This document shows, in pieces, positions 1 through 64,000 of a DNA stretch of 64,000 nucleotides. Numbering within the stretch: position 1 is the first letter of the stretch; each line of letters begins with the position of its first letter. The translations under genes and the position numbers were made by a program. The stretch comes from an uncultured bacterium (GTDB lineage Bacteria; UBP14; UBA6098). The notes beneath the pieces are model-generated. The model was not told the DNA's origin, did not search any database, and was given only the letters and a program-made list of their open reading frames with translations. The stretch lies in contig CAYWOR010000001.1 in assembly GCA_964459995.1 (NCBI GenBank), positions 79,496-143,495 of the forward strand, read 5' to 3'.

Positions 1-1057
1 GGAAGATGTGTTTCCACTGGAGACTCGTGGTGAAATTGCCCCAGCGATACTCGAAATCGTCGTTGTATTCGTCCTCGTCATCGTCCTCGAAAGCGAGAAC
101 ATCGTCACCGGAATAGAAGCTTAGAGTTAGCCTATCGCGCGGGGAAAACTCCTGGTTGATGCGTGATTGGAAATCGTAGAAGCTGTATGGCAATTTTTCT
201 TCCATCATGTCGGCTGAGGCCATAAGACCTGTCGCGAGGTCAATCCATGTGCGCCTTCCGGCGGCCATAAAACTGCCATTGCCGACAGGGCCTTCGAGCA
301 GAAGCTGACCTGACATGGCGGAAAGTTCCGCGATTCCCTCGAATTCTTTGCGGTTGCCGTCTTTGTTTGTAATTTCGAGAACGCTTCCGAGACGTCCGCC
401 CCATTTTGCCGGATAGCCGCCCTTGACGAGGTTCGCCTCGCGGATAGCGTCGGCGATGAAACTGCTGGTTAGGCCGAAAAGGTGGGTTGGATTGTAAACC
501 TCGATGTTGTCGAGGAGCACCATATTACCGCTGGGTGTGGAGCCCCAGATATAGAGGCCGGAGGAGTAGTCGGATATCGACATGACGCCGGTCATCGTCT
601 GAAGGGTGCGGAACAAATCGGCTTCGAGGAAGCCCGGGGAGCGGAGAATGATGTCCTGTTTGACAATCGCGTGGCCGACATAGGGGTCTTCCATTCCGCC
701 GACGCGCTGGGCCTCGACCACGACCTCCTCGCCGACGATGGCTTTCTGTCTAATCTCGATATCGATGCGAATCGGCTCGCCGGTGCAAACGATTTCGCGC
801 GTAACAGTTTCGTAACCAATAGCGGAAATGCTAAGGGTGAATACCCCTTTTGGAACTCGGGGGATTGAGTAGAAGCCGTGAAGATTGGCCGCCGCGCCGT
901 ATGGTTCGCCGACGATTTTCAGATTCGCACCGGCTATGGCCTCGCCACTCGCGGCGTCCGAGATATAGCCGGAAATAACGCAATGGTCAGGTGTTTGAGC
1001 AATAGCGGCGAGGTTCAGCACCAGCAGAAGGAACGAAACGACACCGATTTTTTTCAT
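1..1057 (-). CDS. TonB-dependent receptor, N-terminal part (CarboxypepD_reg-like domain plus plug); gene runs off the window start
   Basis: Own translation of minus strand from ATG at 1057: MKKIGVVSFLLLVLNLAAIAQTPDHCVISGYISDAASGEAIAGANLKIVGEPYGAAANLHGFYSIPRVPKGVFTLSISAIGYETVTREIV... then plug-like SGLYIWGSTPSGNMVLLDNIEVYNPTH. Open to position 1; absent from ORF track because it has no stop in window. Confidence 0.8.
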   Translation of the reverse strand, partial: MKKIGVVSFLLLVLNLAAIAQTPDHCVISGYISDAASGEAIAGANLKIVGEPYGAAANLHGFYSIPRVPKGVFTLSISAIGYETVTREIVCTGEPIRIDIEIRQKAIVGEEVVVEAQRVGGMEDPYVGHAIVKQDIILRSPGFLEADLFRTLQTMTGVMSISDYSSGLYIWGSTPSGNMVLLDNIEVYNPTHLFGLTSSFIADAIREANLVKGGYPAKWGGRLGSVLEITNKDGNRKEFEGIAELSAMSGQLLLEGPVGNGSFMAAGRRTWIDLATGLMASADMMEEKLPYSFYDFQSRINQEFSPRDRLTLSFYSGDDVLAFEDDDEDEYNDDFEYRWGNFTTSLQWKHIF

Positions 1058-1058
1058 G

Positions 1059-2357
1059 TTACTCCCTTTTGGGGGCGGTTTGCGGCTCCTGATTCAGCAT
1101 CGCGACGAGAAGACGCTCGAAATTCGCCATTACCGACTTCGAAAAACCGGCAAAGGATTCCACAACAAGCCCCTGCGGCGAGATTATTACTGTCTGCGGA
1201 GTTGCGCCGCCGTAATAGGGGTCGAGCTGTTTTTCGCCCTTTTCGTCCGGAAGGATGACAGGGTATTTCAAATGTTTGTCTTTGATATATTCGATGACAG
1301 AGTCGCGTTCGCCGATATTGACCGAGATACCCAACGCCGCGATTCCCTCGTGGTCTGTTACGAGGCGGGAAAGCCATTCCATTTCTTCCTCGCAATGGTC
1401 GCAATCGGTGGAGAAAAACTGGATAACCAAAGGCTTTCCTCGGAAATCGCTTAGTGAGATATTGTTACCGGTGCGGATATCTTGTGCTGTAATATCGGGC
1501 GCGGGTTTGTTGAGAAGTTTTGCTCGCTGTTCTGCCCATTTTTGTTGAAGATCGGCCAACATTGCCTGACGGACATATTCCTGCGGCTTTTGCAGGAATG
1601 AGTTGATTGTGTCGGAGATAGCTTTATAGACAACATCCTCGGGCATTCCTTCGAGAATTCTTCCGATGGGCAGATGGAAAAAGCCGTCCACAAGCATTAT
1701 GCTTGCGTCGGTGCCGCCTGCGGGGTTAGGTCTAATCTCTCCGAAAACGCCATAACGAATGCCGAGTATTCGATTGTATTTCCGTGCGACATCCTGAATG
1801 GCCTGTTTGCCGTATTTCGGGTCGGTTTGAATCGCGTTGGCGTAATCGTTTGGGTTGATTGGTTTAAATCCCGGGGGAAGATGCTCCACTAAATAGCGGA
1901 AAAGGTCGAGTGAATATTCGTTTCCGCCGGCAATACCGCGGTTTTGGAAGGGGACAATTGCAATCGTGGAATCGCCCTTTTCGAGCTTGGTCTCGATAAC
2001 TTCGGCTTTAATAGTCAGTTTGGTATTTTTTGGGTCGGCATTAGTGCGAAGCATCAAACTGCTAACATCCTCGCCGACCTTCTCCGGTGCGACATATTCG
2101 ACGAGAATGCTGTCTCGAAGACCTGGCGGGATTGTGTCCATCGCCTCTTCGACCGAGATGCAATCGCACAACGGACGAATATTTTCTATGATAAGCGGCG
2201 TTTTGCCGGTATTTTCGATGACGAACCAGACTTCGATTTTCTCTTTGGCGATAACCTTGCCGGCGTCGTGCTCTATAGGTGAAATGCTCATCTGTGGTGT
2301 GCCTGAGCAGGAAAGAACGAGCAATGCGATTGCGAATAGTAGCCCTGATTTTTTCAT
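1059..2357 (-). CDS. Lipoprotein with N-terminal DUF1573-like domain fused to C-terminal TlpA/ResA-like thioredoxin-fold thiol-disulfide oxidoreductase
   Basis: Start chosen at MKKSGLLFAIALLVLSCSG (lipobox-like signal; ATG 2357) because the longer ORF would overlap the upstream peptidase by 166 nt. DUF1573-type motif IRPLCDCISV; redoxin CxxC motif FFSTDCDHCEEE. Confidence 0.6.
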   Translation of the reverse strand: MKKSGLLFAIALLVLSCSGTPQMSISPIEHDAGKVIAKEKIEVWFVIENTGKTPLIIENIRPLCDCISVEEAMDTIPPGLRDSILVEYVAPEKVGEDVSSLMLRTNADPKNTKLTIKAEVIETKLEKGDSTIAIVPFQNRGIAGGNEYSLDLFRYLVEHLPPGFKPINPNDYANAIQTDPKYGKQAIQDVARKYNRILGIRYGVFGEIRPNPAGGTDASIMLVDGFFHLPIGRILEGMPEDVVYKAISDTINSFLQKPQEYVRQAMLADLQQKWAEQRAKLLNKPAPDITAQDIRTGNNISLSDFRGKPLVIQFFSTDCDHCEEEMEWLSRLVTDHEGIAALGISVNIGERDSVIEYIKDKHLKYPVILPDEKGEKQLDPYYGGATPQTVIISPQGLVVESFAGFSKSVMANFERLLVAMLNQEPQTAPKRE

Positions 2358-2359
2358 AA

Positions 2360-4156
2360 TTATTCTGTTATGTTGATGTTCCCCCCCGCGAAAACAAGCA
2401 CAAAAGCGCCTTCGCCGGGAGATAGAGTTTTTGATTGAATATAGTTTTGTTCGATTGAGTCCCATTTGTAGAGAACAACGTCCAAATCCGCTGTTGATGA
2501 GGTTTCGATAGCCGACAGGAAGCACTTTGGTCGGATTCCGCCGATGGTGTTCCAGCCGGTTCCGGCAGGTTTGGATATCGAGGTTAGCGGTGCACCGGAG
2601 ATTGAGAGCAGTCTTGCGCTTTCATAGAAAACGAAATAGGCCTCGCCACCCTCGATTGAAGAAACGGCCTCATATTCCGACAAAGAGGGATTCCATCGCC
2701 AAACCTCGCCGACACGTCCGGGAAAAGCCGAATCAATTGACAATGTCCCGACTACCGGAAGCGATATGAAGTTCCATCCTCTGAACACCGGAATTTCAGC
2801 GCCGCCGCCCACCGGATAGGATAGCGCCGCGCGAATATCGGGAACTCCCCAGCCGATATTGTTGTTCGGCGAGGTTCTGTTGCTTGCGGTCATCATCAGC
2901 GCTTCACGGACATCCATAGGCAAAAGGTAGGGTCTCGCCTGAAGCAGAATGGCGGCCAGCCCTGCCGCGATTGGTGTTGATGCGCTCGTGCCGAAACTTG
3001 AGCCGTATGAATTTGTTGTGCTCGATGTCGCAGACCATACACCTGCGCCCATAGCGCAGATTTCCGGCTTGATTCTGCCATCCGCGGTAGGCCCGCGCGA
3101 GGAGAAACCGGCAATGCTTCCGTCGGCGTTTACAGCTCCGACAGTGATAATCGAGTCGGCATCTCCGGGGGCGACGAGGGTGTTGTAACCCATCCCTCTG
3201 TTTCCTGCGGCGGCTGTTATAACAATACCGTTCTCGGCCATTCTATCTGCGGCGATTGAAATCGGGGCGATATCGCCGGTCATCGAATCGGCGGAATACC
3301 ACTCATAATAACCAAGGCTTAGGGTGATTATGTCCGCACCCAATGAATCGGCCCATTCCGCGGCGGCAATCCAATGATCCTCCTCGCCCGGGTATTCGAG
3401 ATCGTAATGCTCGGTTCGCGCCAGAAGAAAACTCGCCTCGTGCGCAATTCCGATAAGATTACCCGGCGAATTACCCGCGATAATCGACCAAACCTTTGTG
3501 CCGTGGGTTTCGGTGGCAAGCGGGTCCCCCGGCTCGATTGTAACCACAGAATCGTCATCGACAAAATCGTAATAACCGAGGATATCAGCATCGGCCATAG
3601 CCTCGTGGTCGAGCTTGAAACCGGTGTCGGTAACGCAGATTAAAACACCCTCGCCATGGAGACCCAAACGATGAGCGAAAGGCGAATTTACGGTGGAATT
3701 TTGGGCAAAGCTATTGCCGTAGTCGGCAATTTCGACCATCTCATAATGGCCGGAAGGCTCTGGTGTGTAAATGCGTTTTGCGAGTGGGGAGATTCTTTCG
3801 ACAAAGGGCAATTTTGCGATTTTTTCGAGGGCGTCCGCCTGCGCGGTAATGCTTACGGCGTTCAAAACGCGGCTTGCTACTCGAATCTCCGCGCCGGTGC
3901 GGCTTACCTCGGCAATGTATTCCTCGGATGGCGGTATATCGCGGAAATCTACGATATTGCCCTCGCCGCGCGCTTTGATTCTTCGGGTCATCGCGCGTTC
4001 GGACAGAGACTTTTCGGCTTCGCGAAGCGCGATAAATTCTTCAGTCGAGCCGTTCTCGAAACCCTTATCGGCGAACCATACCCAGTAGTTTTCGGCGAAA
4101 CATGCCGTTGTAAAAAGTATCAAGACAATGAAAACGATTCTTTTCATAAGCATCAC
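2360..4156 (-). CDS. S8 family (subtilisin-like) serine peptidase, secreted
   Basis: Signal peptide MKRIVFIVLILFTTACFA; catalytic triad motifs VTDTG (Asp), HGTKV (His), GTSASTP (Ser); ~150 aa C-terminal extension. Confidence 0.8.
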   Translation of the reverse strand: MMLMKRIVFIVLILFTTACFAENYWVWFADKGFENGSTEEFIALREAEKSLSERAMTRRIKARGEGNIVDFRDIPPSEEYIAEVSRTGAEIRVASRVLNAVSITAQADALEKIAKLPFVERISPLAKRIYTPEPSGHYEMVEIADYGNSFAQNSTVNSPFAHRLGLHGEGVLICVTDTGFKLDHEAMADADILGYYDFVDDDSVVTIEPGDPLATETHGTKVWSIIAGNSPGNLIGIAHEASFLLARTEHYDLEYPGEEDHWIAAAEWADSLGADIITLSLGYYEWYSADSMTGDIAPISIAADRMAENGIVITAAAGNRGMGYNTLVAPGDADSIITVGAVNADGSIAGFSSRGPTADGRIKPEICAMGAGVWSATSSTTNSYGSSFGTSASTPIAAGLAAILLQARPYLLPMDVREALMMTASNRTSPNNNIGWGVPDIRAALSYPVGGGAEIPVFRGWNFISLPVVGTLSIDSAFPGRVGEVWRWNPSLSEYEAVSSIEGGEAYFVFYESARLLSISGAPLTSISKPAGTGWNTIGGIRPKCFLSAIETSSTADLDVVLYKWDSIEQNYIQSKTLSPGEGAFVLVFAGGNINITE

Positions 4157-4192
4157 GATGATGAATCTCCAGGGACGGGTTTACCGAAAATG

Positions 4193-5452
4193 TTACTCCG
4201 GTTTCGGGTTATCGTTTTCCGGTTCCTTTTGAATCAAGATAGGCGCTTGGATTATTTTCGAGTTGAAAAAAACAATCTCTCTGTTGTCATCGGTTACAAT
4301 CCTCGTCCACACAATGCCTATCATATCGACTTTGCCTTCGATTTCGTCGATTCGAATTTTATCGCCGATCTTGATTTTGCGTGCGAGCAACATCGCCAAC
4401 CCCGCGAAAATTCCCGAGATGTATGGCAGAGCCGATATTCCGATGAAAACCCCTGCCAAAAGGAAAAGCCCGAAAGCGAGATATTCCCCCGGTCCCGGAA
4501 TAACCGCAACAAGTGCGATTACGAAGGACATTACGATAAGAGCCTTGAAAAGCCTTTTCAGGGGGGATATTGCGGCGTCGGGAATTCGTGTCGAGTTTGG
4601 GTTTTCCTCATAATGGCGAAAAATCATATCCACAATCGCCCATAGAATTCTTGCGGCGAGATAGAGGAAGAATCCGGCCACTGCGAATTTGAGAAGGTCG
4701 AAAAGTATGCCGACCAGCTTTTTCAGCCAATCGAGGCTTGTCGAAAGCAACATTTGCGAATACTGCTGTGTCGCAGGGAATAGTGTGAAGAAAACGTATA
4801 TCATCGCATACATCGCAAATGCGATAATGACCCATTTGAGTATCAGCAGGAATTTAAGAATGATGCTTACCTCGAGGCGCGCGGGGATTATCACCATTTT
4901 GCCGATGCTGATTCCGCGAAAACTCACGCCTTCGCGCTGAACCACCGATTTGGAGGTTTTGCGGAATAGCTTGTCGATGAGATAATACAAAATCAGCACG
5001 AGGAAGGGAAAAAGCACTCCCAGCGCGAGTTTGGCGAGGTTGTCGAAGCTAAGGGAGCGCTGACGTTCCGTGGAAATGCCCTTGCGGATTTCCCAATACC
5101 AGTGGTTAGCGAGTGTTGACAGGTCTTTTCCGGTGCCTGCAGTGTCCGCCGGAAGAACATCAATAACCTTAAGGGTTCTGCCGGATTTGCCGTTGAGTTT
5201 GCCGTGATAGACGATTGAAAAGATGCTGTCTTTTTGTTCAATGCGGAGTGAGTCCAGCTCGCCGTCGCGGTCGGTCATAATGTCCGCAATGGCGCGAGAG
5301 GCGATAGATGCCCTTTGTGTGGGCGAAAGGTTACCTTCGGGGCTGTTCAGGCAGAAGAGGACTGTCTGTCCGATTCGAACGCATGAATCGGATTCCGCTC
5401 CGAAAGCGGTTATTACTGCTATTAAAACTAAGACGAAAATTCTAATTCTCAT
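4193..5452 (-). CDS. MscS-family mechanosensitive ion channel
   Basis: N-terminal signal, multiple TM helices, C-terminal MscS-like GDKIRIDEIEGKVDMIGIVWTRIVTDDNREIVFFNSKII. Confidence 0.7.
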   Translation of the reverse strand: MRIRIFVLVLIAVITAFGAESDSCVRIGQTVLFCLNSPEGNLSPTQRASIASRAIADIMTDRDGELDSLRIEQKDSIFSIVYHGKLNGKSGRTLKVIDVLPADTAGTGKDLSTLANHWYWEIRKGISTERQRSLSFDNLAKLALGVLFPFLVLILYYLIDKLFRKTSKSVVQREGVSFRGISIGKMVIIPARLEVSIILKFLLILKWVIIAFAMYAMIYVFFTLFPATQQYSQMLLSTSLDWLKKLVGILFDLLKFAVAGFFLYLAARILWAIVDMIFRHYEENPNSTRIPDAAISPLKRLFKALIVMSFVIALVAVIPGPGEYLAFGLFLLAGVFIGISALPYISGIFAGLAMLLARKIKIGDKIRIDEIEGKVDMIGIVWTRIVTDDNREIVFFNSKIIQAPILIQKEPENDNPKPE

Positions 5453-5595
5453 TAATACTCCTCGAATAATTATAAAAAATAGGCCTTCACAAGGCCGATG
5501 TCAATCTATAATATTGAACCGAATGTTTCATCGGAGAGTCGCGGACACAATTTAATCTCTTGACCGTCAAGGTTCTATCTATATTTTACAAGGTT

Positions 5596-7152
5596 ATGTT
5601 AGTCGATTCGCATGCACATATCGATTTTCCGCATTTCGCCACAGACCGCGCCGAAATGATTGACCGGGCATGGGAAAGCGGTGTCCGCACGATAATAATC
5701 CCCGGCGTGGAACGCGAAAGCAATCTGCGTAGCGTGGAGATTGCGGAAAAATATCCCCATGTTTGGTTCTCCACCGGATGGCATCCCCACGACGCCGACA
5801 AACTGGACATGAGCCTTTTGTCGAGGCTCGCGGGGCATCCGAAATGTGTGGCGGTCGGCGAAATCGGTCTCGATTATTACCGCGACCTTTCCCCTCGGGA
5901 TGTTCAGGAGAAGGCTTTCCGAAAGCAAATCGAGTTTGCCGTGCATAAAAACATGCCGGTGATAATTCATATTCGGGACGCTTGGGAGGATGCGATACGC
6001 ATTCTCGGCGATTACGACTGTCTTCGCGGGGTTTTCCACGCCTTCTCGGGTGCGGAAACCGAGCTTGAGTGGGCGAAGGCGCATGGTTATTATATCGGGT
6101 TGGGCGGGCCGGTTACTTTCGACAATTTCAAAAAAGGCGATGTTGTCGCGAAAATGCCGCCGGAACATATTCTGACTGAAACCGACTGCCCCTATCTTGC
6201 GCCGCAGTCATGCAGGGGCAAGCGTAATGACCCCGCCCATATTCGTGAAATTCTCGCGAAATGCGCAGAGTTTATGAAAATCGACGAGAAAAAACTCGAA
6301 GCGCAGGTCGAAAGAAATGTCGTCGAGCTTTTTAGAATCCCTCTGCCGCAATATTCGAATCATCCTGAGGCCGCAAAAAAGTCCTTCTCTCAAAACTTCC
6401 TTACCGATAAAAACATGGCGCGTAAAATCTCGGAAACAGCGGGCGTCGCCGATGTTTGTGTCGAGATTGGCGCGGGAAACGGCGAATTGACCCGCTTTCT
6501 GAAGGAGAATTTCACCCGAATTTATGCTATCGAACCGGACTGGGATAGAATCGAGAATCTTTTTCGCGAGGTTCCCGATGCTGTGATAATCCCCAAAAAG
6601 TTGCAAGAAGTAGATTTGCGGGGCATTGAAATTTTTGAGGGGAGAAAAGTAGCGGTGGTTGGCAATCTTCCCTATGGCGAGACATCCCCGATTCTTTTCG
6701 ATTTGCTCGATAATCGGACTGCTATCCTTCGAATGACCGTAATGACTCAAAAAGAATTCGCGCAGAGGCTTTGTGCGAACCCTGGGTCGAAGGATTATGG
6801 CATACCTTCGGTGCTTTTTTCCGCCTTTTTTTCGATTATCGAGGAATTCGATATTCCGCGCAGATGTTTCAAACCTTCGCCGGATGTCGAATCGACCCTT
6901 TTGACATTAACAGGGCTCGAAAAGCCATTTATCGAGGATTATGAATTCGATGCATTTAAAAAGGTTGTGAAATCGGCCTTTGCACATCGGAGGAAAACAA
7001 TCGCAAACTCTCTTCAGCACGAACTTTCCGGCGTTGATGTAAAATTGCTTCTCGAAAAGGCTGGAATCGAGCCGTCTTCCCGCGCGGAGCAGATTCCGGT
7101 GGAAACATTCGCGAGGTTGACGCGAGCTTATATAGAAGGCGGCAAAGCCTGA
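5596..7152 (+). CDS. Fusion protein: TatD-family metal-dependent hydrolase (N-terminal) plus 16S rRNA dimethyladenosine transferase RsmA/KsgA (C-terminal)
   Basis: N-terminal MLVDSHAHIDF and GEIGLDYY TatD motifs; C-terminal KKSFSQNFLTD, VEIGAGNGELT (SAM binding), GNLPYGETSPI (NLPY catalytic motif) in one uninterrupted frame. ATG 5596 preferred over TTG 5560. Confidence 0.75.
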   Translation: MLVDSHAHIDFPHFATDRAEMIDRAWESGVRTIIIPGVERESNLRSVEIAEKYPHVWFSTGWHPHDADKLDMSLLSRLAGHPKCVAVGEIGLDYYRDLSPRDVQEKAFRKQIEFAVHKNMPVIIHIRDAWEDAIRILGDYDCLRGVFHAFSGAETELEWAKAHGYYIGLGGPVTFDNFKKGDVVAKMPPEHILTETDCPYLAPQSCRGKRNDPAHIREILAKCAEFMKIDEKKLEAQVERNVVELFRIPLPQYSNHPEAAKKSFSQNFLTDKNMARKISETAGVADVCVEIGAGNGELTRFLKENFTRIYAIEPDWDRIENLFREVPDAVIIPKKLQEVDLRGIEIFEGRKVAVVGNLPYGETSPILFDLLDNRTAILRMTVMTQKEFAQRLCANPGSKDYGIPSVLFSAFFSIIEEFDIPRRCFKPSPDVESTLLTLTGLEKPFIEDYEFDAFKKVVKSAFAHRRKTIANSLQHELSGVDVKLLLEKAGIEPSSRAEQIPVETFARLTRAYIEGGKA

Positions 7153-8354
7153 TGGAAATCATTATCGCCCTTGTAATTCCGATATTTTTAATATGGTGGA
7201 TTCTCGAATATCGCCGCCACAAGGTCAATGTCGAGAGAGTGCCTATTCGGATTCATGTCAACGGCACACGCGGGAAATCCTCAGTAACGCGGCTTATTGC
7301 GGGTGCGTTGCGGGAGGCCGGTATTAAAACTGTCGCGAAAACCACAGGAACTCTTCCGCAGTTTATTTTCGAAGACGGCACCGAGGAACCAATTGTCCGT
7401 CTCGGCCCGCCGAATATTCAGGAGCAGGTGGGGATTATACGCCGTGCCGCTAATATGGGTGTCGATGCGATCGTGCTCGAGTGTATGGCGCTTCAGCCCG
7501 ATTATCAGGAGCTTTCCGAGCGGAAGATTGTCAGAAGCACGATTGGAGTAATCACCAATGCCCGCCCCGACCATCTGGAGGTTATGGGTCCGACCGAGCT
7601 GGATGTCGCGGATGCGCTTTCTGGAACGATTCCGCCCGGAGGCATATGCTTTACCGCCGAGCGCACAAGATTCGACCGATTGCGCAAGAACGCCGAGGAA
7701 TTGAGTGCCCGAATCGTTCAATCCGACCCCGCGATTGTAACAGCTGAGGAAATGGCGGGTTTTAGCTATGTCGAGCATCGCGAAAATGTCGCGTTGGTTC
7801 TCGAGATAACAAAGCATCTCGAAATTCCCCGTGATGTTGCTTTGAGAGGTATGTATAAGGCCGCGCCCGATTTGGGTGCGCTTTTCGTGTATGAGATAGA
7901 TTTTTTCGGCAAAAGACCGGTTTTCTATAATGGTTTCGCGGCAAACGACCCGGAATCGACCTCGGCTTTATGGGGACTTCTCGGTCTCGACCCGGATAAG
8001 AACAATCCGGTTATCGTTCTCGCGAACAATCGTGCGGACAGGTCGAGCCGGACTGTTCAGCTGGCGTCGATGTTGGTAAATCAGGTCAAGGCTGATTATA
8101 TCGTTCTCGTCGGCACAAACACGAAGCTTCTTTGGGAGGAACTTGGCCGAATGGGTATGGAGATGGCCATGGTTGTGGATATGGGCGAAGAAGAGGTGGA
8201 GGATATTTTCGAGAAGTGTATGGAACTCACCCCTGGCCGAAGCAGAATAATCGGTGTCGGGAATATCGGCGGTATAGGACGTGAGCTTGTTTATTATTTC
8301 GAAGCGCGCGCCCTTCCGAAACTCCGTCACGACGACTCAGCGGACGGGGTTTGA
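7152..8354 (+). CDS. pgsB: Poly-gamma-glutamate synthase PgsB/CapB (Mur-ligase-like amide ligase)
   Basis: N-terminal TM helix then NGTRGKSSVTRL, GPPNIQEQ, ECMALQPDYQ, IGVITNARPDHLEVMGPT, NGFAANDPEST, NNRADRSSRTVQ, GVGNIGG: matches the PgsB/CapB pattern as I recall it. Start overlaps tatD-rsmA stop by 1 nt. Confidence 0.8.
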   Translation: MEIIIALVIPIFLIWWILEYRRHKVNVERVPIRIHVNGTRGKSSVTRLIAGALREAGIKTVAKTTGTLPQFIFEDGTEEPIVRLGPPNIQEQVGIIRRAANMGVDAIVLECMALQPDYQELSERKIVRSTIGVITNARPDHLEVMGPTELDVADALSGTIPPGGICFTAERTRFDRLRKNAEELSARIVQSDPAIVTAEEMAGFSYVEHRENVALVLEITKHLEIPRDVALRGMYKAAPDLGALFVYEIDFFGKRPVFYNGFAANDPESTSALWGLLGLDPDKNNPVIVLANNRADRSSRTVQLASMLVNQVKADYIVLVGTNTKLLWEELGRMGMEMAMVVDMGEEEVEDIFEKCMELTPGRSRIIGVGNIGGIGRELVYYFEARALPKLRHDDSADGV

Positions 8355-8633
8355 AGAGATGAAATTCTTGTTTTTGGATGAATCGGACGACATGGGAATA
8401 TGTCGGACAGTTGTGTTATTTTTCGTAAGGTAGATAGAGATGAGCAAGAGTCGATTCGCGGGTTCCAAGAAAAATTTTAGGAACAGACTCCTTGCGGGGG
8501 CTGACGGTTCTAGGCCAGCTGGGCGAGCTATATACCTCGTTTTCAAGGCGAGAGATTGTCTTCGCTTTTAAGTTAATTATATTAGTAAAGTGATTATGTC
8601 AATAGTAAAAATATTGATCTGTAAGGATAAACT

Positions 8634-9101
8634 ATGCTTTGGTTATCTGTTGGAATTGGATTAGCGCTCTCGCTGGTTTTCGCGGAGTGGTTCGGGCTGG
8701 CGGCGGGAGGGCTGGTGGTGCCGGGGTATATCGCCCTATTCTGGAACGACCCTATGAAGATTGTCGGCACGATTACAATCGCTATGGCGGCATTCGGCAC
8801 GGTGAAGGTCGCAAGCTCATACACGATACTCTACGGACGGAGAAAGCTCGTTCTTACTGTGCTCGTGGCCTTTGTTTATGCATGGATTTTCCGCTTCATA
8901 ATGGGTGCAGGGGCGGTTGGAGCGCTCGGTTCTTTCGACCCTATCGGGTTTATTATTCCCGGCCTTCTCGGTTATTGGATGGATAGGCAGGGTATTCTCG
9001 AAACGCTTTCCACGATGGTAATCGCCAGTGTTATTGTCCGTTTGATTCTTATTATGGTGAATGGAGGTGACCTCCTTGAAGTGGCGCTCCCGACGAGTTA
9101 G
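8634..9101 (+). CDS. pgsC: Poly-gamma-glutamate biosynthesis membrane protein PgsC/CapC
   Basis: 155 aa polytopic membrane protein; FAEWFGLAAGGLVVPGY, ILYGRRK, GFIIPGL match recalled PgsC signatures. Confidence 0.8.
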   Translation: MLWLSVGIGLALSLVFAEWFGLAAGGLVVPGYIALFWNDPMKIVGTITIAMAAFGTVKVASSYTILYGRRKLVLTVLVAFVYAWIFRFIMGAGAVGALGSFDPIGFIIPGLLGYWMDRQGILETLSTMVIASVIVRLILIMVNGGDLLEVALPTS

Positions 9102-10194
9102 TTTAGGCGCTCTTATCCTGCTTGCGGGGCTTGGAATAGCGGCTATGGCCGTTGTCGAGTTCTCGAAAATCAGGGTAAACAAGAGCTATTACGAAGAGAA
9201 AGTAATCGCGAGTCAGCTTGCTTTTCGTGCCGCCGAGGTTGTTCGTTCCTCGAAAATAGGCGTGCAGATTGTGATCGATCCTATTGCAGACCGCAATGCG
9301 ACAGGTCTTATCGGCGATCAATTCACGATTATCACTACCGACCGCGGAAGTCTTACGGCGAAGCTCACAACGACGAATCCGAACTGGGCGGCAGTAATTG
9401 TCGATATGCTTCACGAAGCTGGGGTGGAAGCCGGCGATAAGGTCGCTGTCGGATACACCGGATCGATGCCGGCATTAAATATAGCCGCACTTGCCGCAAT
9501 ACAGACAATCGGTGCCGAGCCGGTGATTATTTCCAGCGTTGGCGCATCTATGTGGGGTGCGAATAATCCCGAGTTCGCATGGCTGGATATCGAAACACTG
9601 CTTTATGAAAAGGGTATTTTCAGATATCGAAGTGTTGCTTCGACGCTTGGTGGGCGAGGAGATGTCGGCGGCAATGTTTCCCCTGAGGGAAGGGCGATTC
9701 TTCGCGCGATTATCGAACGCAACGGTGTCGAGAAAATCGAAGAACCCACTCTCGATGCCAACATCAAAAGGCGTGTGGAGATTTATAAATCGCATCTCAC
9801 AGAAGGCGAAAAATATGCCGCATATATCAATATCGGCGGCGGCCTCGGGTCGATTGGAAGCACACAAAACCTCGTCCCAATCAAACCGGGGGTCAATAAA
9901 CGTATTCCCGATGCAAATTATCCTCTTCGAGGCGCGATGATCCATATCGGCGCGATGGGGACGCCGATTATCAATCTTACCGACGTCTCAATTCTCGCTA
10001 ACCGATATGGGTTGCCTATCGCTCCCGAACCATTGCCCGATATTCCCCATGGCGATGTCTATTTCGAGAACCGCTATCGGATGCATCTTGTTATTCCGGC
10101 GTTCATTATATATATCGCCCTTGTTTTTGCAGTCATAAGAATCGATCTCAATACGATCCTTTTCGGACGAAAAAAGAAATCCTCGCAGTCGTAA
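9061..10194 (+). CDS. Putative poly-gamma-glutamate system protein (third component of the locus; not PgsA/CapA-like)
   Basis: 377 aa with N- and C-terminal TM segments; overlaps pgsC by 41 nt (alternative TTG start at 9076 gives MKWRSRRVSLGALILLAGLGIAAMA). Lacks CapA metallophosphatase motifs; family assignment is by locus position and recollection of a PgsB/PgsC-associated family. Confidence 0.4.
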   Translation: MEVTSLKWRSRRVSLGALILLAGLGIAAMAVVEFSKIRVNKSYYEEKVIASQLAFRAAEVVRSSKIGVQIVIDPIADRNATGLIGDQFTIITTDRGSLTAKLTTTNPNWAAVIVDMLHEAGVEAGDKVAVGYTGSMPALNIAALAAIQTIGAEPVIISSVGASMWGANNPEFAWLDIETLLYEKGIFRYRSVASTLGGRGDVGGNVSPEGRAILRAIIERNGVEKIEEPTLDANIKRRVEIYKSHLTEGEKYAAYINIGGGLGSIGSTQNLVPIKPGVNKRIPDANYPLRGAMIHIGAMGTPIINLTDVSILANRYGLPIAPEPLPDIPHGDVYFENRYRMHLVIPAFIIYIALVFAVIRIDLNTILFGRKKKSSQS

Positions 10195-10195
10195 A

Positions 10196-10328
10196 ATTGG
10201 GGCGTCGCGCGGCCATAGGCCGCATAGGATAGCCGGAAATATTTTCCGGCTATCCTATGCCTTCTTCGCGGGAGCTTTCGGAAAATGTTTTTCCGAAAGC
10301 TTTTGCGAAGAAGGCGCGACGCCCCAAT
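10196..10328. repeat. 133-nt element of nested perfect inverted repeats (outer 15-bp stem, two internal hairpins of 18 and 13 bp, inner 9-bp stem)
   Basis: Outer arms attggggcgtcgcgc (10196-10210) and gcgcgacgccccaat (10314-10328); hairpin 1 gcataggatagccggaaa-tat-tttccggctatcctatgc (10222-10260); inner stem cttcttcgc (10261-10269) with gcgaagaag (10305-10313); hairpin 2 agctttcggaaaa-tgt-ttttccgaaagct (10273-10301). All stems are exact reverse complements. Confidence 0.5.
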
Positions 10329-10573
10329 GTTTGCATATCCGCTAAATTTTCCTTGCCATTACAAGTTATTTCAATATAATCATGCGCAATGGCCTCGAAG
10401 GCCTTAACTAAATTTCTTAATCGCTTGATATGCAACGTGTTGAGAAAAATATCGACAGAGACCTCGGCTACCGCAACCATGTCTTCGGCGGCCCAGGTGG
10501 CACTTTTTGCTAAACCAGCAAATATTCCCCTATCATTTTATTAAATAACGACTTACCAATTGGAGGTCCAGAT

Positions 10574-11911
10574 ATGAGAAAACTTTCAAGGGCGGAAGTT
10601 GCCGCTATTAATGCTAATAATGTTCATGAGGTTTTGGGCACGGTGATGCTTGCCGACGGAATGGATATGGTTGTAGATCTCGATAAATCACAGGGGCAGA
10701 TGCTCTACGATGCAAAAGCGCAAAAGCCTTATCTCGATTTCTTCAGCTATTTCGCGAGCAATCCGATTGGCCATAATCATCCCAAAATGACAACACCGGA
10801 ATTTATCGAGCTTATGGGCAAAATCGCTGTTCATAATCCCTCGAATTCCGATCTTTATTCTGTCGAAATGGCGAAATTCGTTGCGACTTTCGCACGTGTG
10901 GCGATGCCGGAAAGTATGAATTATCTATTTTTGGTCGCTGGCGGAGGGTTAGCTGTCGAAAACGCTCTCAAGGCGGCTATGGACTGGAAAGTCCGTAAAA
11001 ATGTCGCGGCTGGCAAAGGCGAAATTGGAACAAAAGTGCTTCATTTCGAGAACTCCTTCCACGGCAGAACCGGATATACCATTTCTCTGACAAACACCGC
11101 AGATCCGCGCAAATATATGTTCTTCGCGAAATTCGATTGGCCCAGAGTTCCCGCACCCTATTGCGAGTTCCCGCTCGAAGGCGCTAATTTCGACACTACA
11201 ATCGATAGAGAAAATGTCTCGTTAGAAATGATCGAAGACATTCTAAAGAAAGACGCCGACAATATCTGCTGTATAATCATCGAGCCGATTCAGGCAGAGG
11301 GCGGCGATAATCATTTTCGTAAAGAATACCTTCTCGCGCTGAAAAATCTTTGCCTGAAGTATGACATCCTGCTGGTTTTCGACGAGGTTCAGACCGGCAT
11401 GGGTCTAACTGGCGCGATGTGGGCATGGCAGAAAATCGGTGTAGAACCGGACATCCTCAGTTTCGGGAAAAAGGCGCAGGTGTGTGGTATTATTGCAGGA
11501 TCGAGAATCGACGAGGTTGAAAAGAACGTTTTCCATGAATCGAGCAGAATCAATTCGACATGGGGCGGAAACCTTGCTGATATGGTCCGTTGCAGGAAAT
11601 ATCTCGAAATTATCGAAGAGGAAAATCTCGTCGAAAACGCCGACAAAATGGGTAAACTTCTTCTCAATGGTCTTCTCGAAATCCAGAGAAAACACCCGAA
11701 GGTGTCAAATGCCCGCGGTTCGGGGCTTATGTGCGCTTTCGATCTGCCGGATTCGTCATGCAGAAACGGTTTCATTGAAACATGCATGGAAAAAGGCATG
11801 ATGGTTCTGCCATGCGGGACAAAATCCATACGTTTCCGGCCGAGCCTGAATGTCGAAAAGGAGCATATCGAACGCGCTATCGCCATAATCGACAGCGTTC
11901 TAAGCGAATAG
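10574..11911 (+). CDS. lat: Class III aminotransferase, L-lysine 6-aminotransferase (Lat) family
   Basis: NSDLYSVEMAKFVATFARV, ENALKAAMDWKVRKN, FHGRTGYTISLTNT, EPIQAEGGDNHFR, FDEVQTGMGLTG, FGKKAQVCG (PLP lysine), STWGGNL; GGAGG RBS upstream. Confidence 0.7.
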   Translation: MRKLSRAEVAAINANNVHEVLGTVMLADGMDMVVDLDKSQGQMLYDAKAQKPYLDFFSYFASNPIGHNHPKMTTPEFIELMGKIAVHNPSNSDLYSVEMAKFVATFARVAMPESMNYLFLVAGGGLAVENALKAAMDWKVRKNVAAGKGEIGTKVLHFENSFHGRTGYTISLTNTADPRKYMFFAKFDWPRVPAPYCEFPLEGANFDTTIDRENVSLEMIEDILKKDADNICCIIIEPIQAEGGDNHFRKEYLLALKNLCLKYDILLVFDEVQTGMGLTGAMWAWQKIGVEPDILSFGKKAQVCGIIAGSRIDEVEKNVFHESSRINSTWGGNLADMVRCRKYLEIIEEENLVENADKMGKLLLNGLLEIQRKHPKVSNARGSGLMCAFDLPDSSCRNGFIETCMEKGMMVLPCGTKSIRFRPSLNVEKEHIERAIAIIDSVLSE

Positions 11912-11935
11912 CAAAACAATTAATTCGGATTACCC

Positions 11936-11967
11936 AAAAGGGCGGTTCTAATGCCGCCCTTTTTTTA
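11936..11967 (+). terminator. Rho-independent terminator after lat
   Basis: aaaagGGCGGttctaatgCCGCCCttttttt: 6-bp GC stem, 8-nt loop, 7-T run, about 25 nt after the lat stop. Confidence 0.6.
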
Positions 11968-12040
11968 ATGTTGCTTTATCAGTTCCATTAAGCTAAAATA
12001 TATTGATTTGATATTCAATATCGACACTCGGAGTTTCGGA

Positions 12041-12439
12041 ATGAAAAAAATTATCCTGCTAATCATCATCGTCGGCGGAATCTATCTGCTATATAACCAC
12101 TTCATCGCCGAACCCCGCCAACAGCTTCATGAAGAGACCGCTAATCTTTCCGAGGCCGCACTCAGAGCAAGACAAAACGAAGCTCGTCAGCTTCTGCGAA
12201 TAGCCTACCAAAAGCAACAGTCCTACCACGCTCAGCACGGTAAATACACGAAGAATCTCGACGATCTGAAAGTCCAGACTCGCGGAACCTTCTACAAACT
12301 CGAAAGCAAAAGCGCTACTTTTACAAATTTCGAGATTAGGGCTATTGGCAACATCGACAACGACGGCATTCTCGATGTTTGGGTTGTCGATCAGAATGGA
12401 AATCCGTATAATCTTGTTGACGATGTAAAGAAGAATTGA
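12041..12439 (+). CDS. Small membrane-anchored hypothetical protein (pilin-body-like, no prepilin cleavage motif)
   Basis: MKKIILLIIIVGGIYLLYNHF signal anchor; ATG 12041 with upstream GGAG; stop 9 nt before the cyclase gene. Confidence 0.4.
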   Translation: MKKIILLIIIVGGIYLLYNHFIAEPRQQLHEETANLSEAALRARQNEARQLLRIAYQKQQSYHAQHGKYTKNLDDLKVQTRGTFYKLESKSATFTNFEIRAIGNIDNDGILDVWVVDQNGNPYNLVDDVKKN

Positions 12440-12448
12440 CGATTCGAA

Positions 12449-15412
12449 ATGTCCTCGAAAGGCGACTTAGAAAAATTCGATAACCCCAAAATCGCCCGAG
12501 CGATAGCATCGTTTATTCCCAATCAGGTTCTCTCGCGCGTTGTCCGGAACCCCGAAAAACTCGATAGGGTTGGCGAAAGACGCACAGTTACCGCAATGTT
12601 CGTCGATATTGCGGGTTTCACGTCTTTCTGCGAAAACCGTGATGCCGAAGAGGTTATGCTTCTGCTAAACAGGCTTTTCTCATCGATTCTCGAACCGGTC
12701 GAAAAATTTTCCGGCGAAGTAGATAAATTCATGGGGGATGCCGCAGTCATAATTTTCGGCGCGCCGGTGGCTCATGAGGATGATCCACAAAGAGCGCTCG
12801 CCTCAGCGCTGGAAATAATGGCGCGGATTCAAGAATTTCAAGGGTTGCAGGTTTCTATCGGAATAAATACCGGCGAGGTTGTCGCGGGAATCGTCGGCAA
12901 CGACAACCACCGCGAATACACAGTCATCGGCGACGCCGTAAACACCGCTTCGAGACTCCAAAGCGCCGCCGAGGCCGGCGAAATCCTTGTCGGAAAGGAA
13001 ACTGTGCGGTTGGCAGGAAAAGGATTCCTTTTCGGCGAGGCTCGCAAGCTCGATCTCAAGGGCAAATCGCACCCGATAGAGGCTTTTCCCCTTCGTGGAA
13101 TCTCAATCGAGGAAAAAAAAACTTCATCGGACTGTATAATCGGGCGTGAAAGAGAGCTGTCGGCTGTAAATGCTGTAATCGATGGCACAGCGAAATCCGC
13201 GGCGATAATCGGACCCGCTGGAACAGGCAAAACAACCCTGATTAACCGTATCACAGACGAAGCCATCTCCAAAGGCTATCGCCTAATAGATATTTCCGCG
13301 ATAACATGGGCGGAGAATATCCCATACGCGTCGGTTCAACGCTTAGTTCGCGATATTCTCGGCGCTGACCCGCTTAAAAAACTTCGGAAACTCCTTCCAA
13401 AAAGTGCCGACCTTTTCCCACTGCTCTCAGGATTATTGGGTGCGGAAATTCCCGGAAGAGGGCGGGTGGAATATCTTTCGCCGGAAGAAAAACGAAAAGC
13501 CCTTCAGAGTTTGATTTATGAAATTCTCTCGACCGAGGGGCACAAATCCCCAATATTTCTTGTTTGCGACGGAATAGAAAATCTCGATCCCTCCACCGCG
13601 GAACTTCTCGAAATGGCAATTTCGAACCGCGAATTTCCAGTTGTTATAGCGGGCAGAAACTTCGGAGCGATTTCATCGGCTGTCGATTTTGTTGTCGAGC
13701 TGAAAGCCCTTTCCAAAAAGGATTCTAGTCCTTTGATACGCGATATTCTCGGCGCGGAAAAGATCGGTGCGAATCTTCTTTCGGCGGTTTATAACGAAAC
13801 CGGCGGCAACCCGGGCTGGATAAAAGAGCTTTTGACCCTTATCTCGGAACGGGGCGGCATAACAATCGACAAAGGCGTCCACAGGCTGTCCTCAGCTATC
13901 GAGGGCAAACTGCCGAAGGGCATCGACGGCATCTACACCGCCCGTATCGACGCTTTCCCGCCGGATGCAAGGGAGACTTTGCGCGTCCTTTCCGTGCTTG
14001 GACAGGAATTTCCGAAGGATCTCCCTGAAGAGCTTCTCGATCCATCGATTTACCGGAGCGGAGGCCGAAATCTTGTCGAAATAGGCGTTTTGAGAGACCT
14101 TGGCGAGAAATATCGTTTTGAGTCCGTGCCGCTGATGAAGGCCGCCTATCATTCGCTTTTCCAATCCGTTAGAAAAAAGCTCCATAAATCAGCCGGCGAA
14201 ACAATCGAAAAACGTTTCGCTGACAAACTCGAAGAGCGTTACGAAGAGCTTGCACGGCATTTTCGCCTCGGCGAAGACCCCCGTAAGGCTTTCGTCTATC
14301 AGAACCTCTCCGGACACAAACAGGAAAAGAGTTTCGCGAATCTTGAAGCCTTGCATTATTACAATGAGGCGTTGAGCATCGAAGACGCCGATGCCATCCG
14401 ATGGGGCATTTGGCGAGAACTTCTCGGAACTATCGAAGCCGCGGGAAGGCTGTATTGGTATTCCGGCGATTTGGAAAAGGTCGTCGAGCTGAATGAACGT
14501 GCGAAATCCCTCGCGGAGCAAACCGGCGAAACAGTGATGATCAGCGACGCCGTTAACAGAATAGCCCTCGCATTTCAGGAAATGGGGCGGTTCGACGAGG
14601 CTGGCGAGCTTTATGAGAACCTTCTCGAAATGCTCGGTTCAGTCGAGGGGCAAAAGGAGCGGCTTCTTCAGGCGATGGCGAACTACGGCACCCTTCTTTC
14701 CGACCTCGGCAAGCTCGACAAGGCACGTGCGCTTTATATACGCGGTCTCGATCTTGCCGATGCCGAAACTGTCTCGGCAGGAGCCGCAAATTTACTTGGC
14801 AACCTCGGTTGGCTCGAAGCCCGAATGGAGAATTTCGATGCCGCAGTGGAGAACCTTCAAAAAGCCGGCGAGATAGACGAAAAGCTTGGAAATCTTCGCG
14901 GGCAAGCGATTAACTTGGTGAATCTCGCGCAGATTTTCCGCGCAAGAGATATGAAAACCGAGGAAATTGAAGCCTATAATCGAGCGTATCAAATTTTTGT
15001 AAGCATCGGCGATAGACGCGGGGAAGCGCTCTGCCTATCGAATCTCGGGGACACATCGCGAGAGACTGGTGATATCGAAAAAGCGAAATCGCTTCACCGC
15101 AAAGCTCTTAAGCTTGCCACCCAATTGCGCGACAATATGCGAATTGTCGATGCAAATTTGGGCCTCGCTTTGGATTATTTTGCCGAGGGCGAGGTTAAAT
15201 CTGCCGTCCGACGCGCAAAAACTGCCCTTCATATCAGCATAGAATGTGGCGATTGGGAGGGGCAAATCGAGACCGGAATAGCGTTATTGAATTTTTATAA
15301 CTATCTTCGAGACGAAAAATCCTTTGAAAAACTGTCGAAACAACTTCGGAAAATCATAGAAAACAACAATCCGGCCGCTATTTCGCGGCTTCCAAAAAAG
15401 GAAAAAGGCTGA
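12449..15412 (+). CDS. Class III adenylate/guanylate cyclase domain fused to STAND-type P-loop NTPase and C-terminal TPR repeats
   Basis: Cyclase motifs FVDIAGFTSF, KFMGDAAVIIFGAP, GINTGEVVAGIVG, YTVIGDAVNTASRLQS; Walker A GPAGTGKTT; TPR-like C-terminal half. 987 aa. Confidence 0.8.
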   Translation: MSSKGDLEKFDNPKIARAIASFIPNQVLSRVVRNPEKLDRVGERRTVTAMFVDIAGFTSFCENRDAEEVMLLLNRLFSSILEPVEKFSGEVDKFMGDAAVIIFGAPVAHEDDPQRALASALEIMARIQEFQGLQVSIGINTGEVVAGIVGNDNHREYTVIGDAVNTASRLQSAAEAGEILVGKETVRLAGKGFLFGEARKLDLKGKSHPIEAFPLRGISIEEKKTSSDCIIGRERELSAVNAVIDGTAKSAAIIGPAGTGKTTLINRITDEAISKGYRLIDISAITWAENIPYASVQRLVRDILGADPLKKLRKLLPKSADLFPLLSGLLGAEIPGRGRVEYLSPEEKRKALQSLIYEILSTEGHKSPIFLVCDGIENLDPSTAELLEMAISNREFPVVIAGRNFGAISSAVDFVVELKALSKKDSSPLIRDILGAEKIGANLLSAVYNETGGNPGWIKELLTLISERGGITIDKGVHRLSSAIEGKLPKGIDGIYTARIDAFPPDARETLRVLSVLGQEFPKDLPEELLDPSIYRSGGRNLVEIGVLRDLGEKYRFESVPLMKAAYHSLFQSVRKKLHKSAGETIEKRFADKLEERYEELARHFRLGEDPRKAFVYQNLSGHKQEKSFANLEALHYYNEALSIEDADAIRWGIWRELLGTIEAAGRLYWYSGDLEKVVELNERAKSLAEQTGETVMISDAVNRIALAFQEMGRFDEAGELYENLLEMLGSVEGQKERLLQAMANYGTLLSDLGKLDKARALYIRGLDLADAETVSAGAANLLGNLGWLEARMENFDAAVENLQKAGEIDEKLGNLRGQAINLVNLAQIFRARDMKTEEIEAYNRAYQIFVSIGDRRGEALCLSNLGDTSRETGDIEKAKSLHRKALKLATQLRDNMRIVDANLGLALDYFAEGEVKSAVRRAKTALHISIECGDWEGQIETGIALLNFYNYLRDEKSFEKLSKQLRKIIENNNPAAISRLPKKEKG

Positions 15413-15426
15413 AGGAGGACGATATT

Positions 15427-17280
15427 ATGAAGAAGATGTCGATTTTGGTATTTATCACCCTAATGCTTACCCTGACAGTATTTGCGCAGAGATGGGAGCA
15501 TATCGGCCCTGTTACCGAAAAATTTATCACGGTGAAGGTTCATCCGGATTTTCCCGATACGATTTTCGCAGTGCAGGAGGGGCACTCGGAGCCTTCGCAC
15601 ACGCTTTGGGTTTCGCCCGACCGTGGCGAATCATGGGAGAGAATAGGCGAATACAAAGGTGTCTCGCTTCATCCATCCTCACCGGAAACTCTATTGGTGA
15701 GCCTCGGAATTGGTTCCTTCTCCGATGGTATTTACAAAAGCAGAGACATGGGCAGAAGTATCGAGCCTGAAGCGCTGACATACATGTATTTCGCTTCCGG
15801 TGCGTATTACGACCCCACCGACCCCCGATGCATCTATTGCTGGGGGCAGGGGCTTGTTTACACGCGCGACAGCGGAATTTTATGGGATAGGCCATCTTTC
15901 CCTTCGATTCCCATGAATTATTGGGGAGTTATCATAGACCCGATGGAGAATAGCAATGTTTGGGCATGGACGAACACCGGTTTGGTAATACATTCGCGCG
16001 ATTACGGCGGCGATTGGCCATATATGGAGGGTTATCCGGACGATGTCGCGCCTAACGATATGGCTGTATCTCCCATCGATTTGGAATATGTCTATATGGC
16101 TAATTGGAACGGGATTTCGAGAAGCCGCGATTATGGCGCAAGTTGGGAGGATTTCAGAATGCCATCACAGCCCACGAGCTGTGTTTGGGTTTCCGAGCAT
16201 GATCCTGAATCTATAATCTTCGGCGGCGCGTATGGAGTTTTTAAATCATCCAATGGCGGCGAGACATACGATTTAGTCGGCGATTCTCTCGAATATGAAG
16301 TCCTCGACATCGAGGTAATTCCCTATGGCGGCGGATATCGAATTTACGCCGCGACATCGCGCAACGGCATTATGTTCGCCGAGACAAGCCCATTCTCAAC
16401 AGGGCCGATGATTTCCGGCGCATGGCCGCCCAACGGCAAATGGGTGTCTTTGGAGGATTTCGATGTCAGAATCAAAATTCAGGACCCGGACGGTGTGGAT
16501 GAGTCCTCGATCGTCTTCGAGGTAAACGGCACAGCATACACAACCGCGGACCCGGAGCTTTCTTTCGAGGACACGGTTTTAATTTTCACAGGGCATTTCG
16601 ATGACGGCTCAAATGTCGAGTGCGAGCTTATCTCCGCCGAGGACGCGCTGGGGAATCCATCGAGTGTTCTGCCCTACAATTGGCTCTTCAAAATCGACAG
16701 AACACCGCCACGCGCGACATATATCAACCCGCATCCCGACGACACTGTCTCCGCGACACCGTTTCTTTTCAAGATGCATCTTATCGACGAACGTAGCGGC
16801 CTGAAACTGCCATCCTTCGTCGCGACTTTCAACTCCGTGACAGTCTATTCGAGTTGTATGTCATTTCTCTTCGATGCCGACACGGTTCTTATCGACTTAA
16901 ATGCCGCGGGTCTTACACTCGAAGAGGGTTTGACTATCGAGGTCGGCATCTATGCCGAGGACTCGGTTGAAATTGGTGATGCCAATGCTCTCGACGATGA
17001 ATGGGTTTTCTATGTTGCGAGTGCGGGGATAGGCTACCGCGAACTTCCGCTTTCGCAGAGGCTTCGAATCTCACCGAATCCTTTTAATGCGGCTTGCAGA
17101 ATCGAAACACCTGAAGAATATCGTATTTATGATGCATCGGGCAAGCTAATAATCGAGCGAAAGGCAATGGAACGCAAGGTTTGGGACGGATGTAACGATA
17201 TTGGTATGCCGGTGCCATCTGGGATATATTTTATCCAGACCTCCGGCGGCGAAAGAGCGCGGATTATACTTCTGCGATAG
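15427..17280 (+). CDS. Secreted BNR/Asp-box repeat beta-propeller protein with T9SS-type C-terminal sorting domain
   Basis: Signal peptide MKKMSILVFITLMLTLTVFA; repeated SxDxGxxW-like boxes (SPDRGESW, SRDMGRS, TRDSGILW, SRDYGGDW, SRDYGASW); C-terminus ISPNPFNAACRI...SGIYFIQ typical of T9SS-type sorting domains. Confidence 0.6.
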   Translation: MKKMSILVFITLMLTLTVFAQRWEHIGPVTEKFITVKVHPDFPDTIFAVQEGHSEPSHTLWVSPDRGESWERIGEYKGVSLHPSSPETLLVSLGIGSFSDGIYKSRDMGRSIEPEALTYMYFASGAYYDPTDPRCIYCWGQGLVYTRDSGILWDRPSFPSIPMNYWGVIIDPMENSNVWAWTNTGLVIHSRDYGGDWPYMEGYPDDVAPNDMAVSPIDLEYVYMANWNGISRSRDYGASWEDFRMPSQPTSCVWVSEHDPESIIFGGAYGVFKSSNGGETYDLVGDSLEYEVLDIEVIPYGGGYRIYAATSRNGIMFAETSPFSTGPMISGAWPPNGKWVSLEDFDVRIKIQDPDGVDESSIVFEVNGTAYTTADPELSFEDTVLIFTGHFDDGSNVECELISAEDALGNPSSVLPYNWLFKIDRTPPRATYINPHPDDTVSATPFLFKMHLIDERSGLKLPSFVATFNSVTVYSSCMSFLFDADTVLIDLNAAGLTLEEGLTIEVGIYAEDSVEIGDANALDDEWVFYVASAGIGYRELPLSQRLRISPNPFNAACRIETPEEYRIYDASGKLIIERKAMERKVWDGCNDIGMPVPSGIYFIQTSGGERARIILLR

Positions 17281-18259
17281 TGCGCGCCCAGCGTTCGGCG
17301 AGTTCGATTGCGGCTTTCATGCTACTTGGATCGGCGACATCTTTTCCTGCGATAAGAAAAGCTGTGCCATGGTCGGGGCTGGTGCGGATAATTGGCAGGC
17401 CGAGGGTGGCATTGACACCCTTCTCGAAAGCTATCATCTTGAAGGGTATTAAAACCTGATCGTGAAACATGCCGATAAGCACATCGTAAACAGATCTGAT
17501 TTGCCACAAAAATGCTGTGTCTGGCACAATCGGCCCCGACACATTATAGCCGCGCCCCGAAGCGATAGTCATTCCCTCGACAATTCTCGTCTCCTCATCG
17601 CCCATTATCCCGGACTCGCCGCCGTGCGGATTAAGCGCTAAAACTCCAACGCGCGGCTCTTCGATGCCCTCGAATTTTTTCAGCGCGTCCGAGGTAATCG
17701 CGATCGTTTCGGCGATGAGTTCCGGTGTAACAGCTTTAGGAACATCGCGCAACGCAATATGCCGCGTCGCCGGCACGACCCTGTTCTCCCCCGCGATGAA
17801 TGCCATCACAACGCGGGGAACACTCGCTAAATCCTGCAGAATCTCAGTGTGTCCCGGAAAATCATGCCCGGCCATCTGAATCGCCGCTTTCGACAAAGGA
17901 GCTGTAACCAGAGCATCCGCGCGCCCCTCCATACATTCACGCGCGGCCGTAATAAGCGAGCGAAAAGCAAATTCCCCACCGACGGGCGTCGGGGTTCCGA
18001 AAGGAACAGAGCCGCAGAGTTTCGGTGCACCAAGAAACTCTATCTCCGCCCCCGAATTTTCCTCTCTAATAGAAGCTAATTCCATAATCTCTGCGGCCCA
18101 TCCGTAACGACGGCCAAGTTCGGCGTAAAATTTGGGTTCGCAAGCGAGGATAAAGTGAATGGGCATCTCGCGAAGTGCGAGAACCGCTTTGGCCGTCGTT
18201 TCGGATCCGACGCCCGCGGGATCGCCGAGACTAATTGCGATACGGATTTTTCCGGTCAT
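17264..18259 (-). CDS. pdxA: 4-hydroxythreonine-4-phosphate dehydrogenase PdxA
   Basis: MTGKIRIAISLGDPAGVG start; GHTE, NPHGGE motifs; ATG overlaps stop of upstream gene (ATGA). Longer ORF to 18583 rejected (328-nt overlap). Confidence 0.8.
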   Translation of the reverse strand: MTGKIRIAISLGDPAGVGSETTAKAVLALREMPIHFILACEPKFYAELGRRYGWAAEIMELASIREENSGAEIEFLGAPKLCGSVPFGTPTPVGGEFAFRSLITAARECMEGRADALVTAPLSKAAIQMAGHDFPGHTEILQDLASVPRVVMAFIAGENRVVPATRHIALRDVPKAVTPELIAETIAITSDALKKFEGIEEPRVGVLALNPHGGESGIMGDEETRIVEGMTIASGRGYNVSGPIVPDTAFLWQIRSVYDVLIGMFHDQVLIPFKMIAFEKGVNATLGLPIIRTSPDHGTAFLIAGKDVADPSSMKAAIELAERWARTIAEV

Positions 18260-20997
18260 TTCAGAAGCACGGCCTTTCGAGTGAGAGACATATCGTCGGC
18301 GGAAGCCCGTATCCAGTAGATTCCGGAGGGGGAGTCGCCCAAATCGAACGTTATATTGTGATTTCCGGCGGAGAGTTTTTCTATCTTGCGATGTTGAACC
18401 AATCTGCCATCGATGCCGTAAACTTCTATCTCGATATCGGAATCTTCTGGAAGGGCGATACTCAACGCAAAGGCCGAATTGAATGGGTTCGGAACTGTCG
18501 GGCCGAGAGCAAAAACCTTCGGAAGCACCGCCTCGCCGATATTGCATCCAATATAATATACTTCGCCGAGGTAATATTCCCACTCGCCCACTAATGGCGC
18601 ATCTGAATAAACATAACGACCGTCCGGTATGCTGAGATAGACCTCCAAAGTCTCTGATTCGGTGTTTTCGATTACGGAAATTCCACGGCCGTTAGTGATA
18701 TAAACGCTTCTATCGTAACTTACGCTGGAGTTCGGGTTGCCCTCGATAATCTCGAGTTGAAGTGTGCAGGAATAGGGGAAATACGTTCCTGTGGTGTCGA
18801 AAATATGGAATTCGATGGAATCCAGAAGCGCGCCGACCTCACAGCCGCAGGGCAAAATGTATTCGATAAGGGCTCTCGACTCGATCTGAATCTCGAACAC
18901 TCCGACCATATCGTCGCCGGAATCGACGATCAACCTAAACGCCTCGGGATCGCCATTAGTAATGATGAAACTGCCCAATCCGCCGATTATCTCCACCGAA
19001 TCCGGCGCGAAAACACTGCCGTTGTCGTTCGGATCGATTATTGTGATCGATGCAAAACCGTTGTAGGAGACATCTATGCCTTCGAGATTCATCACACCGA
19101 AAACCACGTTGCGGGGCTCCCATATCGGTTGCCATCTGTCGTATTCCAATGGGAACAGAACACCGCCGCCGGAGGGGTCGAGGAACATTAACGATGTATA
19201 TGTCGGCAAAAGCGGCCCGCTGATTTCCAAATCGACCCGCCCTGCGGAGTCTTTCATTATCGAGATTATGGCGATTCCGCCCTCGAAATTCACTATCCCC
19301 GAGGGAGGATCGAGTTCCGCGCCGCCATCTGCGACAACCACCGCGCTTCCGGAATATCCGGCGTCGATAAGCCCCGCGCCGGTTCGTGCGGTTATCGTTA
19401 GCCCGATGTTCTCCATCGATGGGAAAACCCCCGCGCCGGCTGGTTCAAAACGGTATTGAATCGCTCCGGAACTGTCGGCAATCTCGAAACGAATCTCATA
19501 TTCGTGCATAAAACCGATTAGCCCCTGATCGAACAGCCCCATCATCTCTGCGTCACGAGCGGCGAATCGAAGCGTCTCCGGCTGAGAATTCACGAGATAA
19601 AGCACATATCTGCCTTCGGTCATGTGAAGTCCTGTCTCGCCAGCCATGCCCGCTGTCCATGAATCCCCGGAGGCCGAATCTATAACTACCAGCGAAAAAT
19701 CTGTGTCCTCAAATTCGAGAATTAACCAAGCGTCGAGAGCGTCATCGATCTCGCCGAGACCGTTTATCCCCTGAATTTCCAGCTTCATCGTATCGCCGAC
19801 TATTGCGATATTCGGGCTTCGGAAGGCGAATTTGAGAGCAATATCCGGCGGAACAACCTGAATCGGTGTGTAAAATGGCACAACCAACTCCGGAACCGAG
19901 TCCGTTTCCGCGCCGATGAAGATGCAGAGCGTGTCCGGCTCGGAATCTGTCAGCATAAACCCGGCAAATCCGCCGGTTAATCTTCGCCACGAATCGGGTT
20001 CTAACACCACGCTCTCTGCGCCCTGTAAATCGATTGCATGTAACCGCACTTTTGTGCTACTATTAGAATAATCGGGCGTGGAACCGTTGAAGGCCATCGC
20101 ATAAATCGAAGACGGCCTATCCTGGGCTATTCTCATACCATCGAAACGATTGACAAGCAAAAAGGGCGATTCGGAGGCAGGAACGACATAGACCATAAAA
20201 GTATCGCTAGGAGTCAAAGTGTCCATCAAAGAGTATGCGCGCACGCCCACAGTTTCGCTCTCGGTGTTATGGATAAAGAAGGGCGCCATGCCGTAGATTA
20301 CCGGAAGAACTGCATAGGGCGCCGGTATCCTTGTGAATGGACTCATCACGCCGGCGCTACCGTTTGGGTTCGACTCGTAAACAACCTCGGCGACTGCATA
20401 ATCCATCACTATTCCCGGCAAAAATGAAGGAACCGGTAAGCCGTCCGCGTCCGAGGCCACCGCCCAGTGAAGGTCGAAATTATTATATTGCGATGTGATT
20501 TTCTCCCCAAAAATTTGCCATCGTGTGGCAACTGTTCCGGAAGGAACAACCTCGAAAAGTATCGGCAGAGAAGACTTCATTTCACCAAAAAAGTCCATTG
20601 CGCGAACCGCAAAAAACCCCTCGCCCTCCGCGCGAAGCAAAGCCATGCCCATCTCTGCGTTTACCGGAATCTCCGAAATGTAACTGCCAGTGATGTCGGT
20701 GCAGAAAGTCGTGTCGATATCATAGCGCGACGAGGTCATAAAATGCGGAACCGCGGTGCCGCTCCAAGTAGAATCGACAGGTGCTCGAAGCGGCCTTTCG
20801 GCCTGAATGATCAATATCTGCGCGCCTCCGGAGGGAATCCAATAATCGAGTGCCATCGTTTTGTAAAGAGTGGGGTCGGGTGGAAGCTCCATCGCGGACA
20901 TTATCGAAATCGGCTCGGAAACCCATGGATTCGGCAACTCGAGGGAGACGACAGCGGAAACGAAAACCATAAACAACACAAAAAACTTTCTCGACAT
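18256..20997 (-). CDS. Large secreted hypothetical protein (913 aa) with T9SS-type C-terminal sorting domain
   Basis: Signal peptide MSRKFFVLFMVFVSAVVS; C-terminus VPNPFNSAFALSIALPEDSDIEIEVYGIDGRLV...SGIYWIRA; no other recognisable motif. Confidence 0.55.
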   Translation of the reverse strand: MSRKFFVLFMVFVSAVVSLELPNPWVSEPISIMSAMELPPDPTLYKTMALDYWIPSGGAQILIIQAERPLRAPVDSTWSGTAVPHFMTSSRYDIDTTFCTDITGSYISEIPVNAEMGMALLRAEGEGFFAVRAMDFFGEMKSSLPILFEVVPSGTVATRWQIFGEKITSQYNNFDLHWAVASDADGLPVPSFLPGIVMDYAVAEVVYESNPNGSAGVMSPFTRIPAPYAVLPVIYGMAPFFIHNTESETVGVRAYSLMDTLTPSDTFMVYVVPASESPFLLVNRFDGMRIAQDRPSSIYAMAFNGSTPDYSNSSTKVRLHAIDLQGAESVVLEPDSWRRLTGGFAGFMLTDSEPDTLCIFIGAETDSVPELVVPFYTPIQVVPPDIALKFAFRSPNIAIVGDTMKLEIQGINGLGEIDDALDAWLILEFEDTDFSLVVIDSASGDSWTAGMAGETGLHMTEGRYVLYLVNSQPETLRFAARDAEMMGLFDQGLIGFMHEYEIRFEIADSSGAIQYRFEPAGAGVFPSMENIGLTITARTGAGLIDAGYSGSAVVVADGGAELDPPSGIVNFEGGIAIISIMKDSAGRVDLEISGPLLPTYTSLMFLDPSGGGVLFPLEYDRWQPIWEPRNVVFGVMNLEGIDVSYNGFASITIIDPNDNGSVFAPDSVEIIGGLGSFIITNGDPEAFRLIVDSGDDMVGVFEIQIESRALIEYILPCGCEVGALLDSIEFHIFDTTGTYFPYSCTLQLEIIEGNPNSSVSYDRSVYITNGRGISVIENTESETLEVYLSIPDGRYVYSDAPLVGEWEYYLGEVYYIGCNIGEAVLPKVFALGPTVPNPFNSAFALSIALPEDSDIEIEVYGIDGRLVQHRKIEKLSAGNHNITFDLGDSPSGIYWIRASADDMSLTRKAVLLK

Positions 20998-20999
20998 AA

Positions 21000-22151
21000 C
21001 TACCCCCTTAAATTTTCTTCAAACTCGCGCCATTTATCATCGACCCAAGCGCGCATTTTTTGCTGAAACACCTTTCTATCGAACCTCCGTGCGGATTGAA
21101 GTATATCCCCACGGTCAAAATCCATTTTTTCGAATCTCTCGACAGCCTCAATTAACGAATCCTCCGTCTGCTCCATGAAGAACACACCGGTTTTGTCCTC
21201 GATAACGCTTTCCCGCGCACCTGCGACGCCATAGGCAATAACCGGCCTGCCGGAGGCCTGTGCCTCCACCGGCACGATTCCGAAATCCTCGCGCCCCGGG
21301 AAAACCAGCGCACGGCAGGTCGAAAGCAATTCAGCTTTCGTTTGCGTATCGATACGCCCTAAAAACTTGATGTTCGTCCCGGCATCTTTCATTAATTGTG
21401 TGAGATGGGGACCATCGCCGGCAACATACAGCGGTTTGCCCATGCGCTTAAAGGCACTAATTGCGAGATCGACACGTTTGTAGGGCACCATTCGTGAGAG
21501 GCAAAGGTAAAAATCACCCTGCATACTGGATTCGACGGGCGTAAAATTTTCCAGATTCACCGGCGGATATATTATCTCCGAGTCTCTGCGGTAGAATTTC
21601 GAGATTCGTTTCTGAGTCTCATGCGAGTTGCATGCGAAATAATCGACACGATCGGCGGCAAGTTTGTCCCACATGCGCACATAGTTTAAGATTATGGGGT
21701 AGAAGAACTTAAATAAATCGCGCTTGAGAAAAAATCCGGACTGAGTGTAACCGTGTTTGTAGTCGAAATATAGCTCCCACGCTTGACGCATAGGGGTGTG
21801 GCAATAGGAGAGATGCAGAGTTTCGCTTCGTGTAAGAATCCCTTTCGCGACGAGATAACTGCTCGAAATTACCAAATCGAATTCTCGAAGATCCATCTGT
21901 TCTATCATCGTAGGATAGAGCGGCATGTAATATTTATACCAGCGGTGAATTCTCGGCAGACGTTGCGACCATCCCACCGGTCGGATATCCCAATCACGGA
22001 AATCCTCCGGAACGAAATTCGCGTCATAAACGAGTGTATAAACCGGCGCTTCGGGAAAAAGGAGCTTTATTTCGCGAAGAACCTCCTCCGCACCGCCGGA
22101 TTGAATCAGCAAATCCTGAACTATTGCTATGCGTCTGTTATCTTTCATCAC
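21000..22151 (-). CDS. Glycosyltransferase family 4 (GT-B fold)
   Basis: C-terminal GT1/GT4 signature region FPGREDFGIVPVEAQASGRPVIA. Confidence 0.7.
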   Translation of the reverse strand: MMKDNRRIAIVQDLLIQSGGAEEVLREIKLLFPEAPVYTLVYDANFVPEDFRDWDIRPVGWSQRLPRIHRWYKYYMPLYPTMIEQMDLREFDLVISSSYLVAKGILTRSETLHLSYCHTPMRQAWELYFDYKHGYTQSGFFLKRDLFKFFYPIILNYVRMWDKLAADRVDYFACNSHETQKRISKFYRRDSEIIYPPVNLENFTPVESSMQGDFYLCLSRMVPYKRVDLAISAFKRMGKPLYVAGDGPHLTQLMKDAGTNIKFLGRIDTQTKAELLSTCRALVFPGREDFGIVPVEAQASGRPVIAYGVAGARESVIEDKTGVFFMEQTEDSLIEAVERFEKMDFDRGDILQSARRFDRKVFQQKMRAWVDDKWREFEENLRG

Positions 22152-23268
22152 AATCTAATCTAATCAACTCTTCGTATATATCAAGAGTTTTAATTGCGCA
22201 CTTTTGCCATGAGAAATTTTCTGCCCTTCTAAGTCCTTTTTCGGCGAGATTTTCACGCAAAGACTTGTCTAATGCAAGTTTAAGGATGCAATCGGCGATA
22301 CTGCCGACATCCTCCGGGTCGGCCAGCAATGCGGCGTCTCCGGCAACCTCGGACATGCTCGACCGCATGGAAGTAAGAACCGGAGTTCCGCATGCCATCG
22401 CCTCGAGCACGGGCAAGCCGAATCCTTCATACAGGCTTGGGTAGCAGAAGAATTCCGCCGAGGAATAAAGCGCTGGAAGCGAACCAAAGGGTATATATCC
22501 TGAGAAAACGATCCTGTCCTCGAGATGAAGCCTTTGGACTGCCGCGAAAATCTCGTCGTAAAGCCATCCTTTGCCGCCGGCGATGACAAGTTTTAGACCG
22601 TCGATTCGGTCTCGAACCTCTGCAAAGGCCTCGATTAGCCTCTCGACATTTTTGCGCGGTTCGAGAGTGCCAACGAAAAGCGCGAATCTTTGTGGCAAAC
22701 CGAATTTTTGCCGAAGCTCGGAAATCACGCCCGAATCGTCGATTCTTCTAAATTCTGGCGATGCGGCCTCGTGAATTACGGTGATTTTGTGCGAGTATTG
22801 CGGAAAAAGCCGCAGAATTTCTCCCTCGGTGAATTCGCTTACGGCGATTAGTTTGTCCGCACGGCGAAGCGAACTTTCCAAAAAGAGGCCGTGTGAGATT
22901 CTATGCAGAAGGCTGTGCTGTTTCGAAACGACTATGCTCGAAAGGTCGTGCACTGTCGAGATCGATTTGCAGGCTATTCGCGGTGGAATAAGAAAATTTG
23001 TGCCGTGAAAAAGTTCGATATGTCTCTCGCGAATAATTTTTGGCGCATCGAAAAGCAGAAAGGGTGTAGATTTGGCATAATCACGCTTTGGAGGGACTAT
23101 TTCGAAATTGCGCGGTAGCGAAAAATCCATCTCGAATCGCCGATGTGCAAGCAGGAAATAGTCGTTGTCATTGTCGATCTCGCAAAGAGCTTTCACCAGA
23201 TGGTAGGTGTAAGTTCCTATTCCGGTTATCGTTTTCGCAAGCGGCGAGCAGTCGATCGCGATTCTCAT
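22138..23268 (-). CDS. Glycosyltransferase family 4
   Basis: PSLYEGFGLPVLEAMACGTPVLTS GT4 signature; MRIAIDCSP N-terminus. Confidence 0.75.
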   Translation of the reverse strand: MRIAIDCSPLAKTITGIGTYTYHLVKALCEIDNDNDYFLLAHRRFEMDFSLPRNFEIVPPKRDYAKSTPFLLFDAPKIIRERHIELFHGTNFLIPPRIACKSISTVHDLSSIVVSKQHSLLHRISHGLFLESSLRRADKLIAVSEFTEGEILRLFPQYSHKITVIHEAASPEFRRIDDSGVISELRQKFGLPQRFALFVGTLEPRKNVERLIEAFAEVRDRIDGLKLVIAGGKGWLYDEIFAAVQRLHLEDRIVFSGYIPFGSLPALYSSAEFFCYPSLYEGFGLPVLEAMACGTPVLTSMRSSMSEVAGDAALLADPEDVGSIADCILKLALDKSLRENLAEKGLRRAENFSWQKCAIKTLDIYEELIRLDCDER

Positions 23269-24134
23269 GCTTCACCTTTCAACACTGAGCGTGCATAATA
23301 AAAGGAATTGAGAAGATGCGCGATAGCTCTCAAAGGCCACCATCCGAAGGATTTTCCGCTCGGGCCGCCGTAGAAAAAGCGAAAGGGGAAAATTAGACTC
23401 TGCGCGATAAGATAAAAAAACGCTTTCGGTTTCGTTGTGATTGCAACTCCGCCGAGCGGCACGTCGCCGCGTTTTGCGAGAATCGCCCGCGCGGAACCAT
23501 ACCACTTTTCACGGTTACAAAGCTCACGGAAATTTTTTGGCAAAGCATGATAGACTATCGAATTAGGCGCGACTACGACTCTTTTCCCAAGTTTTCTAAT
23601 CTGATGCCTTAGAAAATTATCCTCGCCGGCAGGAAGGGTTTCGTCGTAACCGCCTGCCGCGAAGAAATCCGAACGGTGTATCGCGCAGAAAAGTGTGGTT
23701 GCCATATCGCTGTCAATAACAATATCATAAATAGGCGTATATGTTCTGTCGAATTGTCTTCTATAAGCTCGCTGAAATCTGTCAGCATCGATTGGAATAT
23801 CCTGCGATGTGCCGCAAATGCCTATATCGTCTGAACTCAGCAATGTGGTAATCACTCGCTCAAAAAGGTCATCCTGTTCGATAATGATGTCGTCGTCTGC
23901 GAAGATTAGAATATCTCCGGTCGATTTCTGTGCCCCCAGATTCCTTGCGCGTGAAGCAGGAGAAATATTCTCGATAATCACAACCTCATCGGGCGGAACA
24001 GTGCCGCGTATAAGCTTGTCGACGACATTGTCGAGTTGTTGCCTCCGTTCGGGTCTTCCGGCAGGGATGATAAGGCTTATTTTATTGCCGGCAAACAGAT
24101 TGTCCCCTTTTGTGAAGCTTATCGTAAAGAGCAA
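23265..24134 (-). CDS. Glycosyltransferase family 2 (start uncertain)
   Basis: KISLIIPAGRPE and IFADDDIII GT2 motifs. First in-frame ATG (24332) overlaps the upstream GT4 by 250 nt; TTG at 24134 or CTG at 24098 are more plausible starts. Confidence 0.6.
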   Translation of the reverse strand: MLFTISFTKGDNLFAGNKISLIIPAGRPERRQQLDNVVDKLIRGTVPPDEVVIIENISPASRARNLGAQKSTGDILIFADDDIIIEQDDLFERVITTLLSSDDIGICGTSQDIPIDADRFQRAYRRQFDRTYTPIYDIVIDSDMATTLFCAIHRSDFFAAGGYDETLPAGEDNFLRHQIRKLGKRVVVAPNSIVYHALPKNFRELCNREKWYGSARAILAKRGDVPLGGVAITTKPKAFFYLIAQSLIFPFRFFYGGPSGKSFGWWPLRAIAHLLNSFYYARSVLKGEA

Positions 24135-25314
24135 CGAGCCTCTCTGCGTCAGTTGCCCAATTAAAATCGTCCTCGACAGCTTTTTTGCCCATTTCTCCCA
24201 TCGCTTTGCGTTTTTCGGGATTATTTGCAAGCTCGATAACCGCTTTCGCAAAATCCGACGGCTCGAACCCCGTTGCAATTCCACAACCTGTTTCGCGGAC
24301 AATATTTGCGGTGGATTCCGAAGGGCTGACAATCACGGGAATCCCCGCGGCCATGTATTCAAATAGCTTGTGCGGGCTGGAGGCGTTGTAGTTGACATTG
24401 TCGTCGCTGAGGTGAAGCACGGCGACATCGCCTGCTGAAAGAACGCTGAATATTCGAGCATGCGGGATTCTGCCGAAAATCTCGATATTGTTCGACACGC
24501 CCAAACTTTCCGCCCTGCTCACGATAGCCTTTACATCCCTTTCAAAACCGGCACCGACTACCAGAAAAAGCGCGTTAGGGATCTCACGGACAATCTCCGG
24601 CAAAGCCTCGATAACGATAGAAATCCCCTTATCGAGCGAAAGAACTCCGAGATAGATAATCACAAATTTATCTTCGTATTTTTCTGCGAAAGCCGGATCG
24701 GGGGTTTCGAATCCATCGAGGTCGATAGTATTGCGAATAACCTCGATATTCTTCCCTGAAGAACCGTCGAGAATGACACGTGATTTGAACTCATCACAGC
24801 TAACAATGACTGCGTCGGATTTCTCGACAACAGATTTTTCATAACGAAGCCAGCGTTTAAGCCCTTTGAATGGGCCTTTAAGAATATCCAAAAGGGGAGT
24901 CCGCTCTTTCCAAAGCTGAAGAGCATAGGGATAATGCTCGTGCAAATCGGCAATCAAAGGGATTTTTCTATCCGTGGAGACCTTGAGCGCGGTTTTGCAG
25001 AGCGGCAGGTCGTGAATATGTAGAGATTCGAGCGAATTATCTTTCACGAATTTTTCGATGCATTTACGCCAATACGGACGAAACATCGCAATTGAGAAGA
25101 TAACCGAATCGATTTTCCGTGCGAAAACAGAAGGCGCAAAAACCCTTCGGACCCGAATACTGCCGACGGTTTCTTCATACGGCTCTCCCTGCCTTCCGAG
25201 GCATAAGAGATGAACCGAGTAGGAAGCGGCATCCAATGCAGAGGCTTCTTTTTTGATGCGGATATCCTCAGGAAAAGGCTCTAACAGAACCATGCCGATA
25301 GGCAGTTTATTCAT
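24082..25314 (-). CDS. Glycosyltransferase family 4
   Basis: GT-B C-terminal region HKLFEYMAAGIPVIVS; 410 aa. Confidence 0.7.
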   Translation of the reverse strand: MNKLPIGMVLLEPFPEDIRIKKEASALDAASYSVHLLCLGRQGEPYEETVGSIRVRRVFAPSVFARKIDSVIFSIAMFRPYWRKCIEKFVKDNSLESLHIHDLPLCKTALKVSTDRKIPLIADLHEHYPYALQLWKERTPLLDILKGPFKGLKRWLRYEKSVVEKSDAVIVSCDEFKSRVILDGSSGKNIEVIRNTIDLDGFETPDPAFAEKYEDKFVIIYLGVLSLDKGISIVIEALPEIVREIPNALFLVVGAGFERDVKAIVSRAESLGVSNNIEIFGRIPHARIFSVLSAGDVAVLHLSDDNVNYNASSPHKLFEYMAAGIPVIVSPSESTANIVRETGCGIATGFEPSDFAKAVIELANNPEKRKAMGEMGKKAVEDDFNWATDAERLVALYDKLHKRGQSVCRQ

Positions 25315-25344
25315 ATCGCTCCACTATCGAACTTCCGAAAATAT

Positions 25345-25941
25345 TTATTTTACGACCTTTGCGACGAACATCCGATGATAGGGATTTTCGAAGATTCGAT
25401 ATGTTTTCTCGATGCGAGTTCCGGCGTTTTCGAGTATGGCCATAACTTTTTTTAGTTCGAATCCGGGATTGTCCATCTCCCACTCATGTTCCGGCGGAAC
25501 AGGCCGCCATCCACCGAATGGTTTTGGTAAAAGCAGATCGCCACAAATTGGCAGGCGAAAACGAGAATAAATTCGTCCGTGCGGAAGCGAAATCAGGACA
25601 TACTTTTTCGCGACTCGACTTAGCTCGGCGACACATTTGGGAAAATCCTCGAAGGGCAGATGTTCAAGAACCTGAAAAGCGCAGACAGTATCATAAGAAT
25701 CGTTGGCAAGTGGAATTTCACGGACATCTCCCACGATATCCGGTTCGAGTGACTCATCGAAATCGAGAGTGGTGGTAACTACATCGAGTTTAGTCAAATA
25801 TTCAGCAACAAATTTATTACCAACGCCCACATCGAGGACATTCTCCGGTTGTGTTTGGATGATTTCGTGAATCTGATACCAATAGGAGGCAAACCTCTCT
25901 TTGGAATCATATACATGTCCGTAGAGCTTTTTATTTTGCAT
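25345..25941 (-). CDS. Class I SAM-dependent methyltransferase
   Basis: VLDVGVGNKFVAEYL motif I, FQVLEHL; start at MQNKKLYGHV. Confidence 0.6.
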   Translation of the reverse strand: MQNKKLYGHVYDSKERFASYWYQIHEIIQTQPENVLDVGVGNKFVAEYLTKLDVVTTTLDFDESLEPDIVGDVREIPLANDSYDTVCAFQVLEHLPFEDFPKCVAELSRVAKKYVLISLPHGRIYSRFRLPICGDLLLPKPFGGWRPVPPEHEWEMDNPGFELKKVMAILENAGTRIEKTYRIFENPYHRMFVAKVVK

Positions 25942-27436
25942 TACGTCCTCCGAACCTACCAAAGATTGTCTTCACTTCCCTAAAATAATCCAGATGAAAC
26001 AACTTGTCGATAGTAAAAAGTGCGAGGACAAATATCGCAACAATAAAAAAGCCATTGAAAACAACTCCTGCAATAGTTGCTCCGGGAAGATATGTTCTGA
26101 GGAAAGAGAAAACAGCCAAAGCCCCAAGTCCGGATACCAACGATGGCCCACTTACAGCAGTAAACTCTTTCAGAGAGACATTAATATCTTTTGACAGTCT
26201 ATAGAAATAATACGGCAGAGTCGCGACAAGACCGAGCAAAGCTGAAATCGCCGCCCCTGTAATACCGTGGGAGACTGTAAGAGGGTAAACCGTTATCGCC
26301 ATAACCGCAAGACGCATGAAATTTAGATAAGAATCTTGTTTGGGTTTCCCAAGAGCGATGAAAAGAGGTCCGCAGGAAGATACAATCGAACGTAAAAGCC
26401 CGCTTATTGCGAGAATCTTCGCGGGCAGAACAATCGGTTGCCACTTTTCGCCGATGAAGACACCCACAAAATCCTCCACCAGCCCGATAACTAAAAGCAT
26501 TACGGGGACAGATAGAATCATCATTAGGCGCAAAGTTCTAAGAAAACCGCTTTTGAGCCTGTCTATATCGTCCTTTATTTTGCTGTAAGTTGGGAATGCA
26601 ACCCGTGAAATTGTTTGGGTCATTTCCGTTGCGGACATATTCGAAATCTTGAAAGCCATCTGGTAGAATCCCAGCGCGGTAACGCCGAGGACTTTTCCCA
26701 CCACAACATCGTCGCCCTGGGTTACCAAAAATACGATAATACCCGAAACCCAGACCCACATCCCAAAGGAGAAAAGCGCACGGAAACTATCTTTGCGTAT
26801 TGCGAAACGCGGCCGGTAATTTTGGATGATATACGAAGCCACAACCTGCAATACAGAGCGTGCCAAGAACCCGAAAACCAAAGCCCATGCGTTCCGAAGG
26901 ATTAGCGCCGCTGTTATTGCTACCCCAAAATCGGCGATTGCGCCGCTGAATTCGTAGATGAAATCCTTTCGGAAATCAAGTTCTTTGCGAAAATATACTA
27001 CTCCGGGATTGCGTAAACCGGCCACGAAAACCCCGATACCGAGGACTCTCATAAGCATGAATGCGTTCGGTTCGTCGAAGAATCTCGCGATAAACGGCGC
27101 GCCGAAATAGAGGATTAGTCCAAGAAGTAAGCCCCTGATTATCTGCACGACCCATGCGGTATCGAGATGATGTTCGATATTGCCGCTTTTTTGAATTAGT
27201 GCCTGATCGAAACCGGTTGTCGAAACGTTCTCCATTGCGGCGAGGGCGAGCATAGCAATTCCGAAAAGCCCGAAATCGTCGGGCGAAAGCAGACGTGCGA
27301 GAACCAGCGTCCGAATAAGCGTAAGAAGCCGGTTCGCGATTCGAAGCGAAAAGGACCAGAATCCGCCGGAAACGGCCTTTTTTGCGAAGCCCTCGCGGTG
27401 GATCGAATCGGTATGTATGTCTTCGGTCGAAATCAT
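25931..27436 (-). CDS. Wzx-like oligosaccharide flippase / polysaccharide biosynthesis protein (MOP superfamily)
   Basis: 501 aa, about 12-14 predicted TM helices, RfbX/Wzx-like organisation. Confidence 0.65.
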   Translation of the reverse strand: MISTEDIHTDSIHREGFAKKAVSGGFWSFSLRIANRLLTLIRTLVLARLLSPDDFGLFGIAMLALAAMENVSTTGFDQALIQKSGNIEHHLDTAWVVQIIRGLLLGLILYFGAPFIARFFDEPNAFMLMRVLGIGVFVAGLRNPGVVYFRKELDFRKDFIYEFSGAIADFGVAITAALILRNAWALVFGFLARSVLQVVASYIIQNYRPRFAIRKDSFRALFSFGMWVWVSGIIVFLVTQGDDVVVGKVLGVTALGFYQMAFKISNMSATEMTQTISRVAFPTYSKIKDDIDRLKSGFLRTLRLMMILSVPVMLLVIGLVEDFVGVFIGEKWQPIVLPAKILAISGLLRSIVSSCGPLFIALGKPKQDSYLNFMRLAVMAITVYPLTVSHGITGAAISALLGLVATLPYYFYRLSKDINVSLKEFTAVSGPSLVSGLGALAVFSFLRTYLPGATIAGVVFNGFFIVAIFVLALFTIDKLFHLDYFREVKTIFGRFGGRNAK

Positions 27437-27454
27437 ATGGCCCTTTCGGCTTTG

Positions 27455-28900
27455 CTATAGACTCTGAAGTCCTTCCGGTGTTGCTGTTCCCTTATTCTGC
27501 GGAATGAAATCCGAGGGTTTTGCACCGGTAACCCACAGAATTAAAACAGCAGATGCAATAATCACGCCTATCCGCGACATAATAGGAGCCAGAAACCAGC
27601 ATCCTGCAATTCCTGAGCCGGCTATAATAATTATCAGCGAGAGCTTTGTCCATGGGTATTCTACCGGCATTAGCGGATTCCCCAACCTCCAGCTCATGAA
27701 AGCCATTGCGATGTAAGAAACAAGTGTCGCCCATGCCGCGCCGACGAAACCGTAGCGGGGAATAAGCCAAATATTTAAAAGCACATTCAAAATCGCCGCA
27801 AAGCCCGTAACTATGGGAATATAAATCGTGCGGTCGCGTGTCTGCATTCCGGCACCGAAAAAGAGGTTCATTGCCTCGAAAACCGCCGCAAGCGAGACCG
27901 GAACCAAAACAATTCTCGCCGAATGAAAAGCCTCGCCGACAAACAACTCGAAAAGCTCCGGCGAGATTCCCACAATTCCCACGGCGCAAATGCTCAGAAT
28001 GCCCACCAGCGGTGTGAGAACCTTCGGGTAAGTTCGATTAGCAATTTCATTATTGGCGGCCAGCTCGAACATATACGGCCCCCATGCGAACCTGAAGGCG
28101 GTATAAAGCAAAAACACCACCCCCGCGATTTTGTAGCCCACAGAATAAATCCCCGCCGCGTCGAAACCGTCCATATAGCGTAATAAAAGCCTGTCCGAGA
28201 GGGTAAGCACGACAGTCGCGAAAGAGGCCGGCACAAAGGGAATCCCCCACAACAGCATCGACCGAACAAGCCGAAAAGGCACTCTCAACGTGATATATTG
28301 CCCGATACGCACAAGCAAAGGCGCGAGTATCAAAATGTCGGCGACTATTCCGGCGATAAGAATTCCGGAAACGCCCATATCATAATGTTTCAACAAAATG
28401 AAATTCGTTACTACGACGATAACGACCTTCGCGAGGGTATAGCCGACATACCCCGCCGGCTTTTTCTCCATTCGGAAAATGAGTAGGGAAACCAAAAGAA
28501 TCGTATCGAGGCCTGCGTTGATTGCGGAAAGACCGACCAATCCACCTCTGCCGTGAACGCCGGTAAGCATTTGAGAAAGCGGAGATGCCAAAACATAAGC
28601 CAGCCCGATAATCGCACCGGAGCTTATCAAAACCCATATTAGGCAAGCGGAAAACAACTGCCTGCGATGCTCCTCGTCGCGCACGGTAACGAAATGCTTG
28701 AACAACGAGACGTTCATCCCTGTCATGCCGATAATCATCGAGATTGTAACGAAAAGCACCAGAAGCTGATAAACACCGTATTCTGCCGGCGAAAGGGCGG
28801 TAGTGTAAAGGGGAATCAACAAAAAGGCGATGAGCTTTGTGAGGATATCGCCTGCGCCGTAAAGGAATGTGTCTTTTATGAGTTGATTTTTCAGGGACAT
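27455..28900 (-). CDS. Second Wzx-like flippase / polysaccharide biosynthesis protein (MOP superfamily)
   Basis: 481 aa polytopic membrane protein; N-terminal LIKDTFLYGAGDILTKLIAFLLIPLYT typical of polysaccharide biosynthesis flippases. Confidence 0.65.
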   Translation of the reverse strand: MSLKNQLIKDTFLYGAGDILTKLIAFLLIPLYTTALSPAEYGVYQLLVLFVTISMIIGMTGMNVSLFKHFVTVRDEEHRRQLFSACLIWVLISSGAIIGLAYVLASPLSQMLTGVHGRGGLVGLSAINAGLDTILLVSLLIFRMEKKPAGYVGYTLAKVVIVVVTNFILLKHYDMGVSGILIAGIVADILILAPLLVRIGQYITLRVPFRLVRSMLLWGIPFVPASFATVVLTLSDRLLLRYMDGFDAAGIYSVGYKIAGVVFLLYTAFRFAWGPYMFELAANNEIANRTYPKVLTPLVGILSICAVGIVGISPELFELFVGEAFHSARIVLVPVSLAAVFEAMNLFFGAGMQTRDRTIYIPIVTGFAAILNVLLNIWLIPRYGFVGAAWATLVSYIAMAFMSWRLGNPLMPVEYPWTKLSLIIIIAGSGIAGCWFLAPIMSRIGVIIASAVLILWVTGAKPSDFIPQNKGTATPEGLQSL

Positions 28901-28939
28901 AATCGCCGATCGAGCTGAAGCTTTTCCGTGAAAACCGCC

Positions 28940-29896
28940 TTAGACCGCCTTTGTCGCGAGAAGGTCGTGAAGATGGACCAGCCCCTTGACCACACCGTTT
29001 TCGAGAACCGGCAACGCCGTGATTTTACGTTGTTCCATCAGCCTTACTGCTTCTTCGACGATTATGTTCGGCTCGACAACCACCGGATTTGATGTCGAGA
29101 ATTCGACGAGCTTCATTCCGGAGATATCTTCGTGCGGATGCGCCTGTAAAAGCCTCCTCAGGTCGCCGTCGGAAAAAATCCCGCGAAGTTCGTTATTCTC
29201 GATAATAAGAACATGCCCAAACCTTCCGGTGCTCATTGCGATTATGCCGTCGAGCACAGATGCCTCGGGACTCACGACCGGCAGACCTTTTCCTGTGTGC
29301 ATCACTTCGGAAATTCGCCTAAGCTGATGGCCTATTTTCCCTCCGGGGTGGAAAACCGCGAAATTCTCGCGTGTGAATCCGCGCTTCATCATTAACACAA
29401 CAGCAAGCGCGTCTCCAACCGCGAGAGTCGCCACCGCCGAGGTTGTCGGCACCATACCGAAAGGCTCGTCACGCTCGTTCACAAAGGTTTCAAGCACGAC
29501 ATCGGATTCGCGCCCAAGCTCCGATTTCGGGTCGTTCGTAATCGAGATAATCTTAACTCCAAGCCGTTTAAGCGGCGGAACGAGATTAAGAACCTCGGGC
29601 GTGTTGCCGCTTTTTGAGATCATCAGAGCGCAATCATGACAGGTTATCGTGCCGAGATCGCCATGGAGAGCCTCCGCGGCGTGCACAAAGAAGCTCGAAG
29701 TCCCAGTGGAAGCCAGCGTCGCGGCGATTTTCCGGCCGATAATTCCGCTTTTGCCCATGCCGATTACAATCACCCTGCCGTCGCAATTCAGACAAATATC
29801 CGCCGCCTCGATAACGCTGTCCTCGATTTTGCCGATAAGCGCGCCTATGGCGTCAGATTCGCATCGAAGCAGTTTTGAGATAGATTTGCGCAACAT
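28940..29896 (-). CDS. kdsD: Arabinose-5-phosphate isomerase KpsF/KdsD (SIS plus tandem CBS domains)
   Basis: SIS motifs VIGMGKSGIIG, ISKSGNTPE; C-terminal CBS pair. Confidence 0.8.
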   Translation of the reverse strand: MLRKSISKLLRCESDAIGALIGKIEDSVIEAADICLNCDGRVIVIGMGKSGIIGRKIAATLASTGTSSFFVHAAEALHGDLGTITCHDCALMISKSGNTPEVLNLVPPLKRLGVKIISITNDPKSELGRESDVVLETFVNERDEPFGMVPTTSAVATLAVGDALAVVLMMKRGFTRENFAVFHPGGKIGHQLRRISEVMHTGKGLPVVSPEASVLDGIIAMSTGRFGHVLIIENNELRGIFSDGDLRRLLQAHPHEDISGMKLVEFSTSNPVVVEPNIIVEEAVRLMEQRKITALPVLENGVVKGLVHLHDLLATKAV

Positions 29897-30667
29897 TTAA
29901 AACTCCAATCCCGGCAACTCCGGAAAAGCGGGGGGCTTGCGTTTGAAATCGCTCGATTCGTATCTCGAAATCACTAAATCGATATTTGCCGGCTCAAAAC
30001 CTTTAGTGATAAGCTCTTCCGGGTCGGTGCCCTCGTCGAAAAGAGCGTGGATAATTCGATCGGCCTCGGCGTATGTGATTCCCATCTCGCCCTCGTCGGT
30101 TTGGTCTTTCCAAAGGTCTGCTGTGGGGGTTTTCGCGATAATCCATTCCGGAAGGCCCATGTGCCGCGCCAATTCGCGCTCCTGAGTTTTCAGAAGCCCG
30201 CCGAGCGGAGTGAAAGCACAGGCCGCATCGCCCCACATCGTGAAATATCCCATAATCCGCTCTGTGCGGTTGCCGGTGCCGACAACCAGAAGGTTGCGCT
30301 CAGCCGAAATGTCGTAGAGATAAATCATTCGGACTCGAGCGCAAATATTTCCGAGACGAAGATTTGAAATGCTCGACCGTGAGGAAGCGATCGCATCGAC
30401 TGCGGGTGTGATTTCTTGTATTTCGAGATTCAGGCCGAGATGATGTGCGATTTTGTGCGCGTCTTCGAGGCTCGAAGGATTGCTGTGGCAATACGGCATC
30501 GCCACAACATGGATTTTTTCCGCACCGAGCGCTTCTACTGCAAGCCCGGCCACCACCGAGGAATCCAACCCGCCGGAAAGGCCCATAACAACGCCCTTCG
30601 CCGAACTGGAAGCCAAATATTCCGCGATAAAATCGACGATTGACCTGTGTGCCTCAGATATTTTCAT
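29897..30667 (-). CDS. nadE: NH3-dependent NAD+ synthetase
   Basis: PP-loop SGGLDSS; 256 aa. Confidence 0.8.
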   Translation of the reverse strand: MKISEAHRSIVDFIAEYLASSSAKGVVMGLSGGLDSSVVAGLAVEALGAEKIHVVAMPYCHSNPSSLEDAHKIAHHLGLNLEIQEITPAVDAIASSRSSISNLRLGNICARVRMIYLYDISAERNLLVVGTGNRTERIMGYFTMWGDAACAFTPLGGLLKTQERELARHMGLPEWIIAKTPTADLWKDQTDEGEMGITYAEADRIIHALFDEGTDPEELITKGFEPANIDLVISRYESSDFKRKPPAFPELPGLEF

Positions 30668-31091
30668 CGTCCTCCTCGAGGTAAATATCTCCGCTCATAG
30701 CAGAAATTCGCGCCTCGATGTCGGTCTCGCTGAAAAGCTCTCCAGAGCCGATTCCCGGACAGAAAGCCGCGGTTTTACGCCATGATTCCTCGTTGGCGAG
30801 ATTATCCGGCCAAAAGGGGAAAGTTCTGCACTGGAGAGGTCTTTTGTCATAAACCTTGCACCCGATTTTTTCATCGAAAAAGATGCAATCGCCGTTAGGG
30901 AAGCTTTTTAGCACCACAAATTTGTCCACAACCTCGGTATAAAGCCGTCGGAATTCCTCATCGGGCAGTTCGGTTTTCTCGATAAGACGCTCGAGGTCGT
31001 GCCGCGAAATCCAAACATAACCGTCCTTAATTCTGCAACACTCACCGCAGAAAGCACACGCGAATTTTAGACCATGCTTATAAAAACTCAT
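30654..31091 (-). CDS. YkgJ-family cysteine-cluster protein (CxxCxxCC)
   Basis: FACAFCGECCR motif plus additional conserved Cys; 145 aa. Confidence 0.6.
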   Translation of the reverse strand: MSFYKHGLKFACAFCGECCRIKDGYVWISRHDLERLIEKTELPDEEFRRLYTEVVDKFVVLKSFPNGDCIFFDEKIGCKVYDKRPLQCRTFPFWPDNLANEESWRKTAAFCPGIGSGELFSETDIEARISAMSGDIYLEEDDENI

Positions 31092-31172
31092 AAAAACCTA
31101 CCAGCTAACTTGAAAAACAATTCAAAATCCATATAATCTAAATCTTAGTGAGAATCAGAAAGGCAACTCTGA

Positions 31173-31940
31173 ATGAAAGTTATCAATTTGGCGAGCGGTT
31201 CTTCGGGGAACTGCTCCTACATCGAGGCCGACGGCACACGCATCCTTATCGACTGCGGCATTTCAGCCTCTGCGGCGGCGAAAGAGCTGGATAAGAACGG
31301 CATCTCCGCGGACTCCATTCAAGGCATATTTATAAGCCACGAACATCACGACCACATCGACGGAGCTTTCGCCTTCTCGAAGAAGTTCAAAAAGCCTCTC
31401 TATATGAATCTCGGCACCTATGCCGCAACGAATCACAAACTCAACGGCTCCGAAATCAGGCATTTCGCAACAGGCGATGTCCTCCCCTTCGGCAATGTTG
31501 ACATCCAATTCTTCCCTGTTTCGCACGACACTGCCGATCCGGTGGGGTTCAGAATCCACTCCGACGAGGGCGAGATAGTCCACGCCACAGATTTTGGTAT
31601 CGCCAACAACGGCCTCGGCGACTATTTCAATTCGGCGCGAATGATCCTGATGGATTTCAACCACGACATGGAAATGCTTATCAAAGGGCCTTATCCTATC
31701 TTTTTAAAAGAGCGAATAGCCGGCAACCGCGGCCATTTGTCTAACGAGGCGGCTTCTAAGTTTCTCGCGGAGCTTGAATTGCCGAATCTTGAAGCCCTCA
31801 TCCTCGCTCACATTTCCAGAACCAACAATGTTCCCACAGTGGCTCGTGCGACTGTTATGAACGCATTCGCAAACCGTCCGCGGACGCCGAAAATTCTTAC
31901 AGCGGATCAATACCGATCCGTCGCGGTAGAAACTTCCTAA
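31173..31940 (+). CDS. MBL-fold metallo-hydrolase (YycJ-like)
   Basis: MKVINLASGSSGNCSYIEADGTRILIDCG, HEHHDH metal-binding motif. Confidence 0.7.
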   Translation: MKVINLASGSSGNCSYIEADGTRILIDCGISASAAAKELDKNGISADSIQGIFISHEHHDHIDGAFAFSKKFKKPLYMNLGTYAATNHKLNGSEIRHFATGDVLPFGNVDIQFFPVSHDTADPVGFRIHSDEGEIVHATDFGIANNGLGDYFNSARMILMDFNHDMEMLIKGPYPIFLKERIAGNRGHLSNEAASKFLAELELPNLEALILAHISRTNNVPTVARATVMNAFANRPRTPKILTADQYRSVAVETS

Positions 31941-34414
31941 ATATCCAGCGTCGTTTCTTCAGGCTCGGAGCTTTCCTCGTCGCTCTCGACCACCCTCGCG
32001 ATACCGGAGACTTTGCCGTCGCCCCTCACTCGCATTATACGAACACCCTGAGTCGATCTGCCGTAGGAGCTGATTTCATCGACCCGCGTGCGTATAAGAA
32101 TGCCATCTGAGGCGATGACGATAATCTCGTCTCCCGGCTCGACAATAAGAGCGCCAACGACATTTCCGGTCTTTTTTGAAACCTTATGCCCGATAATTCC
32201 CATTCCGGCGCGGTGCTGAAGGCGGTATTCCTCGATGGGCGTGCGTTTGCCATAGCCGTTCTCGGTGATTGTGAGCATATCCTGATTCTCTTCGGTAACA
32301 TTGAGCATCCCGACAACCTCATCGTCGCCCTGAAGGCTGATTCCATTAACACCGGCGGCGCTACGCCCCATAGTTCTAACCTCGCCCAGTTCGAACCGGA
32401 TAGATTTGCCCTGTTTGGTAATAAGCACTATGTTTTCGTCGGCCTTTTCCACCGACCGAACGCCCATAAGCTCGTCGCCATCGTTGATACCGATTGCAAT
32501 GACCCCGTTTTTGCGCGCATTGCTGAAATCTGCAAGATTGGTTCGTTTGACTCTGCCCTGTTTGGTGCAGAAGAAAATGTCCTTGTTTTCGTCGAACTCT
32601 CGGATACGGCAACAGGAAGCAATACAATCGCCGGAGTTTATATTAATAAGGTTAGCGATTGCGAGACCCCTCGCGATGCGCGAGAATTCGGGTATCTCGA
32701 AAACGCGCAGTGAATAGACCTTGCCCTGTGTGGTGAAAATGAGAATAATATCATGGTTCGTCGCTGTGAATAGGCTTTCGACGAAATCCTCGTCGCGAGT
32801 TGACATGGCGTTGATTCCTCGACCGCCGCGACGCTGACTGCGATAGATGCTCGCCGGTGTCCGCTTGATATAGCCGCGATGGGTTACGCTGACAACCACC
32901 TCTTCATCGACGAAGAAATCCTCTTCGTTCATCTCTTCGGCATTCGGCACGATTTGCGTGCGCCGCGGATCGCCGTATTTTTCCTTGATATAAGCCAAAT
33001 CTTCTTTTATAAGCGCTAAAACCTTGCGTTCGTCATCGAGAATCTCTTCGAGGTATTTTATAAGGCGCAGTGTGTCCTCGAGATCCGAGACGATTTTGTC
33101 GCGTTCGAGGCCGGTGAGCCTTGCCAAGCGCATGTCGAGAATCGCCTTGGCCTGTCTTTCGCTGAGGTCGAGTTTTGACTGAAGCTTTTCCGAAGCCTCC
33201 TGGACAGTTCTCGATTTACGGATAATCTCGACCACAGTGTCGATATTCTCTATGGCGATCTTGAGGCCCTGAAGGATATGCGCTTTCTCGCGCGCCTTCT
33301 CGAGGTCGAATATTGTCCGGCGGATGATTACCTGCCTGCGATGCTCAATGAACTCGGCCAGCACCTGTTTAAGCTTCATCTCGACAGGTTTTTGCCCAAC
33401 GAGGCCGAGCATAATGACCCCGAAATTCTCCGACATCCTCGTGAGTTTGAACAGCTTGTTCAGTGTAACCTGAGCATTCTCGCCGCGCTTCAGCTCGATA
33501 TAGATGCGCATTCCTTGGCGGTCGGATTCGTCGCGAAGATCGGCGATAGATTCGATACGTTTATCCTTCACGAGGTCGGCAATCTGTTGAATGAGCGTCG
33601 ATTTGTTGACCTGATACGGGATTTCATTGATGATGATAGCGTCTTTTCCGCTTTTCGTCGAAGGCTCTACATAAGCGCGCGCCCGCATCGTGATTGTCCC
33701 CCTGCCGGTTTCGTAGGCTTCTTTGATTCCGGAGGTGCCCAAAATCAGGCCGCCGGTGGGGAAATCCGGACCGGGTATGAACTGCATAAGCTCCGCTGTA
33801 GTGGCTTTCGGGTTATCGACAAGATAAACAAGCGCGTCGCAAACCTCGCCGAGATTGTGCGGAGGAACATTTGTGGCCATTCCGACCGCGATTCCCGAAT
33901 TGCCGTTGACAAGAAAATTCGGAAAACGCGAGGGGAGAACCTCCGGCTCGGAGAGCGAGTTATCATAGTTCGGCACGAAATCGACGGTGTTTTTGTCGAT
34001 GTCCGCGAGAAGTTCCTCGCCGAGTTCACGCATTCTGACCTCGGTATAACGCATCGCCGCGGCCATGTCGCCATCGACCGAGCCGAAATTCCCCTGCCCG
34101 TCGATGATTGTGTATCTCATTCGGAAATCCTGTGCGAGTCGGACAATAGTGTCATAAATCGCGGCATCGGAATGGGGGTGGTATTTTCCCATGACATCAC
34201 CAACAACACGTGCCGATTTGACATAGGCTCGATTGTGAAGTAATCCCATGTCGAACATGGCGAACATACAACGTCTGTGAACCGGTTTCATGCCGTCGCG
34301 AACATCTGGAAGGGCACGGCTGATAATCGTGCTCATGGCGTAATCCATGTAGCTACGCTTCATTTCATCTTCGATATCGATCGGATATATATCGCCGAAT
34401 GGTTTGTCGGTCAT
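31937..34414 (-). CDS. gyrA: DNA gyrase subunit A
   Basis: Active-site region [30 protein letters not shown]; GyrA-box QRRGGRG; acidic C-terminal tail; 825 aa. Confidence 0.9.
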
Positions 34415-34615
34415 TTTTCAGCCTTTCGGAAGCTGTTTTACGAACTTTTTGACACTTATCCCCTCTTTGGGGGAGATTTTGTTCAATATAATATAGTAAT
34501 AGAAAAAATCAAGAGCAAAATTACCTTTAAATCCATATTTTTGCGATATTTGAAGCCGATTTGAGCAGGTTCGATTCGATTTCGATTGTCTTGAGAAATT
34601 TCATAATAATTTACT

Positions 34616-34651
34616 TTGACCAAAAGCGCTTAATGGGCTATTGTATAGGCG
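34616..34651 (+). promoter_or_regulatory. Sigma70-like promoter upstream of recD2 with -10 element 7 nt from the ATG (possible leaderless transcript)
   Basis: TTGACC (34616-34621), 17-nt spacer, TATTGT (34639-34644), 7 nt, ATG at 34652; no Shine-Dalgarno. Confidence 0.35.
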
Positions 34652-36838
34652 ATGCAAGAGGAAATCACCGAAATAAATGGAATTATCGAGCGGATAACCT
34701 ATTCCAACGAGGAAAACGGCTATGCCGTTCTGCGCCTTCGTTTGGGAAGCGGGCAGATGGCGACGGTCGTCGGAAGGCTGGATATGCGCCGTCCGGGGGA
34801 ATATCTATGTGCGAATGGGAAATGGATTTTTAATCCTCAATACGGCCGGCAATTCGAGGCGGAGTCCTATTCGATTGGTGCCCCGCCGGACAACGATTCG
34901 CTCATGCGCTATCTCGCCAGCGATGTAATCGACGGCATCGGCCAAGAAATGGCGCGGCGGCTGGTCGAGCATTTCGGCGGAGATTTCATGCGCATCGTCC
35001 GCGAAGAGCCGCAAAGGCTCACCGAGGTCGAGGGAATAGGTCGAAAACGCGCCACGCAGATTCGCAAATCACTCCTTAGCGAAGACCGCGAACAGAGAGC
35101 GCTTAGAGAGCTTTCCACGAGGTTGATGGGGTTCGGAATCGGCCCCGCTAAAATACGAAAAATCTACCGCGCCTACCGCGATGCCGCCCTCGATTATCTT
35201 CATCGCGACCCCTACCGCCTCATCGACGAGATAGACGGTTTCGGCTTTACAACCGCAGATATGATAGCCTCGCGGATGAATGTCGCGCCGGACTCGCCCT
35301 CGCGACTAAAAGCAGGCCTCGTTTATGTCCTTGAAAACGCTTCCGGCGAAGGGAACTGCTATCTCGAAAAAAGCGAACTGCTCGAGCAAGCGAGAAAATT
35401 GCTCGCCGTCGAAGGTGCGAAAATCGAAAATGCCTTCGTAAAATTAGCCGATTCACAGGCTGTGGTAGAGGAGAATGGCCGAGTCTATATCGCGAGGTTT
35501 TTCGATTTGGAATGCTCCGTCGCGAATGTGATTGTCGAATTTCTGCGCGCAAAGGGACGAAGTCTGCCAATCGGGACCATTCGTCGCGGCCTCGAAAATG
35601 TGCAAAAAGATTGCGATATCGAGTTCACACACGAGCAAAGAGGCGCAGTTGAGAACATTCTCAGCGAGAATCAAATTCAAATCCTCACCGGCGGCCCCGG
35701 CACGGGAAAAACAACCATCATTCGCGCGGTAGCAAAAATCGCAGATGCAAACCGATGGAACATCGCACTTTGCGCGCCCACAGGAAGAGCCGCACAGAGG
35801 CTCTCAGAAGCGGTTGATATGCCGGCATACACTATCCACCGTCTGCTAAATTTCCGCCCCGACCAGATTTCCGAGCTTGCAGTGCGGAAGTTGAACGTGG
35901 ATTTAATTGTCATCGACGAGATGAGCATGGTGGATTTGGAGCTTTTCAGCGTGGTGCTCTCCGCGCTCGATTCCGGCTGTAAAATCCTATTAGTGGGAGA
36001 TTCCGACCAGCTCCCCAGCGTCGGCCCGGGGCGTATCCTCGGCGACCTTATCGATTCCGCCGCGGTGCCGGTTGTCAAATTATCCCTAATCCACCGTCAG
36101 GCCGTAAAAAGCAGAATAATAGCCGAATCGCACAACATCATCCGAGGTCTTGTGCCCTCGATTAGGAACAACCCCGGCTCCGATTTCTTTTTCCTATGCG
36201 AGGAAGACCGCGAATTAGGCCTTCAGACGGTTATCGACCTCGTCTCGCATCGTTTGCCGACAAAATACGGATTCGATTCGAAACGAGATATTCAGGTAAT
36301 CGTGCCGATGTATAAAGGTGTCTGCGGCGCGAACGAGCTTAATAAAGGCATTCGCGAGATTCTGAATCGCGGGTCATTAAATGACCCGGAAGTCCATTTT
36401 CTCGCCGGCGACAAAGTGATGCAAATCAAGAACAACTACGATCTCGGCGTTTTTAACGGTGATATCGGCATTGTGGCTTCGGTAAACCGCGAGGAGGAGG
36501 AGATTCATGTCGATTTTGGCCGATCGGGCATAGCCTCATATTCGCGCGAGGACCTCGCCCAGCTAACACTCGCCTATGCAATCACGGTTCATAAATCGCA
36601 GGGAAGCGAGGTGCCCTGCGTGGTGATTCCACTCTATACCGAGCATTTCATGCTTCTGCGAAGAAAATTGTTATATACCGCAATCACCCGTGCTAAAGAG
36701 CTTTGCGTGATTGTCGGCCAACCACGCGCGCTTGAACTCGCTGTCCAACGAAGCATCGAAGACCATCGCAACACAGGCCTCGCCGAAAGGCTTCGGAAAA
36801 AAATCGCACACCGGAACGAGATTCCCGAACTCGATTAA
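34652..36838 (+). CDS. recD2: ATP-dependent RecD-like DNA helicase (RecD2, SF1B)
   Basis: Helicase motifs TGGPGTGKTT, DEMSMVD, VGDSDQLPSVGPG, ITVHKSQGSE; N-terminal extension typical of RecD2. Confidence 0.85.
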   Translation: MQEEITEINGIIERITYSNEENGYAVLRLRLGSGQMATVVGRLDMRRPGEYLCANGKWIFNPQYGRQFEAESYSIGAPPDNDSLMRYLASDVIDGIGQEMARRLVEHFGGDFMRIVREEPQRLTEVEGIGRKRATQIRKSLLSEDREQRALRELSTRLMGFGIGPAKIRKIYRAYRDAALDYLHRDPYRLIDEIDGFGFTTADMIASRMNVAPDSPSRLKAGLVYVLENASGEGNCYLEKSELLEQARKLLAVEGAKIENAFVKLADSQAVVEENGRVYIARFFDLECSVANVIVEFLRAKGRSLPIGTIRRGLENVQKDCDIEFTHEQRGAVENILSENQIQILTGGPGTGKTTIIRAVAKIADANRWNIALCAPTGRAAQRLSEAVDMPAYTIHRLLNFRPDQISELAVRKLNVDLIVIDEMSMVDLELFSVVLSALDSGCKILLVGDSDQLPSVGPGRILGDLIDSAAVPVVKLSLIHRQAVKSRIIAESHNIIRGLVPSIRNNPGSDFFFLCEEDRELGLQTVIDLVSHRLPTKYGFDSKRDIQVIVPMYKGVCGANELNKGIREILNRGSLNDPEVHFLAGDKVMQIKNNYDLGVFNGDIGIVASVNREEEEIHVDFGRSGIASYSREDLAQLTLAYAITVHKSQGSEVPCVVIPLYTEHFMLLRRKLLYTAITRAKELCVIVGQPRALELAVQRSIEDHRNTGLAERLRKKIAHRNEIPELD

Positions 36839-36866
36839 CCCAAGATTTGTCAGAAATTCAGTGGAA

Positions 36867-38429
36867 TCAACTGCCGAAAACAGTTCGCCACATGAAGAAG
36901 GCTATTGCGAAGAAAATGCCGGCGGTCAGAAGTTTGATTGTCGGCGTGTTCTTTTTGAGGAAATTTGTCAGCTGTTCGCTGGTCGTGCCGAAAAACACAA
37001 CCGCGAAAACGCCAATCAGCGGGATTATAAACATCAAATTATACAGGAAAAGGTAGAAAACAGCCTTTGTTTTAAGTCCCGGCGCGCCCATCACATAGAT
37101 AATTGTCGGAAGATAAACCTGCCCTGTGCAAGCCATCTCGAGGATGCTCACAAAAAAGCCGGTAGTGATCGAGGCGAAAACGATATTCCTACGCGCGCGC
37201 GGCTCGTTCTCTGAGATGATTACCTTGTGAATTCGCTTTTTAAGCTTGTCGGGAAGCTGAAGGGTCATCTCGGCGAACTCGCCCTTGCGGCTTCGGAAGA
37301 AATCATATATCGAAAGCACCCCGAGAGCAAGAACCAGAACACCTGTGGCCATATAAATCCATCTCGCGATGACATGAATGAATGGCAACGCTTGCATGAA
37401 CTTCAAAAAGCCTGTGCCGACGAGAAAATATGTCAGGAATACCGATAGTGTGAAAGCGATGCCAACCATAAGTATTTCGCGGCGTTTACGATTAACCACG
37501 GTGAGGAAAGTAACGAAGAATATAATCGCTCCGAAAGCGCAAGGGTTTACGCCGTCGATTAAACCGGCACCGAGAACCGGAAGAATCTGGAAACGCTGGA
37601 ATCGGGTGCGAATCCTCTCGTCGGCCTGAGCAAGCTCGGCTTCGGTTGCAATCCATACTGAGTCCATAAAAGCCGAGTTTTCCAGCTTAACCACCGCCTC
37701 TTCGACAGCGCGGAAACTTATCTGGCTCGTAACGAAATATGTATCCGGCAAGAAAATCGTCGGGGTCGCCAGATGGAGGTTTTCCGGCACTCCGAGGCGA
37801 TAAGCCAACACCTCGGCGAGAAGCTTCGCATCCTTTTCCTCGATATTAAAATCGCGTATAACGAGCGTAGGATGGTATCTCTGCAGAAGTTGAAGGTCAT
37901 AGGTTACCCTCGAACAATGCTGGCATCCGGGTTCCCAGAAGAAGGCCATTGTTACGGTTTGTATTGACTCTTGCGCGGCCTTTTGGAGCGTATCTTCACC
38001 CTCAGCAGGCTGAGACGACGTAGTATCGGGGCTCAAAGTGTCAGCGACTTTTATCTGCGAATGGGCGTCGTGATAATTGTTGCCTAATAGATATGTAAGG
38101 TAGGGCAAGAACCGCTCCGTTACCTCGTCTCCGCCGAAAACACTATCCCCGATGAAAACGACCGGGACCTCATTGTTCTCGTCGCCGAATTCACGTTCCA
38201 TTTGAATAAGACGTTCGTAATTATCGAGATTGTCCTCGATTTCGTTAGTTTGAAGCGTGATTCGTCCGGGGTAGTTTGCGAAAATCGGCGGGAAATACTC
38301 CTCGATAACCTCTTTGCAGTGTTCGCAGGTCTTCGAGTAGAAAACGATGACATCCACGCGCTCCAGCGGCAAAGCCGTGCCTGCGATGCAAAACAGAAGC
38401 ATTATTATAGCGAAGTTATATCGCATCAA
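36867..38429 (-). CDS. DsbD/CcdA-type thiol:disulfide interchange membrane protein with two N-terminal periplasmic thioredoxin-like domains
   Basis: Signal peptide; CxxC motifs YSKTCEHCKE and WEPGCQHCSR; DsbD TM-domain cysteines in GVNPCAFGAI and LEMACTGQVYLP. Confidence 0.7.
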   Translation of the reverse strand: MMRYNFAIIMLLFCIAGTALPLERVDVIVFYSKTCEHCKEVIEEYFPPIFANYPGRITLQTNEIEDNLDNYERLIQMEREFGDENNEVPVVFIGDSVFGGDEVTERFLPYLTYLLGNNYHDAHSQIKVADTLSPDTTSSQPAEGEDTLQKAAQESIQTVTMAFFWEPGCQHCSRVTYDLQLLQRYHPTLVIRDFNIEEKDAKLLAEVLAYRLGVPENLHLATPTIFLPDTYFVTSQISFRAVEEAVVKLENSAFMDSVWIATEAELAQADERIRTRFQRFQILPVLGAGLIDGVNPCAFGAIIFFVTFLTVVNRKRREILMVGIAFTLSVFLTYFLVGTGFLKFMQALPFIHVIARWIYMATGVLVLALGVLSIYDFFRSRKGEFAEMTLQLPDKLKKRIHKVIISENEPRARRNIVFASITTGFFVSILEMACTGQVYLPTIIYVMGAPGLKTKAVFYLFLYNLMFIIPLIGVFAVVFFGTTSEQLTNFLKKNTPTIKLLTAGIFFAIAFFMWRTVFGS

Positions 38430-38456
38430 TCACTTAGACATCTCGTCTGTCAGAGT

Positions 38457-39239
38457 TTATTGCGGGCCGGAGCCTTTGACCGGAATAGTGAAAAACAGGG
38501 GGTCGCCCGGAATTCCCTTGGCTTCCAAAGTAACCGAAGCCTTAATATATGTAGCCGCGCAGTCATAATCAGTGCAAAGTTCGAGAGTAAGCTCGGTCGA
38601 TTTGCCCGGCTTGAGTTTTTTGTCCTTCAGCTTCGGAACGCCGAAAACATCGGCGGTATAATCGATTATTTCAAGCTCCACTTCGGACTCGGTCGGGTTC
38701 TCGATTTTGAAAACCATCTGCTTTGGCGGATCCTCACCGCGCGGAATATCGAGCGCTCTCGGGACGACATTCAACGGCAGGCCGGTGCTGTCCATATCGG
38801 CGGAGAATGTTACGCGAATGCTTCTATTCACGGGGTCGTTGCTGTTGATAATGGCGCTTTTAGATGTTTTATGAAAATACCTCGCGCTATTGAAAACAAC
38901 CGTAACCTCAGTCTCTTCGCCGGGTTCGAGTTGCATCTTTTTCATTGGGGCGTTGGTGCATCCGCAGGTTGTTCTGACGCGCTGAATTCTCAGCTCGCCC
39001 TCGCCGGCATTGCGGACTTTGAAAGAATGGACGAGGTAGTAACCCTCGGGTGAAAAACCGAAATCGAAGCGCTGTTCGGGCACTACTATTTCGGGTTGGG
39101 GGCCGGTCAAATCAACCGGAAATTCTTCGTCTTCGGTCATCTGCTCATTCTGAGCGAAAACCGGGGCGAAAAGTAGGATCATCATGATTGAGATCAATGT
39201 CCACTTCGCCATCATTTTCTCCTTGTTGAGAATTGTCAT
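38457..39239 (-). CDS. DUF1573 domain-containing secreted protein
   Basis: Signal peptide; RVRTTCGCTNAP DUF1573-type CxC motif; ATG overlaps lpd stop (ATGA). Confidence 0.6.
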   Translation of the reverse strand: MTILNKEKMMAKWTLISIMMILLFAPVFAQNEQMTEDEEFPVDLTGPQPEIVVPEQRFDFGFSPEGYYLVHSFKVRNAGEGELRIQRVRTTCGCTNAPMKKMQLEPGEETEVTVVFNSARYFHKTSKSAIINSNDPVNRSIRVTFSADMDSTGLPLNVVPRALDIPRGEDPPKQMVFKIENPTESEVELEIIDYTADVFGVPKLKDKKLKPGKSTELTLELCTDYDCAATYIKASVTLEAKGIPGDPLFFTIPVKGSGPQ

Positions 39240-40600
39240 TTATGCAAAGCCTCTCCGAGAGCATCGAGAGCGGATTCTTTCAGAATTTCGCCGAAAGTAG
39301 GATGGGCAATAATCGTGTTTCGCCAATCATCGATTTTAATGCGGTGGGTTACGGATAAACTCGCCGCTGTGAGCATCTCAGAAGCACCTCTGCCCGCAAT
39401 ATGTATGCCAACGATGACATCGTCGCCGGTCGCGATAACTTTCGCAAAACCCTCTACTGCAGAGGCGGTTTTCGCCCTTCCGCTGGCCTGATAGGGGAAC
39501 ATCCCGATTTTGACCTCGTCGAATTTCTCCTTCGCCTGCGGTTCAGTTAATCCGACCGTGCCGATTTCCAGCGCGGTAAATGTCGCACCGGGGATGGCAT
39601 GATTGTCTATGTTTTTTCCTGCGCCGAGCATATTCTCGACAGCGATTTCGCCCATCGCGCTGGCCCAATGTGCGAGAAAGGGGTCTCCGCAGACATCGCC
39701 GGCGGCATAGATTCCCTCTCCAGCGGAGAGCTTGGAGTCGATAACAATCGCGCCGCGCTCGATTTTCACACCTGTGGTTTCGATTCCTTCGGGAGGGGTC
39801 GGTGTGCGTCCGACTGCGGCAAGTATTTCCTCCGCTTCGAACCTTTCGCCGCCGGCATAGGCGACAACCCCCTCCGCTGTGCGCTCGATTTTATTTATTG
39901 CGATTCCGGTTCTAAGGGCGACACCCTCTGCGGCAAGCACTTTGGTTATCACTGCGACGATATCGGGGTCGAATCCCGGCAGAATATTCTCCATCACCTC
40001 GATAATTGTAACCTTGCACCCGAAAGTTGCGAAGATATGCGCGAATTCGCAACCGATAACGCCGCCGCCGATTATAATCATGCTGGAGGGCATTTTTTCG
40101 GTGTTTAGGGCATCGGTGGAGTCCCAGACTCCGGAGCCGCTCCAGCCGTCTATTGGAAGCACGCGCGGAACGCTTCCGGTGGCGATAAGCAAGTTATCAT
40201 GCTCGATCTTCTCGCTTGAACCGTCCTTCGCAACCACCTCGACCGTGCCTACTCCGGAAATTTTGCCGATGCCGTCAGCCACGCGGATACCGTTGGTTTT
40301 CATAAGATATTCGATGCCCTTTACGAGCCGTTTGACGACGGTATCCTTTTTGCGGAGCATTCTAAGCCAATCGTGGGAGATTTCGCCCTCGAAGACCTTG
40401 TCCTTGGCCGCGTTGTGGAGGTCGTGCAAAGCCTCGGCATAGTGAAAATATGTTTTTGTGGGGATACATCCGCGGTTTGTGCAGACTCCACCGAGGGAGT
40501 CCTTTTCGACGAGAGTAACATCCGCGCCCAGTTGGGTGGCTCTAATCGCGGCGACATAGCCTGCAGGCCCGCCGCCGAGTATTGTTATTCTTTTTGCCAT
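39236..40600 (-). CDS. lpd: Dihydrolipoyl dehydrogenase family flavoprotein disulfide reductase
   Basis: GGGPAGY FAD motif, redox-active GGVCTNRGCIPTK, IIGGGVIGCEFA NAD motif, C-terminal AHPTFGE; no E1/E2 genes adjacent. Confidence 0.75.
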   Translation of the reverse strand: MAKRITILGGGPAGYVAAIRATQLGADVTLVEKDSLGGVCTNRGCIPTKTYFHYAEALHDLHNAAKDKVFEGEISHDWLRMLRKKDTVVKRLVKGIEYLMKTNGIRVADGIGKISGVGTVEVVAKDGSSEKIEHDNLLIATGSVPRVLPIDGWSGSGVWDSTDALNTEKMPSSMIIIGGGVIGCEFAHIFATFGCKVTIIEVMENILPGFDPDIVAVITKVLAAEGVALRTGIAINKIERTAEGVVAYAGGERFEAEEILAAVGRTPTPPEGIETTGVKIERGAIVIDSKLSAGEGIYAAGDVCGDPFLAHWASAMGEIAVENMLGAGKNIDNHAIPGATFTALEIGTVGLTEPQAKEKFDEVKIGMFPYQASGRAKTASAVEGFAKVIATGDDVIVGIHIAGRGASEMLTAASLSVTHRIKIDDWRNTIIAHPTFGEILKESALDALGEALHK

Positions 40601-40683
40601 CGTTCTCCTTAGAGCAAATTAACTTTTCATTATAAACCATATTGCGCCGATGTCAAAGAAAAATCGAAAAGCTAAGATAATCA

Positions 40684-40718
40684 TTGATAATGGGCGAAGA
40701 AAAAGATAATTTAGCGAT
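40684..40718 (+). promoter_or_regulatory. Sigma70-like promoter upstream of tsaD with -10 element 7-8 nt from the ATG (possible leaderless transcript)
   Basis: TTGATA (40684-40689), 15-16 nt spacer, GATAAT/ATAATT (40705-40711), 7-8 nt, ATG at 40719. Confidence 0.4.
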
Positions 40719-41720
40719 ATGAAAGTATTAGGGATAGAAACATCCTGCGACGATTCAGCGGTCGGCATTGTCGATAGCGGAAAAGTTCTCGCCAGCGTGG
40801 TGCATACGCAACAGGTTCACGCAAAATGGGGTGGCGTAATTCCGGAGCTTGCCAGCCGAGACCATGTGCGCACGATAATTCCGGTTATCCGCGAAGCGCT
40901 CAGCATTTCCGGCCTTTCGATTTCCGATATCGAGGGGATTTCGGCATGCAGAGGGCCTGGGCTTTTAGGGTCGCTTTTGGTTGGGCTTTGCGTTGGAAAA
41001 TCGATGGCTTACGGTCTTGGAATACCCTTTGTAGGAGTGCATCATCTCGAGGGGCATCTTCTCGCGGCGCAAATTGGCGCGCATATCGAACCGCCCTATC
41101 TCGCGCTGATTGTAAGCGGAGGTCATTCGCACATCTACGAAGTTCCGGAAGCCGGCAATTATATTCTAATCGGAAAGACCCGCGACGACGCCGCCGGAGA
41201 GGCATTCGACAAAGGAGCGAAACTTTTGCGTTTGCCCTATCCGGGAGGCCCCTCGATTCAAAATGCGGCGACAGGCGGGAATCCTTCCGCCTTCGATTTT
41301 CCTCGTGCGATGCAGATTTCCGGCGAGACCGATATGTCATTCAGCGGGCTTAAAACCGCGCTTTTGCTCGAGGTCGAGAAGCACGGCGAATCCGCGATCG
41401 AGGGTATGACCGCTAATCTTGCCGCGAGTTATCAGGAAGCCATTGTCGATGCGCTCATATGGAAGCTTAACGAGGCGGCGGAAAAGACCGGCCATCGGAA
41501 AATAGCAGTGGTTGGCGGTGTTTCCGCCAATGCGAGGTTTAGAGAAAAGCTCGGGGAATTCGGCGATAGGAAGGGTTGGGATATCGCACTTCCGCCGATG
41601 GCATTTTGCACTGATAACGGCGCTATGATAGCCGCGGCGGGGGAGTTCAGGTTTCTTCGCGGGGAGGAATCGCCACAAGACATAACGGCGGTCAGCAGAT
41701 GGCCGCTGGAAGACCTTTAG
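40719..41720 (+). CDS. tsaD: tRNA N6-adenosine threonylcarbamoyltransferase TsaD (Kae1/Gcp)
   Basis: MKVLGIETSCDDSAVGIV, metal-binding HHLEGH, SGGHSH, GGVSAN. Confidence 0.9.
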   Translation: MKVLGIETSCDDSAVGIVDSGKVLASVVHTQQVHAKWGGVIPELASRDHVRTIIPVIREALSISGLSISDIEGISACRGPGLLGSLLVGLCVGKSMAYGLGIPFVGVHHLEGHLLAAQIGAHIEPPYLALIVSGGHSHIYEVPEAGNYILIGKTRDDAAGEAFDKGAKLLRLPYPGGPSIQNAATGGNPSAFDFPRAMQISGETDMSFSGLKTALLLEVEKHGESAIEGMTANLAASYQEAIVDALIWKLNEAAEKTGHRKIAVVGGVSANARFREKLGEFGDRKGWDIALPPMAFCTDNGAMIAAAGEFRFLRGEESPQDITAVSRWPLEDL

Positions 41721-41729
41721 GAGAAGATT

Positions 41730-42632
41730 ATGCTCGAACAGACGGTAAATTATCTCAAGGAAACAGGGATCGAAGATGTAATCCAAAGCGTTAAAGGCTA
41801 TTGCCGGGCGGTTGGCGTGAAAATGCCGGAAAAGGCTGGTGTGAAATTAGAACTTGCGAGGCGCATGGTGCTTCCCAATCCCGGTCTTGACGAGTTTCAA
41901 GCACTTTCGGTGAGCGAATTGCAGGTAATAAAGCGGACGGTTCAGCGTGCAGAGGAGCTTCGCGAATATGGCGAGAGACTTGCCGCCTTCAGAGCGCTTA
42001 TCGCCGATTGCGAAAACCATGTTCCAGACCAGAAACTCAGCCTCGTAGCGAAAGACCTCGCGATGAGGTTCCAGCCGGAACTTCTTTTGGGCGATTCTCT
42101 CTCTCCTTACGCCCTCGATGCGAGGTGCGAGAATTTCGCAAATGATTATCAATCATGTTATATCGCTTTCCACAACAGTTGGCATGACGAGAAGCGCAAA
42201 AATACGGCGCGAGTCGAAAAAATCGCCACATTGGCCTTAGCACTCGATACGCTCGACACGTTGATGGGTGTGGATGTTCCGCGTCAGAATAGACGAAAGC
42301 ATGAACTTTCCGCTCTGCAGAATTTGTGTTCCTGCGAAGACCTCGGTTCACACCAAATAGGCTATGCCGCATTTTGTCCAAATTGCGGCCTTAAGTTTGG
42401 CGAGGTCTATGATTGGGTGAATCTGCCCAGATTCGAGGCCGAAGTTCGAAGACAATTGGAGGAGCATCAGGCAAAGCTCGCGCGAAGACTCGCGGACGAC
42501 CTCATTAAGCGAGTGCCGGATGACCCGCTTACCGGAATAGTCGAGGCGATTTCCGTGAGCGATTTGTCCAAGCTTCCGAACATTCTTACCGACGATGTGG
42601 TCGAAGCGCTTAGGAAGATATTAGGCAAATGA
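41730..42632 (+). CDS. Hypothetical protein (300 aa, soluble, Cys-containing)
   Basis: No recognisable family by eye; possible zinc-ribbon-like CSCED...CPNCG; 10 nt after tsaD stop. Confidence 0.45.
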   Translation: MLEQTVNYLKETGIEDVIQSVKGYCRAVGVKMPEKAGVKLELARRMVLPNPGLDEFQALSVSELQVIKRTVQRAEELREYGERLAAFRALIADCENHVPDQKLSLVAKDLAMRFQPELLLGDSLSPYALDARCENFANDYQSCYIAFHNSWHDEKRKNTARVEKIATLALALDTLDTLMGVDVPRQNRRKHELSALQNLCSCEDLGSHQIGYAAFCPNCGLKFGEVYDWVNLPRFEAEVRRQLEEHQAKLARRLADDLIKRVPDDPLTGIVEAISVSDLSKLPNILTDDVVEALRKILGK

Positions 42633-42703
42633 GTGCAATAGTTGCGTTTCGACCTTTTTTGGACGAAATCTTTCGGCATATCTCGACTTCGATTATGAAA
42701 TCC

Positions 42704-42738
42704 TTGACCAAAGGGTGTTCGTCTATTAAGTTATATTT
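42704..42738 (+). promoter_or_regulatory. Sigma70-like promoter upstream of ftsE with -10 region adjacent to the ATG (possible leaderless transcript)
   Basis: TTGACC (42704-42709), 17-nt spacer, TAAGTT (42727-42732; weak), 6 nt, ATG at 42739. Confidence 0.3.
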
Positions 42739-43422
42739 ATGGCTATCCTCGAAGTAAAAAGCGTAACGAAATCTTACGGCAAAGGCTGGACAGCTCTTTC
42801 GCGTGTCGATTTTTCTCTGCGCGAGGGGGAGTTCGTTTTTCTTGTGGGGTCTTCCGGGGCTGGCAAAAGCACCTTGTTGTCGCTTATCACCATGGAGGAG
42901 CGTCCGGATTCGGGAAAGGTTGCTGTCGCCGGTTTCGATTCCGAGACGATAAAAAACGAGGAAATCCCGTTGTTGAGACGGAAAATAGGGGTTGTTTTTC
43001 AGGATTTCCGACTTCTTCGAGAGATGACCGCATGGGAGAACATCGCATTTGCCCTCAAGGTAACCGGCCAACCGCGTAAATATATCAAAAAGCGAGTTTT
43101 CGAGCTTCTATCGATGGTCGGGCTTACACACAAAGCGCAGTCTTATCCTCATGAGCTTTCGGGCGGCGAAAAACAGAGAATCGCTGTTGCAAGAGCTTTG
43201 GCGAATAACCCGCTTCTTTTGCTTGCCGACGAGCCTACCGGCAATCTCGATCCTCGCGCTACAGACGAGCTTTTAGAGCTGTTTTTCGAGATTAATATGC
43301 AGGGGACTGCGGTTTTTATGGCGACACACAACACCGCACTTATCGATCTATCGCCAAAGAGGGTGCTGGAGCTGGAAAACGGAGTCCTTGTGGGCGACAG
43401 GTCGGCGGGGGCGGCATTGTGA
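42739..43422 (+). CDS. ftsE: Cell division ATP-binding protein FtsE
   Basis: Walker A GSSGAGKST, ABC signature LSGGEKQRIA, Walker B LLLADEPTGNLD; followed by ftsX with 4-nt overlap. Confidence 0.85.
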   Translation: MAILEVKSVTKSYGKGWTALSRVDFSLREGEFVFLVGSSGAGKSTLLSLITMEERPDSGKVAVAGFDSETIKNEEIPLLRRKIGVVFQDFRLLREMTAWENIAFALKVTGQPRKYIKKRVFELLSMVGLTHKAQSYPHELSGGEKQRIAVARALANNPLLLLADEPTGNLDPRATDELLELFFEINMQGTAVFMATHNTALIDLSPKRVLELENGVLVGDRSAGAAL

Positions 43423-44276
43423 GGGCATTTTTCTACGCATTAGGCCAAGCGCTGTCCTCATTTTGGAGGCGGAGTTTTGTAACCTTTTTGTCGATCACAA
43501 CAATAACCATCGCGCTTGTGATTCTTGGTGCTTTTGCGATTGTAACATTAAATCTTCGAAGCACATTGGGAAGTTTGAAGCGCAAGGTTCATCTCGAGTT
43601 TTATCTTCGTGACGGCGCCACCAAAGCTGATGCGACAGGGTTTATCGCTATGCTCGAAACCGAGGAGGGTGTCGAGTCGGTGGAGTTTGTTACCGCCGAA
43701 AAGGCTCGTATCGAATTTATAGAGGAATATGGCGAAGACCTTCTGCGCGGTCTTCCGAAGAATCCCTTCCCGCCGTCGGTGCGTGTGAGATTATCGCAGG
43801 CATTGACAATGGGCGAGGCTGTTACAAAATTGGCGGACAAATACTCGAAAGAGAGCATTGTCGCCGAGCTTTCCGCACCTAATCGTATTGCCTATAGGCT
43901 TGCCAAGTTGAGCGGGATATCCCTTATATTGACTGTTGGCTGGGGCATAATCTTGCTTTTTGCCGCAACAATTATTATCACAAATACTGTCAGATTAGCA
44001 ATAGCTCAGCGTGCCGACAGCATAGCAATTATGCAACTTGTAGGCGCTTCGAACAGTTTCATTCGTATGCCCTTCATTTTCGAGGGGGTTCTTCATGGTG
44101 CGGCTTCAGGCGGGCTTGCATGGCTTATTATTTGGGGTCTAACTGAGGCTTCGGCCTACATCCTTCCCGAAATCGTGCGTCTTCCTATATTAATCCATAT
44201 TGCGATAGTCCTTCTCGGTGGCGCTTTCGGCGGTGTCGGAAGTCTTATCGCTCTTCGGAAATATCTTCGATATTAG
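43419..44276 (+). CDS. ftsX: Cell division permease FtsX
   Basis: Four-TM topology with periplasmic loop; immediately downstream of ftsE. Confidence 0.75.
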   Translation: MRAFFYALGQALSSFWRRSFVTFLSITTITIALVILGAFAIVTLNLRSTLGSLKRKVHLEFYLRDGATKADATGFIAMLETEEGVESVEFVTAEKARIEFIEEYGEDLLRGLPKNPFPPSVRVRLSQALTMGEAVTKLADKYSKESIVAELSAPNRIAYRLAKLSGISLILTVGWGIILLFAATIIITNTVRLAIAQRADSIAIMQLVGASNSFIRMPFIFEGVLHGAASGGLAWLIIWGLTEASAYILPEIVRLPILIHIAIVLLGGAFGGVGSLIALRKYLRY

Positions 44277-44369
44277 ATATTCTGGAAATTTAAATATCCG
44301 GTGAGTAGGTTCAAAACTTAACCGCCAATCGTGAGGGCGACGCCCCCCTTTCGCGCAGACGACTTTCGA

Positions 44370-44906
44370 TTACATCTCTGCGGATTTGATGATTGCAATG
44401 ACCTCGCCGGGCTGTTCGGCGGAGCGAAGACGTTCGAGCGTTTCCTCGAAACGAAGAATTGTTGCGATTTTTGGCCAGAGACGGTTGTAGATCGCATCGT
44501 CGTATGTTGGAGCGACCATTATTAGAAAAAGATCGACCGGAATACCGTCGGAAGCCTCCCAATCGATTGGATAATCTGTTCGTGCGAATCCGATGGCGAT
44601 ATCGCGGACATGCTCGCTTCGGACATGCGGCACTGCGATTCCGCGCCCGAGACAGGTCGGAGCTTTGCGTTCGCGGAAGATGAGGTCATTATATAATCTA
44701 CCCTGATGCTGAATCACCTCGGAGGGCAATATCAGGTCGATAAGCTCGGCGATTATTTGCTCGCGCATATCACGCGGCGATGGAAGACAGGGCTCTTCGT
44801 CGGGGGGAGTGCATTCGATGATTTCCTGCCAAGCCATCGGTGCCTGAAGCTGAAGCCGGATATTGTCCACACCTATTATTCGCGATATTCTCGATTCCTT
44901 AGCCAT
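44370..44906 (-). CDS. ptsN: PTS EIIA type-2 domain protein (PtsN-like regulator)
   Basis: Active-site GIAVPHVR motif; start chosen at MAKESRISRIIG. Confidence 0.6.
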   Translation of the reverse strand: MAKESRISRIIGVDNIRLQLQAPMAWQEIIECTPPDEEPCLPSPRDMREQIIAELIDLILPSEVIQHQGRLYNDLIFRERKAPTCLGRGIAVPHVRSEHVRDIAIGFARTDYPIDWEASDGIPVDLFLIMVAPTYDDAIYNRLWPKIATILRFEETLERLRSAEQPGEVIAIIKSAEM

Positions 44907-46167
44907 CTTCGCTCTTAAGCCTCCGCGCAAGCATTTCGCTTGCGGTTATAAATTCGATTCCCCATTTTTCCAAATCCGGGAGGACACGTTTTATTGCAAT
45001 CAAAGTATTTGGGCGGGCATGGCCGACAATCAGGACACCGTCTTCGGATTCTCGGCTTGACATTGCAAGCTCTATGAATTTCTGCGCGATAGCCGAGGTG
45101 TCGTCAACTACATCGATGTTGCCATTTTGACAAGTTGTGGGAATACTAAAGCCTTGCATTGTCTTCATTGCGCATGTGTATGGTGTTGTTCTGCTGTCGA
45201 TGAAGAACAGGCCGGAGTCTTTTAACGCCTTGGCCACATTTTCCATTGTTTGCGCATCGGCAGTGGCTTTGCTTCCCATATGATTGTTCATTCCAACCGC
45301 GCTGGGAACCTGCTCGACAGCCTCCCGAACACGCTTTTGAATCTCCGCCGGCGGAAGTTTGATATAAACCGCCTTTGGGCCGGGGTCGTTTTTTGGGTAT
45401 GCCTCAGGCTCCATCGGCATATGCACAATCGTCTCTATACCCCTATTCGCAAGCGCTTCCGCGGATTTTTTTGTGTGTTTCTCGAAAGGAATAATCGCGG
45501 CTGTGAAAGGAATCGGAAGGTCGAGAAACCCCTTTATCAAATCGAAATCAATATCGCCGAAATCGTCGATTACAAGCGCGACAGTGCCGGTTAAAGGCTT
45601 GTCGGAAAGCTCTCTGCGAAGAGTGATTTTCCGCATCACGATATCGCCAATTCCCGCAGAAATAACAACCTCCCTGCCGTAACGTGTCTCGACCGCATCG
45701 ACAATATCTCCTCCGGCCTCGCGCCACGCCGCCTGAATAGTGTGATTCGCCATTCCAAGCGGAAAAGCTCTGCTTATATTGGCCGTGATATCGATAGCGT
45801 TGCCGCCGATTCCCCCAAGTTTCGCGCCTGTGCGAATTCTAAGCTTGTTTCGCGGCGCGCCGAGTCTCGCCAAAGCTCGATACAGCGATGTGTCGAGTAA
45901 CTCTTCGGTAGCTTCGGGGTAAATCGGCTTTCGGACAGCCGTTTCGCCATATTCTGTATGTTGAACTGCCGCAGAGTCGCCTTGCGAGGGCGGAGGCGGA
46001 GGTGGAGTCTCGGCGATAACCGTTTCTTCACGATGCGGAAGACTTTTCACGATAAAATAAACCACTCCCGTCAAAATCACCAACGCGAAAAAAATTGTTA
46101 AGCCGATACCGACTCCACGTGGTGGTGTCTTTGAGATACGTCTTTTTCTATGAAGCGTGTCCGCCAT
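44899..46167 (-). CDS. Divergent polysaccharide deacetylase family protein (YibQ-like)
   Basis: N-terminal TM anchor, Pro-rich linker, C-terminal domain with ALVIDDFG, HMPME, NNHMGS motifs. Confidence 0.6.
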   Translation of the reverse strand: MADTLHRKRRISKTPPRGVGIGLTIFFALVILTGVVYFIVKSLPHREETVIAETPPPPPPSQGDSAAVQHTEYGETAVRKPIYPEATEELLDTSLYRALARLGAPRNKLRIRTGAKLGGIGGNAIDITANISRAFPLGMANHTIQAAWREAGGDIVDAVETRYGREVVISAGIGDIVMRKITLRRELSDKPLTGTVALVIDDFGDIDFDLIKGFLDLPIPFTAAIIPFEKHTKKSAEALANRGIETIVHMPMEPEAYPKNDPGPKAVYIKLPPAEIQKRVREAVEQVPSAVGMNNHMGSKATADAQTMENVAKALKDSGLFFIDSRTTPYTCAMKTMQGFSIPTTCQNGNIDVVDDTSAIAQKFIELAMSSRESEDGVLIVGHARPNTLIAIKRVLPDLEKWGIEFITASEMLARRLKSEDG

Positions 46168-46170
46168 TCG

Positions 46171-47121
46171 TCAATTACCCGTTTCGAAATAGAAACCCAT
46201 TCCGGGATTTCTCTTGAATCCATATTTCATAACTACTTGTGCCGCAGTTTCGACCGAGCCGGAGTCTGTATCCGACCGCACAACTCCGACCGCCCGGCTC
46301 ATCGTGGCCGCAGTATCGGGCATATCCCCGAAAAAGACGACGAAACCGCCATTCGGAACCGAGTCGATAATTACATATAATAATTCAGCGGAGAGTTCTT
46401 TGTCAACCAAAGTTTCGAAATATAGCACCGAAGTCGAATCACCCGATAAGTAAATATGTTCGAGTTTGTGCGGATCGATAACCTCGAAGGCTTCACCCGA
46501 AGGCTTTTGCATCGATGTTATTATTGCGCTCGTGCCGATAAAAATAAACCATCCTGCGACGATAATAGCCAGAATTTTCGCGGCAACACGAAAAAACTTC
46601 ATCCTTCCAAGTTCACCGAAAAGGCTTAATGGTAGGAAAAAGACCGATGTGCCAGCAAAAAATGCCGCAAAAAAGAGCGCTCCGTAGATAGCCCCACCGC
46701 TTTCGAAAGCCCTTCCTGCGGCAATCAGAAAGGCGGGGCAGGGATTGAGACCGAGAATAAGCCCGAAAAGAATCGGGTGTGAAAGGAACTTTCCGCGCTT
46801 TTTGGCGGCGCAGTCATGTTCGATATGCCTTTTACGAAGGGCGTTGTAGATTATCAAAATAGCGAGGACGATATAAACCGCGCCCATCGCTGGTGTTTTG
46901 TGAGAATGATGAACATGTCCGCCAAGCGCGCCCGCAATCGCCCCAAAAGATATGTAGCCGATGAATTTGCCCGCGAGAAACCACAGAATTGTTGCGAAAT
47001 TGTTTCTAAGACGTCTTTCCTCTAAGAAGAGATAGGGCAAAATCACCGGCATGCAGGTTCCGAGGCATGACATACCAAGAGACAGCCCCAAAAAAAAGCC
47101 CTCTCCGGCGGAAGCGACCAT
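46171..47121 (-). CDS. CcdA/DsbD-like membrane protein with C-terminal soluble domain
   Basis: TM1 GMSCLGTCMPVILPY and TM4 GLNPCPAF resemble DsbD/CcdA Cys motifs; about 110-aa C-terminal extension of unknown function. Confidence 0.45.
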   Translation of the reverse strand: MVASAGEGFFLGLSLGMSCLGTCMPVILPYLFLEERRLRNNFATILWFLAGKFIGYISFGAIAGALGGHVHHSHKTPAMGAVYIVLAILIIYNALRKRHIEHDCAAKKRGKFLSHPILFGLILGLNPCPAFLIAAGRAFESGGAIYGALFFAAFFAGTSVFFLPLSLFGELGRMKFFRVAAKILAIIVAGWFIFIGTSAIITSMQKPSGEAFEVIDPHKLEHIYLSGDSTSVLYFETLVDKELSAELLYVIIDSVPNGGFVVFFGDMPDTAATMSRAVGVVRSDTDSGSVETAAQVVMKYGFKRNPGMGFYFETGN

Positions 47122-47591
47122 CAGCTATCCTTTTCCTCGGGGATGAAAATCGCGCCTGTGGGGCATATAAGAACACACGCTCCGCAACGGACACATTTTT
47201 CGGTGTCGATTACCGGCTTCGCATCGACCATCGATATTGCTTTGACCGGGCAGACTCTTGCGCATTCGCCGCAGGAGACACATTGCGCCGAATCGAGCAC
47301 GGGAAAACTCGTGATCTCGAGTTCGGAGCCGGCGGAGTCGAATTGTCCATAGACTGGATAGATAACTTTAATAGGACAAACCTTCTCGCAAACGCCGCAG
47401 GAAATGCACTTCCCCGGGTCGATAACGGCTTTTCTATTCTCCATTGTAATAGCCTTTGTTGGGCAGTGAATCGTGCATTTGCCGCAACCGATACATTTTA
47501 CGGTGTCCACTCGGTAGAACAAAACGCTTCCGACCGAAAGGGCTATTACTGCGAATAAAGCTAATATTGCGATTATAAAACGTGATTTCAT
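47121..47591 (-). CDS. Membrane-anchored ferredoxin with four 4Fe-4S cluster motifs
   Basis: N-terminal TM helix; four CxxCxxCxxxCP motifs (CIGCGKCTIHCP, CISCGVCEKVCP, CVSCGECARVCP, CVRCGACVLICP). Confidence 0.75.
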   Translation of the reverse strand: MKSRFIIAILALFAVIALSVGSVLFYRVDTVKCIGCGKCTIHCPTKAITMENRKAVIDPGKCISCGVCEKVCPIKVIYPVYGQFDSAGSELEITSFPVLDSAQCVSCGECARVCPVKAISMVDAKPVIDTEKCVRCGACVLICPTGAIFIPEEKDS

Positions 47592-47603
47592 TTTAGGCCT
47601 TTC

Positions 47604-48614
47604 TCAGCAAATCCGCGGTAGAGGGGAACCTTCGGGTTGCGCGAGTTTGCGCCTTCCGCCGGATTTTGTTTCGAGAATAACTCCTTGGCCCTTCTCGACA
47701 TGGCCGATTATACACGCGCCTTTGCCGTAGGGGCTTTTTGCGATGGAGTTTAGCAAAGCGCTTGCCGACTTTTCGGGCGCGATGAAAGCCATTCTCCCCT
47801 CGGAAGCCATGAACAGAGGGTCATAGCCAAAAAGCTCACATATATTATGAACGGTGCTTTCGATAGGAATTTCCGCTTCATCGAGGACAAATTTTGTCTG
47901 CGATTGCGAGGCGAGTTCGAGCAGAATTCCGCCGAGACCTCCTCGTGTGGGGTCCCGCATGGCATGGATTTCAGCCGAATCGATGGAGTTTTGAACCATG
48001 GATGCAAGCGGCGCGCAGTCGCTCTCTACGGGGGGGTCGGCCTTCAGATTTTCGCGCAGAGCGATTATCGAGGCGGCATGTTGTGCGATAGGGCCGTTGA
48101 CGATGATGACATCGCCCGGACGGACACTCGCCGGATCGATATTGATGTCGTCGCGAAGAATGCCGATTCCCGATGTCGTGATGTAAATGCCGTCGCCTTT
48201 ACCGCGCTGAACGACCTTCGTATCGCCGCATACGATTGCTATTTCTGCTTCGACGGCGGTTCTCGCCATAGAGCGCACGATTCGTTCGAGAAGTGCTATT
48301 TCGAGACCCTCTTCGAGAATAAATGAGGCAGAGAGCATTGCTGGTTTTGCACCGGAGGCGGATAGATCGTTCACAGTGCCGCAAATTGAGAGTTTGCCTA
48401 TATCGCCGCCGGGAAACTCGATCGGATCGATCACGAAACCGTCTGTTGTGAATGCTATTCGCGATGATGAGACGGCGCAGACCGCGGAATCATTGAGTTT
48501 CGACAGCATCGGATTATCGAAATGGCGCAGAAATAGGTCTCTGACAAGTCGCGTGGTCGCTCTTCCGCCCTCGCCGTCTATTAATCTAATTTTGTTGTGT
48601 ATGTCATTCATCAT
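47604..48614 (-). CDS. hypE: Hydrogenase maturation protein HypE (PurM-like superfamily)
   Basis: Close match along its length to recalled E. coli HypE (FTTDGFVIDP, GGDIGKLSICGT, GDTKVVQRG, RDPTRGG) and the diagnostic C-terminal PRIC. Confidence 0.8.
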   Translation of the reverse strand: MMNDIHNKIRLIDGEGGRATTRLVRDLFLRHFDNPMLSKLNDSAVCAVSSSRIAFTTDGFVIDPIEFPGGDIGKLSICGTVNDLSASGAKPAMLSASFILEEGLEIALLERIVRSMARTAVEAEIAIVCGDTKVVQRGKGDGIYITTSGIGILRDDINIDPASVRPGDVIIVNGPIAQHAASIIALRENLKADPPVESDCAPLASMVQNSIDSAEIHAMRDPTRGGLGGILLELASQSQTKFVLDEAEIPIESTVHNICELFGYDPLFMASEGRMAFIAPEKSASALLNSIAKSPYGKGACIIGHVEKGQGVILETKSGGRRKLAQPEGSPLPRIC

Positions 48615-48743
48615 ATTAAGTAAACTTATGAATATAACTAATACCTATCAATATGTCAACCCCCGAGAAAGAATCGATTTCTGCTGAAAGGACTTGTCCT
48701 GCGCCAATGGAGTGTTATATTTAAAAAACATTGAGGAGAAGAT

Positions 48744-49604
48744 ATGGATGCTAATGAGATTTTGAAAAAAGAGGCTGAGGTTGTCGAGAAGTGGCTTTAT
48801 AGGCTTATGCCGGATGAGAGCACTCCTCCGGTTGAGCTTCACAGTGCGATGCGCTATTCGGTTTTTGCCGGCGGGAAAAGACTTCGTCCGGTGCTCGCAG
48901 TTTTGGCATACCGATGGGCGGGCGGCGCGAGTGATGTTATCTATCCCCCCGCTTGCGCATTGGAGCTGATCCATACATACAGCCTAATTCACGACGATTT
49001 GCCGAGCATGGACAATGACGACCTTAGGCGCGGCAAACCCACAAGCCATATGGTTTTCGGCGAGGCTATGGCAATTTTGGCCGGGGATGCGCTTCATGCG
49101 ATGGCTTTCGAGCTACTGGCGATGGGTGGCCGAATCGAGATTATCACGGATGTTGCCAAGGCTATCGGCACAGGTGGATTAGTCGGAGGGCAGGTTTACG
49201 ATCTCGAGGCCGAAAATATTGAGCCTACGCCGGAGATTGTCGAGAAGATTCATCTGAACAAAACGGCGGCGCTTTTAACGGCGAGTCTTCGCGTGGGGGC
49301 GATAATGGCCGATACTTCCAAACGCGATCTTCATGCGATCACTGAATATGGCAAGGGAATTGGGCTAGCCTTTCAGATTATCGACGATATACTCGATATC
49401 GTTGCCGATCAGGATGAGCTTGGTAAGAATATCGGGTCAGACATCGAACATGGCAAAACGACCTATCCTGCGGTTTATGGAATCGAGAGAAGCCGCGAGA
49501 TAGCGAAGGCTTTGATCGAGAAAGCGAAATCTTCGTTGCCACCCGACAAGGATAATTCGGCATTCAACGCCCTTGCAGACTTCATTTTTGCGCGTTCGCA
49601 CTGA
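48744..49604 (+). CDS. ispA: Polyprenyl diphosphate synthase (farnesyl/geranylgeranyl diphosphate synthase)
   Basis: First Asp-rich motif LIHDDLPSMDNDDLRRG and second FQIIDDILD. Confidence 0.8.
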   Translation: MDANEILKKEAEVVEKWLYRLMPDESTPPVELHSAMRYSVFAGGKRLRPVLAVLAYRWAGGASDVIYPPACALELIHTYSLIHDDLPSMDNDDLRRGKPTSHMVFGEAMAILAGDALHAMAFELLAMGGRIEIITDVAKAIGTGGLVGGQVYDLEAENIEPTPEIVEKIHLNKTAALLTASLRVGAIMADTSKRDLHAITEYGKGIGLAFQIIDDILDIVADQDELGKNIGSDIEHGKTTYPAVYGIERSREIAKALIEKAKSSLPPDKDNSAFNALADFIFARSH

Positions 49605-49612
49605 GGAGTTTT

Positions 49613-50281
49613 TTAATCGTCGAGGAATTTCGTCACCTCACCGCCAGGGATTGGACGGCGTTTGCCCGTGTTGATATCGAGCACATTTCCGGGCAGAATT
49701 TCGGCTGTGTCGGTATAACCGCGTTTTTCCCAGTATCCCGGGACATAGTTATCCATAAGTTCAATTTTGACAACGCTTTTTGCGGATTTATATCCCCACA
49801 GATAGGGCACGAACGCTCTAACTGGACCACCGTAATCCTCGGTTAAAAACTCGCCGTCGAATTCCCATGCCAAAAGGGTTCGCTCCATCCGTGCGATTTC
49901 CACAGGGATACTTGTGTCATAGATTTTGCCATGCGACCAAAAGCGCACAAATTGAACCTTCGGCGATGCACCGACAGCATCGAGTATGTCCGACAGCCTC
50001 ACGCCGCCCCAAATCCCCCCGACCGACCATCTGGTAACGCTTGTCAATCTTGCATTTGCAAGGCTTTTCGGCATTTTTTGAAGGTCTTGCCATGTCAGGA
50101 CGCTCGGTTTGTCGCAAAGCCCCGCGATTTCTATCTTCCAATTCTCTTTAACCAATTTCCCCGGATGGCCCTCTGTCCAGAAAACTGGGGTGTCCATATC
50201 GCTAAGTTTATCTAATCCCATTCTTCGTTCCTTTCCTGATCGATACAGGCTGTCTGCGACAAATTGCGAGAAAAAAAACAC
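49613..50281 (-). CDS. Molybdopterin-dependent oxidoreductase, sulfite-oxidase family (YuiH/MsrP-like); start uncertain
   Basis: Oxidoreductase molybdopterin-binding domain features (WSVGGIWGGVRL, GGPVRAFVPYLWGYKSAK); alternative start MGLDKL at 50221. Confidence 0.5.
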   Translation of the reverse strand: MFFFSQFVADSLYRSGKERRMGLDKLSDMDTPVFWTEGHPGKLVKENWKIEIAGLCDKPSVLTWQDLQKMPKSLANARLTSVTRWSVGGIWGGVRLSDILDAVGASPKVQFVRFWSHGKIYDTSIPVEIARMERTLLAWEFDGEFLTEDYGGPVRAFVPYLWGYKSAKSVVKIELMDNYVPGYWEKRGYTDTAEILPGNVLDINTGKRRPIPGGEVTKFLDD

Positions 50282-50372
50282 ATGTCTTATATTTATTTAT
50301 GCAAATAATACGAATAATTTGGTCTGTGTCAATGCGTCGAATCTTCGTTAGTGCACCCCCTCCGGGCGCCGT

Positions 50373-50517
50373 GCCGATTTTATGTCCGAATTTTGCCAAA
50401 ATTCGGCCATAAAATCGGCTGGGGCAAATCGGCTTTCGAGCGGGCGAAAGGTTCTTTTTAGCCGAGAATTTTTATGCGGAAGGAGAATTTTAGCTTTGCA
50501 TTAGGCCGATTTGCCCC
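50373..50517. repeat. Cluster of inverted repeats built on GCCGATTT/AAATCGGC
   Basis: 46-nt near-perfect palindrome gccgattttatgtccgaattttg/caaaattcggccataaaatcggc (50373-50419, one mismatch) followed by ggggcaaatcggc (50421-50433) and its exact complement gccgatttgcccc (50505-50517); four copies of the 8-mer in about 145 nt. Confidence 0.45.
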
Positions 50518-50592
50518 GCACGACCCCATTTTCAGATGAGGAGCGAGACTTCGGAAAAAAAGAGGGTTCAAAATTTGGAAATTCGAGTCTTA

Positions 50593-51354
50593 TCAAAAAG
50601 AGGGGTCGTGCACGGCGCCCGGATTTGCGAGCAATTTGCGAATCTCCGCAAGATCTTCCGGTGTGTCGATACCGATAAGCGATTTGGCGGCAGGTATTTC
50701 GATGCAATGAATTTTGAAACCGTTTTCGAGGGCGCGGAGCTGTTCGAGCTTTTCGGCAAATTCTAAGGGGGAGGGGGGAAGTTTCGCAAAAAGTGCGAGA
50801 AAATCGGGGCGATAGGCGTATATGCCGATATGTTTGAAGAAAACAGGGCGATAATCACCTGCGACAAAGGGGATTCCGGCGCGGCTGAAATAGAGGGCAT
50901 TGGAGTTTGAATCGACAACCGCTTTCACTGTCGATGGGGTTTGAAGGTCATGCTCATCAGCAGGGGTTATAATTGTGGCCATCGGAGCGGAACATTCCCT
51001 CAGAGCGGATATAAGATCGCCAAGAATAGAAGGCGTCAACAAAGGCTCATCGCCTTGGATGTTCAGGACAAAATCGGGGCGATCTTCATTGGGTATCGAT
51101 TCGACAGCCTCGAAAACCCTGTCGGAGCCGCTTTTGCAGTTCGGCGATGTCATTATTACCTCTGCGCCGAAAGATTCCGCTGAAGTTCTAATTCTCTCGT
51201 CATCGGTTGCGATAATCACGCGCTCTATTTCGGATGTTAATTTCGCGGCCTCCCAAACCCATTGTAACATCGGCTTGCCGGCGATATCCGCGAGCGCTTT
51301 CCCCGGAAGCCTTGTCGAACAATAACGAGCCGGAATTATCGCGAAAATCCTCAT
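50593..51354 (-). CDS. kdsB: 3-deoxy-manno-octulosonate cytidylyltransferase (CMP-KDO synthetase)
   Basis: MRIFAIIPARYCSTRLPGKAL, NIQGDEP motifs; 253 aa. Confidence 0.85.
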   Translation of the reverse strand: MRIFAIIPARYCSTRLPGKALADIAGKPMLQWVWEAAKLTSEIERVIIATDDERIRTSAESFGAEVIMTSPNCKSGSDRVFEAVESIPNEDRPDFVLNIQGDEPLLTPSILGDLISALRECSAPMATIITPADEHDLQTPSTVKAVVDSNSNALYFSRAGIPFVAGDYRPVFFKHIGIYAYRPDFLALFAKLPPSPLEFAEKLEQLRALENGFKIHCIEIPAAKSLIGIDTPEDLAEIRKLLANPGAVHDPSF

Positions 51355-51357
51355 ATT

Positions 51358-51918
51358 TTACTCCAGAATGAAATCAATTCCCTTGGGAGGACTGATTTTT
51401 TGGCCGGTATCTTTTGTGGATGCCTTTCCGAAAATCAGAACCACCTCATTTCCGAAAATATCCACCCACGAAACCCTTTTCGGAAGGAATTCGCTGTCGA
51501 GGATGGCGTCGAACCGATCGACATTGCCGGTGCCGTCTCTGCCAATAACCGAAACCCCGCCGTCTTTAGGAATGTAGCCAATATTGAAATCCTCGCGAAG
51601 ACGCGCTATCAGAACTCCAATATCAGCGTAAATGAATTCTTCGATAGGAGTCTTTATCCCGACATCGGAGCCGCTGGTGAAGGTGTAAAGCGTCTCGCCG
51701 GTAAAAATTATCAGCTCCGATTCCGTTTCGAAATGGAAATAGGGATTATTCAGAATGAATTTCCCTTTCTCGGTAAGTGTATCGAAGGGGGTGATGTCGA
51801 GCCTCGTTATCTCAGAAGAAAAAAAGTTGCGCGCCGACCAAATATCGACAATCTGCTCCTCGTAGCCGGCAAAACAAGCGACGGCCGCTAATATCGTTAT
51901 CAGACAAGCTTTTTTCAT
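51358..51918 (-). CDS. Hypothetical lipoprotein (possibly LolA/LptA-like)
   Basis: MKKACLITILAAVACFAG lipobox-like signal; 4 nt upstream of kdsB, suggesting an envelope function; family not assignable by eye. Confidence 0.4.
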   Translation of the reverse strand: MKKACLITILAAVACFAGYEEQIVDIWSARNFFSSEITRLDITPFDTLTEKGKFILNNPYFHFETESELIIFTGETLYTFTSGSDVGIKTPIEEFIYADIGVLIARLREDFNIGYIPKDGGVSVIGRDGTGNVDRFDAILDSEFLPKRVSWVDIFGNEVVLIFGKASTKDTGQKISPPKGIDFILE

Positions 51919-51973
51919 GATTTCAATATACCTCCGCAAACCCCAAACTCAAGATAATATCTCGCTATTTGAC

Positions 51974-52007
51974 TTGAAATTCCCCGACTCGCTTTTATAT
52001 TGCCCAT
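51974..52007 (+). promoter_or_regulatory. Sigma70-like promoter upstream of ispE with -10 element 6 nt from the ATG (possible leaderless transcript)
   Basis: TTGAAA (51974-51979), 16-nt spacer, TATATT (51996-52001), 6 nt, ATG at 52008. Confidence 0.4.
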
Positions 52008-52862
52008 ATGAACAAACTCAAAATCAAAACACCGGCGAAGGTCAATCTTTGCCTTAAGTTAATCGGGGAGCGCTCCGACGGTTTTACCGATATATGGTCG
52101 ATAGTGCAAACGGTCTCGCTTTTCGATGAGATCGAGATCGAAAAAACCGACAGCGGTCTGGGTTTATCCTCGAACGACCCGACCATCCCCCTCGATGAAA
52201 GCAATACAGTTGCCAAATCGTGGGCGGCTATGTGCCAAGTTGTCGGCATGGAGCTTGGCGCGAAAATCCATCTCGGCAAAAAAATTCCCCCTCAGAGCGG
52301 CCTCGGCGGGGGAAGTTCCGATGCCGCCGCCGTTCTGGCAGGAATCGACAGCCTCTACGGTCTCGGTATCGATATTGCAATGCTGAAAAAAATCGGCGCC
52401 GCGGTGGGAAGCGATGTGCCTTTATTTTTCGGCTCCGGCACCAGCCTTATCACCGGAAGAGGCGAGATCGTGCAAGATATCGAGTTGGACAAGGATTTCA
52501 CCTTGCTTTTGATAAAGCCCCGCTATGGCATGTCCACCGCGAGGGCATATAATATCGCCAAAAAAGGCTTGACAAAGGGGTGGGCGGGGAATAATATTAC
52601 GCCTTTACAGCCGCCGATGTCGGCTATCGAGGCTTGCAGAATCGGGAACGATCTGCAGAGAGCCTTCTTTAATGAATATCCGGCGGCAAAAAGCATTATT
52701 GACAAACTCCTGTCAAGAGGTGCCGAACATGCGGCTCTTACAGGAAGCGGAAGTGCTATATTTGGGCTTTTCCCCGATTCCAAAACCGCGATGACCGCTT
52801 CGGAAGGGTTTCGCGACATATGGCGGGAGGTCGTTTCACCGGTGAATATCAGTCTCATTTGA
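52008..52862 (+). CDS. ispE: 4-diphosphocytidyl-2-C-methyl-D-erythritol kinase
   Basis: GHMP kinase motifs AKVNLCLKLIGERSDGF, PPQSGLGGGSSDAAA. Confidence 0.85.
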   Translation: MNKLKIKTPAKVNLCLKLIGERSDGFTDIWSIVQTVSLFDEIEIEKTDSGLGLSSNDPTIPLDESNTVAKSWAAMCQVVGMELGAKIHLGKKIPPQSGLGGGSSDAAAVLAGIDSLYGLGIDIAMLKKIGAAVGSDVPLFFGSGTSLITGRGEIVQDIELDKDFTLLLIKPRYGMSTARAYNIAKKGLTKGWAGNNITPLQPPMSAIEACRIGNDLQRAFFNEYPAAKSIIDKLLSRGAEHAALTGSGSAIFGLFPDSKTAMTASEGFRDIWREVVSPVNISLI

Positions 52863-52891
52863 GAATATTCATCGTCGAAGAATATTTTTTT
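52863..52891 (+). terminator. Weak AT-rich hairpin plus T-run after ispE
   Basis: gaatattc-atcgtcgaa-gaatatt followed by ttttt; stem almost entirely A:T, so low confidence. Confidence 0.25.
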
Positions 52892-52897
52892 GAACGA

Positions 52898-52968
52898 TGG
52901 GGTGTCGGCAAGCGGCAAGCCAACGGGCTTTGGACCCGTCATCGGAGGTTCGAATCCTCCCACCCCAG
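52898..52968 (+). tRNA. tRNA-Gln (anticodon UUG)
   Basis: Hand-folded cloverleaf: acceptor TGGGGTG/CACCCCA, D-stem GGC/GCC, anticodon stem ACGGG/CCCGT with loop CTTTGGA (anticodon TTG), T-arm GGAGG-TTCGAAT-CCTCC, discriminator G; resembles E. coli tRNA-Gln. CCA not encoded. Confidence 0.8.
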
Positions 52969-52994
52969 TAAATTTTACAAAACTCGAGGTTGAA

Positions 52995-53978
52995 GTGAAA
53001 AACCTGAAGCTCATCATCGGAAGAGCTAACCCAAATCTTGGGCTTGATATCGCCCACCGCCTTGGAATAGAGCCTTGCAGGACACTCATTACCAATTTTA
53101 ACGACGGTGAGATTAGGTTCAAAATCGAGGAAAACATCCGCGGCATGGATGTTTTTATAATACAGCCGACCGTTCCGCCCGCCGATAATCTACTCGAGTT
53201 GTTGATTATGATAGACGCCGCCAAACGTGCCAGTGCAAACAGGGTAACAGCGGTAATTCCCTATTACGGCTACGCGCGTCAGGACAGAAAAGACGAGCCG
53301 AGGGTGGCGATTTCCTCGAAGCTTATCGCCAACCTTATCGTTAGCGCCGGCGCCGACAGAGTTCTTACGATGGACCTTCACGCACCCCAGATACAGGGCT
53401 TCTTTGATGTTCCCACCGACCAGCTCGTTTCGGACTTGCTTTTTAAAAGGCATATCATGAAGGAAATCCTTCCGAGTATCGGCGAAACCGACCGTAAGAA
53501 AGTTGTCATTGTAAGCCCCGATATTGGCGGAGTGAAAAGGGTCGAGACGATCGCAAAAAGGCTCGATATCGAGATTGCGGCCATATATAAGCGGAGGAAA
53601 TTGGGCACTCTTCAGCCGGAAGCCCTAAAAATAGTTGGCGATGTCAAAGGAAAAACAGCGATTCTTCTCGACGATATAATCGACACCGCAGGAACAATGC
53701 GTGAAGCATGCCGCCTTCTCATAAAAGAGGGCGCCGAGAGAATTTTCATCTGTGCAACGCACCCACTTCTCTCTGGTCCGGCGATGGAGCGGCTCGACGA
53801 CACACCGATGGACTCTCTGACGGTTACGGATTCCATCCCGATTCCGGAAGAAAAAAGAAGAAATTATATAAAAATTATTCCAACCGGCAGTTTTTTTGCT
53901 ATGGCAATTCATAATATTCATTTCGAAAAATCCGTGGCTGTTTTACTCGACGATAAAGCCTCGGCAGAATTGTGGTAA
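52995..53978 (+). CDS. prs: Ribose-phosphate pyrophosphokinase (PRPP synthetase)
   Basis: Strong match to recalled Prs (GEIRFKIEENIRGMDVFIIQ, VIPYYGYARQDRK, LHAPQIQGFFD, DDIIDTAGT); GTG start at 52995 chosen because the longer ORF (TTG 52890) would read through the tRNA. Confidence 0.85.
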   Translation: MKNLKLIIGRANPNLGLDIAHRLGIEPCRTLITNFNDGEIRFKIEENIRGMDVFIIQPTVPPADNLLELLIMIDAAKRASANRVTAVIPYYGYARQDRKDEPRVAISSKLIANLIVSAGADRVLTMDLHAPQIQGFFDVPTDQLVSDLLFKRHIMKEILPSIGETDRKKVVIVSPDIGGVKRVETIAKRLDIEIAAIYKRRKLGTLQPEALKIVGDVKGKTAILLDDIIDTAGTMREACRLLIKEGAERIFICATHPLLSGPAMERLDDTPMDSLTVTDSIPIPEEKRRNYIKIIPTGSFFAMAIHNIHFEKSVAVLLDDKASAELW

Positions 53979-54002
53979 ACAAATATCAATTAAGGAGATA
54001 GA

Positions 54003-54629
54003 ATGGAAATCCTGACACTGAAAGCACAGAAAAGAGAACAAGTCGGCAAGGGAGCGAGTAAGAATTACCGCTCCGAAGAATTGGTTCCCGGAGTGCTCTA
54101 TGGCGCGGAAAGAGAGGCGATTCACGTCCTTCTTCCCGAAAGAATCCTTACCAACATGCTCAAAACCTCAGGCGAGCATTCGCTTATTCAATTGGAAATC
54201 GAGGGCGAAAAACCGCAGTTGAGCGTCGTGGCCGAGGTTCAACATCATCCGGTTAACGACAGAATACTCCATATCGATTTCAAAGCGGTCAAGCGCGGAC
54301 AGCTCATCGAGCTTCCCGTTCCGATCGAGTTTGTTGGCGAATCAAAAGGAGTTGCCGAAGGCGGATTATTCATGGCGAATGTCCATCAAGTCAATGTTCG
54401 TGCCACACCGATGAACATACCGACATCTATAGAGGTCGATATCACAGATCTTACCGATGAAAAAGCGCTTCACATCCGCGATATTCTTGTAGGCGAAAAT
54501 GTCGAGATAATCGATGACCCCGATATGTCTGTGGCAGTTATTCTGAAACCTAAAACTCATGTCGAGGGTGAAGAGGCTGGAAGCGCTGTGGAAGCTTCAG
54601 AAAAAACTGAAGCTCAAGAGGAAGCCTGA
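54003..54629 (+). CDS. rplY: 50S ribosomal protein L25 / general stress protein Ctc
   Basis: N-terminal L25 domain (KAQKREQVGKGASKNYRSEELVPGVLYG) plus Ctc-type C-terminal domain and acidic tail. Confidence 0.85.
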   Translation: MEILTLKAQKREQVGKGASKNYRSEELVPGVLYGAEREAIHVLLPERILTNMLKTSGEHSLIQLEIEGEKPQLSVVAEVQHHPVNDRILHIDFKAVKRGQLIELPVPIEFVGESKGVAEGGLFMANVHQVNVRATPMNIPTSIEVDITDLTDEKALHIRDILVGENVEIIDDPDMSVAVILKPKTHVEGEEAGSAVEASEKTEAQEEA

Positions 54630-54633
54630 GATA

Positions 54634-57000
54634 ATGAGGAAAAATACAGTAGCAACCGCCTTAATCATACTGTTCGCAGTAATTGTGACTGCAATTTCGC
54701 AGGAGATACCTGCTGAGTTTGCCAAAGAATACGAAAGACTTCTCGAAGGTGCAAAATCTCAGCGAAGGCCGGTTGCTACTGAGTATTCTCAATACGAAAC
54801 CCCTACGATATACGAAAAAGAGGACACGACTTTTTTTGAAAGATCCCTCAAAGAGGAAATTGAAAGTGTCCCTAAGCCTGCCGAAAACAAGGTTTTTAAT
54901 GAATATATAGTTGTTGGAAAGGACACTGTCCAAGTTATTACGAAAGCCGCTCCGGCAGAATTGGAATTCTTCGGACGAGACATATTCCGTGGAGACATCC
55001 TTCGTGCATATCCGGATGCCCCGATGCCCGATAACTATGTAATAACCCAAGGTGATAATATTCTCGTAAATCTTTGGGGGAGTGTCGATTATCAGTATAA
55101 TTTAACTGTCGATCGAGAGGGCAAAGTATTCATACCGAAAGCGGGGACGGTTTCGGTTGCCGGATACTCGCTCGGAAGAGCTTCCGAGGCCATTAGAAAC
55201 GCACTTTCCGGTATTTATACCGATTTTCAAGTCGATATTTCCGTCTCGAAAATTCGCGGTATCAGCGTTTTTGTTGTGGGCGAGGTCAAAAATCCCGGCG
55301 TTTACGCCCTTCCTGGATTATCGAGAGCAATCGACGCGCTTGTGCTTGCCGGCGGACCCAACAGTTATGGCTCTTATAGGAGAATCCAAGTTTATCGAGG
55401 CGGAAAACTCGCCGCAAATTTCGACCTCTACAAATTCATCCTCGATGGGAAAACCGGCGATAATATTCAACTTACTAACGGCGATGTTGTAACTGTGCCT
55501 CGAATGGGGTCGGCGGTCAAGGTCAGAGGGCAGGTTAGAAGGCCGGCGATATACGAAATCGATGATTCATCAACACTCGCCGAGGTTATAGAACTGGCCG
55601 GCGGGACATTGCCTCAGGCTAACAGTAAGTCTATTATGATCGATCGCATAATAGATGGCAAACACCGCATAACTACTTTCGATCTTGACGACGAAATCCA
55701 AAGATCCCAGTTATCGCTCGACGGCGATGATTTCTCGGTATTTCCAATCGAGGAGTTCAGGAATGATTTCGTCTTGCTGAAAGGGCAGGTTGTGCAATCC
55801 GGACCATATGGCCTCTACGAATCGATGAGGATATCCGATCTACTTCGAGGAGGCGAACAGCTTCTTCCTGATGCCTACACCAAGCGCGGCGACCTCATTC
55901 GAACCCTCGATGACCGAAAAAAAGAAATTATTCCAATCAGTATTGATTCGCTTTTAGCTTATCCAGGAAGCAAGCACGACCTCTTGTTGCAGAGCGAAGA
56001 CATGCTTGTAGTTTTTAATATCTGGGATATCGAAGACAAACGAGAAGTTACTGTTTCGGGTGCGATAAGACGTCCCGCAGTTTACGAGTATTTTGTTAAC
56101 ATGAAGGTCTCCGATCTTATTTTCGAATCCGGCGGCCTTTTAGAAAGTGCTTTTCTCGAACGCGCCGAACTGGCTCGGATAACCCCCGGAGAACTTTCTG
56201 AAATAATATTTCTCGATCTTAAGAAGATTCTCGCGAACCCGGGCGGACCTGAGGATATAATGCTATATCCCTATGATGCACTTTTCATTAGAGAAATTCC
56301 GGGGTGGAAACTTCAGGATGTTATAACAATCACCGGCGAGGTCGAATTCCCCGGTAAGTATGCTCTTTGCAAAAAGAACGAGAGACTATCCGAGATTATC
56401 GAAAGGGCAGGAGGGTTCACTTCGGAAGCTTTCATGCCGGGAGTCGTTTTTCTGCGTCCAAAGCTGGCTGAGGATATAGAAAACAAGAATTTGGTCAACA
56501 TAGTCCAACAGACGCAGGAAGCTATTCTCGATTCCGGCGGAGTAATCATCCGTCCACCTTTGCTTTTCAAATACTCCGGCGACCAGCTCGCGAGAATCAT
56601 TATCGACATCAATAAGGTCATGCGCGGAGTCCCCGAGGAGGACATCGTGCTCGAGTCCGGCGATTCTATTCATGTGCCGAAAACTCCGACAGGTGTTACG
56701 ATTATTGGAATGGTGGCTTCCAGCGGAACTATTCACTGGGTCGCGAATAAATCTGTCAAATACTATATCGAAAGAGCCGGCGGATACACCCGTAACGCCG
56801 ATAAGAGCAGTATCCGTCTGGTTAGAGCGAATGGCAAGGTCGAAAAAGTTTCGGCGGGATTCCATCGTGTCGAGCCGGGCGATGTTGTAATTGTTCCTCA
56901 GAGAATCAAAAAGCAGACCGATGTCTTCTCGATTGTCGAGCAAACCGTATCGATTCTTACTGGGATGGCAACTACGATATATATTCTCCTAAGGCTCTAA
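54634..57000 (+). CDS. wza: Polysaccharide export protein, Wza/KpsD family (multiple SLBB domains)
   Basis: Signal peptide MRKNTVATALIILFAVIVTA; PES-like N-terminal domain followed by repeated SLBB-like units; ATG 54634 chosen just after the rplY stop. Confidence 0.7.
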   Translation: MRKNTVATALIILFAVIVTAISQEIPAEFAKEYERLLEGAKSQRRPVATEYSQYETPTIYEKEDTTFFERSLKEEIESVPKPAENKVFNEYIVVGKDTVQVITKAAPAELEFFGRDIFRGDILRAYPDAPMPDNYVITQGDNILVNLWGSVDYQYNLTVDREGKVFIPKAGTVSVAGYSLGRASEAIRNALSGIYTDFQVDISVSKIRGISVFVVGEVKNPGVYALPGLSRAIDALVLAGGPNSYGSYRRIQVYRGGKLAANFDLYKFILDGKTGDNIQLTNGDVVTVPRMGSAVKVRGQVRRPAIYEIDDSSTLAEVIELAGGTLPQANSKSIMIDRIIDGKHRITTFDLDDEIQRSQLSLDGDDFSVFPIEEFRNDFVLLKGQVVQSGPYGLYESMRISDLLRGGEQLLPDAYTKRGDLIRTLDDRKKEIIPISIDSLLAYPGSKHDLLLQSEDMLVVFNIWDIEDKREVTVSGAIRRPAVYEYFVNMKVSDLIFESGGLLESAFLERAELARITPGELSEIIFLDLKKILANPGGPEDIMLYPYDALFIREIPGWKLQDVITITGEVEFPGKYALCKKNERLSEIIERAGGFTSEAFMPGVVFLRPKLAEDIENKNLVNIVQQTQEAILDSGGVIIRPPLLFKYSGDQLARIIIDINKVMRGVPEEDIVLESGDSIHVPKTPTGVTIIGMVASSGTIHWVANKSVKYYIERAGGYTRNADKSSIRLVRANGKVEKVSAGFHRVEPGDVVIVPQRIKKQTDVFSIVEQTVSILTGMATTIYILLRL

Positions 57001-58028
57001 TGAACAATCTCCGGGACGACATATATACGCGATTCAATCTATACTTGAGGATATTCCTCAAACGAAGACGTCTTTTCTTTGCCGCTGTTCTTGCCCCATT
57101 GGTTTTCACTATAGTTTTTTCTATGATTGCGACTCCGAGTTATCAATCTGTCGCGGTCATTCTGCCTTCCGATGGCGCTACCGATGTTGGAGTTCTTGGA
57201 ATCCTCGTCGGTGTTTTGGGGCGTTCCGGCTCTACAACCGAGGGTATGCCCACATCTTTTCTCTATGTCGATATTCTCAAATCCCGCACTGTTTTGAGCA
57301 ATGTTCTCGAATCAGAATACGAGGACTATAAGAATCCCGGCACAAAAAAAGACCTCTATAAGCTTCTTCATCTGCCGCGAAACGACCAAGGATTCCAGGA
57401 GTTCAAAGAATTGCTCGATATCAGAAGCGATTTCGAGACAGGAATTATCACAATAAAAGCCTCCGCACCAAATCCACATCTTGCGGCGAGAATAGCCGAC
57501 AACATGATTATCTCTCTGGATAATTTTAATAAAAATGTCCGGCAGACACAGGCAAAGAAAAATCGCGACTATCTTGAAACGCGTCTCGAAGAGGCTTATA
57601 TTCAATATCAGGCTATTCTGGACACCTTTGTCCAATTCCAGAAGGCGAATAGAGGTTACCCGGTAATTAGAAGCCCTGAGCTTGAAGCGCAGGCCGAAGA
57701 ACTCGATATGCGCAAGAAAACGAAGCAAGACATATATCGGCTTTTAAACGAAGAGCTCGAGATGACCAAACTTACCGAGGCAAAGACAACGCCGGTTGTT
57801 TCGGTTCTCGATTCCGCTTCGGTGCCGGCTGAAAAGGCTTCTCCGAAAAAAATACCCATTTTCATTCTATCGCTAATTGCAAGTCTTATTATCTTGTTTA
57901 TTTGGTTATTCATTCTCGAGGTTAATAATCCGACTTCAGCGGAACCCCCTGTTGTATGGGCAGAGATACACGGTGCTCTGAAGACGGATTATACCGATGT
58001 GAAAGCGGTTTTTCGGAGAAAAAAATGA
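57000..58028 (+). CDS. wzz: Polysaccharide chain-length determinant (Wzz/PCP family), no kinase domain
   Basis: N-terminal TM then Wzz-like periplasmic region (PSYQSVAVILP..., coiled coil), C-terminal TM; 342 aa. Confidence 0.55.
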   Translation: MNNLRDDIYTRFNLYLRIFLKRRRLFFAAVLAPLVFTIVFSMIATPSYQSVAVILPSDGATDVGVLGILVGVLGRSGSTTEGMPTSFLYVDILKSRTVLSNVLESEYEDYKNPGTKKDLYKLLHLPRNDQGFQEFKELLDIRSDFETGIITIKASAPNPHLAARIADNMIISLDNFNKNVRQTQAKKNRDYLETRLEEAYIQYQAILDTFVQFQKANRGYPVIRSPELEAQAEELDMRKKTKQDIYRLLNEELEMTKLTEAKTTPVVSVLDSASVPAEKASPKKIPIFILSLIASLIILFIWLFILEVNNPTSAEPPVVWAEIHGALKTDYTDVKAVFRRKK

Positions 58029-59458
58029 AATCGGCCGACAAAGGTGTCGTTGCCAACGATAAGTATCTTCAGCTTTTTTTGATTGTGCTTTGGGCTTTTC
58101 TGGGCGCGTTGGTAATTTCAAAGCCGCTCCCCAAATTTATCCTGCCCTTCCTCACACTTAATTTTGCACTTCTGCTTCTGCTTCCCTTTCGAAGATATTT
58201 CCCCTTTTTCGTTGTAATGTCATACGCCTACCCTTCAAATAGAATTGGTTTTTTTGTTGGAGGATGGGAAGTCCAATTCATTGAGGTGTTTTTCGTATTC
58301 ATTGTATTGCTAATCTTCGTAGAACTGCTTTGGAAAGACACGAAACTCAAAATCACACCGATCTCGGTCTTAGTTGCTCTATTCGTCATAAGCACATTGG
58401 GTCAATCGATCCGTGGAATAGTCTTGAACTATTCACTTCCATTTATTCGAACCGCCGGAAGAAATCTCGGAATGTGGAGCGTTTTTTTCCCCACGGTGGT
58501 TTTTCTTCAGAACGGTGGCAACTCAGAAAAGATCATCCGAATAATGCTTATCGGATGGGGATTATCGACAATCACCTATTTAATGGCGTATTTTGGGATT
58601 ATTCCAATTCCCGATATGTATTTTCTTGGACGTCCTTGGTGGCCGCCCACCTTGAATATCGCGCTGTTCTTTCCGATAATTTTGCTCACTCTTATTCCTT
58701 TCGAGAAAACAGATGAGATTAAAAGCACCCTGACATCACTTGTTCTTATGGTTCTTTCCGCGGCAATTTTAATACCCACGCAATCACGAACGATATACGG
58801 TGTATTGATAATAGAGATTTTCGTTATCTCCGGAATTCTTGTCGCAATCCATCAGAGAGGCCATAGATTGCTCTATTTCCTTAAGCTTATGACGATTCTC
58901 ATAACGTTGGGATTAGCTGGAATAGCGGTGTTAAGAATTATTATGGGCAATGATTTTATTGTTCTGTTTCAAACTCTGTTACGCCGTTTCGATACAATTA
59001 CTAATCTTCAGACCGACCTCGCTCTTGGCGCAAGAAGATGGCAGGTTTGGGAATCCATTCGAATACTGCAGGGCAACTGGCTTTTCGGGAGAGGATCAGG
59101 ATTCGAATGGTCTTCTTTTCGGGGGATGATGAGGGTCGATAATTTCTATTTTTCCTTGCTGGTTCATCAGGGGGTGGTTGGATTAAGTATCGTTTTAGCG
59201 ATATTCGGTTTATGGCTTCACAGATCTATTTGGCTAATTATCAACCGAAACCTCCTAGAGAGCTATCTGCTCAGAGCTTTTGCTATTGGCCAACCAGCTG
59301 TAATAGCGGCGATTCTTTCCTCCGGTATTACTTCCGCGGGATTTGTTTATGCGACTTCGAATGCAGTCCCGATGGTTATATTTGCAATTCTCACAGAGCA
59401 TTTATATCGAGAATACAAATTAAAGAAAGAGCTTCAAAATTCCGAAATATCTTCCTGA
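58025..59458 (+). CDS. O-antigen ligase/polymerase family membrane protein (Wzy-like)
   Basis: About 10-12 TM helices with large loop; ATG 58025 (MKSADKG) chosen to avoid overlap with wzz. Confidence 0.55.
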   Translation: MKSADKGVVANDKYLQLFLIVLWAFLGALVISKPLPKFILPFLTLNFALLLLLPFRRYFPFFVVMSYAYPSNRIGFFVGGWEVQFIEVFFVFIVLLIFVELLWKDTKLKITPISVLVALFVISTLGQSIRGIVLNYSLPFIRTAGRNLGMWSVFFPTVVFLQNGGNSEKIIRIMLIGWGLSTITYLMAYFGIIPIPDMYFLGRPWWPPTLNIALFFPIILLTLIPFEKTDEIKSTLTSLVLMVLSAAILIPTQSRTIYGVLIIEIFVISGILVAIHQRGHRLLYFLKLMTILITLGLAGIAVLRIIMGNDFIVLFQTLLRRFDTITNLQTDLALGARRWQVWESIRILQGNWLFGRGSGFEWSSFRGMMRVDNFYFSLLVHQGVVGLSIVLAIFGLWLHRSIWLIINRNLLESYLLRAFAIGQPAVIAAILSSGITSAGFVYATSNAVPMVIFAILTEHLYREYKLKKELQNSEISS

Positions 59459-59853
59459 CAAAAATCCATCATGCACCACAAAAAAACAGAGAAGAATCAA
59501 GACCAAAACCAAAATATCTGCACCTGAATTATCTCGCTTTGGATTTTCATTTCAAGATTTTCAAAATTGCGTGTCGAAATCGCGACACTCTGAGAATTCT
59601 CGCGAATACATTTCTTATGGGCGTTTTCTTCTGGTTCGGCGTGAAATTTGCTAATAATATACCAAGTGTAATAGGAATTTTATAACCGGAGGATTACGTA
59701 TATAGCGCTAAGCTATTTCAATCCGCCTTGCTATAATGGCTCAATGAAGAGGCTTTTGGAGTTTGTCCGAAATGCGCGCAAGGGGAATATTGTTGACGAT
59801 ACACTCTCTTAGCTTCAGAACATTCGCCGGAATCGCTAAACAACAATACGCTT

Positions 59854-60741
59854 ATGTCAAATTTGAAATCAAAAAAAGAAAGGCTCCTTATTACAGGGGC
59901 AAAAGGGATGATGGGCTCGGATATCGTCCCAATTCTCGAAAGAGAGTTCGAGGTTATCCCAACTGATATCGACGATTTGGATGTTACCAACATCGAACGT
60001 GTGCAGGCGGTTTTTAAAGAAAAACGTCCCGACTGGGTCATTCATATGGCCGCGTTGACCGATCTCGACTACTGCGAAGATAACCCGCTCACCGCGGACG
60101 CCGTGAACCATCTCGGAACCCGAAATGTCGCTCATGCATGCAAAGACAATGACATTCAGTTGATCTACATTTCCACCTCGGGAATTTTCTCGGGCAAAAA
60201 AGATGCGGCTTACAGCGAAATGGATACCCCGAAACCGCAAAATGCCTATGGTGTCAGTAAATATCGCGGAGAATGTGCGGTTCGGGAATTACTTCCCGCA
60301 GACAGGTGGATGATTCTTCGCGCGGGATGGCTTTTCGGCGGCGGATCGCGTGATATCAAGTTCGTAGGTAAAATTTACAAGCTTTGTCACGAACGCGAAA
60401 CCCTCTCGGCTGTCAATGATATTTTCGGTTCGCCCAATTATAGTCTGGACATTGGAGAATTAATAATATATCTTATTTTTAATGGACATCGCGGGGTATT
60501 CCATGCTGGCAACAGCGGAATTGCTACGCGATATGATATTGCGCGGGAGATTGTCAATTTCGCCGGTGTCGAATGTGAAGTCAAACCGGTGCCATCGACA
60601 AAATTTCCCACGAAAGCGCCGAGGCCGCCGATGGAGGCTATCAGAAACGAAAACCTCGAAAAAATCGGCTATAATATGCGCCCATGGCGAGAAGCTTTGA
60701 AGGAGTATATCGAGCGACTCAAATGCGAATTGCGATATTAG
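59854..60741 (+). CDS. NAD(P)-dependent sugar nucleotide reductase/epimerase, RmlD (dTDP-4-dehydrorhamnose reductase)-like
   Basis: Rossmann ITGAKGMMGS; catalytic YGVSK (YxxxK); about 295 aa. Confidence 0.6.
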   Translation: MSNLKSKKERLLITGAKGMMGSDIVPILEREFEVIPTDIDDLDVTNIERVQAVFKEKRPDWVIHMAALTDLDYCEDNPLTADAVNHLGTRNVAHACKDNDIQLIYISTSGIFSGKKDAAYSEMDTPKPQNAYGVSKYRGECAVRELLPADRWMILRAGWLFGGGSRDIKFVGKIYKLCHERETLSAVNDIFGSPNYSLDIGELIIYLIFNGHRGVFHAGNSGIATRYDIAREIVNFAGVECEVKPVPSTKFPTKAPRPPMEAIRNENLEKIGYNMRPWREALKEYIERLKCELRY

Positions 60742-61901
60742 GAATAAGGGGAATTCCGGCATCCTACGGCGGTTTCGAGACAAACGCCGAGATTACCGCA
60801 AAAGCACTCGTCGAAAGAGGGCACGAGGTTGTGGTCTATTGCCGCGGAAGCCGACGTGGTCGTCCGAAAATCTATAATGGCGTAAAACTTCGCTATCTCC
60901 CCTCGATCGAGTCGCGCGATCTCTCGACAATCAGCCACACAACTCTTTCTGCCCTGCATGCGATTTTTAATCGCTACGATGTAATTCATCTTTACAACGT
61001 CGGCAATTCGCATCTAATCCCGCTTCTCAGGCTATTCGGGAAGAAGGTTGTCGTCTCCGTTGACGGCGTAGAATGGCGCAGGAAAAAATTCGGCATTTTT
61101 GGAAGTATGTGGATGCATATGTCCGAGCGTTTTGCGATGTTCTTCTCGAACCGTATCATCGTGGACTCGCTGAAGGTGGGCGAATATTATAAGAATCAAT
61201 ACGATTCCGAAACGGTCTATATTCCCTACGGCAGTTCGATTATCGAAAGAGACCCCGAGCCGAGTTTTCTTGCGAAATTTGGACTCGAACCAAAACGCTA
61301 TCTTCTTTTTGTCGGAAGATTTATTCCGGAAAAGGGCGTGGATAAGCTTCTCAAGGCCTATGGCGAGGTTCGCACCGATATGCCGCTGGTTGTTGTGGGC
61401 GATAACCCCTATGACCGCGAATATTTCGAGCATCTCAAACGTTCCGCTCCACCGGGCGCTATTTTTCCGGGTGCAATTTATGGTGCTGGAGTGAAAGAAC
61501 TTTATCGGCAATCCTATCTCTTTATCAGCCCAAGCGAGCTGGAAGGCACAAGCCCCGCGCTTCTCGAAGCTATGGGGGCCGGAACTTGCGTTGTTGTAAA
61601 CGGAATCCCCGAACAGCTCGAGACGATAGGCGATTCTGGAGTATATTACCGGATGAATGACCTCGAAGACCTTAAACAAAAGGTCCAGGAGCTTATCGAT
61701 AATCCCGCGTTGCGCGAACTTTATGCCGAGCGCACACAGAAAAGGGTCGAAAAGTATTACCGTTGGCAGGACGTCATCAATCGCTACGAAATACTTCTAA
61801 AAGAGGTTGCGGGCAAGAATGACAGCCATGATAATTACAAAGTCGGTCTGGAACTGGCCGAATCGAAAAGAAAACCGGTTCCGACATCGAACACCCTCTG
61901 A
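60723..61901 (+). CDS. Glycosyltransferase family 4 with DUF1972-like N-terminus
   Basis: MRIAILGIRGIPASYGGFET N-terminus; C-terminal GT-B signature SPSELEGTSPALLEAMGAGTCVV. Confidence 0.7.
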   Translation: MRIAILGIRGIPASYGGFETNAEITAKALVERGHEVVVYCRGSRRGRPKIYNGVKLRYLPSIESRDLSTISHTTLSALHAIFNRYDVIHLYNVGNSHLIPLLRLFGKKVVVSVDGVEWRRKKFGIFGSMWMHMSERFAMFFSNRIIVDSLKVGEYYKNQYDSETVYIPYGSSIIERDPEPSFLAKFGLEPKRYLLFVGRFIPEKGVDKLLKAYGEVRTDMPLVVVGDNPYDREYFEHLKRSAPPGAIFPGAIYGAGVKELYRQSYLFISPSELEGTSPALLEAMGAGTCVVVNGIPEQLETIGDSGVYYRMNDLEDLKQKVQELIDNPALRELYAERTQKRVEKYYRWQDVINRYEILLKEVAGKNDSHDNYKVGLELAESKRKPVPTSNTL

Positions 61902-61946
61902 GTTATCTCAAATTAACCCTATTAATATAAGGATAGAAAATTACCT

Positions 61947-63461
61947 ATGACCTTTGGTAAGATTTTTAAAATAGCGACATTGTTTTTTCTTATGGCAGTT
62001 GCCGGAAACCTTTTGGCAATGGGCGGACGAGCGCTTGCGGACAAATGGCCTGAGGTTGGAATTTATCGCGAACTCGAACTTCGCGGTGATGTGCCGATTC
62101 AACCGAATGTCTGGCCGGACAGAAGCGGTGCGGTTTTGAGAAATCTTCCCGACAATCTGGAGGGGACATCTGGATTTTGGGCGGAGAAGCTGAGAAACAG
62201 GCTCGAACGCACCGAGATGAAACCCGACACCGTTACTTTTTTTATTGAACCCGGAATCAACGGCATCCTAAATAACCCGCGCGAATCTTCCGACCGGTTT
62301 TATCCGACATTGCGTCTCGGCGGCGGAATGTCCAAAGGCGCAATCGAAGGTTTTGTTGCCTATATAGTAAATCTGCGGTGGGCGCAGGAGGAAAATTATA
62401 GAGGCCGTCAATGGGCTGGTTTTGCGGGAAGACCGGATCAGGTTTTTATCAGGGCGTCGGGAGAGGACTGGGGGCTTCAGTTCGGCAAGGATTATCTCTC
62501 ATGGGGCGAAGGTCTTATGCGAGGGAAAAATCATGTCCCCTTCGAGATGCTGGGGTTCGATTTTCGTTTTGGATATTTTAATTTTTCGGGATTCACTGGT
62601 TTCCTCGACCCCTCATTTTCCTATGAGCCAATGCCAGTCGATACTTTCATTAAAAGAACCGCGAATAGGTATCTCGCGGGTCATCGACTCGAATTTGTTT
62701 CGAAACGTTTCACCATCGCGCTTAACGAAGAGGTTCTCTACGGCGGAATTGGAAGAATTCCGGAAATCTCCTATATAGTGCCTTTCTATTGGTATCACGC
62801 AGAACAGCTAAACCGCGGTTTCGACGACAACACCTATATCGGCGGAGATTTCAAGGTGCTTTTCCCGCCTGTTCGTTTTACCGGCGAGGTTCTCGTTGAT
62901 GACATTCAGGTTGAATCGAAGACGCAAGACGACGAAGAGCCGCCCCAAATCGGTCTTGCCGGCCAGCTCGATTACGGCACGACAATTTTCTCGAAATGGG
63001 CAACTTTCCGCACGAGATACGAGGGCGTTACAAATTGGACATACAACCAATCCAAAAATCAGAATAGGTATATTTACCAAAATGAATGTCTCGGAAGCCC
63101 CTATGGGAACGATTACGACCGGACGAGCCTCGGCCTCGACCTTTATCTGGCTCCGATGTGTATTTTGAATATTGAAGGGTTCTATTTTCGGAAGGGCGAA
63201 GGGCGTATCGATGCGCCTTGGACAACCCCATGGTCTGATATCGAAGGGCCATATTCAGAGCCATTTCCAACCGGAATCGTGGAGAAAACCAGCGGGTTTA
63301 AACTCGATTGGCAGGGATTTTTTGAGGATTACGGATTTTGGAAATTTGGTTTCGAATATGGACGGCAAAAAAACCAAAATCACGAAGAAAATAATGAGGG
63401 CGATTATTGGCAACTCGACCTTCAACTCGACCTAACTTTCTACCCCTCGATTTCGTTTTAG
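61947..63461 (+). CDS. Outer-membrane beta-barrel protein, possibly capsule assembly Wzi-like
   Basis: Signal peptide; aromatic-rich alternating segments and C-terminal ...YPSISF ending in Phe; position at end of the export gene block. Family assignment tentative. Confidence 0.35.
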   Translation: MTFGKIFKIATLFFLMAVAGNLLAMGGRALADKWPEVGIYRELELRGDVPIQPNVWPDRSGAVLRNLPDNLEGTSGFWAEKLRNRLERTEMKPDTVTFFIEPGINGILNNPRESSDRFYPTLRLGGGMSKGAIEGFVAYIVNLRWAQEENYRGRQWAGFAGRPDQVFIRASGEDWGLQFGKDYLSWGEGLMRGKNHVPFEMLGFDFRFGYFNFSGFTGFLDPSFSYEPMPVDTFIKRTANRYLAGHRLEFVSKRFTIALNEEVLYGGIGRIPEISYIVPFYWYHAEQLNRGFDDNTYIGGDFKVLFPPVRFTGEVLVDDIQVESKTQDDEEPPQIGLAGQLDYGTTIFSKWATFRTRYEGVTNWTYNQSKNQNRYIYQNECLGSPYGNDYDRTSLGLDLYLAPMCILNIEGFYFRKGEGRIDAPWTTPWSDIEGPYSEPFPTGIVEKTSGFKLDWQGFFEDYGFWKFGFEYGRQKNQNHEENNEGDYWQLDLQLDLTFYPSISF

Positions 63462-63953
63462 TATAATCGTATGATTTATAAGCAGTTAAGATTAATCGCT
63501 GTTGTAAGAAAATAGGAGAAAAGGGTTAATGTCCGTGCAAGACAACAAATTACGCGCCCACACTTTTTTCAAAAAAAAGTTTTTTTTGTTTGACTTGAAA
63601 AAAATATGAAGTATATTTCCATAACGAACATCCGTCGAGGTATGAAAAGAGCATGCTCGAATGCGGAATTTTTTTTAATATCCCCGGCGGCGGTGAAAAT
63701 GGCCTTGTCCGCGGTTGTCCGTTTTTAAGATGTCGAAGGAGAGAAAAAAGGTCTTGACAGTGTAGGATTACAAGATTATTTTAGCTCAAACCTGCCGAAA
63801 GGTCGGCGAGGTATGTTTGCTATTTTTGAATTTGAAGCTAAAACCGCGAGGTTTTAAGAAAAGAAAAGGTAACCGTAAATGGAAATTCCAAATCGCACAT
63901 TTAGTGATAGGGTTTCTAAAAACACAAAAAACAAAGGAAAGGAGAAGGGCGTT

Positions 63954-64000
63954 ATGGGTAAAAAAACCGTAATTGCAGCCCTACTGCTCAGTTTACTACT
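63954..64000 (+). CDS. 5' end of a gene encoding a signal-peptide protein (truncated by window end)
   Basis: GGAGAA RBS then ATG GGT AAA AAA ACC GTA ATT GCA GCC CTA CTG CTC (MGKKTVIAALLLSLL). Confidence 0.35.
   Translation, partial: MGKKTVIAALLLSLL

Follow-up and report, generated by a model that had tools for sequence, protein, structure and literature searches.

A hypE gene apart from other hyp genes heads a conserved five-gene block in UBP14, Zixibacteria and FCB-type bacteria

The window, i.e., the whole stretch of 64,000 nucleotides analysed here, carries five tightly packed open reading frames on its minus strand, and the coordinates first given for them were found to be exact to the nucleotide. 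The first gene, hypE (47604..48614; 336 aa), encodes a predicted PurM-superfamily ATP-dependent dehydratase with PRIC at its C terminus. It is followed on the same strand by a ferredoxin-like gene, fdx (47121..47591; 156 aa), whose product consists of a signal/anchor segment and two tandem 2x[4Fe-4S] domains, and by dsbD_2 (46171..47121; 316 aa), which encodes a six-helix membrane protein of the DsbD_2/TauE-like type (PF13386). The last two genes are yibQ (44899..46167; 422 aa), encoding a YibQ/SddA-like divergent polysaccharide/peptidoglycan deacetylase (PF04748), and a gene for an EIIA-2 (PtsN-like) protein (44370..44906; 178 aa; PF00359). The open reading frame of the latter was listed as 44370-44930, but the N-termini of orthologues (MAKxxKISRI) and 178-aa gene calls place the start at the ATG at 44906. 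fdx begins 12 nt past the hypE stop codon, fdx and dsbD_2 overlap by one nucleotide (TGATG), dsbD_2 and yibQ are separated by 3 nt, and yibQ overlaps the EIIA gene by 8 nt when the latter starts at 44906; the spacing between genes is about -8 to +12 nt. The first-pass annotation had described an orphan hypE heading an operon with a ferredoxin, a DsbD-like protein, YibQ and EIIA. All five genes were confirmed by Pfam and by their coordinates, and the 12-nt gap and the 1-nt overlap were both verified at the nucleotide level.

A sigma-70-like promoter, TTGACA-17-TATATT (48631..48659, minus strand; 11 of 12 matches), is located 17 nt 5' of the hypE start codon. The HypE protein belongs to a tight clade of seven lineages from Zixibacteria, UBP14 and FCB-type MAGs (57-100% HypE identity), and an element of the form GTTGAC(A/T)...TAnnnT was found at the same position 5' of hypE in all seven. 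A candidate internal promoter, TTGACA-18-TATTAT (46377..46406, minus strand; 11 of 12 matches), lies in the 3' end of dsbD_2 approximately 210 nt upstream of yibQ and may be a chance match.

The HypE protein scored 391.4 bits with the hypE equivalog model TIGR02124 (cutoff 251.6), while the runner-up model, ThiL, gave 79.5 bits (cutoff 184). The protein was far under the cutoffs of all the other PurM-family models considered (ThiL, SelD, PurM, and PurL), so the HMM discrimination from PurM-like relatives that had been proposed as a check returned a clear HypE. Both expected domains were found, AIRS (PF00586) with 71.5 bits and AIRS_C (PF02769) with 80.3 bits, and comparison to structurally characterised HypEs gave 224-283 bits (283 for Desulfovibrio vulgaris 2Z1T and 261 for Escherichia coli 2I6R). 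Canonical HypEs have 95 columns with a conservation of 90% or more, and the window protein keeps 87 of them; the eight changes are conservative or occur at sites that vary in other HypEs. The C terminus reads ...PLPRIC, and the PRIC tail does not vary in any of the 16 aligned clade members. The claim of a full HypE signature, C-terminal PRIC included, was therefore borne out. The N-terminal motif of the clade, DGEGG, is within the normal variation of HGxGG, as DYGSGG occurs in the structure of D. vulgaris HypE and either DGEGG or HGEGG in further representatives.

The clade was found to be monophyletic with a stem branch of 0.063, compared to 0.156 for the 95th percentile of internal branches. 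Its median identity to canonical HypE is 47%, compared to 52% among canonical HypEs themselves, and it forms one discrete cluster with a 130-bit gap to all other HypEs in a set of 1.8 billion representatives. Judged by its sequence, the window protein is an ordinary, normal-looking HypE. It shares with canonical HypE, as encoded in the hypFCDE and hypABFCDE operons of E. coli, Thermococcus kodakarensis, and D. vulgaris, the two-domain PurM fold family, an equivalog score far over the cutoff, nearly all conserved columns and an identical PRIC tail. It differs in genomic position, since hypE of the window clade does not adjoin hypD, hypC or hypF in any of the seven lineages and instead comes first after the promoter in an operon whose other members are not hyp genes. 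Linkage to hypD, hypC or hypF is usual for the HypE family but does not define it.

No hyp or hydrogenase domain besides hypE was identified in the 64-kb window by Pfam scans and precomputed Pfam assignments, and tblastn of the window with HypA, HypB, HypC, HypD, HypF, and HycI queries found none. This confirms the earlier statement that neither hypC, hypD, hypF nor a hydrogenase structural gene is present in the 64 kb. The 10 kb past the right edge of the window, which bring the region around hypE to ~74 kb in total, also contained no hyp or hydrogenase genes, and no hyp genes were seen within ~10 kb of hypE in any of the seven clade lineages. A HypD search gave matches from Deltaproteobacteria, Nitrospirota, and Planctomycetota only. 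For Zixibacteria RBG-1, an Mvh-type [NiFe] hydrogenase (MvhADG/HdrABC) "and its associated maturation system" has been reported (PMC3903129).

We compared the clade to 90 other HypE loci, of which 67 could be tested for an upstream hypD and 48 were scored for operon neighbours. The block hypE-fdx-(dsbD_2)-yibQ-EIIA was kept behind a sigma-70-like promoter in all seven clade lineages. fdx, yibQ and the EIIA gene are downstream of hypE in each of them, and dsbD_2 in five. The distance between hypE and fdx is 5-16 nt in four lineages, and the two genes are always in one operon. None of the 48 control loci scored for neighbours had fdx, dsbD_2, yibQ or EIIA neighbours, while hypD was directly upstream of hypE in 62 of the 67 control loci that could be tested for it. 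The flanking contexts of the operon are of at least four kinds, with flanks common to only three of the seven lineages. Recurrence of the unit in seven related lineages and its absence from all 48 controls make the arrangement far more than a coincidence.

The conservation of gene order in related genomes had been proposed as a check on whether this is an ordinary scattered hypE with accidental neighbours. Scattered hypE genes do exist: five of the 67 control loci lack an adjoining hypD, and in one of these (L042) hypE is flanked by genes for a peptidase S9 and for UbiA, i.e., by unrelated neighbours. The same five-gene order in seven lineages with 57-100% HypE identity and differing flanks, and in 0/48 controls, refutes this explanation for the window gene, and we give it hardly any credence.

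It was also suggested initially that HypE-like cyanide chemistry may be used here outside hydrogenase maturation. The HypE clade would then serve the exported Cys-rich ferredoxin, the DsbD_2 system or the envelope by ATP-dependent thiocarboxamide dehydration, or by another activated-thiol reaction on its C-terminal cysteine, and the genomes may lack HypF and [NiFe] hydrogenases. The uncoupling of hypE from hypFCD in all seven lineages, its strict coupling to the same non-hyp genes, the discreteness of the sequence cluster and the ~74 kb devoid of hyp and hydrogenase genes agree with such a function. However, the conserved columns, the PRIC tail, the short stem branch and the motifs within canonical range give no sign of neofunctionalisation, and a gene for an alternative carbamoyl donor is absent nearby. 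To our knowledge HypE has no substrate without HypF, and we know of no envelope process that uses cyanide or thiocyanate. Hydrogenases with maturation genes have, on the other hand, been reported in Zixibacteria (PMC3903129). Altogether, we found no positive support for cyanide chemistry of this kind and consider a function outside maturation quite unlikely.

In the ferredoxin, Pfam Fer4 matched four stretches, and four CxxCxxCxxxCP motifs starting at Cys33, 62, 104, and 133 occur in pairs. The N terminus contains a hydrophobic segment that is preceded, not followed, by positive charges, which is the opposite of the RnfB cytoplasmic anchor. Orthologues were found to have AxA (L006) or lipobox VAGC (L008) signal peptides, and by inspection no RR pair was present in the N-termini (MKSRF, MKKQ, MYKKY, MNRKS, MKT, and MKKAL). 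The protein thus looks exported or outward-facing by means of a Sec or lipoprotein signal. Of the membrane-anchored ferredoxin with four motifs described in the first-pass annotation, the four 4Fe-4S motifs stand, whereas the N terminus looks like a Sec/lipoprotein signal and unlike the anchor of a cytoplasmic ferredoxin. Complete [4Fe-4S] motifs in a polyferredoxin with Sec/lipoprotein signals and no twin arginine prompt one to ask by what route, if at all, it acquires its clusters outside the cytoplasm.

The DsbD_2 protein scored 76.3 bits with PF13386 (cutoff 24.9), and an AF2 model has six long helices. In an alignment of 12 sequences C19 and C23 in TM1 and C128 in the NPCP motif of TM4 are invariant, while Cys104 in loop 3 is nearly so. 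The extra C-terminal domain noted at first was confirmed as a Cys-free region of ~115 aa, which is predicted from the positive-inside rule to face the periplasm (N-out/C-out). Close relatives carry the NCBI name "sulfite exporter TauE/SafE family protein". The six-helix core, an invariant Cys in TM1 and the PC motif in TM4 are shared with CcdA/DsbD transporters and the DsbD_2 (PF13386)/TauE-SafE-like group. Compared to CcdA/DsbD, the window protein has CxxxC in TM1, an additional nearly invariant loop Cys and the lineage-specific C-terminal domain, and it lacks a thioredoxin-like partner domain.

The transfer of cyanide from thiocyanate is a two-electron reduction, and HypD contains a ferredoxin:thioredoxin-reductase-like [4Fe-4S]/disulfide cascade. 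A ferredoxin encoded beside hypE therefore has an obvious possible role. The operon might be coupled to hydrogenase maturation, with the ferredoxin, alone or together with DsbD_2, supplying the electrons or thiol relay with which HypE-thiocyanate gives up its cyanide to the HypCD iron. The short hypE-fdx distances are consistent with this, as are the four complete cluster motifs and the best PDB matches of the ferredoxin, the polyferredoxins MvhB and FwdF, which are hydrogenase- and formylmethanofuran-dehydrogenase-associated, respectively. So are the conserved cysteines of DsbD_2, with C104 in a cytoplasmic loop. An analogous operon exists in E. coli, where the polyferredoxin gene hydN and the cyanide-ligand synthesis gene hypF reportedly form one transcription unit (Maier, Binder and Boeck 1996). 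In both operons a ferredoxin with four [4Fe-4S] motifs is encoded with a cyanide-ligand enzyme; the partner is hypF in E. coli and hypE in the window. HydN, which we compared by description only, is a cytoplasmic protein of the HycB/NrfC-type family, whereas the window ferredoxin has tandem clostridial-type dicluster domains and a signal-peptide-like N terminus. Against coupling, the Sec-like N-termini and the charge pattern would, from the inferred topology, put the Fe-S domain across the membrane from HypE. Furthermore, dsbD_2 is missing in two of seven lineages, the L008 ferredoxin has lost its first ferredoxin domain, and what the ferredoxin shares with MvhB is confined to the generic 2x[4Fe-4S] domain. 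We regard a coupling to maturation as unlikely. A tie of the ferredoxin or DsbD_2 to HypE function would bear on the source of the electrons with which cyanide is passed to the HypCD iron.

A more speculative scheme, which we consider very unlikely, is that this HypE lineage was recruited together with the Sec-exported polyferredoxin and DsbD_2 into a hydrogenase-independent pathway. ATP-driven HypE cysteine chemistry (thiocyanate, cyanide or other activated thiol) would in that case feed a transmembrane thiol relay for an extracytoplasmic envelope metalloprotein.

The YibQ protein scored 207 bits with PF04748, which upholds its assignment as a YibQ-type divergent deacetylase. Its IDDFG, VHMP, and NNHMG motifs match those of Bacillus halodurans BH1492 (2NLY), and the DD/H/H residues of the metal site are present as described (10.1101/2025.02.18.638797). 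The periplasmic E. coli YibQ, now SddA, has been demonstrated to deacetylate denuded glycan strands of peptidoglycan, and sddA (yibQ) is located in the envC operon (bioRxiv 10.1101/2025.02.18.638797). The window protein shares with SddA the PF04748 domain and the metal-site motif residues. Like SddA it is predicted to be extracytoplasmic; it differs in being anchored to the membrane at its N terminus, with a Pro-rich linker of ~190 aa ahead of the domain. The gene is not beside an envC homologue, and no envC (M23) gene was present in the operon or in any of the examined loci. In three lineages ftsEX adjoins yibQ in convergent orientation.

The product of the last gene matched PF00359 (EIIA_2) with 90 bits and contains GIAVPH, which resembles the phosphorylation-site motif. 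With the PtsN equivalog TIGR01419 it reached 55 bits (cutoff 138.7), and its gene is not in an rpoN operon. The original description as a PtsN-like EIIA hence applies to the general EIIA_2 domain, and the protein resembles PtsN (EIIA-Ntr) only loosely.

The explanation that we favour on balance is that the protein is a genuine cyanide-ligand HypE that serves hydrogenases encoded elsewhere and whose gene became fixed in first place in an envelope operon. HypF would place carbamoyl on the C-terminal cysteine (Cys336 in PRIC), HypE would as an ATP-dependent dehydratase convert it to thiocyanate, and the cyanide would then move on to the iron scaffold that HypC and HypD provide for [NiFe] hydrogenases. 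hypE would have parted from hypD in the ancestor shared by Zixibacteria, UBP14, and some FCB-type bacteria and become the promoter-proximal gene of an operon otherwise for cell-envelope products, i.e., the Sec-exported polyferredoxin-like protein, the DsbD_2 thiol/transport-type membrane protein, the SddA/YibQ deacetylase and the EIIA(Ntr)-like regulator. Other sites in the genome would be expected to hold hypFCD and the hydrogenase genes. Dependence of the downstream genes on the promoter before hypE, together with translational packing, would keep the block intact, and the linkage would not require a common pathway of HypE and its partners. The relocation is probably a curious but harmless rearrangement; we found no evidence for new chemistry.

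Protein-family identities, tight packing, promoter position and clade-wide conservation of the block were observed directly. From these we proceed to infer that HypE retains its role in hydrogenase maturation, that the genome has no second hypE, and that architecture rather than mechanism underlies the linkage. The hydrogenase role is deduced from sequence conservation and from the report on a different Zixibacteria genome (PMC3903129), and the case for a purely architectural linkage relies on the absence of a known connection.

If the favoured explanation is correct, its practical value is small but real. Annotators should be aware that hypE may not be found beside hypD in Zixibacteria/UBP14-type genomes, and the conserved five-gene operon can serve to mark the lineage. 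As to the block itself, its persistence in at least four flanking contexts with HypEs 57-61% identical to that of the window would also be expected if its genes were functionally coupled.

A head-to-tail array of five minus-strand open reading frames occupies 44370-48614 of the window. The first, hypE (47604-48614), encodes a protein of 336 amino acids with both PurM-type domains and a PRIC end. The polyferredoxin-like gene fdx (47121-47591) starts 12 nt downstream of hypE and encodes 156 amino acids, with four CxxCxxCxxxCP motifs behind a hydrophobic N-terminus; the 107-amino-acid version proposed by gene callers would lose the first cluster motif, and the longer reading is therefore the plausible one. 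The start of dsbD_2, encoding a 316-amino-acid membrane protein (PF13386), overlaps the fdx stop codon by one base (TGATG), and yibQ (422 amino acids, PF04748 at 207 bits) begins 3 nt past dsbD_2. The last gene (44370-44906; 178 amino acids) overlaps yibQ and encodes an EIIA-2 protein; comparison of orthologues placed its start at the ATG at 44906 and not at the TTG at 44930. The hypE start codon is preceded, at a distance of 17 nt, by a promoter of the sigma-70 type that is close to consensus (TTGACA-17-TATATT). A possible internal promoter, which may be a chance match, lies at 46377-46406 within dsbD_2. The remaining genes of the window encode exopolysaccharide and capsule functions, gyrA, recD2, ftsEX, tsaD, kdsB, ispE, prs and similar functions, and neither domain scans nor tblastn revealed any hyp or hydrogenase protein in the rest of the 64 kb. 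The 10 kb past the right edge of the window encode giant secreted T9SS-type proteins only. The first-pass annotation had described a hypE with four partner genes, a 12-nt gap, a 1-nt overlap and no hypC, hypD, hypF or hydrogenase structural gene in 64 kb, and the ORF, domain and tblastn checks bore out every detail.

The window HypE scored 391 bits on the equivalog model TIGR02124 (cutoff 251.6), while the models for ThiL, SelD, PurM and PurL all stayed far under their cutoffs. A homologue search returned a tight group of HypEs (P0001-P0017, 57-99% identity), past which identity drops to about 50% (HypEs of Deltaproteobacteria, Nitrospirota, Brocadiaceae and others). When 1.8 billion representatives (50% clustering) were searched exhaustively, this whole clade formed one cluster (443 bits), and the next match scored 313 bits. 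HypEs identical to that of the window are present on metagenomic contigs of up to 510 kb, and its closest named relatives are assigned to "candidate division Zixibacteria". T9SS sorting domains in the window and related loci are compatible with an organism of the FCB group.

Everything in the sequence indicates that the clade protein is still a HypE. The clade keeps 87 of the 95 columns that are at least 90% conserved among 103 canonical HypEs, i.e., those outside the clade, and its PLPRIC end is invariant. The C-terminal cysteine tail of HypE exists for carbamoylation by HypF, and a tail of this type is intact in the clade. The most visible differences are IDGEGGRAT at the N-terminus, compared to (A/S)HGSGG in canonical HypEs, and PEG(A/S)PLPRIC at the C-terminus, compared to SGEQLPRIC. 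We considered these as a signature of a functional shift and rejected the idea, since the same variants occur in canonical HypEs: the crystallised D. vulgaris protein has DYGSGGRAS at the N-terminal motif, other representatives carry S, G, A, N, D or E at the central position of HGxGG and, in a few cases, DGEGG, and EPLPRIC tails of the E. coli type are frequent. Neighbour-joining recovered the clade as monophyletic with a stem branch of 0.063, compared to a 95th percentile of 0.156 for internal branches; the median identity of the clade to other HypEs was 47% and that among those HypEs 52%. The short stem, the retained columns and the ordinary motif variants give no sign of the faster evolution that would be expected had the function changed. 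The earlier suggestion of cyanide chemistry outside hydrogenase maturation, i.e., a HypE clade with a hydrogenase-independent role, has nothing positive to support it, and we regard it as improbable.

Neighbourhoods were obtained for seven distinct lineages of the clade: that of the window itself (loci L001-L005), L006 (HypE 74% identical to that of the window), L022 (67%), L009 with L020 and L021 (61%; UBP14 UBA6098), L007 (60%; GCA_023145965.1), L024 (59%) and L008 (57%). Genomes with the operon include GCA_964606695.1 (CAZSHG01), GCA_023145965.1 (JAGLDC01) and UBA6098 (DIWU01). A scan of genome contigs with a single HypE and very specific peptides gave 11 loci, of which a single one belonged to the clade. 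A metagenome scan with the clade alignment was swamped by MRDPTRGG, a pattern common to all HypEs, and contributed a single new clade locus plus 79 others, which were taken as controls. In all seven lineages hypE is followed by fdx, yibQ and the EIIA gene in unchanged order, and in five of them dsbD_2 is also part of the operon. An element of the form GTTGAC(A/T)-spacer-TAnnnT lies immediately 5' of hypE in every lineage. No HypA, HypB, HypC, HypD, HypF or HycI was found in any of the seven, with about 10 kb available on each side. Flanking genes are common only to the window, L006 and L022, which argues that the hypE block moved or persisted as a unit. In L008 dsbD_2 is absent and the ferredoxin lacks its first domain, leaving one dicluster domain; inserted between hypE and fdx at this locus (10978-11901) is a gene for a 307-amino-acid membrane protein that matches GGDEF weakly (31 bits). 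In L024 (11528-12537) dsbD_2 is frameshifted into two overlapping frames of 131 and 295 amino acids, reflecting either an assembly error or a pseudogene.

The clade was compared to 90 other HypE loci with 38-52% identity. Among the 67 controls whose sequence extended 1.3 kb or more upstream, 62 carried hypD on the same strand no more than 1 kb upstream, in most cases with hypC and hypF ahead of it. Relatives of DsbD_2, YibQ or EIIA were found in none of the 48 controls that covered 3 kb or more downstream. Of the canonical relatives examined, the nearest (P0020, 52% identity) lies in a textbook hycI-hypABFCDE operon. The dichotomy between clade and control neighbourhoods is complete. According to the first-pass annotation, a complete hyp/hydrogenase cluster elsewhere in the genome, together with a gene order that relatives do not share, would have pointed to an ordinary scattered hypE; as the order is kept across the clade, that reading is ruled out. 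Scattered hypE genes do exist, since hypD was not adjacent in five of the 67 controls. Canonical-type HypEs without an adjacent hypD (43-46% identical to that of the window) were seen in L042 (3355-4356), L033, L063 and L083; in L042 the gene lies between a peptidase S9 gene and genes for UbiA, arabinofuranosidase-like and AP_endonuc_2 proteins.

The hypE-headed operon is real and conserved, and as far as we could find it has not been described earlier; a literature search on orphan hypE returned nothing relevant. The maturation gene itself is well known, and its genomic arrangement here is new. Three or four of its five products are envelope proteins, HypE being the odd one out. We lean towards a relocated canonical HypE as the most economical account: hypE would have been split from hypD in the ancestor of the lineage and have landed between a promoter and an envelope operon, where the packed, promoter-sharing arrangement would since have been hard to break up, and HypE would still serve hydrogenases encoded elsewhere. 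The biological consequence of such a relocation is most likely modest. Hydrogenases do occur in the Zixibacteria phylum, as an MvhADG/HdrABC [NiFe] hydrogenase "and its associated maturation system" was reported for Zixibacteria RBG-1 (PMC3903129). A search with HypD from the nearest canonical locus (L023) against a database of 5.8 billion proteins returned Deltaproteobacteria, Nitrospirota and Planctomycetota only, and no Zixibacteria.

The main rival account is that the ferredoxin and the thiol protein supply electrons for reductive cyanide transfer, so that the operon would have a real link to maturation. The hydN-hypF operon of E. coli is a precedent for a maturation-linked ferredoxin. All cluster motifs are complete in the fdx product, which among solved structures best matches polyferredoxins such as MvhB and FwdF, a likeness that is confined to the generic dicluster domain. 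Such proteins are encoded at 47121-47591 of the window and in L006 (11024-11512), L007 (11116-11757), L008 (11907-12323), L009 (10989-11609) and L024 (about 11016-11597). Their N-termini have positive residues ahead of a hydrophobic stretch, with an AxA cleavage site in L006 and a VAGC lipobox followed by a long low-complexity linker in L008, and are predicted to be Sec-type or lipoprotein-type signal peptides. By the positive-inside rule the Fe-S domain would be located outside the cytoplasm, opposite to the orientation of RnfB-type anchors. This predicted outward-facing position counts against electron supply to maturation, and so does the dispensability of DsbD_2, which is missing in some lineages; we consider the link unlikely, though less so than a hydrogenase-independent role.

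The polyferredoxin with its predicted signal peptide stands out as the one genuine oddity beside the operon itself. No twin-arginine motif was found in the N-termini of the ferredoxin orthologues compared, and we know of no route by which an Fe-S protein exported without Tat would obtain its clusters. Three orthologues have Gln at +1, just past the likely cleavage site; this is weak support for cleavage, as the Bacteroidetes Q-rule was reported not to hold throughout the FCB group (PMC5837995). In L007, L009, L022 and L024 the two dicluster domains are set apart by a low-complexity linker that varies and spans 60-90 amino acids.

The DsbD_2 protein was modelled by AlphaFold2 with six long helices. 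Cysteines are invariant in TM1 (C19, C23) and TM4 (C128), and C104 in loop 3 is nearly so. Charge distribution suggests that both termini are periplasmic, together with a Cys-free C-terminal domain of about 115 amino acids, which was modelled poorly (pLDDT about 30-40). Among 12 homologues retrieved, this domain was found only in eight close relatives (56-83% identity), the one given an organism name being from Zixibacteria. The HVHHSH loop of the window protein might suggest a nickel transporter, a reading that was rejected because orthologues do not keep the His-rich loop. The window YibQ has an N-terminal membrane anchor, and alignment to the BH1492 structure found its metal-site motifs in place. 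E. coli YibQ, now called SddA, deacetylates denuded glycan strands of peptidoglycan in the periplasm and is linked to the pathway of amidase activation by FtsEX-EnvC (bioRxiv 10.1101/2025.02.18.638797); yibQ adjoins ftsEX in three lineages. The EIIA protein is a generic EIIA-2 that scored under the PtsN equivalog cutoff.

Several neighbouring genes were also recorded. In a single 530-amino-acid ORF at 5560-7152 of the window, a TatD-type DNase (241 bits) and a KsgA/RrnaAD rRNA adenine dimethylase (146 bits) are fused. At 7152-9101, a Mur_ligase_M protein followed by a CapC homologue resembles the CapB/CapC pair of poly-gamma-glutamate synthesis. In a 987-amino-acid protein (12449-15412), an adenylate/guanylate cyclase domain is joined to an AAA_16 STAND-type NTPase and TPR repeats. 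Between tsaD and ftsE, a 300-amino-acid protein (41730-42632) matches only the last approximately 170 of the 1238 DUF6079 profile positions (35 bits). The longest ORF of prs, encoding ribose-phosphate pyrophosphokinase (52890-53978), overlaps a same-strand tRNA-Gln(TTG) at 52898-52968; the real start is probably a downstream one, cf. the 327-amino-acid call in L002-L004. A small Oxidored_molyb protein of the sulfite-oxidase/MsrP type (222 amino acids; 49613-50281), next to whose gene no MsrQ-like gene was noticed, is kept close to the operon not only in the window but also in L006 and L022. In these two closest relatives, genes for FUR, peroxiredoxin, desulfoferrodoxin, ferritin and rubrerythrin lie just past ftsEX (L006 16279-19070, L022 16853-17816), an oxidative-stress cluster consistent with an anaerobic lifestyle.
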